A DNA stretch of 32,000 bases from Edaphobacter aggregans (lineage in GTDB: Bacteria > Acidobacteriota > Terriglobia > Terriglobales > Acidobacteriaceae), in assembly GCF_003945235.1 (NCBI RefSeq), contig NZ_RSDW01000001.1, forward strand, positions 1,770,001 to 1,802,000, read 5' to 3'. Under the pieces are notes generated by a model. That model saw only the letters and a list, made by a program, of their open reading frames with translations, did not search any database and was not told the origin of the DNA. Below, in pieces: positions 1 through 32,000 of the stretch (position 1 is its first letter; the number at the start of each line of letters is the position of its first letter). A program made the translations under genes and the position numbers.

Positions 1-369
1 ATGATGCCCCTCCAGATCCTCGACGCCATATTGATGTTCCCCGTACTCCGTCACGTGGAGATCCTCGACAACCTTAGCGCCAGCCGCTTTCGCCTTCCGG
101 AAATGCCCTTCAACATCATCGACGAACACTGTCAGGCTCTGAGTCCAATACCCTAGCTGCTTCGGACTGCCCCGCCCAGCCCGTGCACTTTCAACCATGA
201 TCCAAGCCTCACCCAGATGCATCTGCGCGCCGCTCGGCTCCTTAGGATCGCCATAGCGATAGTGTTCCGAAAACCCAAACGTCCTGCTCAACCAAAGAAT
301 CGCTTCAGCGACATCCCCATACACAACGTGCGGCAGCACAATATTCGTCGGAACTGATCTGTTATTCAT
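1..369 (-). CDS. VOC (glyoxalase/bleomycin-resistance/dioxygenase fold) family protein; C-terminal end lies outside the window
   Basis: Absent from the ORF track because no stop lies in the window. The reverse complement of 1-369 is an open frame from ATG (367-369): MNNRSVPTNIVLPHVVYGDVAEAILWLSRTFGFSEHYRYGDPKEPSGAQMHLGEAWIMVESARAGRGSPKQLGYWTQSLTVFVDDVEGHFRKAKAAGAKVVEDLHVTEYGEHQYGVEDLEGHH. Layout and the EDLEGH ending are typical of small VOC-family proteins. It has the same G/T-ending codon style as neighbouring minus-strand genes. Confidence 0.6.
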   Translation of the reverse strand, partial: MNNRSVPTNIVLPHVVYGDVAEAILWLSRTFGFSEHYRYGDPKEPSGAQMHLGEAWIMVESARAGRGSPKQLGYWTQSLTVFVDDVEGHFRKAKAAGAKVVEDLHVTEYGEHQYGVEDLEGHH

Positions 370-446
370 ACCCACTCCATCATCAACAGATACGCCGCCC
401 TGAGTTCAAAGGCGGCGCATCCGACCATTTGATTCGAAGAACCGGA

Positions 447-2420
447 CTACTCCTCATCCCCCCGCAACTTCGCGATCACTCCAAAGTCCTCAAGAGTAGT
501 CGTATCGCCCTTCACCTCACCCGTAGTAGCCAGCTCGCGCAGCAGCCGCCGCATAATCTTCCCACTCCGAGTCTTCGGCAGCGCCTCGGTAAACCGCACA
601 TCATCCGGCCTCGCCAGCGCGCCAATCTCTTTGGCCACCCACTGCCGAATCTCCTGCCGCAACTCTTCGCTGACCGTATGCCCCATCTCCAACGTCACAA
701 ACGCGCAGATCGCCTGCCCCTTCAAATCATCCGGACGCCCAACCACCGCAGCCTCAGCAACCTTCGGATGCGCCACCAGCGCCGACTCAACCTCCATCGT
801 GCCCAGCCGGTGACCGCTCACATTCAGCACATCGTCCACGCGTCCCATCAGCCAGTAGTACCCATCCGCATCCCGCCTCGCGCCATCGCCCGTAAAGTAG
901 CTCCCGGGAATCTCCACCCAATAAGCCTTCTCATACCGCTCAGGATTCCCATACACCGTACGAGCCATCGAAGGCCACGCCGTCCGGAACACCAGCAGCC
1001 CGCCCTTTCCATCCGGAACCGGTTCGCCCTCTTTTGTAACCACTTCAGGCACAATTCCAAAAAACGGCCGCGTAGCCGACCCCGGCTTCGTCGCCACAGC
1101 CCCCGGAATCGGCGCAATCATGATCGCACCCGTCTCCGTCTGCCAGTATGTATCCACAATCGGGCACCGTTCCTTGCCGATCTCGCGATGAAACCACATC
1201 CACGACTCCGGATTGATCGGCTCTCCCACCGTCCCCAACAGCCTTAGCGAAGCCAGGGAGTGCTTCCGCACCCACTCCGCGCCCCACTTCGTAAACGCCC
1301 GAATCGCCGTCGGAGCCGTATAGAACACCGTCACCTTATGCGCGTCAATAATCTTCCAGAATCGATCAAACTCCGGCCAATTCGGCGCGCCCTCATACAT
1401 CACCACCGTCGCACCATTCTGCAACGGCCCATACACAACATAGCTATGACCCGTCACCCACCCAACATCCGCGGTGCACCAATAAACATCGTCTTCCTGC
1501 AAATCGAACACATACTTACTCGTCAAATAAGTCTGCACCGAGTACCCGCCCGTCGTATGCACCAGTCCCTTCGGCTTCCCTGTCGTCCCCGACGTATACA
1601 GCAAATACAGCGGATCCTCAGCATCCATCCACTCCGGCGCACACTCATGCTCCGCTGCCAGTAGCGCCTCATCCCACCAGATATCGCGCCCTTCCTTCAT
1701 CTTCACTGCTGTATCCGACCGCCGATACACCACCACATGCTTCACCGTCGGACACTGCTCCAGCGCCTCATCCACAATCGCCTTCAGCTTGATCTCCGTG
1801 CCACGCCTGTAGCTCGAGTCCTGCGTAATCACCGCGACGCACTCCGAGTCATTCACGCGATCCACAATCGCATGAGCCGCAAACCCGCCAAAGATCACCG
1901 AATGTACCGCGCCAATCCGAGCACAAGCCAGCAGCGCAATCGCCAGCTCCGGACACATCCCCATATACACAGCGACCCGATCGCCCTTCTTGATCCCCAA
2001 ACCTTTCAGAACATTCGCAAACCGCTGCACCTGCTCATGCAGATCGCCATACGTCAGCCGCCGCACCTCACCCGGCTCCCCCTCCCAAAGCAGCGCAACC
2101 TTATCCTTCCGAGCACCCAGCGCATGCCGATCCACGCAGTTATGCGAAAGATTCAGCTTTCCCCCAACAAACCACTTCGCCCCGTTGCCCGACCCATCTT
2201 CCCCCAGCTCCAACACCCGAGTCCACTTTTCAAACCACTCCAGCTCCCCCGCCGCGTCCGCCCAGAATTCCTCCGGCTGCTCCACGCTCCGCCGGTACAT
2301 CGCCTCATACTCTTCCAGGCTCTTCACATGAGCCTTCGCCGCAAACTCAGCCGAGGGTGCAAACACCCGATTTTCCCGCAAACTCGAATCCAGATTCTGA
2401 CCCTCAACAGACGACGTCAC
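447..2420 (-). CDS. acs: acetyl-CoA synthetase (AMP-forming)
   Basis: 657-aa ORF with the AMP-binding signature [11 protein letters not shown] and a C-terminal SGKIMRRLL motif. It resembles Acs over its full length. The GTG start at 2420 has GGAGGA 6 nt upstream. Confidence 0.95.
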
Positions 2421-2500
2421 GCACGATCCTCCGCAGTTTTAACTACCCACAAAAGGTACGCTATCGCTCACATCGCCAGCAACATTCGCCGAAAAAGTCA

Positions 2501-3709
2501 TTATTTAACCGGATCAGGCGGTCTTACCACAAGCGGCAACAGCACCGAAATCGTCATCACCACCGAGATCACGTGCAGTCCGCCCACGTACGTTCCACTG
2601 GCCTGACGCAGATGCGCGATCAGCAAAGGCCCAAAGGCGCTGGCAAATCCCCACGCCGTCAGCATCAGCCCATAGATCGGTCCCACATTCTTCGGCCCGA
2701 AATAATCCGCCGCAAACGCAGGCATCGTCCCAAACCCACCGCCGTAGCACATCAAAATGGTGAAGCTGACAATTGTTATGGCTACAACCGCATGAAAACT
2801 CGGCAGAAACCAGAACAACAAAATCTGGAGAAGAAACATCGCCGCAAACGTCATCTTCCGGCCCAGTGTGTCTGAGACCCACGCCCAGAACACCCGCCCC
2901 AGCGCATTTCCGATGCTTACGATCCCGACCATCCCCGCCGCCGTAATCGCCGTAATCTTCGCCAACTCCTGAAAGATCGGAGCCTCCTGCGAGATCAGCG
3001 AAATGCCCGCCGATGTATTCAAAAACAGCAGCAGCCACAGCGCCCACCACTGCCACGTCTTCAGCGCCTCATTCAGCGTAAAGTCCTTAGCCGACTTCTG
3101 CCGAAGCTCCTTCTCTGTCGGCGTCCACCCCTCTGGCGTCCAGCCATCCGGTGGATTTTGCATAAACCAGCCCGCAGCCACACTCACAACCAGATAAGCA
3201 ACGCCCAGGTAAGCGAACGTCTGCAGCACGCCCACGCTCTGAATCAGCCGCGTAGCAATCGGAGCCGTCACCAGCGCCCCCGCGCCAAAACCTCCAACCG
3301 CAATGCCCGTCATCAAACCGCGTTTATCAGGAAACCACTTCAGCAGCACCGCCACCGGAACGATGTACCCAAACCCCAGCCCAATCCCGCCGATCACTCC
3401 ATACGTCAGATAAAGCCACCACAGCCCATGGTTCGAAGCGCTGGCCAGAAAAACCCCCACGCCATACAGCGCCCCACCCGTCATCGCGACTATTTGTGGC
3501 CCCACTCGCTTCAACCAGAGCCCGCCAAAAAACGAAGCGAACCCCAGCACCATAATCGCAATCGTAAAAGTAAGCGTAACCTGCGAAATCGTCCACCCAA
3601 ATTGTTTCGACAGCGGTATCCGAAACACGCTCCAGGCGTACACCGCGCCTAGCGCCATCTGCAGCAGGACCCCAGCAAACGCAATCCCCCAACGATTCCG
3701 TGTCTGCAT
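2501..3709 (-). CDS. MFS transporter, oxalate/formate antiporter (OFA)-like subfamily
   Basis: 402 aa, hydrophobic throughout (about 12 TM segments). The N-terminus RWGIAFAGVLLQMALGAVYAWSVF is typical of OFA-type MFS proteins. The ATG at 3709 has GGAGG upstream. It ends 80 nt upstream of acs on the same strand. Confidence 0.85.
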   Translation of the reverse strand: MQTRNRWGIAFAGVLLQMALGAVYAWSVFRIPLSKQFGWTISQVTLTFTIAIMVLGFASFFGGLWLKRVGPQIVAMTGGALYGVGVFLASASNHGLWWLYLTYGVIGGIGLGFGYIVPVAVLLKWFPDKRGLMTGIAVGGFGAGALVTAPIATRLIQSVGVLQTFAYLGVAYLVVSVAAGWFMQNPPDGWTPEGWTPTEKELRQKSAKDFTLNEALKTWQWWALWLLLFLNTSAGISLISQEAPIFQELAKITAITAAGMVGIVSIGNALGRVFWAWVSDTLGRKMTFAAMFLLQILLFWFLPSFHAVVAITIVSFTILMCYGGGFGTMPAFAADYFGPKNVGPIYGLMLTAWGFASAFGPLLIAHLRQASGTYVGGLHVISVVMTISVLLPLVVRPPDPVK

Positions 3710-3838
3710 TCATGCCTCCTCGCCTACAGAAAATCAGATGTTTTCCAAGCGCACGAAGCCTAACACGCCGCGGTAAATTTCACCTCATAGATCGCAATCT
3801 CATCACCGGCGCTTACTATCCTGAGTCTGAAGTTCGCA

Positions 3839-3953
3839 CCACATGCAGAGCCAAAGGCGCGACCTATACCAGCCTACGGCGAAGCCCTGGGTATGCTGGT
3901 CAGAATAAGCATTCGGGGCCAAAGGCCCGACCTATTCCTCTACCTGCATGTGG
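3839..3953. repeat. intergenic repeat element: 10-bp inverted repeat enclosing two 21-nt direct repeats
   Basis: ccacatgcag (3839-3848) pairs with ctgcatgtgg (3944-3953). Inside lie gccaaaggcgcgacctatacc (3850-3870) and gccaaaggcccgacctattcc (3918-3938), identical at 19 of 21 positions. It sits between the M20 gene stop and the MFS gene start. Confidence 0.5.
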
Positions 3954-3994
3954 CGGAATCCAACTGACTCACAAACAACTTCAGACTCCGGACC

Positions 3995-5326
3995 CTACTG
4001 TAGCAACTCCAACGCAGCATCCGTCATAGCCGTAATCCCCGTCCGCAGTGCCGGTTCCGGCAGAGGAGCAAACAGCGGCGAGTGAGGCGAAGGCAGCGAC
4101 TTACCCGTCTTCTCGCTCTCAGCAACCTTCGCCGGGTCATAAGCCCCCAGCCAGAAGATCACCGCCGGAATCTTCTCCCCCATGCTGAAGATCCCGAAGT
4201 CCTCGCTCCCCATAATCGGCTTCTTCTCAACCACATTCTCCGCACCCAGCTTCGCCACAAAAATCTTCTGCAGCCGCGCCGACAGCGCCACATCATTGAT
4301 CATCGCCGGCGTCGACTCATCCTCCAGCACCGTCACCACCGGCATCCTATCCTCCGGAACCCCCGCCGCAATCGCCACGCCCCGAGCCGTCCGCTTCACC
4401 CCGTCAATAATCGTCTGACGAACCTCTTCGCTATAACTCCGAGTCGTCAGCTCCATCTTCACCTCATCGGGAATGATGTTCCTCTTCGTCCCACCATGAA
4501 TATCCCCCACCGTCACCACCGCAGGCTGCTGCGGAGACACCGACCGGCTCACCACCGTCTGCACCTGCGTAATAAACGCCGCCGCCATCACAATCGGGTC
4601 CTTCCCCGCCTCCGGAGCCGACCCATGGCTCCCCACGCCACGCATCACCACATCAATCGAAGTCGAACTCGCCAGCGCAGGCCCGGGCACCACCGACACC
4701 TTCCCAGCCGCAAAATTCGCATCATGCAGCGCAATCGCCATATCCGGCTTCCCAAACCGCTCATACAGATGATCCGCCATCATCGCCTTCGCACCATCAA
4801 TTGTCTCTTCGCTAGGCTGCCCAATTAGCATCAGCGTCCCACGCCACTTGTCCTTCATCGCCGCCATCGCACGAGCCACACCGATCATCGTCGTCACATG
4901 AATGTCATGCCCGCACGCATGCATCACACCAACATCCTGCCCCGCCGGATTCTTCGCCCGCACCGTGCTCGCATAAGGAAGCCCCGTAGCCTCCGTCACC
5001 GGCAGCGCATCCATATCTGCGCGAATCAGCAGCGTCGGCCCCGCGCCATTCTTCAAAATCCCAACCACCCCAAAACCCTGCGTCCCATCGGGATACTTCC
5101 CCACCCGCTCCGTCACCGTGAACCCAGCCTTGCGAAGCTCCTCCGCAAGCAACGCCGAAGTCTTCTCCTCATGATGCGAAAGCTCCGGCGCACCATGCAG
5201 TCCCTTGTAAGTAGCCATGAGCCCGGGAACCTCACCACCCACAATCCCCGTAACATCCTGCGCCAAGGCCACAGCGCCAGCGCCCAGACTCATCCCCACA
5301 ACCGCAGCCCAAACACATCCCCGCAT
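3995..5326 (-). CDS. M20-family amidohydrolase (M20D / hippurate-hydrolase-like), probably exported
   Basis: 443 aa with a signal-like N-terminus MRGCVWAAVVGMSLGAGAVALAQ. The metal-site motifs MHACGHDIH and GQPSEE are characteristic of M20D amidohydrolases. The ATG has GGGAGAG upstream. Confidence 0.85.
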   Translation of the reverse strand: MRGCVWAAVVGMSLGAGAVALAQDVTGIVGGEVPGLMATYKGLHGAPELSHHEEKTSALLAEELRKAGFTVTERVGKYPDGTQGFGVVGILKNGAGPTLLIRADMDALPVTEATGLPYASTVRAKNPAGQDVGVMHACGHDIHVTTMIGVARAMAAMKDKWRGTLMLIGQPSEETIDGAKAMMADHLYERFGKPDMAIALHDANFAAGKVSVVPGPALASSTSIDVVMRGVGSHGSAPEAGKDPIVMAAAFITQVQTVVSRSVSPQQPAVVTVGDIHGGTKRNIIPDEVKMELTTRSYSEEVRQTIIDGVKRTARGVAIAAGVPEDRMPVVTVLEDESTPAMINDVALSARLQKIFVAKLGAENVVEKKPIMGSEDFGIFSMGEKIPAVIFWLGAYDPAKVAESEKTGKSLPSPHSPLFAPLPEPALRTGITAMTDAALELLQ

Positions 5327-5373
5327 ACACTCTCCCTCGACCCTTGAACTAAACGCGATAGACTTCCATCATA

Positions 5374-5565
5374 ATGACCTTTTACTGGCCGGCAATCATC
5401 GGCTTTTTCTTCGGCTTTGCTTTCGGTGTCGGCTGCGCCCTCGCGGTCATGTACTCCATCTATATGGGAGGCTACCGCGCAGCCATCCGCGACTCCCAGC
5501 TCCCCACCCCACCCGACCGCTACCGCCAGACCCTCGAAAAGCTCTCCCGCCCCTCCGGCAGCTAG
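5374..5565 (+). CDS. hypothetical small membrane protein (63 aa)
   Basis: ATG start. One clear N-terminal TM helix (WPAIIGFFFGFAFGVGCALAVMYSI) is followed by a polar tail. C-ending codon usage matches other plus-strand genes. No obvious SD and no recognisable family. Confidence 0.4.
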   Translation: MTFYWPAIIGFFFGFAFGVGCALAVMYSIYMGGYRAAIRDSQLPTPPDRYRQTLEKLSRPSGS

Positions 5566-5568
5566 AAC

Positions 5569-8500
5569 CTATCGCGACTCCGTCTTCCACACAAGATGGT
5601 CCTCTTCCGGAAAGACTTCTTCCTCTTTGAAATTCAAATATCGCGTCTTCAGCAAAAGCCCCGTCGCGTCATACTCGCGCACCGCACGGCAATAGCCGCC
5701 GACTCTCTCCACTGGCTCACCCTCCACTCCAAAGAAAGTCGCCTCTACTTCACTGCCAAGTTCGTCATACCGATTAACTCTCTTGAAATAGCCATACTTG
5801 CTCAAGACAGGCTCGCCATCCACTCCAAAATACAAATGCTCAACATCGTGGTTGCGCGCATCGTATTTTGACTTCAACGTGGCATATCCGTTTTCACAAA
5901 GAATCGGTGCGTCATCCACTCCAAAAACTGAGTGCTCAACTTTATTTCCTCGCGCGTCGTACTTGTTCTTGATTCGGGCATAGCCGCCTTTGGCTACAAC
6001 CAAAGCGCCATCCACCCCGAAATACGCACCCTCTACCCAGTTATCGCGCTCGTCAAAGCTCTGCGTGACTTTGGCAAATCCGTCGTCGGAGTTCATCAAA
6101 CTCCCGTCCGTTCCGAAGAATTCTTGCCCCACCAGATTTCCGCGGTCGTCATAGCGTTTCGTGCACGTCGCATAGCCATACTTGCAGACAATCAGATCGC
6201 CATCCACTCCATAGCAGGATTGTTCGATCATATTGCCGCGCTCGTCATACCTCTCCCGCAATATGGCCCAATTCTCCTTACAAAGAATCGGAGCGCCATC
6301 CACTCCAAAACAACGGTGCTCTACTGGATTGCCTCGTCCATCGAGGGAGTGCGTACGCCGCGCATCTCCGGTCTTACTAAGAATCGGCTCCCCATCCACT
6401 CCGAAACAGTTGTCTTCAATCGCATTGCCGCGCTCGTCATACTTCTGCCTGAAAACGGCATAGCCGTCATTCGCCAGAATCGGAGCGCCATCCACTCCGA
6501 AATGCGCCTGTTCAATCCTGTTGCCGCGTTCGTCATAGCTGTCTTTGCGTTTGGCATAACCGGCCTTGCATAGCACTGGAGTTCTATCCACTCCGAAGTA
6601 CGCCTGTTCCACAATATTGCCGTGCACATCATGGCTCGCGGTCATCCGCGCGAACTCATTGTTGCGAAGCACCGGGCCGCCATCCACTCCGAAATAGGCT
6701 TGTTCAGCGACGTTGCCATACATATCGTACTTATGGACATGGCGCGCATAACCTTCCTTGCGGGTAACCGGCCTACCATCGACGCCAAAATAGGCCTGCT
6801 CCAGCGGGTTACCGCGATCATCGAAGATCGACTTCGCGCAAGCTACTCCTTCTCTGCCAGCTGTCGGCGTGCCATCCGCTGCGAAATAGGACTCCTCAAT
6901 CCTGTTGCCGCGTTCATCGTATTTGGCGACCCACCGCGCAAAGCCGCCCTTGCCCACCGTCAAAACGCCATCTGTTCCATAACAAACCTGTTCGATCCTG
7001 TTGCCGCGTTCGTCATAGGTTTGCGTTAGCCGGGCAAATCCCTCTTTGCTCAGGATGGGCTTGTCATCCACTCCGAAATACTCCAGTTCAGCTACATTCC
7101 CACGCGCATCATAGCCCTGCTTCAAACAGGCGTAACCGAATTCGCTCAACGTTGGTCTACCCTCAACATCGAAGTACCTCTCCTCAATAAGATCATCGCC
7201 TTCGTCATATTTCGCCGTGGACGTCGCATACCACGACTTGTACGGAACCGGCCTTCGATCGAACCCTAAATAACCGATCCTTGTCTGATTGCCACGATCG
7301 TCATAGTCCGCAATCCACAACGCATGACGCTGTTCTCTCAAAGTCGGACTCCCATCGACTCCCCAGCTCGCCGACTCAATCATGTTGCCGTGGGCATTGT
7401 ATTTTCCGGTCCATATCGCGAAGTTCTCTGTACTTAGAGTCGGCCTCCCTTCCGTGTCGAAACAGATGTCCTTCAGTTTGTTGCCGAACTCGTCGAAGCT
7501 CTGCTCTACAGCCGAGTACCCATCGCTACACAAGGCAGGCTGCCCGAGAGCATCAAGATAAATCCAGCGAATCAACCACCCCGCCGCATCAAACTCATCT
7601 CTGCGTTCCGCCACCCCATTCCGCTGAATCGCATGTCCATCCTGAGCATCCAGAAACCACATCCGCGTCACCAACCCGCGACTGTCAACCTCATACCCTT
7701 CGCCATAGTTGCCCATAGCATCCTGCGCCGGCGTGTTGTACGCATCGCGCGCATACCGTCGTCGCACCACATATCCCCGCTCATCGTAGTCAAGCCGATG
7801 CCGCACAATGCCCGCTCGCCGCTCCTTCAAATCCGCAACGAGCTTACGAGCCAATCCCATGCCTCCCACAAACCCGGCCTGCGCGACCGCGGTGTCGTCC
7901 TCTCTCAAAAAGTCCACCGTCCGCCCGTCCCGCGAGTAGCTCTCCCGCACCTTCACTCCACCATGCCGATTGCGCCGATCCACCGACTCCACCGCCCCCG
8001 ACGAGCGATACATCACGTCCCACTGCGCAATCCCCTCCCCGTCTTCACGCAGAATCCCGTGGCTGTCCACCCGTTGAACACTCTCCACCCTTCCCGCGCG
8101 CACCTCAAACCGATACGAGTACTCCCGATGCAACACCTGCTCCTCCGTCAGCGCGCCCACACCCTCCGGAATCCCCCGCCGCCGCACCACGTCGTGAAAA
8201 TACGCAACAACCGTCTCGCTCCGCCGTTCCGCCTCCAGACTCTGCCGCAGCTCAGCAAACGAACACCCAAGCAGCGCAGAAAGAATCCGATCCCGCGCCA
8301 GGTCCTTCAACTCCTGCTCTGTCTTGTTCTGTCTCGGAGTCACATCCGCCCCAGCAGGAACAATCAACTCCATCACCGTATCCCGGCCCTCACCCACCAT
8401 CCTGTACTGCCGCAGCAGTTCGGGATACGACTCCTCCGGCGCACCCTCAATCAAAAGCGCAAGGATGCGATCGGCCCGTCCCCAGTGCCGAAATAGAGCA

Positions 8501-8799
8501 ATCTCCGCCCTCACCCAGTTCGACTTCGGAGTCTCAGGAGAACAAACCACAATCAGGTAGTCCGAATCCCACAGAGCCGCCTTCAACTCTCCCGACAGAT
8601 CACCGCTGGCCGCCAGATCTCCCTCATCGCGGAACAATCGCCCAATCTTCTTCGGAGTTCCCCGCCGCCGCAACGCCTCAGGCGTCTCAAAATCCGAGAG
8701 CGCGCCCACCAGCCATTCAGCCCAGCCCGTATCCTTCGGCAGACGCCGATAGCTAACGAAGGCTGTATACCTGCTCTCCTGCACTGTCATGCTCACCAA
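5569..8799 (-). CDS. TIR-domain protein fused to a long array of 32-residue YD-like repeats
   Basis: 1076-aa ORF. The track start is TTG at 8799; an in-frame ATG at 8790 (MTVQESRYTAFVSY) is the more likely start. The N-terminus carries TIR hallmarks (FVSYRR..., DYLIVVCSPETPKSNWVRAEIALF). The C-terminal approx 720 aa are repeats with consensus YDERGNxIEQxxFGVDGxPxLxKxGYA. No signal peptide, TM helix or Walker A motif. Confidence 0.9.
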   Translation of the reverse strand: MVSMTVQESRYTAFVSYRRLPKDTGWAEWLVGALSDFETPEALRRRGTPKKIGRLFRDEGDLAASGDLSGELKAALWDSDYLIVVCSPETPKSNWVRAEIALFRHWGRADRILALLIEGAPEESYPELLRQYRMVGEGRDTVMELIVPAGADVTPRQNKTEQELKDLARDRILSALLGCSFAELRQSLEAERRSETVVAYFHDVVRRRGIPEGVGALTEEQVLHREYSYRFEVRAGRVESVQRVDSHGILREDGEGIAQWDVMYRSSGAVESVDRRNRHGGVKVRESYSRDGRTVDFLREDDTAVAQAGFVGGMGLARKLVADLKERRAGIVRHRLDYDERGYVVRRRYARDAYNTPAQDAMGNYGEGYEVDSRGLVTRMWFLDAQDGHAIQRNGVAERRDEFDAAGWLIRWIYLDALGQPALCSDGYSAVEQSFDEFGNKLKDICFDTEGRPTLSTENFAIWTGKYNAHGNMIESASWGVDGSPTLREQRHALWIADYDDRGNQTRIGYLGFDRRPVPYKSWYATSTAKYDEGDDLIEERYFDVEGRPTLSEFGYACLKQGYDARGNVAELEYFGVDDKPILSKEGFARLTQTYDERGNRIEQVCYGTDGVLTVGKGGFARWVAKYDERGNRIEESYFAADGTPTAGREGVACAKSIFDDRGNPLEQAYFGVDGRPVTRKEGYARHVHKYDMYGNVAEQAYFGVDGGPVLRNNEFARMTASHDVHGNIVEQAYFGVDRTPVLCKAGYAKRKDSYDERGNRIEQAHFGVDGAPILANDGYAVFRQKYDERGNAIEDNCFGVDGEPILSKTGDARRTHSLDGRGNPVEHRCFGVDGAPILCKENWAILRERYDERGNMIEQSCYGVDGDLIVCKYGYATCTKRYDDRGNLVGQEFFGTDGSLMNSDDGFAKVTQSFDERDNWVEGAYFGVDGALVVAKGGYARIKNKYDARGNKVEHSVFGVDDAPILCENGYATLKSKYDARNHDVEHLYFGVDGEPVLSKYGYFKRVNRYDELGSEVEATFFGVEGEPVERVGGYCRAVREYDATGLLLKTRYLNFKEEEVFPEEDHLVWKTESR
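5635..7812 (-). repeat. in-frame 96-nt periodic coding repeats (21 strictly phased units plus 2-3 degenerate ones)
   Basis: The [YF]D-x-x-G-N motif recurs at protein residues 403, 435, 467 ... 1043, exactly every 32 aa. At DNA level atcctgttgccgcgttcgtcata is identical at 6515-6537 and 6995-7017, and matches at 21 of 23 positions at 6899-6921. Most other units have diverged. Confidence 0.85.
8425..8772 (-). other. TIR domain region (residues approx 10-125 of the 1076-aa protein)
   Basis: Carries the FVSYRRLPKD start, an alternating beta/alpha pattern, and the S-N-W-V-R-A-E motif. The Glu codon GAG is at 8503-8505, at the position of the catalytic Glu of NAD-cleaving TIR domains. Confidence 0.8.
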
Positions 8800-9007
8800 C
8801 TCATCGCGACAAGCAGCACCGATCCTGGCTTTCGGCTCAACCTCATCTTACAAGCTGCTCCCACCCAGCTCTCAGCGCGGCACCGCGTTCTCCGACACCT
8901 TGCTCTCCGTATGAATCAGAAACGGAAACACAGCCCGCATATTGTCCGTCTTCTGGCATGTCACATACGCAGGCAGACTATTCGACGCGACAACAAAATC
9001 ATCATCC

Positions 9008-10324
9008 TTAAGATGGAATGAGGTGCTTCAGTTGACTCTTGATCTCATTCGATCGATCCTTCGCCAACTGATCATTCCCCTTGGTGTACCGCGTGCAATC
9101 TGCCGACCCCAGCAGCAGCAATTTGTCGCCCGTCTTAAATCCCGCGAGCACCTCTCCTTTGAGCTCGTCCACCTTGGATGCCGGACTCGACTTCCCTTCG
9201 CCAAATAAAGGCTTGGTTAGCGGCGTCACATCAGTTGAGTTCAATACGCTAACGTGCGAATTACCCGGCCCATGATCCACTCCGGCCCCGCCTCCACAAC
9301 TGGAGCAGGAAGGGCATCGCGCAACCACAGCAAACGACACAACAAGAATCATCAGCGAAAACCCCATCGTCAAAGGCGAAGCGATCTTCTTCTCGCCGCC
9401 CTCCGAGTCAGTGTCAACCGGACCCTCTACGGACACACGCTTAAAGAACCCAGCCACCATCAGACCAATCGCAACCACACCAAAAACGGCAATCAGTCCC
9501 CAGAACTCTTTCCCGCAGAACTTCGAAAGATGCTCCGCATGTTCGATCATCGCGATCGAAAGCGGAGCCGCTCCCGCAATCGGCGCCGCCGAAGGATGCT
9601 TCTTGACGACAAAAAACAGAAGCCCCAACACCGCGGCAACCAGCACAATCGTCATCCACGGAACGCCATTCCCCTGCGCCGACTGATTCTTCAAATAATC
9701 CAGCAGAGCACTCTTGATCTCTTCATCGAGCTTGAGAACATTCTCACCAGTCCCACCCTCCTTCCCCCCCAACGCCGACCCCAAACTATCGAGACATCTC
9801 TTCAAATCTCCATCAAGGTCTTCCGTAAGCCGATTAATCACCTGCTGCTGAAACTGCTGGTTCTGCTGCGCACGTCCCGTAGCCTCGGTATAGTTCAACC
9901 ATCCCAGAGCGACCACGACCATCAGCGCAACCTCCATCAGGCTCCGCGTCAGACCACTTCGATGCCACGCTTCCGGAGCGGGCTCCTTCGTCAGAACATT
10001 CTTCGGCACATCCGGCGGTGGTGCCCCTGTGATGTTCGCGTTCGTCGTTGGCATCCCCGCGGCGCCAGACGGTGGCGCGGGACCCGTCGGCAACTTGTCC
10101 GAATCATCCTTCGGCGATCCGCTCTCCTCGATCCGCTTGGCCCACTCCGACGACTCCCCAAACAGCACAACCCCAACAACAAAAAGCGCCCATATCCCAA
10201 TTCCCTTCCACCCCAGCCCCGAAGCATGCAGCAGCGCCCCGAGGGCAACCGCCAGACACACCACTCCGGCAAGCCTGATCGCTGAATCCGACCTAACGAA
10301 CTTCCGGAATCCGGATACTTTCAA
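9008..10324 (-). CDS. hypothetical polytopic membrane protein with degenerate OmpA/MotB-like C-terminal domain
   Basis: 438 aa. The TTG start at 10324 has GAGGTGA upstream. There are about 6-7 hydrophobic segments (residues approx 17-34, 41-56, 127-144, 222-240, 274-294, 316-336). A Pro-rich linker and a Gln-rich helical loop (150-215) are present, plus a CPSCSSC cluster. The C-terminus PLFGEGKSS...LLLLGSADCTRYTKGNDQLAKDRSNEIKSQL (nt approx 9026-9211) fits the OmpA-like pattern F-x-x-G-x-S ... G-x-x-D ... N-x-x-L-x-x-x-R. Confidence 0.7.
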   Translation of the reverse strand: MKVSGFRKFVRSDSAIRLAGVVCLAVALGALLHASGLGWKGIGIWALFVVGVVLFGESSEWAKRIEESGSPKDDSDKLPTGPAPPSGAAGMPTTNANITGAPPPDVPKNVLTKEPAPEAWHRSGLTRSLMEVALMVVVALGWLNYTEATGRAQQNQQFQQQVINRLTEDLDGDLKRCLDSLGSALGGKEGGTGENVLKLDEEIKSALLDYLKNQSAQGNGVPWMTIVLVAAVLGLLFFVVKKHPSAAPIAGAAPLSIAMIEHAEHLSKFCGKEFWGLIAVFGVVAIGLMVAGFFKRVSVEGPVDTDSEGGEKKIASPLTMGFSLMILVVSFAVVARCPSCSSCGGGAGVDHGPGNSHVSVLNSTDVTPLTKPLFGEGKSSPASKVDELKGEVLAGFKTGDKLLLLGSADCTRYTKGNDQLAKDRSNEIKSQLKHLIPS

Positions 10325-10371
10325 TCTTCACCTCTGCTTCCACTGCCAAAGTCTTCCGGCCAATAGAGGAT

Positions 10372-10623
10372 GCTGAAAGGTCTTGCTTTTGAAAGGACAC
10401 GGCCTCAGTAACGCTGAAAGTCTTGCTTTGAAAAGTCCGTCTTGCTTAAAGACACGCCTTAGCCGTGCTGCAAACGCGCTCCAAATGCACCAGACCCCGT
10501 TAGAGGAAACATACTAACGCAGTTCTCAGCCTCACAGCACGGTTTTGTAATTTAGTTTGAAGGCGTCATCCTGAGCGAAGCCTGCGGCGGTTATCGCCAC
10601 AGGCGCAGTCGAAGGACCTGCAG
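10372..10623. repeat. cluster of short intergenic repeat elements
   Basis: Direct repeats gctgaaaggtcttgcttttgaaa (10372-10394) and gctgaaagtcttgctttgaaaa (10413-10434); gtcttgctt occurs a third time at 10439-10447. An 8-bp inverted repeat pairs ccgtgctg (10463-10470) with cagcacgg (10535-10542). The unit gtcatcctgagcgaagc ... gtcgaaggacctgcag (10565-10623) has an internal hairpin, and I recall it as a recurrent intergenic element in Acidobacteria genomes. Confidence 0.5.
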
Positions 10624-10680
10624 TTTGCCGACGCGGCCCCAAATCTTAGGGATACAGTTTAGCCGCATACCACCCGAGCC

Positions 10681-11256
10681 CTACTCTCTCGCCGCCAGCA
10701 TCCCCTTCAACTCCTTGACCTCGACAGCGAGTGACTTGATCTCCCTCATCAGCTCTGCTCTCTGCGCGTCATCGCTCATGGACTTAATCCCTTCCATGTA
10801 GAAGTTCCCATTCGACTCAAGGACACACTTCTCGATCTCGGTGAAATCCGTGAACCCCTGTTTGTGCAGCACAGACCGCAGCTCCAGCTCCGTTAACGCC
10901 TCTTTCTTTGCCGCAATCCAGTCCACCACCCCATGCCGGATCAGCACCGTCTCCGACCCCTCCAGCACTTTACTCAACTTGGGTGACCGAAACAGCCACC
11001 GCGTCAGCAGCCAGTTGATCGTCAGCAGCGAAAACACCCCGATCACCCCGCCCGACACCGAATTGTCATCTCCAATGATCGAGTTCTGCACCGTATTCGA
11101 CAGGCACAACAGCACCACCAGGTCGAACGGATTCAACTGCGCCAATTCCCGCTTTCCAAAGATCCGCAGAAACAAGATCAGGCACAGATACACAATCACC
11201 GGACGCAGGATCTTCTCCAGCACCGGCACAGGCAGGTGAAACATGCTCTCGATCAA
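10681..11256 (-). CDS. DUF421 (YetF-like) membrane protein
   Basis: 191 aa. The N-terminal TM region with FGKRELAQLNPFDLVVLLCLSNTVQNSI, followed by a soluble C-terminal domain, is characteristic of the YetF/DUF421 family. The TTG start at 11256 has AAGGAG 6 nt upstream; ATG at 11244 is an alternative. Confidence 0.8.
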   Translation of the reverse strand: MIESMFHLPVPVLEKILRPVIVYLCLILFLRIFGKRELAQLNPFDLVVLLCLSNTVQNSIIGDDNSVSGGVIGVFSLLTINWLLTRWLFRSPKLSKVLEGSETVLIRHGVVDWIAAKKEALTELELRSVLHKQGFTDFTEIEKCVLESNGNFYMEGIKSMSDDAQRAELMREIKSLAVEVKELKGMLAARE

Positions 11257-11351
11257 CGGAGGCTCCTTTTTACAAACACCAATTCACCACAACAAAACCA
11301 CACTTCCCAAACTTCGCTCCACCTGTTGACCATCGTTTTTGCCCAAAATCC

Positions 11352-12320
11352 CTACGAATACCGCTTCTTGTGCCACTCCCACGCGCTCAAAATAATTTGG
11401 TCTAACTCCGGAAACTTCGGCCTCCACCCCAGCTCCGCCTTGATCTTCTCCGAGCTGGCCACCAGCACCACCGGATCACCCAGCCGGCGCGGACACTCCT
11501 CCACCGCAATCGGCCTCCCGGTCACCCGCTGCACCGACTCAATCACCTCACGCACCGTAAAGCCCTGCCCAGTCCCGATGTTGTAAATCAATCGACTCTT
11601 CTCCTTAAGCGCCCCTAATGCAAGCAGATGCGCGTCCGCCAGATCCTGCACATGGATGTAATCCCGCACACAAGTCCCATCCTTGGTCGGATAATCCTGT
11701 CCAAAAATTTTGATACTCGCCCGCCTCCCCATCGCCACATCCAGAATCAGCGGAATCAAATGCGACTCCGGCTCATGCGCCTCCCCATAACCCTCAATCG
11801 CCCCAGCCACATTGAAGTATCGCAAGCTCGCATAACGAAACCCATGAATCTGATTCATCCACCGGAGCATGTACTCCACCAGCAACTTGCTCTCTCCATA
11901 GGGGTTAGTCGGCGCAAGCTTCGCATCCTCCAAAATTGGGATCTTCTCGGGATCCCCATAACAAGCCGCCGTCGAGCTGAAAACCAGCTTGTCATGCCCC
12001 GTAGCCAGCATCGCCTCCAGCAGCGTCAACGTCGAAGCCGTATTGTTCCGAAAATAAATCTCTGGACGCTGCATACTCTCCCCCGCCTCAATCAGCGCAG
12101 CGAAATGCATTACTCCATCGAACTTCCCTTCCTGCAGCGTCTTCTCCACCAGCGCACGATCAGCAAGATCGCCTTCAACAAACTTCACTCCATCAGCCAC
12201 CGCCAACCGCTTGCTATGACAGAGGTTGTCCAACACCGTCACCGAATGGTCTCCGCCAAGCAGCATTCTGCACACAGTTCCGCCGATATATCCCGCACCG
12301 CCAGTCACTAAAATATTCAT
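11352..12320 (-). CDS. galE: UDP-glucose 4-epimerase
   Basis: 322 aa with the Rossmann motif MNILVTGGAGYIGG and the catalytic YGESK (YxxxK). It resembles GalE over its full length. The ATG has GGGGAG upstream. Confidence 0.92.
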   Translation of the reverse strand: MNILVTGGAGYIGGTVCRMLLGGDHSVTVLDNLCHSKRLAVADGVKFVEGDLADRALVEKTLQEGKFDGVMHFAALIEAGESMQRPEIYFRNNTASTLTLLEAMLATGHDKLVFSSTAACYGDPEKIPILEDAKLAPTNPYGESKLLVEYMLRWMNQIHGFRYASLRYFNVAGAIEGYGEAHEPESHLIPLILDVAMGRRASIKIFGQDYPTKDGTCVRDYIHVQDLADAHLLALGALKEKSRLIYNIGTGQGFTVREVIESVQRVTGRPIAVEECPRRLGDPVVLVASSEKIKAELGWRPKFPELDQIILSAWEWHKKRYS

Positions 12321-12679
12321 TTAAAACACTCCCCTTGTTCTCTACTTGGATACCACAAAAGTATCAGTGTCAATCACATACGGTTACGGCAATATACTTG
12401 CAGTAAGTGAATGGCAGAGCCCGGCTGGACTACATATGCACGGCGCCTGCTGCAACCTTTTTGCGCAACCTTGCTGTCTAGGTTAAGCCCCGCGGCGATA
12501 GTGGTTTCAATTTTGTTTTTTCACTTTCGCTGTGAACAGTTGCATCGAGTCGGTCGGCAAAGTTCGAACACTCGACGGCGCTCCGTAAGCATTCGGAGTT
12601 TCACCCATCGCTACACCAGTTCTGGCCTGCCGCCAGAGTTGGTCCTCGGCCTTCCGATCAGGCCCCTTGAAGGATTTTT

Positions 12680-13771
12680 ATGGCAAAGCCGCTTCGCAGT
12701 GATGACCCTTCACCGCAGAATATGCAGTTCTCCCACTTCGGTGTTCTCAACGACGGCAGCCAGAGCAAGGGTTCGCTCTTCACCTCCATCTCTCTCAACA
12801 TCATCATCGCCATCGTCGTCTGCATCATCGGCGCCGCGGCAAAAAAGACGATGGACAACAGGCACAAGCTCACCGAGCTGAGCCTGGCGCCCCTTCCCAA
12901 GCAGCCCGAACCCGAGCCTATCAAGCCCAAGATCATTCCCCCTAAGCCACTCCCCACGCCTCCGGTCGTGAAGGTCGAGCCGCCCAAGATCAAGATGCCC
13001 GAGGTCAAACTCCCCGAGCCGCCTAAGCCACCAGAAATTAAAATGGTGCAGCAGCCTCCAATCCTCGTCCCTGCACCGCCCAAGATTGTGCAGCCTCCGC
13101 CTGCGCCTAAGATCGTGAATCTTGCCCAGGCCCAGCCTGCCGCAGTCGCCAACAACTCGCCGCACCCGGCTCCAATCGCGCTCGGTCAGCAGAACAATCC
13201 CATTGCTCCATCCAATCGCCCCACCGCCTCTGCGATCAACCTTGGCAATAGCGGCGCGGCTGGAATGCCCGCGTCAAACAAGGGCATGGGCCCAACCACC
13301 GTCAGCCTCGGCTCAGGATCTGCCTCCAGTCAGAACATGAGCGGCAGAGACAATGCAGCCGCTGTCAAGGGTGTCAAGCTCGGCGTCACCGGTGGAACCG
13401 GACCTCTCAACTCGCCTACTCGCGTCGCAGGCCCGGTCAATCTTGGACAGAACACACCGCCTCCCGCACCCAAGCCCACTGGGCCGGTGACCACGGCGAA
13501 GTCTGCTCCCAAGGTCCTCTTCAAGCCGCGTCCTGAGTACACCGCTGAAGCCATCAAGCTCCATATCGAAGGCACCGTCTCCGTTCGTCTTCGTGTCTCC
13601 TCCACCGGTACCGTCCAGGTTCTCGGCGTCACCAGCGATCTCGGCCACGGACTCGGCGACTCAGCCGTCCGCGCCGTTCAATCCACACGCTTTTCGCCCG
13701 CCACAGACGCGTCGGGAAATCCCGTCGATTGGGAAGGTGTAGTCAACGTAGCCTTCCAACTCGCCGGATAA
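12680..13771 (+). CDS. TonB-family energy transducer
   Basis: 363 aa. An N-terminal TM anchor (FTSISLNIIIAIVVCIIGAAA) is followed by a Pro/Lys/Glu-rich spacer (PEPEPIKPKIIPPKPLPTPPVVKVEPPKIKMPEVKLPEPPKPPEIK). The C-terminal TonB domain reads PEYTAEAIKLHIEGTVSVRLRVSSTGTV...FSPATDASGNPVDWEGVVNVAFQL. Confidence 0.85.
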   Translation: MAKPLRSDDPSPQNMQFSHFGVLNDGSQSKGSLFTSISLNIIIAIVVCIIGAAAKKTMDNRHKLTELSLAPLPKQPEPEPIKPKIIPPKPLPTPPVVKVEPPKIKMPEVKLPEPPKPPEIKMVQQPPILVPAPPKIVQPPPAPKIVNLAQAQPAAVANNSPHPAPIALGQQNNPIAPSNRPTASAINLGNSGAAGMPASNKGMGPTTVSLGSGSASSQNMSGRDNAAAVKGVKLGVTGGTGPLNSPTRVAGPVNLGQNTPPPAPKPTGPVTTAKSAPKVLFKPRPEYTAEAIKLHIEGTVSVRLRVSSTGTVQVLGVTSDLGHGLGDSAVRAVQSTRFSPATDASGNPVDWEGVVNVAFQLAG

Positions 13772-13873
13772 ACCAGTTTTGTAGTCAGCTTTGTTTTGTC
13801 GCTTCACATGTCATGAACTAGCATCAAGACCATTACAAGGATGACCCGAACGTCATCGCAGGAGCCGTAAATC

Positions 13874-15772
13874 ATGATCTTCCGGAAACACTCCACCGCC
13901 GGTCTGCTGCTGGCAACCTTCGTCGCAACAACCTTGTCGGCCCACGCCTTCGGTCTCCCCCTCGTCGGCAAAAAGAAAAAGACAGAGGACGTCCTGCCGG
14001 CACGCAAACTCACTGCCGCGCAGAATGCTCTCATCGACAAGGCCATCGCGCGCGAAAAGGTGGTCGTCAAGACCGTCAAGGAGCGGTCTCCCATCGTGGA
14101 GACCTACATCCAGACCATGAAGCCCGACCCCATCATGGGTCAGATCCCAGAATCTGACGAGCATCACCTCGCTCGTGTCGATTTCAATAGGATCATCGGC
14201 GACCAATCTTACGAAGTCAACAAAGCCACCTCGGAGGGAACGGGCGGTAGCAAGCTCGGATTCTTCAAGTCGTCGATGTCCTACATCACCAGCCTCGGCG
14301 GTAGCCTCCATCTCAACTTCCATGAGTCCGGCTTCGTCCAGATGGTCCTGATGGACTCCAATGACTTCGACCGTCAGCACTACGTCTTCGGCTACGTCCG
14401 CAACGACTTCCTTGGCAACACCCCAACAGCTGTCTTCGACGTAACTCCCATCTCCGGCAAGCGCGCTACCGGACGTTTCTTCGGCCGCATCTGGGTGGAA
14501 ACCCGCGACGGCAACGTCGTCCGCTTCAACGGCAACTTCGCCGGCAGCGAGAAGGATTACAGCGAGTTCTATCACTTCGATAGCTGGCGCACCAACGTTC
14601 AGCCCGATCTCTGGCTACCCACGTCGTTCTACGTCGAAGAGAGCGACCCCAAGAGCGTCTCCCGTACCTTGAAATTTAAGGCAATCAATCACATCTGGGG
14701 CTATGTCCTCAAGGTCCCCGCCAAGGAAACCGAAAACACCTCGCTTGATGTAGTCGGAGCAACCGACGTCAGCAACGACGCTCAGGACGTAGGCCCTCTC
14801 GGCGCACAGCGTGCCTGGGTTCAGCAAGCCGAGGACAACATCGTTGACCGTCTCTTCCAGGCAGGACTCCTCGACGCGCCAAGCGAGTTCGACAAGACAC
14901 TCGAAGCACTAGCAGGCAACATTCTCGCCTACAACAACATCACCCTTTCGCGCCCCATCCGCTGCCGCACACTCCTCACGCAGCCGCTGGAATCGGTCGC
15001 CATCGGCAACACCATCGTCATCTCTAAGAGCTTGCTCGACACCACCGGCGTCGTCACCCAGGATGGCGCGCAGCAGATGGGCAATCTCAACGCTATCCTT
15101 GCCTTCCAGATCGCACACATCGTTCTCGGTCACCGGCTTGATACCAAGTACGCCTTCAACGACCGCCTCCTCTTCCCCTCTACCTCCGTCTTCGATCGCA
15201 TCCCCATGCACCACACGGACGCCGACAACGAGGCGGCAGCCAAGAAAGCCATTGAGCTACTCAGCGCCAAGGAACTCGAAGGCGGACAGCAATACTTTGG
15301 CCTCTACCTGCAGCAGCTCCAGCAGCGCGTAAAAGCACTCAAGGCACTCAACGAGCCCATGATTGGCGACGGTCTCGTCAAGAGCGACAACGATCCCACC
15401 TTCTGGATGGCGGCCATCATGAGCAAAGGCCCCAAGCTGGACATCAAGGACCTCAAGCAACAGGCAGCTATGCCGCTCTCCAGCTTCATGCGCTTTGATC
15501 CCTGGAGCGATCAGGTCATCGTGATGCACGCAGCCTACGAGCCTCTTCTGACCGCAGCCGATAAGATGCCCTTCGAAGTCGCTCCCGTCTATCTCAAGCT
15601 GAGCTACTACAAGCCACCCGCCGATGCAGCCGCCGCACCCGCTGCCGGCAGCACCCAGGCTGCAGCAGACCCGGGAACTGCACCCGCTGCCGCTGCTCCG
15701 GCCAATAACACCGCTGCTCCGGCGCCTGCGACAACGACCCCGGCACCAACAACCGCACAACCCCAGAACTAA
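13874..15772 (+). CDS. secreted hypothetical protein with degenerate M48-peptidase-like segment and Ala/Pro-rich tail
   Basis: 632 aa with AGGAG 8 nt upstream of the ATG and a signal peptide (LLLATFVATTLSAHA). The segment VAIGNTIVISKSLL...LNAILAFQIAHIVLGH...DADNEAAAKKAIELL resembles the M48 zincin layout, but HExxH is replaced by H-I-V-L-G-H. The last approx 55 aa are low-complexity A/P/T. Confidence 0.8.
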   Translation: MIFRKHSTAGLLLATFVATTLSAHAFGLPLVGKKKKTEDVLPARKLTAAQNALIDKAIAREKVVVKTVKERSPIVETYIQTMKPDPIMGQIPESDEHHLARVDFNRIIGDQSYEVNKATSEGTGGSKLGFFKSSMSYITSLGGSLHLNFHESGFVQMVLMDSNDFDRQHYVFGYVRNDFLGNTPTAVFDVTPISGKRATGRFFGRIWVETRDGNVVRFNGNFAGSEKDYSEFYHFDSWRTNVQPDLWLPTSFYVEESDPKSVSRTLKFKAINHIWGYVLKVPAKETENTSLDVVGATDVSNDAQDVGPLGAQRAWVQQAEDNIVDRLFQAGLLDAPSEFDKTLEALAGNILAYNNITLSRPIRCRTLLTQPLESVAIGNTIVISKSLLDTTGVVTQDGAQQMGNLNAILAFQIAHIVLGHRLDTKYAFNDRLLFPSTSVFDRIPMHHTDADNEAAAKKAIELLSAKELEGGQQYFGLYLQQLQQRVKALKALNEPMIGDGLVKSDNDPTFWMAAIMSKGPKLDIKDLKQQAAMPLSSFMRFDPWSDQVIVMHAAYEPLLTAADKMPFEVAPVYLKLSYYKPPADAAAAPAAGSTQAAADPGTAPAAAAPANNTAAPAPATTTPAPTTAQPQN

Positions 15773-15784
15773 TCGCAACGGCAT

Positions 15785-15825
15785 GGGGACTTCGGCCTAT
15801 ATTGGCCAGTCCCCGCGCTTTTTTC
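15785..15825 (+). terminator. rho-independent terminator after the 632-aa gene
   Basis: The stem ggggact (15785-15791) pairs with agtcccc (15808-15814), with inner ggcc/ggcc pairing. It is followed by gcgcttttttc. Confidence 0.6.
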
Positions 15826-15879
15826 AACTAGAGACGTCGGTAACACCGCCAGTAAGCCCACTTCGGGAGGCACAAAAGT

Positions 15880-16422
15880 TTGAAACGCCATTCTCTGATC
15901 GGCTGCTTCACCTGCCTTCTGGGGCTGTCTAGCTTATCGCACGCCCAGGCTGTACCGACCGCCGAACGACGCGGCATCCTGCAACTGGGAGGCGGCCTGT
16001 CCATTGCATCCCCCGACTACAGCCCGCTTAAAATCAAAGGGCTCTCCGCGTACGGGACCTATGATTTCACCAGGCACATCGGCCTCGAAGGTGATATCCA
16101 TTACGTCAGCCTCTCCACTCCTGGCGATCTCGGAGAAGACTCCTACCTTATCGGCCCGCGTTACGTGTTTCACCATCCCCGCGTTGATTCCTATGTGAAG
16201 GCCCTCGGTGGATTTGGACGCTTCAGCTATCTGGGAGGCATCTTCCCCACCGCCACCTATACCTATAAAATTTATGCTTTTGGAGGCGGCTTGGACGTTC
16301 GAGCGTCAAGGCACATTAACGTTCGCGCCATCGACCTCGAATATCAACAGTGGCCCGGATTTCCCACTAATGGACTTACGCCTTTGGTAGCAACCATCGG
16401 CGCTGCCTATGCCTTCCGCTAA
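15880..16422 (+). CDS. small outer-membrane beta-barrel protein (OmpW/porin-like 8-strand type)
   Basis: 180 aa. The TTG start has GGGAGG 9 nt upstream. It has a signal peptide ending SHAQA, alternating hydrophobic beta-strand pattern, and an aromatic C-terminal strand IGAAYAFR. Confidence 0.75.
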   Translation: MKRHSLIGCFTCLLGLSSLSHAQAVPTAERRGILQLGGGLSIASPDYSPLKIKGLSAYGTYDFTRHIGLEGDIHYVSLSTPGDLGEDSYLIGPRYVFHHPRVDSYVKALGGFGRFSYLGGIFPTATYTYKIYAFGGGLDVRASRHINVRAIDLEYQQWPGFPTNGLTPLVATIGAAYAFR

Positions 16423-16516
16423 CGTCTCGGCGAATTACGCCGAAGAGATTGTCGATAGCTCTACCAACCCAAGGCCCGCGGTCTGCCCCACGGCACCATC
16501 TGACCGCTTCAGGGAG

Positions 16517-17056
16517 ATGTACGTGTTTAAAAGGATTCTCGTCTTTATAGTGCTGCTGGGTGGAACATCCATGCTGCACGCTCAAGCTTCACCAACCGCC
16601 TCGCGCCGCGGAGACCTTCAGATTGGCGTCGGCTATACCAACGCCAATACCGATTACGTGCCCAATCGGGTAAACGGCGGCACCGCCTACTTCACCTATG
16701 ACTTCAAGCCCCACTTCGGCATCGAAGGAGACTTCCGCTTCATCAAGGACAGCCCCACCAACTACTACGAAAAAAGCTATGAGATCGGCGGGCGCTACTA
16801 TCGCACCTACAAAGAAAAGTGGGTTCCCTACGGCAGGGTCATGTACGGTCGAGGTGTTTTCAACTTCACCTCCCAGGGTGTCACCACGGCCAATCTCGCC
16901 TACAACCTGGCGGCGGTCGGCGCCGGACTCGATTACAAAGTTCTTCCCTACCTCAACGTCAGGGGTGATTTCCACTATCAGAGGTGGTTCGGCTTTCCGC
17001 AGAACGGGCTCACACCCTCCATGTTCACCATTGGTGTCGCTTACCATTTCCGCTAG
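16517..17056 (+). CDS. small outer-membrane beta-barrel protein, tandem paralog of 15880-16422
   Basis: I place the start at the internal ATG 16517 (MYVFKRILVFIVLLGGTSMLHAQA signal peptide), not the track start 16409. It aligns with the upstream gene from the signal cleavage region (AQASPTASRRGDLQIG vs AQAVPTAERRGILQLG) to the end (YQRWFGFPQNGLTPSMFTIGVAYHFR vs YQQWPGFPTNGLTPLVATIGAAYAFR). Confidence 0.75.
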   Translation: MYVFKRILVFIVLLGGTSMLHAQASPTASRRGDLQIGVGYTNANTDYVPNRVNGGTAYFTYDFKPHFGIEGDFRFIKDSPTNYYEKSYEIGGRYYRTYKEKWVPYGRVMYGRGVFNFTSQGVTTANLAYNLAAVGAGLDYKVLPYLNVRGDFHYQRWFGFPQNGLTPSMFTIGVAYHFR

Positions 17057-17082
17057 AACACGGCCCCGACAGGCAGCCGATT

Positions 17083-17113
17083 TTGAATTAGGACTAAACT
17101 TGTCCTAATTCAA
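17083..17113 (+). terminator. perfect 12-bp inverted repeat hairpin (terminator or operator)
   Basis: ttgaattaggac (17083-17094), a 7-nt loop, then gtcctaattcaa (17102-17113), followed by atatttgtgt. It lies 27 nt after the OMP stop and 23 nt before the next ATG. Confidence 0.45.
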
Positions 17114-17135
17114 ATATTTGTGTAAAAAAGAAGAG

Positions 17136-17645
17136 ATGATTCCCTCCAGAGCTTTTCTTAAATACACACGTGTGACCCATCTCTACCTTGGTGTCTTCAT
17201 TGCTCCCGCGCTGTTTTTCTTTGCCTTTACCGGAGCGCTCCAAACCTTCAGCCTCCACGAAACCACTCGTGGCAGCAGCTACAAACCCCCAGCCTGGGCC
17301 ATGACCTTGGCTCAAATACACAAAAAACAGACCACTGTCGTCCCGGTCAGAAAACTTCCCCCACCCGAAAAGGGCGATAAGGCAGACAGGGTCGCGGCGA
17401 CACCGTCTGCACCTGTGAGCGCCCCTACAGCCGGAGCCTCCGTCCCAGCCCCGGCGTCCACACCTTCGTCAAAGCTGCACAACGCGATGCCGCTGAAGAT
17501 CTTCTTCCTCATCGTGTCTATCGGCCTGTTTCTATCGACCCTCTCCGGCCTCTACATGTCCTACAAGTACATCCACAACAAGACTCTGATCACCGTCACA
17601 CTGATCGCTGGAATCGCACTTCCAGTAATCCTGGCCATGGTTTAG
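17136..17645 (+). CDS. hypothetical membrane protein, PepSY-associated-TM-like N-terminus
   Basis: The ATG at 17136 is preferred over the track TTG at 17118. The N-terminal TM (THLYLGVFIAPALFFFAFTGALQTFSLHE) resembles the PepSY_TM helix motif. A central Pro/Ala-rich linker is followed by two C-terminal TM helices. Confidence 0.6.
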   Translation: MIPSRAFLKYTRVTHLYLGVFIAPALFFFAFTGALQTFSLHETTRGSSYKPPAWAMTLAQIHKKQTTVVPVRKLPPPEKGDKADRVAATPSAPVSAPTAGASVPAPASTPSSKLHNAMPLKIFFLIVSIGLFLSTLSGLYMSYKYIHNKTLITVTLIAGIALPVILAMV

Positions 17646-17697
17646 CCGACGTCTTTGGTTCGCGGCGGTACCAAAATCAAGCCGCGAACCAGTCGGC
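17645..17697 (+). terminator. long GC-rich hairpin downstream of the membrane-protein gene
   Basis: gccgac (17645-17650) pairs with gtcggc (17692-17697), and ggttcgcggc (17657-17666) pairs with gccgcgaacc (17681-17690). No clear T-tract. Confidence 0.4.
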
Positions 17698-17719
17698 TCA
17701 CCCGAACGTACTTCACCTG

Positions 17720-18931
17720 ATGAAGAGTCCCGTCTCCGTCGCGGTGCTGTTTTCGTTCATTCTAGCGCCTGTCTTGCTCGCACAGCAGCCGCAACCAAAG
17801 CCGACGATCCCCTCTATTCAACGCCTCGACGGCACTCGCATCTCCATCGCCGAAGCCGAGCGCTTTGCTCAAAAGACTTTGGACAGCTCAAACGTCACAG
17901 GCGCGCAGATCGCAATAATCGACCATGGCAAGCGGGTCTGGGTTCACAGCTTCGGCTTGCGCGACCGCGACAGGCAGCTCCCCATGGACAACGACACTGC
18001 CATGTGGGCCGCCTCTATCACCAAAAGCGTCTTCGCCTGTTTCGTCATGCAGATGGTTGAATCTGGCGAGCTCAACCTCGACGCTTCCATCGCCACTTAT
18101 CTCCCCAAGCCTCTGCCCGAGTACGAGAAATACAAAGACCTCGCCGGCGACGACCGCTGGCGAAAGATCACTCCCCGTATACTGCTCTCCCACACGGCTG
18201 GCTTCGCCAACTTCACAGCACTCGAACCCGACGGCAAACTGCACATTCACTGGGAGCCGGGCACCCGCTACGCCTACTCCGGTGAAGGCATCAATCTGCT
18301 GCAATTCGTGATCGAGCAAAAGACCGGCCGCTCCTTGGCAGACATGGAACAGGAACGACTCTTCTCCCCGCTAGGCATGGAACACACTAGTCTGGTCTGG
18401 CAGCCAAAATTTGCAGCCGACATCGCGGGCGGCCATGACCCTACGGGCAAATACATCGGCTACTCCGAGCGAACGACCCCTCGCGCAGCAGGCTCGATGA
18501 TCACCACCATCAACGACCTCACCACCTTCACCGAAGCCCTCCTCGCCGGTAAGGTCATACGACCCGAAACCCGGAACGAGATGTTCAAGCCTGTCGTCTT
18601 CATTCCCTTCAAGCACCAATTCCCCACCCTGTTGGACGAGCAAGGCGCCGAGGGCCCCTCAGTCGGGCTCGCTTACGGCACAGGCTGGGGCCTATTGACG
18701 AAGACGAAATACGGCCCGGCTTTTTTCAAAGAAGGCCATGGCGACGGCGCCCAGAACTACATGATCTGCTTCGTGCGCAGCTCCACCTGCATGATCCTGC
18801 TCACCAACAGCGACAACGGCGAGTTTGCCTTTCGCCCGCTGCTCGAGACAATCCTCGGCGACACCGTAACCCCCTGGGAGTGGGAGAACTATACGCCAGC
18901 CGGCATCATGGAAGCGCGCAAACACAACTAG
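17720..18931 (+). CDS. serine hydrolase, beta-lactamase/transpeptidase-like (class C family)
   Basis: 403 aa with a signal peptide (VAVLFSFILAPVLLAQ) and the S-x-x-K motif in AASITKSVFA. Overall pattern matches beta-lactamase-related serine hydrolases. Confidence 0.85.
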   Translation: MKSPVSVAVLFSFILAPVLLAQQPQPKPTIPSIQRLDGTRISIAEAERFAQKTLDSSNVTGAQIAIIDHGKRVWVHSFGLRDRDRQLPMDNDTAMWAASITKSVFACFVMQMVESGELNLDASIATYLPKPLPEYEKYKDLAGDDRWRKITPRILLSHTAGFANFTALEPDGKLHIHWEPGTRYAYSGEGINLLQFVIEQKTGRSLADMEQERLFSPLGMEHTSLVWQPKFAADIAGGHDPTGKYIGYSERTTPRAAGSMITTINDLTTFTEALLAGKVIRPETRNEMFKPVVFIPFKHQFPTLLDEQGAEGPSVGLAYGTGWGLLTKTKYGPAFFKEGHGDGAQNYMICFVRSSTCMILLTNSDNGEFAFRPLLETILGDTVTPWEWENYTPAGIMEARKHN

Positions 18932-18959
18932 TCCGCGCAACGCGATGGATCAAAAATCG

Positions 18960-19766
18960 CTAGTAAGCGAACGTAAGACGCACAGCATCGCCTTTGCTCA
19001 CCCGATGCCCAGCCAGCGGTGTCTGTGCCACAACAGTGCCGCTGGAAGCCAAAGGCGTTGCGGTCGAAACAGCTGGGCCGCCTAGCGCGGGCGGAGCTGT
19101 GGAGACCGCAGAACCTGGAACTGTCGCTGCCGATGCGACGTTCGACGCTGCAGCACGTTGCTCCTCTTCGCTGACGATATGAAGTCCGGCAGCAGAAGCC
19201 CGAGCTGCAGCAACAGCCACCGAGAGGCCCGTCAGCGACGGCATCACAAAAGCCGGAGGCGACACAGCGGCATCGCTGAGCAGCAAGCTTACCCGTGGCT
19301 GTTCAACCCCAACAGCATTAGGATTCGGCGTCTGCGCAACGACAATACCCCCCTCTCCCGCGACTGGGATCGAAGCAACCGTACCAAGATCAAGCGAAAG
19401 CCGCCGGATGTTGATCGACGCCGTACGCTCACTCTGTCCTGCAACATTGGGGATGGAAACCTGCTGCGGCCCCAGGCTCTCCGTGACGCGCACAGCCCAT
19501 GCACGACGCACCGTAGTTCCGGCTGCTGGAGACTGCGCCAGAATATTCCCCGCAGGCGTGTCGGCTGAGTAGAAGCGGTTCTCTACGTTCAACCGCAGCC
19601 CCATCGAACTAGCCTTTCGACTCGCATCTGACAGGCTCAATCCGGCAATATTCGGAACCTTGACCTCGCGGCCATGGATCGCCATTCGCATCGTAATAAA
19701 CGCCGACACCATAGCGACAGCCAGCATGGCCAACGCACCGAGTACGAGATTGAAAAATCGCTTCAT
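18960..19766 (-). CDS. PASTA-domain membrane-anchored protein
   Basis: 268 aa with an N-terminal TM anchor. Repeated PASTA-like units follow (VKVPNIAGLSLSDASRKASSMGLRL...; VSIPNVAGQSERTASINIRRLSLDLG...; FVMPSLTGLSVAVAAARASAAGLHI...). Confidence 0.8.
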   Translation of the reverse strand: MKRFFNLVLGALAMLAVAMVSAFITMRMAIHGREVKVPNIAGLSLSDASRKASSMGLRLNVENRFYSADTPAGNILAQSPAAGTTVRRAWAVRVTESLGPQQVSIPNVAGQSERTASINIRRLSLDLGTVASIPVAGEGGIVVAQTPNPNAVGVEQPRVSLLLSDAAVSPPAFVMPSLTGLSVAVAAARASAAGLHIVSEEEQRAAASNVASAATVPGSAVSTAPPALGGPAVSTATPLASSGTVVAQTPLAGHRVSKGDAVRLTFAY

Positions 19767-19791
19767 CTACTCGCTAGGATACAGAAGGAAA

Positions 19792-21234
19792 TCACCGCCG
19801 GTTATCGGTAGCAGGTTCAGGATGGATCAGCAGTCGGCTGACCTCAGGAGCGTCGAGCTTAAAGGCGTTTTCAAGCGCAGTAATAACCGCGTGGACCTCC
19901 GCCATGGGCAGGTCGTCGGGCAGCGTACAGTGACAACTCACCTGAATACGTTCATGCATCCTGGAGACCATCACCTCATGAATATCGAGAATCTCGGGAA
20001 AGCCGCTAGCGGCACGGCGCAGTCGAACCTCCAACTGACGGTCGCGCTCAAGCGAAGCGGGACGTTCAATCGTCGCAGGCTCGCTCTCAATATGCGTCAG
20101 CACCGACGCAATAGCAGGAATCTCGCGGCGCATCTCCGACTCCAGCTGCGTGGCAAGCGCATGAGCATCACGCAACGACATGCGCTCATCCACCTCCAGG
20201 TGTTGTTCAACATGCAGCGTGCCATCGTACTCCTGTACACTCACATCGTGGATGACGAGATTCGAGCGCGCCGCAACAGCACGAATCCGGTCATGAACGC
20301 TCTCCGCTACCGAAGCCGTAGGAATGGAATGAACGACAACATCAGCCCCCGGCAGATGACGCTGCACCGCAGCCGTAGCAGCCATAGTGATCTGTTCGGA
20401 ACGCTGAAAAGTAAGATTGCGCGGCATGCCCAGCGTGACATCAGCAAAGTAACTCGGGCCAGAGCGACGAGTGCGAACACGATCGACCGACAAAACACCG
20501 TCGATCGCAGCCAACTCGCGTACGAGATCGCTGGTTTGGGCGCGAGTCTCGCTGGGAGTGGCATCTGTAAGAGTATCGATAGTTCGCCGCGCAAGCTTCC
20601 ACGTCACACGCAGGATAACTCCGGAGACAACAATCGCAGCAATAGGGTCGGCGAGTTCCAGCGCTGGAATATTCATGCGCGCGCCAAGGAACGTGGCAGC
20701 TAACCCAAACAGCACCGCCAGCGAAGACCAGATATCGGTGGAGAAGTGGATCGCATCGGCCTCCAGCGCTTCACTGTTGTACTGCTGCGCGACACTATGC
20801 AGATTGCGTGAACGCGTGAAGTCGACCGTGATCGAAAGCAAAAGAACGGCGAAAGGCCAGATCGAGAACGTGAGCGAGAAGCGCTCATGAAAAAAAATTC
20901 GCCGGACAGCCTCAGTAAGGATCCACACGCAGGACCCCAGCATAAGCACTGTCTCAACGAAGGCAGCGAGACTTTCGATCTTGCCATGCCCATAGTTATG
21001 GCTCTCATCCGCCGGACGGTCGGAAACACGAATCGAGAAGAAAGTGATCGCGGAAGCAACAAGGTCGATGCTGGAGTGCGCGCCCTCCGACAACATGCCA
21101 AGCGAGCCGGTAAGTACACCGGTAAGGATCTTAAGCGCCGTAATAACCAATGCTGCGAGAACCGACACCAGCGCAGCCGAACGCTTAGCCGTGTGCTTAT
21201 GTTCGATCTCTTCGGGAGTAGCCGTAGGTGTCAT
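19792..21234 (-). CDS. cation diffusion facilitator (CDF) transporter with three tandem C-terminal cytoplasmic domains
   Basis: 480 aa. The TM region carries the HxxxD metal-site motifs (GAHSSIDLV in TM2, IHFSTDIWS in TM5). Three consecutive CDF-CTD-like modules follow instead of one. Confidence 0.88.
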   Translation of the reverse strand: MTPTATPEEIEHKHTAKRSAALVSVLAALVITALKILTGVLTGSLGMLSEGAHSSIDLVASAITFFSIRVSDRPADESHNYGHGKIESLAAFVETVLMLGSCVWILTEAVRRIFFHERFSLTFSIWPFAVLLLSITVDFTRSRNLHSVAQQYNSEALEADAIHFSTDIWSSLAVLFGLAATFLGARMNIPALELADPIAAIVVSGVILRVTWKLARRTIDTLTDATPSETRAQTSDLVRELAAIDGVLSVDRVRTRRSGPSYFADVTLGMPRNLTFQRSEQITMAATAAVQRHLPGADVVVHSIPTASVAESVHDRIRAVAARSNLVIHDVSVQEYDGTLHVEQHLEVDERMSLRDAHALATQLESEMRREIPAIASVLTHIESEPATIERPASLERDRQLEVRLRRAASGFPEILDIHEVMVSRMHERIQVSCHCTLPDDLPMAEVHAVITALENAFKLDAPEVSRLLIHPEPATDNRR

Positions 21235-21265
21235 GGAAGTGAAGCTACATAAATAAAGCTGCTCA

Positions 21266-22057
21266 CTATTTTACGGACTGGGGCTTAGTTGCCTGATACA
21301 ACCCTGCAGTCCCGAAAGTGTAGCCTGTCCACCTGCCCTGCGTGAAGCCCGTATTCGCAATAAGTTGGAGCATACGCGGAGGCCGCGGAAACCGCTCGAC
21401 CGAAGCAGGCAGATAGCTGTATGCCCGCGCGTTACCGGAGATAAGCCCACCCAGCCGAGGCAGGATCGATTTGAAGTAGAGATTGTAGAGCGCACCCACG
21501 ATACCGTCAGGCTGATTGCAATCAAGAATCCCAATCTGACCACCAGGCCGCAGCACACGATAAAGTTCAGCGAGCCCTTCCTCATAGTTGGCAAGATTGC
21601 GAAAACCAAACGCCGAGGTGATCAGATCAATAGAGTTATCGGCAAGCGGCAGATGCAGCGCATCGGCCTCAATCGCCACGATGTTATGCGCGGCAAACTT
21701 CTCGGCCCCACGCGCAAGCATCTGATGAGAGAAATCCAACGCCAAAATTGGAGCAGTATCGGTACTCGTCGGACGATGCTTTAGCAGCGCAAGCGTCATA
21801 TCCCCAGTCCCGCAGCAGAGATCGAGCGCCACAGCCGTCGGTCGCTGAAGAACAGGCCGGAAGACGCTCGCCGCCCGACTCCACCACCAGCGATCAAGCC
21901 CAACCGAGAGCACATGGTTCAGCAAATCGTACTTCGGCGCGATCGTATCGAACATCTCCTGAACCGCCGCGGCTGCGGTGCTCTCATCCGCCGCCCCAAC
22001 AGGCCGCGCCCCAGTCGACGATTGATGTTCAGGTTCGCGTTGCATCGAAGCAATCAT
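21266..22057 (-). CDS. ubiE: demethylmenaquinone/ubiquinone C-methyltransferase
   Basis: 263 aa with [24 protein letters not shown] and the SAM-binding DLCCGTGD, characteristic of UbiE/MenG. Its ATG overlaps the aroB stop (ATGA at 22054-22057). Confidence 0.9.
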
Positions 22058-23211
22058 GACTTACGCTTCTTCGGTGCACCCGTCGCGTGTTTAGACGTAT
22101 GCGCACGCATCAGAAGGAGCATCGATTCAGTAGCAGCTAAAAGCTCCGCATCCGTAACATCCTTGACGATCTGCGTCGTACCGATCCCACTAGGCAGCAC
22201 AAACGACCTCACTCCACTGCGCGTCTTCTTGTCGCTGGAAGTGAGCGCAACAAGCTTCGCCGCATCCGCCTTGAAAGCAGGCAAAGGCCCATACCGCAAA
22301 ATCAGTCCAGTAATACGTTCGGCCTGCTGCCCCGTAATCATCCTGCGTCCGAGCGCAACATTAAGCGCCGCAATACTACCCCACGCAACAGCCTCACCAT
22401 GCAGAAGCTGCTTGTAATTCGTCGCAGCCTCAATAGCATGGCCAATCGTATGCCCAAAGTTCAGGATCATGCGCAATCCCGACTCGCGCTCATCCTTGCT
22501 GACAACATCCGCCTTCACTCGTACAGAAGAGGCCACAACCTTAGTAAGCGCAGCAGCCTCGCCCGACAGCACAGCCGTAGCATTCTGCTCAAGATAACGA
22601 AACAGCCGCGGATCATAAATCACACCCGCCTTGATCGACTCCTGCAACCCAGCACGAAGTTCAGCTGCTGGTAGAGTGTGAAGCAAATCCGTATCGGCGA
22701 ACACAGCCTGCGGATGATGAAAACTCCCAATCAGATTCTTCCCAGCCACAAGATTCACGCCCGTCTTCCCACCAACCGACGAATCCACCTGCGCAAGCAG
22801 CGTAGTCGGAACCTGCACATACCGAATGCCCCGCATATAAATCGCTGCAAGAAATCCTGTAACGTCCCCAATCACTCCACCACCAAACGCAATCAAAAGA
22901 CTGTCGCGGTCAGCTCCCGCCGTAGCCAGTTGCTGAGCAAGAGCCTCAACACCCGCCATGCGCTTATGCGTCTCCCCGGCAGGAAGAAAAAGAGCAATCG
23001 GCGGCTCTTTGAAAGACGCCAAAAACTGCGAATGCCACAGCCCCCAGATCTCAGGCGAGGTAACAACAAAGGGCCGAAACGCCTTCCCCTTGTTGAGTTT
23101 CGCAATACGCGAAGAAAGCGTACGAAGAAGACCGGAACCAATCGTAATGTCGTAGTTAGCGCTGGGCGTTTTGAGCGAGATCACAGGCACAATACCTCCA
23201 TCGTATCGCAC
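22054..23211 (-). CDS. aroB: 3-dehydroquinate synthase
   Basis: 385 aa with [44 protein letters not shown] and HGEAVA motifs. GTG start at 23211. It has a short basic C-terminal tail. Confidence 0.92.
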
Positions 23212-23248
23212 GCATTCAGCAAGAGTTGCCCAGTAGTAGCATCGAAGT

Positions 23249-24787
23249 ATGGATCAGGTTGATTTTCTTGTAATCGGCGCAGGCATCGCAGGCCTAAGTG
23301 CTGCGATTCGCCTAGCCAACGCGGGCCGTGTATTGGTAGTAACCAAAGAAGAGCTAGCCGAGTCGAACACAGCCTACGCGCAAGGCGGCATCGCCGTAGC
23401 CATGGGTGGCGAGGAAGACATCGCGCTACACCTCGAAGACACCATAGCCGCAGGCGACGGCCTCGTAAACCGTGAAGCCGCGTCAGTCCTCGTCGAACAA
23501 GGCCCCCAGCGCGTCGACGAACTCCTTCAGTGGGGCACCGCCTTCGATCGCGAAAACGGCGAGCTCATGTTGACCATGGAAGGCGCACACAGCCGCTCAC
23601 GAATCCTGCACGCCAACGGCGACGCAACCGGCAAAGAGATCGCCGTCTCCCTTCTCCGCCACGCACGCCAGATCAAATCCATCGAACTGATGGAGTGGGC
23701 CACCAGCATCGACCTCATTCTCGAAAACGGCCGCGCAGTCGGCGCCACTCTGCTCGACGGCGAAGGCGGCCTCATTGTGATTCGCGCACGAGCCGTACTC
23801 CTCGCCAGCGGCGGCGCAGGGCAGGTCTACAGCGACACCACCAACCCAGCCGTAGCCACCGGCGACGGCATCGCCATGGCCTACCGTGCCGGCGCGCAAG
23901 TCAGCGACATGGAGTTCTACCAATTCCATCCCACAGCCTTCGCCGCCCCCGGAGCCCCACGCTTCCTCCTCAGCGAAGCCCTGCGCGGCGAAGGAGCCTA
24001 CCTCGTCAACGCCGCAGGCGAGCGCTTCATGCAGCGCTATCACCCGCTGCTCGAACTAGCCCCTCGCGACGTCGTCGCCCGAGCCATCACACGCGAAGGC
24101 ATGGACGGTCCCGTCTACCTCGACATGCGCCACGTCAAGAAAGACCTCCACACACGCTTCCCCGGCATATCGAAGTTCCTCGCAAAATATCACCTCGAAC
24201 TAGGCAGAGATCTGATCCCCGTCCGTCCCGCAGCCCACTACCTCATGGGAGGCATTCGCACCGACGTTCACGGCCGAACATCTCTGCCCGGCCTCTATGC
24301 CGCTGGCGAAGCAGCCTGCACCGGCGTCCACGGAGCCAACCGCCTCGCCAGCAACTCCCTCCTCGAAGGCCTCGTCTTTGGATCCCTCACAGCCAAGGCA
24401 ATGATCGCCGACGCCCCGCCAGCAAGCGAAAACCCACTTCCTGCCCCTTCAACGATCGCCCGGGGCATCACCAACGAAGCCGCAACCGAACAATGGATCA
24501 ACGAGCTACGCAATCTGATGTGGAAGCACGCCGGTCTACTACGTGATGCCGCCGGTCTGCTACAGGCGCAGCGCGGCCTCGACGCACTGGCAGCCGCAAT
24601 GCCACGAGGAACCTACCGCCGCGCCATCGAAGCCCGAAATCTCTACACCGTCGCGAGCATAATCGTAGCCTCGGCATTGGCACGGCAAGAGAGCCGCGGC
24701 GCGCACTACCGAAACGATTTCCCCCAGAAGGACGCCGGAGCGCGACACTCAATCATCGAACGAGGCCAGCTTCAGTTCGTCGAGTAA
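23249..24787 (+). CDS. nadB: L-aspartate oxidase
   Basis: 512 aa with the FAD-binding [15 protein letters not shown], plus [31 protein letters not shown] and RGAHYR motifs typical of NadB. Confidence 0.93.
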
Positions 24788-24886
24788 GCCCTCGCAAACT
24801 CCCGCAACAGGGGCAGCGCCTCGTGAGACGATGTGTGATGCCTCGGCGAACAGGGTTTCAAAAATGCAACGCAAGGAGCGTCGCCC

Positions 24887-25288
24887 ATGTCTAATATCGA
24901 ACTCGCCACACCCCAATACCCCTTCAGCCCAGGCCTCTTGCTAGGCGACACCCTCTACGTCAGCGGACATCTGGGCATCGATCTCGCGACCGGCAAACGT
25001 CCCGCAGACCTCGAATCCGAGGCACGCGTCATGATGGACGCTTTTCAGCGCACCATCCAGGCCTCGCACATGCTCATGGACGATCTCGTCTCGGTAACGG
25101 TCTACTGCACAGACCTCTCAGCCTTCGCGACCTTCAACAGCATCTACGTGCAATACTTCCAGCCTCCCTATCCCGCACGCGCATTCATCGGCGCTCCCAG
25201 GCTCCTCCTCGACACCCACTTCGAAATCCAGGGAATCGCCGTAAAGGACGCCCACAAGACCAAAGCCGCGACGCCCATCTCTGGCTGA
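24887..25288 (+). CDS. RidA/YjgF-family reactive-intermediate deaminase
   Basis: 133 aa with AAGGAG 8 nt upstream. The pattern GDTLYVSGHLGID...VTVYCTDLSAFATFNSIY...PARAFIG...IEIQGIAV matches the RidA fold family. Confidence 0.88.
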   Translation: MSNIELATPQYPFSPGLLLGDTLYVSGHLGIDLATGKRPADLESEARVMMDAFQRTIQASHMLMDDLVSVTVYCTDLSAFATFNSIYVQYFQPPYPARAFIGAPRLLLDTHFEIQGIAVKDAHKTKAATPISG

Positions 25289-25308
25289 TGCCTGCAGCCA
25301 TACCCCAA

Positions 25309-25496
25309 CGTCGGATCCCGCAGGGATCTGCCGTTGTCGTTGCAGTTGCAATTGCAGTTGCTGTTGCAGTTCTTGTTTGTCATCCCGCAGGGATCTGCTT
25401 CTGCCGTCGTCGTTGTAGTTGCCGTTGCATCGAGGTACCCCAAGGCTTCAGCCTTGGGTCTCTCTCCTCGAGCAAGAAAAGGGGCTTTAGCCCCTG
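25309..25496. repeat. cluster of intergenic repeat elements (two copies of a palindromic core with hexamer tracts, then two hairpins)
   Basis: The 17-nt core atcccgcagggatctgc is identical at 25315-25331 and 25382-25398 and contains the palindrome atccc-gca-gggat. An imperfect hexamer tract gcagtt gcaatt gcagtt gctgtt gcagtt cttgtt spans 25342-25377. Hairpins are cccaaggc/gccttggg (25439-25458) and aggggc/gcccct (25480-25495). Confidence 0.55.
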
Positions 25497-25620
25497 GAGT
25501 ATGCCTTCCTATCCCAGCCCAAAACCTTGTCAAGCCCCCGGCCCACTTATCTCCCACATTCCAAAGCACATCCCCGTGCCGAATCATTCCCCTCCACCCA
25601 CTAAAATAGAACCAGACACA

Positions 25621-25655
25621 AAAAGAGCCCTCAGGCGAAAGCCGGGGGCTCTTTG
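25621..25655. terminator. strong hairpin with GAAA loop, flanked by an A-tract and T-rich sequence
   Basis: aaagagccc (25622-25630) pairs with gggctcttt (25646-25654), with inner ggc-gaaa-gcc. On the minus strand the stem is followed by TTTTT; on the plus strand by gcattt. It may therefore act in either direction. Confidence 0.5.
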
Positions 25656-25750
25656 CATTTAACCCACAGACAAAAAACCAGAAGTCCAGACCTAAACCAT
25701 TTATTTCGAAGACTTTGAGACCTTACGTCCACCAGGGGGGAGTACCCATC

Positions 25751-26599
25751 ATGACCGAACCAAAACGCTATCAATGCCGCCACATCTTCACCGACGGCCA
25801 CCGCTGCGGCAGCCCATGCCTGCGCGGAGAAGACTTCTGCTACTACCACCACACCACCCGCCGCCCCGTGCAAGACCCACGCCAGCGCCCAGCCCGCACC
25901 GCCCTCTTCGACCTCCCCATGCCCGAAGACCGCGCCGCCATCCAACTCTCCATCGGCGAAGTCCTCCGCCGCATCGCCCGCAACGAAATCGACCCTCGCC
26001 GCGCCGGCCTCCTCCTCTACGGCCTGCAAATCGCCAGCACCAACCTACCCCGCCAAACCAAGCCATCACGCAACACCCGAGACGAAGCCCCATCCACCTC
26101 CATCGAAGACATCACCACCGACCCCGAGCAAGGCCTCCTCGCCCCTCAATCCGAGTACGACCAGGACACCCCCGCAGGCCGCCCCAAGAGCATCATGCGC
26201 CAACTCCTCGACCAGTTTGCCCAGGAAAAATCCACCCACGAACCCACCCAAGAACCCAAACCCGAACCCAAACCCGAAATCCTCCCCACCCTCCAAGCCA
26301 CCGCAGAAAACCCACCAACATCGGTGTCATCAGTGCAAATCGGTGTTAAGCCGTTTCGCCTCCCATCCACGCACACCCGCACTGATCCGCGGTCATCAGA
26401 CGCCCCACGGCCCGACTTGTCAGGCCTATTAGCCCCGCTCGAGAACAACCGCAAAGAACCCATCGCACCCATTCACCCCGGGCAGCGTACGCAGAGCACC
26501 ATCGCGAACAGCAGAACTAAGCTCTGCATCCCGTCGGAGCACACCCCGGTCTTTAAGCTGGGCAATCAGCGGACCTACCTCGAGCCGCCGAACGTCTGA
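25751..26599 (+). CDS. conserved-looking hypothetical protein with N-terminal Cys/His cluster; 3' end uncertain
   Basis: The likely start is ATG 25751 (MTEPKRYQCRHIFTDGHRCGSPCLRGEDFCYYHH). An amphipathic helix region (AAIQLSIGEVLRRIARNEIDPRRAGLLLYGLQIASTNL) is followed by a low-complexity P/E/K/T tail. C/A-ending codon usage fits plus-strand genes up to about 26310. The frame then runs through a repeat-like segment and 171 nt antisense to rsmB before the first stop. Confidence 0.5.
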   Translation: MTEPKRYQCRHIFTDGHRCGSPCLRGEDFCYYHHTTRRPVQDPRQRPARTALFDLPMPEDRAAIQLSIGEVLRRIARNEIDPRRAGLLLYGLQIASTNLPRQTKPSRNTRDEAPSTSIEDITTDPEQGLLAPQSEYDQDTPAGRPKSIMRQLLDQFAQEKSTHEPTQEPKPEPKPEILPTLQATAENPPTSVSSVQIGVKPFRLPSTHTRTDPRSSDAPRPDLSGLLAPLENNRKEPIAPIHPGQRTQSTIANSRTKLCIPSEHTPVFKLGNQRTYLEPPNV

Positions 26600-27781
26600 A
26601 CCAGCAACAACCGCCTCAACCACCTGCTCACACTCCTCAGGCTCAAGCGAGCATGTCGAGTAAACCAGCCGCCCCCCGGGAGCAAGCCGCTTCAAAGCCG
26701 CAGCCAGAATCACCTTCTGCCGTTCAGCCTGACGCGCAAACTCCTCTACCTTCAACCGGTGCCGAATCTCAGGATTCGCCGCCAATGTCCCCGTCCCACT
26801 GCAAGGGACATCGCACAAAATCAGATCGAAGCGGGCATCATCCTTTGAAGTCGCAGCATCAACCACAGCACTCTTCACACGCTCCGCATACTCATAACGC
26901 CGCAGCCTCGCCTGCATCTGAGCCAACCGCTTCGGACTCACATCCGTCGCCATCACCTCAGCCGAAGCGAGCCGCTTCGCCAGAACCAGCGTCTTGCCTC
27001 CCGGCGCAGCACAGCAGTCCCAGACGTTGCGAGCCTCCGGCGCAGCAGCCGCAGCAATCTCGGCCACAAGCCGCGAGCCATCGTCGATCAACGGCAAGTC
27101 CCCGCCGTTCTCGACGAACATAACCCCATCCGCAGGCTCCCTCTGGTCCGCCTCGCAGATCGCCAGCGCCGCCTCGCGCCCATAAGCCTTGGCCCACCGC
27201 TCCACAAGCCACTGCGGATGGCCAAGCCGCTCTGCAAACGCCGCAACCGACTCATGAAGCCGCTTCCCCGGCTTCTGGGCGGCAGCGACCTTACGCAGAA
27301 TGGCATTGACCATGCCAGTCGCATGAGGCTCGCCCGCAGCACGGCATAACTCGACGCTCTCGCTCAACGCAGCATGAGCAGGAATACGATCCAGGTGCAA
27401 CAACTGGAACGCCCCCATCCTGAGAGCAATCGCAACCGGCTCCGCAAGCCGCTGCTCCGGGCGCTGCAGCAGCAAACGAATTCGCGCATCCAGCGCAATC
27501 TGCCACCGCAGAACGCCCATGACGAGCGCAGTCGCAAGGTTGCGGTCCTCAGGCGAAAGTACCTCTGTTCGCGCCGAGTGCAGCAGTTCATCGCTGTGAC
27601 CTTTGCCCTGACCAACAAGCGTCAGAATCTCAAAGGCCGCCACTCGCGCAGGAGAAATCTTCGCAGCCACAACCGGCGCAGGCCGCGCAGAATCTGAACG
27701 CTTGCGCGTAGCACTGTGCTTTGGAGCAGCAGACTGGCGCGGAGTTGGCTTCCCTGCTCCGCGATTCGGTTTGTCCTTCAT
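26429..27781 (-). CDS. rsmB: 16S rRNA (cytosine-C5)-methyltransferase RsmB
   Basis: 450 aa. A NusB-like N-domain follows a basic extension, with SAM-MTase motifs DCCAAPGGKT and DVPCSGTGT and the ending DGFFAVVLER. Its ATG overlaps the fmt stop (ATGA at 27778-27781). Confidence 0.9.
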   Translation of the reverse strand: MKDKPNRGAGKPTPRQSAAPKHSATRKRSDSARPAPVVAAKISPARVAAFEILTLVGQGKGHSDELLHSARTEVLSPEDRNLATALVMGVLRWQIALDARIRLLLQRPEQRLAEPVAIALRMGAFQLLHLDRIPAHAALSESVELCRAAGEPHATGMVNAILRKVAAAQKPGKRLHESVAAFAERLGHPQWLVERWAKAYGREAALAICEADQREPADGVMFVENGGDLPLIDDGSRLVAEIAAAAAPEARNVWDCCAAPGGKTLVLAKRLASAEVMATDVSPKRLAQMQARLRRYEYAERVKSAVVDAATSKDDARFDLILCDVPCSGTGTLAANPEIRHRLKVEEFARQAERQKVILAAALKRLAPGGRLVYSTCSLEPEECEQVVEAVVAGSDVRRLEVGPLIAQLKDRGVLRRDAELSSAVRDGALRTLPGVNGCDGFFAVVLERG

Positions 27782-28713
27782 TGGCCCAGCCGTTCGCCGC
27801 TCTTGAGCTGGAAGCCGCGGAGAAACTCAGCCGCGCTCATGCGCTTCTTGCCCTCGAGCTGCACCTCGTCGAACGCAAGCATCGTCGCATCGGCGCAGCG
27901 CACCATCATGAGCTCGCCACGAATGACGATCTCGCCAGGTTCGCCGTGAAACGTCTCATCCGCCACACGAACCTTGTGCGCAATCAGCTTCTTGCCGCGC
28001 AGCGAAGTATGCGCTCCTGGCCAAGGCTGAAAGCCACGCCAGCGATCGTACAGCTGCTTCGCACTACGGCCGAAGTCCATCCACCCGTCCTCACGCTTAA
28101 GAATCGGCGCCAGCGTAGCAAGCTCATGATTCTGCGGCTCGGGGTAAATCGAACCTTCCTCGAGCCGCCACAGCGTCTTAACCATCAGCTTGGAGCCGAC
28201 ATCCGCCAAACACTCATAAACATCAACCGCAGTCTCTTCAAGGGCTATTGGACAAACCTGCGCAAGCAACATGTCGCCAGTATCGAGACCAGAGTCAAGA
28301 CGCATCGTCGTAACGCCAGTGACAACCTCGCCATTCGCCACAGCCCACTGTATCGGCGCAGCACCGCGATACTTCGGCAGCAGCGAACCGTGCAGGTTGA
28401 TGTTGCCAAAGCGCGGCAGATCAAGCATCCACTGCGGAATGATGCGACCGTATGCGACCACCACGATGGCATCCGGAGCGATCCCCTCAAGCTGCACACG
28501 AAACTCGACGTTGCTCTTGATCTTCTCAGGCTGCACAACCGGAAGATTGCGCTCAAGCGCGGTACGCTTCACAGGAGGAGCCTGCATCTCCATGCCCCGC
28601 CCCGCCACACGATCCGGCTGGGTCACGACAAGCGCAACTTCGTGGCCCGCTGCCAGAATAGCTTCAAGAGTCGGAACGGCGAATTGCGGTGTACCGCAGA
28701 AGACGAGTTTCAT
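27778..28713 (-). CDS. fmt: methionyl-tRNA formyltransferase
   Basis: The start is placed at ATG 28713 (MKLVFCGTPQFAVPTLEAIL), not the track start 28806. It has the HGSLLPKYRGAAPIQWA motif and full-length Fmt pattern. Confidence 0.92.
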   Translation of the reverse strand: MKLVFCGTPQFAVPTLEAILAAGHEVALVVTQPDRVAGRGMEMQAPPVKRTALERNLPVVQPEKIKSNVEFRVQLEGIAPDAIVVVAYGRIIPQWMLDLPRFGNINLHGSLLPKYRGAAPIQWAVANGEVVTGVTTMRLDSGLDTGDMLLAQVCPIALEETAVDVYECLADVGSKLMVKTLWRLEEGSIYPEPQNHELATLAPILKREDGWMDFGRSAKQLYDRWRGFQPWPGAHTSLRGKKLIAHKVRVADETFHGEPGEIVIRGELMMVRCADATMLAFDEVQLEGKKRMSAAEFLRGFQLKSGERLGQ

Positions 28714-28759
28714 CGTAGGTCCTCGTTGATTGCGGCTGTACTGCTCGAAACGGCTCTGT

Positions 28760-29281
28760 CTACCACTCGCCGTTCTTCTGCATCTTCTTAATCTTTCGAA
28801 GTACAAGATCGCGCTTGAGTCTGCTTAGTCGATCGATGAAGAGAATGCCATCAAGATGATCGATCTCGTGCTGCATAGCACGCGCCAGTAACTCTTCTCC
28901 CTCGACTTCGAACCACTCGCCATCGACATTCTGAGCCTTCACCTTAACCCAGGCTGCGCGCTGCACCTTCTCGCGAATATCAGGCAGACTGAGACAGCCC
29001 TCTTCTTCTACCTGCTTGCCCTCGCGGTCGATTATCTCGGGATTGATGAGCACGATCTTCTCTTCAGGATTTTTCTTGAAGCTGCAGTCGATAACGGTGA
29101 GTCGTTGCGAGATGCTGATCTGCGGCGCTGCGAGCCCAATGCCCTGCGCAGCATACATCGACTCGAACATCTCGTCGACCAGCGTCTTGAGCTTCGCGTC
29201 GAAGACGGTAACAGGAGCGCCGGGCTTAGCCAGCACCGGATCGGGATACTTCACTACCTCGTGAATCTTGTTCTTTGCCAC
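28760..29281 (-). CDS. def: peptide deformylase
   Basis: 173 aa with a GTG start and the three Def motifs GIGLAAPQI, EGCLS and HEIDH. It begins 1 nt after the aroC stop. Confidence 0.93.
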   Translation of the reverse strand: MAKNKIHEVVKYPDPVLAKPGAPVTVFDAKLKTLVDEMFESMYAAQGIGLAAPQISISQRLTVIDCSFKKNPEEKIVLINPEIIDREGKQVEEEGCLSLPDIREKVQRAAWVKVKAQNVDGEWFEVEGEELLARAMQHEIDHLDGILFIDRLSRLKRDLVLRKIKKMQKNGEW

Positions 29282-29282
29282 G

Positions 29283-30458
29283 TCAGTACGCTCTTATCTG
29301 CTCGCAATAGCCATTGAAGTTCCGCTGCAATTCGCGCAGGGAGTCACCGCCAAATTTTTCAATAACGAGCCGGGCCACGGTAAGCGCAACCGTTGCTTCG
29401 GCTGCTACACCAGCCGCCGGGACCACACAGACGTCGCTGCGTTCGTAGGCTGCCTTGACCGGTTCGCGCGTCTCGAAGCTGACGCTGCCCAGAGGGCGAC
29501 GCAGCGTCGAGATCGGCTTGAGGTAGCCGCGCACGACGACGTCTTCACCGTTGGAGATCCCGCCTTCGATTCCACCAGCGTTGTTCTGCTCGCGGGAGAA
29601 CTTCGTAAAGGCTTCATCGGAGCCTTCATAGCCGATGGCGTCGTGGACGGTGGAACCGAGCGACTCGGCTGCCGTGACTCCGCGCCCTATCTCGACAGCT
29701 TTGACCGCCTGCAGGCTCATGACTGCCTGCGCCAGGAGGCCGTCCATGCGCTCGTCCCAGTTGGCATGGGTACCGACGCCGGGTGGCAGGCCGTGAACGA
29801 CGACCTCGAAGACGCCGCCTATGGTGTCGCCTGTGCGGAGGACAGCGTCGACCTCGGCCTTCATTGCCGCTTCGCTGTCGGCGTCGACGCAGTTGAGCAT
29901 GACTTCTTCCTTGGCCTGAAGGGCGACGATCTCGTCCCAGGTTGCGGGGCGGGAGAGCTCGGCTTTGCCTACGCGAATGACGTGGCTGGCGACTCCGACA
30001 CAGAGTGCGCGCAACAATAGCTTGGCGATAGCTCCTGAGGCCACGCGCGCTGCGCTCTCTCGGGCACTGGCACGCTCGAGAACGTAACGGGCATCCTTGA
30101 AGTCGTATTTGAGGCTGCCGGCCAGGTCTGCGTGGCCGGGGCGCGGTGAGGCTACGGCTTTATGTTTGGTTGGATCGCCCTCTTCGACGGGAAGAATTTC
30201 GGTCCAATTCTTCCAATCGTTGTTGGCGAGCGTCATGGCAATGGGGGAGCCTATGGTTTTGCCGTGGCGTACGCCGCTGAGGATGTGCGCCGTATCCTTC
30301 TCAATGCGCATGCGACCGCCGCGGCCGTAGCCCTTCTGGCGACGCCATAGCTCGCGATCGATGAAATCCTGTTCGACCGGCACTCCGGCCGGCATACCGC
30401 TTACCAGGGCGACGAGACTCTCGCCGTGGCTCTCTCCCGCTGTCGAAAATCGAAGCAT
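29283..30458 (-). CDS. aroC: chorismate synthase
   Basis: ATG at 30458 gives MLRFSTAGESHG, the canonical AroC N-terminus; the track start GTG 30467 adds 3 aa. It resembles AroC over its full length. Confidence 0.93.
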   Translation of the reverse strand: MLRFSTAGESHGESLVALVSGMPAGVPVEQDFIDRELWRRQKGYGRGGRMRIEKDTAHILSGVRHGKTIGSPIAMTLANNDWKNWTEILPVEEGDPTKHKAVASPRPGHADLAGSLKYDFKDARYVLERASARESAARVASGAIAKLLLRALCVGVASHVIRVGKAELSRPATWDEIVALQAKEEVMLNCVDADSEAAMKAEVDAVLRTGDTIGGVFEVVVHGLPPGVGTHANWDERMDGLLAQAVMSLQAVKAVEIGRGVTAAESLGSTVHDAIGYEGSDEAFTKFSREQNNAGGIEGGISNGEDVVVRGYLKPISTLRRPLGSVSFETREPVKAAYERSDVCVVPAAGVAAEATVALTVARLVIEKFGGDSLRELQRNFNGYCEQIRAY

Positions 30459-30528
30459 TCCCCTCACTCACATCAGCGCGTAAAGCGCATGGTTCCAAAG
30501 GAGATTGTAACAACTCGGCGGGGGTGCA

Positions 30529-31515
30529 CTACTCCTGCTCATCTTTCAGGAAGGCGCGCGAGTCAAGTAATGGGCGTTCCATGCTGCGGACCCACTCGGT
30601 CATCTCGCCGGCAGACTTGCCGGAAGCTGCAGCGGAGGCGAACTCGCTGCGCAAGGTCTGCATCTTGGCCTCGAGGTCATCAAGGGCGCTGAGCAGGATG
30701 GCCTCGGGCGTCATTGGTAGCTTGGGGGAGCCAAACTCGTACTTGCCGTGGTGCGACAGGATCAGGTGTTCAACGAGCATGGATAGCTTCTCGGGGAAGG
30801 GCGCGAGCGACAGCACCTTCTCGTGCAGCATGCGCTGGGCGATGCTGATGTGGCCGATCATCTGGCCCTCGAGGGTGTAACCGAAGCTGGACTTCCAGGA
30901 GAGTTCGCGAATTTTGCCAATGTCGTGGAGGATGGCCCCCGTCACCAGAAGATCGGGGTCCACTTCGGGGTAGAAGGGGACGGTGGCGCGACAGACGCGC
31001 ACCAGCGTGAGGACGTGTTCGAGCAGGCCGCCGATCCAAGCGTGGTGGAGACGTTTGGCTGCAGGCGCGGTCTGGTAGGCGGCGGCGATCTGCGGGTCGT
31101 CGAGGAAGGCGAAGACGAGGCGGCGCAGGTCGGGGCTGCTGAACTGCTCGACATATCCGCGCAGTTCGTTCCACATCTCGTTGATATCGAAGCGAGTTAC
31201 TGGAAGATAATCAGTCGGGTCAATTTCGGACTCAGCGGCTGCGCGGAGTTTCTGGATCGTGATCTGGAACTTGCCCTGGTACTTCGAAATTTGTCCCTGG
31301 GCTTTGACGTAGCAGCCTTCGGCGCAGGTGGCGATGGGGTCGGCGACGTCGTCCCACATGCGGCCTTCGAAGGAACCGGTCTTGTCGGTCAGGGTTATCG
31401 CGAGGAACTGGCCTCCCATTTTCTTTTCTCTAACCTGGAAGGAGGACAGGACAAAGTAGGAAGTGATGATCTCGTTGTCGAACTTTGCTGCGTCTGCTAT
31501 GAAGAAGTCTTTCAT
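30529..31515 (-). CDS. OB-fold + HD-domain 3'-5' exoribonuclease, YhaM-like
   Basis: 328 aa. An N-terminal OB-fold region (FLAITLTDKTGSFEGRMWDDV...YVKAQGQISKYQGKFQI) is followed by an HD domain (HHAWIGGLLEHVL, ILHDIGKIRE, SHHGKYEFGSP). Confidence 0.85.
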   Translation of the reverse strand: MKDFFIADAAKFDNEIITSYFVLSSFQVREKKMGGQFLAITLTDKTGSFEGRMWDDVADPIATCAEGCYVKAQGQISKYQGKFQITIQKLRAAAESEIDPTDYLPVTRFDINEMWNELRGYVEQFSSPDLRRLVFAFLDDPQIAAAYQTAPAAKRLHHAWIGGLLEHVLTLVRVCRATVPFYPEVDPDLLVTGAILHDIGKIRELSWKSSFGYTLEGQMIGHISIAQRMLHEKVLSLAPFPEKLSMLVEHLILSHHGKYEFGSPKLPMTPEAILLSALDDLEAKMQTLRSEFASAAASGKSAGEMTEWVRSMERPLLDSRAFLKDEQE

Positions 31516-31636
31516 TGATTTCAGGATACCTTGTCAGAGTTTGCCGGCTCTTCTCTACCCCATCCCCTGACCAAAGTATCCAAAGTATTCATTACATTTG
31601 CTTTAGGTCTGGACTTGTATCGATTGCCTCAATAAG

Positions 31637-31676
31637 GAAAGCCCCGTCTGCTGCTGCGGACTGGGGCTTTCTTTTG
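31637..31676 (+). terminator. orphan rho-independent terminator in a divergent intergenic region
   Basis: gaaagcccc (31637-31645) pairs with ggggctttc (31663-31671), with an extra gtc/gac pairing, followed by tttt. No plus-strand gene lies upstream of it. Confidence 0.5.
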
Positions 31677-31822
31677 ACTCTATGACTAGTTTAGCAGGTT
31701 GGGTTGAATTGATTGGCACTGAGTATCTTATTTGTTTGCAATGGGTTACGGTTTTTTGCAGTTGACAGCCCTGTCCTCAAATATCTTGCCTCAACGTTCG
31801 GGCTCGATATGATTGGGGCACT

Positions 31823-32000
31823 ATGAAAAGCGCCCTTGTCCCTGTCATCGTTCTTCTCTCAGCCTTGCCCGTCGCAGCCCAAATTGCCATGCCAGCCACA
31901 GGGGCGACCCCCTTCAAAGACGCGTCCTCTCTCAAACCGCCTGCGGGTGCAAAGGTTGCCATTGTTGAGTTTGAAGATCTGGAATGCCCGCTCTGCGCGC
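31823..32000 (+). CDS. DsbA/thioredoxin-fold family protein, N-terminal part only
   Basis: The ATG at 31823 opens a frame to the window end: MKSALVPVIVLLSALPVAAQ (signal peptide) ... AKVAIVEFEDLECPLCA. The VEFxDxxCPxC motif is typical of DsbA-family thiol oxidoreductases. Confidence 0.65.
   Translation, partial: MKSALVPVIVLLSALPVAAQIAMPATGATPFKDASSLKPPAGAKVAIVEFEDLECPLCA

Follow-up and report, generated by a model that had tools for sequence, protein, structure and literature searches.

A predicted transmembrane-less TIR protein with a 32-residue YD-like repeat array, related to a receptor-like family, in Edaphobacter aggregans

The locus and its TIR domain

The window, by which we mean the whole 32,000-nucleotide stretch of Edaphobacter aggregans DNA analysed here, contains an open reading frame for an N-terminal TIR domain followed by a helical linker and a long array of YD-like repeats (Table 1). 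Its start is identical in the orthologues at L006, L010, L011 and L014. An earlier reading made from the sequence alone had described a TIR domain joined to YD/Rhs-like repeats in a protein that lacks an NTPase, and this was borne out: Pfam TIR_2 matched, a Walker A motif was absent from the open reading frame, and Pfam and NCBIfam searches returned no NTPase family for it. The protein also lacks a transmembrane (TM) helix, with no segment of hydropathy at least 1.6, as well as a signal peptide, the Rhs core motif, a PAAR motif and a C-terminal toxin; past the last repeat unit, only 34 residues are left to the chain end. The absences of Walker A, TM helix, Rhs core and toxin tail reported by the sequence-only reading were confirmed. 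As had been proposed, the protein belongs neither to the STAND/NLR proteins nor to the classical Rhs toxins. A promoter and terminator scan around the gene gave nothing above shuffled expectation.

Table 1. Features of the TIR-repeat gene and its upstream neighbour (window positions)
Feature	Position	Strand	Basis
Whole ORF, 1076 aa, TTG start, ATG at codon 4	5569..8799	(-)	ORF present in sequence
TIR domain, residues ~10-135	8395..8772	(-)	Pfam TIR_2, profile and Foldseek matches, pLDDT 84-92
Glu99 codon GAG of WxxxE ('SNWVRAEIALF')	8503..8505	(-)	Sequence; invariant in 21 homologues
Helical linker, residues ~158-196	8212..8328	(-)	Modelled helices 161-177 and 181-194
Juxtamembrane-type block Y.FHDVVRRRGIPEGVG...EQVLHREYSYRF, beta-hairpins, residues 197-338	7786..8211	(-)	Conserved in relatives; strands in model
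Two degenerate hairpin units, residues 339-402	7594..7785	(-)	Sequence and model
21 x 32-residue units, exact phase, residues 403-1074	5578..7593	(-)	Sequence and models
Upstream orphan multi-TM protein, variable slot	9008..10324	(-)	No Pfam, PADLOC or NCBIfam family

The TIR domain matched Pfam TIR_2 (PF13676) over residues 14-132 with 36.6 bits (cut-off 28), and the protein matched ThsB_TIR with 24.3 bits (cut-off 21.2); the PADLOC ThsB match was weak (E=0.0014), and NCBIfam Thoeris ThcB4 reached 11 bits against a cut-off of 220. On the repeats, NCBIfam YD_repeat_2x scored 34.4 bits (cut-off 15.8) over residues 448-475 only. The TIR sequence profile matched the solved TIR domains AtTIR, TLR2, TcpB, PdTIR, AbTIR and SARM1, with NADase-active bacterial TIRs among its matches, and Foldseek assigned the flavodoxin-like TIR fold with probability 1.0 against the TIR domains of RUN1 and SARM1. 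The catalytic-type glutamate named from the sequence alone was found where it had been placed: W95-x3-E99 forms a WxxxE motif, and profile comparison aligned E99 with the Glu of AtTIR 'SSWCLDEL'. Since this Glu is also kept in TLR2-type, non-enzymatic TIRs, the presence of E99 is a necessary but not a sufficient condition for NADase activity. The linker had been likened to those of other multidomain bacterial TIR proteins, and the TIR and helical-linker cassette indeed matched TIR-TM-WD40 and TIR-TM-TPR proteins (P0031-P0038). A phmmer search of the full protein against PDB sequences gave no match, and an exact look-up in public assemblies found neither the TTG-start nor the ATG-start form of the protein. 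PDB entry 9m0n (TIR-TPR) was considered as a characterised relative and rejected: P0036 had no PDB match, and the papers retrieved for '9M0N' were irrelevant.

The 20 window ORFs scanned against Pfam were housekeeping or of no known role, and no ThsA-like partner (SIR2, Macro, or TM with SLOG) was found among them. The window held no defence island. The PADLOC run that had been suggested gave the weak ThsB domain match but no match to a defence-system model. The TIR-repeat gene is vertically syntenic in Acidobacteriaceae within a conserved core-gene neighbourhood, unlike typical mobile defence genes.

The repeat array and its divergence

The 21 units keep an exact 32-residue phase with zero indels, and the motif spacing showed 7 successive 32-residue steps, whereas 1000 shuffles gave no such step (maximum 0). 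The phase and the absence of indels thus stood as first described, but the strict [YF]D..GN motif, said to recur 21 times, occurs in only 12 of the 21 units; the remainder carry variants (YN, HD or LD, or GD, DN, NH, GS, GL or GW at the G-N positions). In the full-length AF2 model (pLDDT 83.6) each unit forms one beta-hairpin with a 'GVDGxP...GYA' connecting loop, and a 10-unit fragment was modelled with a pLDDT of 94.8 and a pTM of 0.82. Units are present from about residue 338, where the repeats had been said to begin, but the modelled beta-hairpin region starts already at about residue 197. The L006 orthologue has the same number of units in the same phase as the window protein; one of its units has a one-residue deletion, so perfect phasing is not universal. 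Of 13 proteins tested, those of the TM-less clade (the window protein and P0001-P0004) kept the phase for 10 units or more, as did single runs in the TM-bearing P0009 and P0016. At the DNA level, the copies of the repeat are 60-75% identical at 96-nt spacing, and no recent expansion or homogenisation was seen; TRF reported no 96-nt-period array and only a 20-nt repeat of period 9. Cysteine content and parity, tried as a compartment marker, were uninformative.

Comparison of the window protein with the syntenic L006 orthologue gave 87% identity in the TIR domain, 91% in the linker and 53% in the repeats, with a sharp break at about residue 420; the neighbouring genes, the upstream membrane gene excepted, are 86-97% identical. 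The L011 copy, which carries a frameshift near residue 264, follows the same trend (83-86% in the TIR domain, linker and mid block versus 71.5% in the repeats). Between the window and L006, omega was 0.10 at scaffold positions, 0.53 at variable positions and 0.25 overall, and below 1 everywhere. By these sequence comparisons, purifying selection acts on the repeat scaffold positions and on the TIR Glu, and the repeat strand positions diverge very fast between syntenic orthologues. Because the synonymous sites of the repeats are saturated (pS 0.6-0.78), this divergence represents old alleles, recombination or both, and positive selection is not demonstrable.

A receptor-like family sharing the array

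A search with the repeat array returned 5024, 3168 and 1475 cluster representatives (50% identity) at E<=1e-3, 1e-10 and 1e-30, respectively. The window protein matched P0001-P0030 with E values of 0 to 1e-100 and query coverage of 55-98%, and RHS_repeat was above threshold in homologues. In a sample of 182 family proteins, the N-terminal module was a TIR domain in 63, a Ser/Thr kinase in 48 and nSTAND1 in 37, three of the last with an added caspase or kinase; further domains were AAA_35, alpha/beta-hydrolase and C-terminal PDZ. When the window protein and its L006 orthologue were included, a PDZ-like C-terminal tail was present in 53 of the 184.

A TM helix was found in 160 of the 182 sampled proteins. 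The juxtamembrane block detected in the window protein is conserved in TIR, kinase and STAND relatives, and 104 of the 123 proteins with a recognisable block have a TM helix no more than 70 residues upstream of it. The N-side flank of this helix is richer in K+R in 100 of those 104 (5.7 vs 2.2), which indicates an N-in/C-out topology. Lying nearly always behind such a helix, the array usually forms the external sensor of receptor-like proteins with type-II topology. On sequence evidence, the window array is a homologue of the ectodomain found in a large type-II single-pass receptor-like family, in which the predicted cytoplasmic N-termini are interchangeable between TIR, Ser/Thr kinase, nSTAND1 with or without caspase, AAA_35 and other modules.

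Retrieved members are named only 'hypothetical protein', 'TIR domain-containing protein', 'YD repeat-containing protein', 'serine/threonine protein kinase' or 'MTH538 TIR-like domain (DUF1863)'. We found no description of TIR domains with YD/RHS repeats, of kinases with YD repeats or of TM-anchored bacterial TIR receptors in open-access literature text, an absence that is not proof. No relative was found in viral contigs. The sequence-only reading was silent on the usual extracytoplasmic site of the array, on the TM helix that normally precedes it and on the interchangeable cytoplasmic modules.

In the alignment, a clean 27-residue gap lies at the C-terminal end of the linker of the window protein, opposite the TM helix of its relatives. 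An NJ tree groups the TM-less proteins into a single clade, to which intact, diverged proteins from Acidobacteriaceae, Gemmatimonadaceae and Rhodomicrobium MAGs belong. The alignment and tree identify the window protein as a TM-less derivative of the receptor-like family, with the helix lost by deletion, and the whole chain is consequently predicted to be cytoplasmic. This derivative status had been missed in the first description of the gene.

Proposed function and relation to known systems

Collectively, these findings suggest a ligand-gated single-chain sensor-effector in which the YD-like sheet is the sensor and the N-terminal TIR domain a putative NADase or signal generator, a reading to which we give slightly less than an even chance. 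The C-terminal hairpin sheet would serve as the ligand-binding and assembly platform and the TIR domain as the output: a ligand on the variable sheet surface may bring chains together, upon which the TIR domains would self-associate. For SARM1, plant TIRs and AbTir, such self-association is the established requirement of NADase activity. The assembled TIR domains would then cleave NAD+ or make an ADPR-derived signal, leading to growth arrest or death or to a downstream signal. The predicted function of the protein is probably ligand-triggered NAD cleavage; by analogy with TIR-repeat and STAND-repeat proteins, the most likely setting is conflict, that is, defence against phage or other invaders, and an immune role is plausible. 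The TLR2 Glu, the housekeeping window, the absence of a system-level PADLOC match, the vertical synteny, the saturated repeat sites and the L011 frameshift were counted against this reading.

It is possible, although we hold it rather unlikely, that the family consists of non-immune signalling or regulatory receptors. Its members would sense an environmental or envelope cue, like PknB-type kinases with PASTA ectodomains, and the TM-less TIR version an endogenous cytoplasmic ligand, with the TIR domain acting as a signal generator or scaffold and not as an abortive-infection effector. Consistent with this are the rank of the Ser/Thr kinase as the most frequent partner of the ectodomain after TIR, the common C-terminal PDZ tails, the conserved core-gene neighbourhood that is syntenic across related genomes and the lack of a PADLOC defence-system match. 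However, TIR, caspase-nSTAND1 and AAA_35 are the modules that comparative genomic work links to conflict systems (PMC7159879, PMC8195603), one family homologue adjoins a TIR-nSTAND1-WD40 gene, another sits in a T4SS-bearing mobile region, and close relatives show a hypervariable repeat surface.

We consider it improbable that the protein is a relic, an ectodomain trapped in the cytoplasm after TM loss and encoded by a decaying or functionless gene. The deleted TM helix, the frameshift in L011 and the extreme repeat divergence between orthologues would fit such decay, but the 1076-aa ORF is intact and evolves at the low omega values given above, neither E99 nor the TIR core varies, L006 retains the number and phase of the units, and the TM-less clade has intact, diverged members.

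The sequence-only reading had also offered the TIR protein as the effector half of a two-gene system with the upstream membrane protein; in another version, this multi-TM protein would replace the lost TM anchor or itself act as effector. The two genes lie on the same strand, 208 nt apart, and each has diverged rapidly between the window and L006 (for the membrane gene, 51% by tblastn and 56% by pairwise alignment). This reading is contradicted by L011, in which the membrane gene is missing and yetF lies immediately next to the TIR gene, and by L014, in which ArsR and rhodanese-like ORFs replace it. Moreover, a search of 5.8 billion proteins found only 2 homologues of the membrane protein, its gene is absent beside the more distant TIR-repeat homologues examined, and it shows no similarity to the genes upstream of P0022 and is unrelated to neighbours of other family members. 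It is an orphan in a variable slot rather than a partner, and a two-gene system is highly improbable.

An Rhs-type polymorphic toxin or encapsulation device, with a YD sheet that would close as a shell around the TIR NADase for intercellular delivery, is least probable of all and largely refuted. The Foldseek search proposed earlier did give YD shells as its top matches, namely those of Rhs T6SS effectors, of TcB/TcC and of teneurins (E 1e-28 to 1e-14, probability 1.0), and YD_repeat_2x matched as stated above; the TM-scores against these shells were nevertheless low, the full model reaching 0.14-0.27 and the confident 10-unit fragment (pTM 0.82) 0.12-0.41. The Rhs core/aspartyl-protease motif (PxxxxDPxGL) was absent from all 184 family proteins checked, including the window protein, C-terminal toxin, PAAR motif and signal peptide are missing, the TIR domain is N-terminal, and Pfam scans found no T6SS or Tc domains in the large ORFs of the window. 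The likeness to Rhs/YD shells lies in the local beta-hairpin sheet and the YD..G motif. The shells differ in their period of about 20 residues, compared with 32 here (a hairpin plus a 12-14-residue 'GVDGxP..GYA' loop), in their core protease, plug domains and encapsulated C-terminal toxin, none of which the window protein has, and in a global geometry that is not superposable on the array model.

If the ligand-gated sensor-effector reading holds, the YD-like hairpin sheet would be a new sensor type among TIR-coupled repeat sensors, and a single sensor module would serve on either side of the membrane, connected to TIR, kinase or STAND/caspase outputs. With at least 1,475 clusters at 50% identity, the family is a large one that still has no name. 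Its TM-bearing TIR members would couple outside recognition to NAD+ chemistry in a TLR-like manner in bacteria, and the TM-less clade would offer a simple soluble protein for studying how a repeat sheet gates TIR assembly without an NTPase. As a tentative and still doubtful extension, the 32-residue array may define a large class of type-II single-pass pattern-recognition receptors in bacteria that has yet to be described, in which the outside sheet senses and the inside module executes, with TLR-like logic and a teneurin-like arrangement; the window gene would be a cytoplasmic spin-off whose hypervariable sensor directly gates a putative TIR NADase against intracellular invaders, with no NTPase switch.

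Among known systems, the TIR-WD40, TIR-TPR and TIR-STAND-repeat 'conflict system' proteins of Kaur, Burroughs and Aravind (PMC7159879, PMC8195603) share the N-terminal TIR_2 domain with WxxxE, the conserved helical linker and superstructure-forming repeats. The repeat types named in the available text of these papers are TPR, HEAT, WD/beta-propeller, pentapeptide, LRR and ankyrin, and do not include the YD-like 32-residue hairpin; that text does not mention RHS repeats, nor does that of the 2020 paper contain 'YD repeat'. The window protein further differs in having no NTPase, and its clade in having no TM helix. Thoeris ThsB and other stand-alone defence TIRs may resemble it, given the ThsB_TIR match, the weak PADLOC match and the predicted NAD-derived chemistry, but Thoeris relies on a ThsA partner, whereas the window protein, of about 1076 aa, carries its own sensor array and has no ThsA among the annotated ORFs. 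STAND/NLR TIR proteins have a central P-loop NTPase that the window protein lacks, although relatives with the same repeats carry nSTAND1 or AAA_35. PknB-type Ser/Thr kinase receptors and Toll-like receptors resemble the family in being single-pass, with an outside repeat sensor and inside signalling, and the kinase and TIR versions of the family have one ectodomain in common; the PASTA or LRR ectodomains of those receptors are, however, unrelated to the YD-like array, and TLRs are type I whereas the family is type II, the window protein itself being without a TM helix. The TM-bearing relatives have their type-II topology in common with teneurins, with a cytoplasmic N-terminus, a TM helix and an extracellular YD-type domain.

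TIR domain and repeat array of the window protein

The TIR gene reads as had been proposed from sequence, as a single open reading frame on the minus strand. Pfam TIR_2 matched the N-terminus of its product with 36.6 bits against a gathering score of 28, bearing out the TIR-type assignment, and ThsB_TIR (Pfam) reached 24.3 bits with a cut-off of 21.2; PADLOC returned solely a weak ThsB domain match (E 0.0014). The glutamate singled out by the sequence-only reading lies within 'SNWVRAEIALF', the WxxxE of bacterial TIR domains, and this residue, E99, was unchanged across 21 full-length homologues, in which F14, Y17, D23, W26, C86 and S87 were likewise invariant. A profile search with the TIR-plus-linker region retrieved the solved TIR domains AtTIR, TLR2, TcpB/BtpA, PdTIR, L6, AbTIR and SARM1, and 'sewvraEielF' of the family aligned onto AtTIR 'SSWCLDELVTI', the Glu of which performs catalysis in plant TIR NADases. 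Because TLR2, which is not known to have NADase activity, also has this Glu, the WxxxE Glu is necessary, not sufficient, for such activity.

The exact 32-residue phase claimed for the array held over 21 units, but the strict [YF]D..GN motif was found in only 12 of them, the rest carrying variants. Consecutive motifs are spaced by 32 residues seven times in a row, where 1000 shuffles gave no such spacing, and the chain ends 34 residues past the last unit. YD_repeat_2x (NCBIfam) matched a single stretch of the array with 34.4 bits. At the DNA level the repeat units are old: copies at 96-nt spacing are 60-75% identical, and TRF did not report a 96-nt-period array in the repeat DNA.

An AlphaFold2 model of the window protein, built with 21 homologues as input (mean pLDDT 83.6), places the TIR fold first, followed by two helices and then beta-hairpins, one per 32-residue unit. 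Strand 1 of each modelled hairpin takes unit positions 28-32 plus 1, 'DxRGN' forms the turn, strand 2 spans positions 7-13 and 'GVDGxP...GYA' provides the connection to follow. The top Foldseek matches in the PDB were the YD shells of Rhs T6SS effectors, TcB/TcC and teneurin (E 1e-28 to 1e-14, probability 1.0), with TM-scores of just 0.14-0.27; further matches were OspA engineered single-layer sheets and the TIR domains of RUN1 and SARM1. Since even a very confident ten-unit fragment model (pLDDT 94.8, pTM 0.82) gave poor superpositions with all YD shells (TMq 0.12-0.41), the array is modelled as a YD-type hairpin sheet with a superhelical geometry unlike that of YD shells, and it may be either an open ribbon or a closed shell. 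Within the YD/Rhs repeat superfamily, the window repeat forms a separate branch with 32-residue units.

Coordinates of features in the window, in the window protein (residues) and in homologous loci
Feature	Location	Strand	Description
TIR-repeat ORF	window 5569..8799	-	1076 aa, TTG start
E99 codon	window 8503-8505		codon 99, GAG
TIR_2 match	residues 14-132
Helices after TIR fold	residues 161-177, 181-194		AlphaFold2 model
Beta-hairpins	from residue 197		AlphaFold2 model
Phased units	residues 403-1074		21 units
YD_repeat_2x match	residues 448-475 only
Ten-unit fragment	residues 531-850		separate model
Orphan membrane-protein ORF	window 9008-10324	-	438 aa, multi-TM by eye
MFS gene beside acs	window 2501-3709
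MFS gene at same position	L010:11177-12316		39% identity, opposite strand
TIR-nSTAND1-WD40 gene	L004:11553-17150		1865 aa
DraG-like (ADP_ribosyl_GH) and DraT genes	L008:10710-12063		opposite strand to P0005
Orthologue of TIR gene	L011:1201-4430		+1/-1 frameshift near residue 264
Negative GC skew	window 1-32000	+	-0.15 to -0.36 over ~29 kb; zero crossing near 29.5-30.5 kb

Anchored relatives and the TM-less clade

A first, word-indexed search yielded 38 relatives of the window protein, the closest of which are TIR-plus-repeat proteins with 24-48% identity across most of the length. Window-type arrays were also found fused to a Ser/Thr kinase (P0012, P0020, P0027 and P0029), to caspase-nSTAND1 (P0015) and to nSTAND1 alone (P0030). 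In most relatives a hydrophobic helix separates the N-terminal module from a conserved block, 'Y[YF]..V.RWG.PEGVG..EQV.HR..SYRF', which lies ahead of the repeats. With the repeat region alone as query, HMMER retrieved 5024 cluster representatives at E<=1e-3; of these, 3168 reached 1e-10 and 1475 reached 1e-30.

We classed the modules of 182 sampled array proteins by local phmmer and hydropathy. The N-terminal module was a TIR domain in 63, a Ser/Thr kinase in 48, nSTAND1 in 37 (three with an extra caspase or kinase) and another module in 34. Pfam scans of some of this last group revealed ATPases of the AAA_35 family, an alpha/beta hydrolase and PDZ domains at the C-terminus. Whatever the module, a TM helix was present in 160 of the 182; a juxtamembrane block could be recognised in 123 proteins, of which 104 had the helix at most 70 residues upstream of it, and in 100 of these 104 the N-terminal flank was the more positive (K+R 5.7 vs 2.2), a signature of N-in/C-out topology. 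A PDZ-like C-terminal domain was found in 53/184 proteins, counting the window protein and its L006 orthologue. Given the common upstream helix and the flank charge, the array is normally the extracytoplasmic part of receptor-like proteins that cross the membrane once in type-II orientation and whose cytoplasmic modules are interchangeable. The relatives P0031-P0038 carry the same TIR-plus-helical-linker cassette, by hydropathy a TM helix at about residue 200, and then WD40, PQQ-like or TPR arrays, and TIR-TM-repeat may thus be a general bacterial architecture beyond the YD-like array. The family-level architecture of the proteins with the YD-like array is of more interest than the single window gene.

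No TM helix is present in the window protein, P0001-P0005, P0007, P0008, P0024, P0070 or the L006 orthologue, which form a single clade in a neighbour-joining tree of TIR plus linker and derive from Acidobacteriaceae, Gemmatimonadaceae and Rhodomicrobium MAGs. In an alignment that includes TM-bearing relatives, the window clade has a clean gap of 27 residues precisely opposite the TM segment of the others; by this sequence comparison, the membrane anchor is shown to have been lost in the clade. As it has neither signal peptide nor TM helix, the window protein is predicted to be cytoplasmic. Among 13 proteins tested, exact 32-residue phase over at least 10 units was seen in the window protein and P0001-P0004, with single runs in TM-bearing P0009 and P0016, and long exact phasing is largely a trait of the TM-less clade. 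In P0001 and P0002, both close TM-less relatives, an additional TIR domain opens the chain, so that two TIR domains stand in tandem ahead of the repeats.

Genomic setting and evolutionary rate

The TIR gene lies among core genes, namely acs, an MFS transporter, an M20 peptidase, yetF, an epimerase, TonB, OMPs, a beta-lactamase-fold protein, a PASTA protein, a CDF transporter, ubiE, aroB, nadB, rsmB, fmt and aroC; no defence gene was recognised among the scanned ORFs of the window. L006, an Acidobacteriaceae MAG locus, is syntenic with the window throughout, and the order yetF-[slot]-TIR-M20 recurs in the metagenome loci L010 (99% identical), L011 and L014. The slot directly upstream of the TIR gene is variable: it holds the membrane-protein gene in the window, L010 (94%) and L006, nothing in L011, and ArsR-like and rhodanese-like ORFs in L014. 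The proposal of a two-gene system with this membrane protein fails on the empty and replaced slots and, since the protein has just two homologues among 5.8 billion proteins, it is not a partner. Around more distant homologues the neighbours are unrelated: DNA polymerase I (L001), an opp transporter (L003), a TIR-nSTAND1-WD40 gene (L004), an ion-channel gene (L005), ParDE with caspase and TPR genes (L008) and a T4SS coupling protein (L009). The window TIR gene is a stand-alone unit with no conserved partner gene.

The slot membrane protein, without a family match in Pfam, PADLOC or NCBIfam, contains a Pro-rich stretch, a segment rich in Cys ('CPSCSSCGGG') and a C-terminal stretch ('GSAD...N..LA..R') resembling half an OmpA-like motif; the L006 version shares 51% identity with it, with flanking genes at 86-97%. 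In L010 the MFS gene beside acs is swapped for another, so that two slots vary in a region that is otherwise conserved. P0016, a TIR-TM-repeat homologue, has the TIR-nSTAND1-WD40 gene of L004 as its immediate downstream neighbour, and this may reflect clustering of TIR receptors. In L008 the DraG-like and DraT genes lie immediately downstream of TM-less P0005, with the ParDE pair and the caspase and TPR genes upstream, and this ADP-ribose link may be coincidental. The GC skew of the window is unusually strong and independent of gene orientation, and it might point to an origin or terminus of replication or to a boundary of strand bias; no DnaA-box cluster was found in the window (2 one-mismatch matches vs 3.8 expected).

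Genes around the TIR gene, the slot gene excepted, are 86-97% identical in the window and L006 (dS 0.27-0.59). Within the TIR gene, identity is 87% in the TIR region, 91% in the linker, 83% in block 201-338 and 53% in units 467-1042, and in sliding windows nucleotide identity falls from ~83% to ~60% near residue 420. Synonymous differences are saturated along the whole array (pS 0.6-0.78), unit number is kept and many units best match their own positional orthologue. Omega is 0.10 at the scaffold positions (Y1, D2, G5, N6, E9, F13, G14, D16, G17, P19, G25, Y26 and A27) vs 0.53 at other unit positions. Unit positions 7, 10, 11, 18, 20-24 and 28-32 are the variable ones. The array is thus a hypervariable region upon a conserved scaffold. 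The L011 orthologue follows this trend in milder form, with TIR, linker and mid block at 83-86% vs repeats at 71.5%; tblastn matches it in two collinear segments whose frames differ, either through an assembly error or because it is a pseudogene. Ancient alleles, recombination or positive selection may underlie the repeat divergence seen in the few sequences compared.

Proposed function and comparison with known systems

We tentatively regard the window protein as a sensor-gated TIR, at somewhat less than even odds. Ligand binding by the array would lead to self-association of chains, upon which the TIR domains would assemble and cleave NAD+ or produce an ADPR-derived signal. SARM1, plant TIRs and AbTir are TIR enzymes that require assembly. 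Immunity is the most parsimonious setting for it, given the conflict-type modules, the hypervariable surface of the putative sensor, and relatives of which one adjoins a TIR-nSTAND1-WD40 gene and another lies within a mobile region; the odds of this immune version are lower, well below even. The family's module set fits the 'conflict system' repertoire from comparative genomics (PMC7159879, PMC8195603). Immunity is opposed by the core, vertically inherited position of the TIR gene, by the lack of defence-system matches and by the richness of the family in kinases, a composition that would suit envelope or environmental signalling just as well.

The window protein is not part of a Thoeris system, as no ThsA was found among the scanned ORFs of the window. 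The sequence-only reading had set the protein apart from STAND/NLR proteins and from classical Rhs toxins, and both distinctions stand: it has no NTPase and no Walker A, and neither an Rhs core motif nor a toxin. A TM helix and a PAAR motif are both absent, and the Rhs toxin reading also fails on the lack of a secretion context and on the shell geometry, which was not reproduced. Term searches of open-access literature turned up no account of a TIR domain fused to YD/RHS repeats, of kinase or STAND proteins with YD/RHS-type ectodomains, or of TM-anchored bacterial TIR receptors with such arrays, which is limited evidence of novelty. A TIR_2 member by test, the window protein would work in the same way as other TIR-repeat sensor-effectors.
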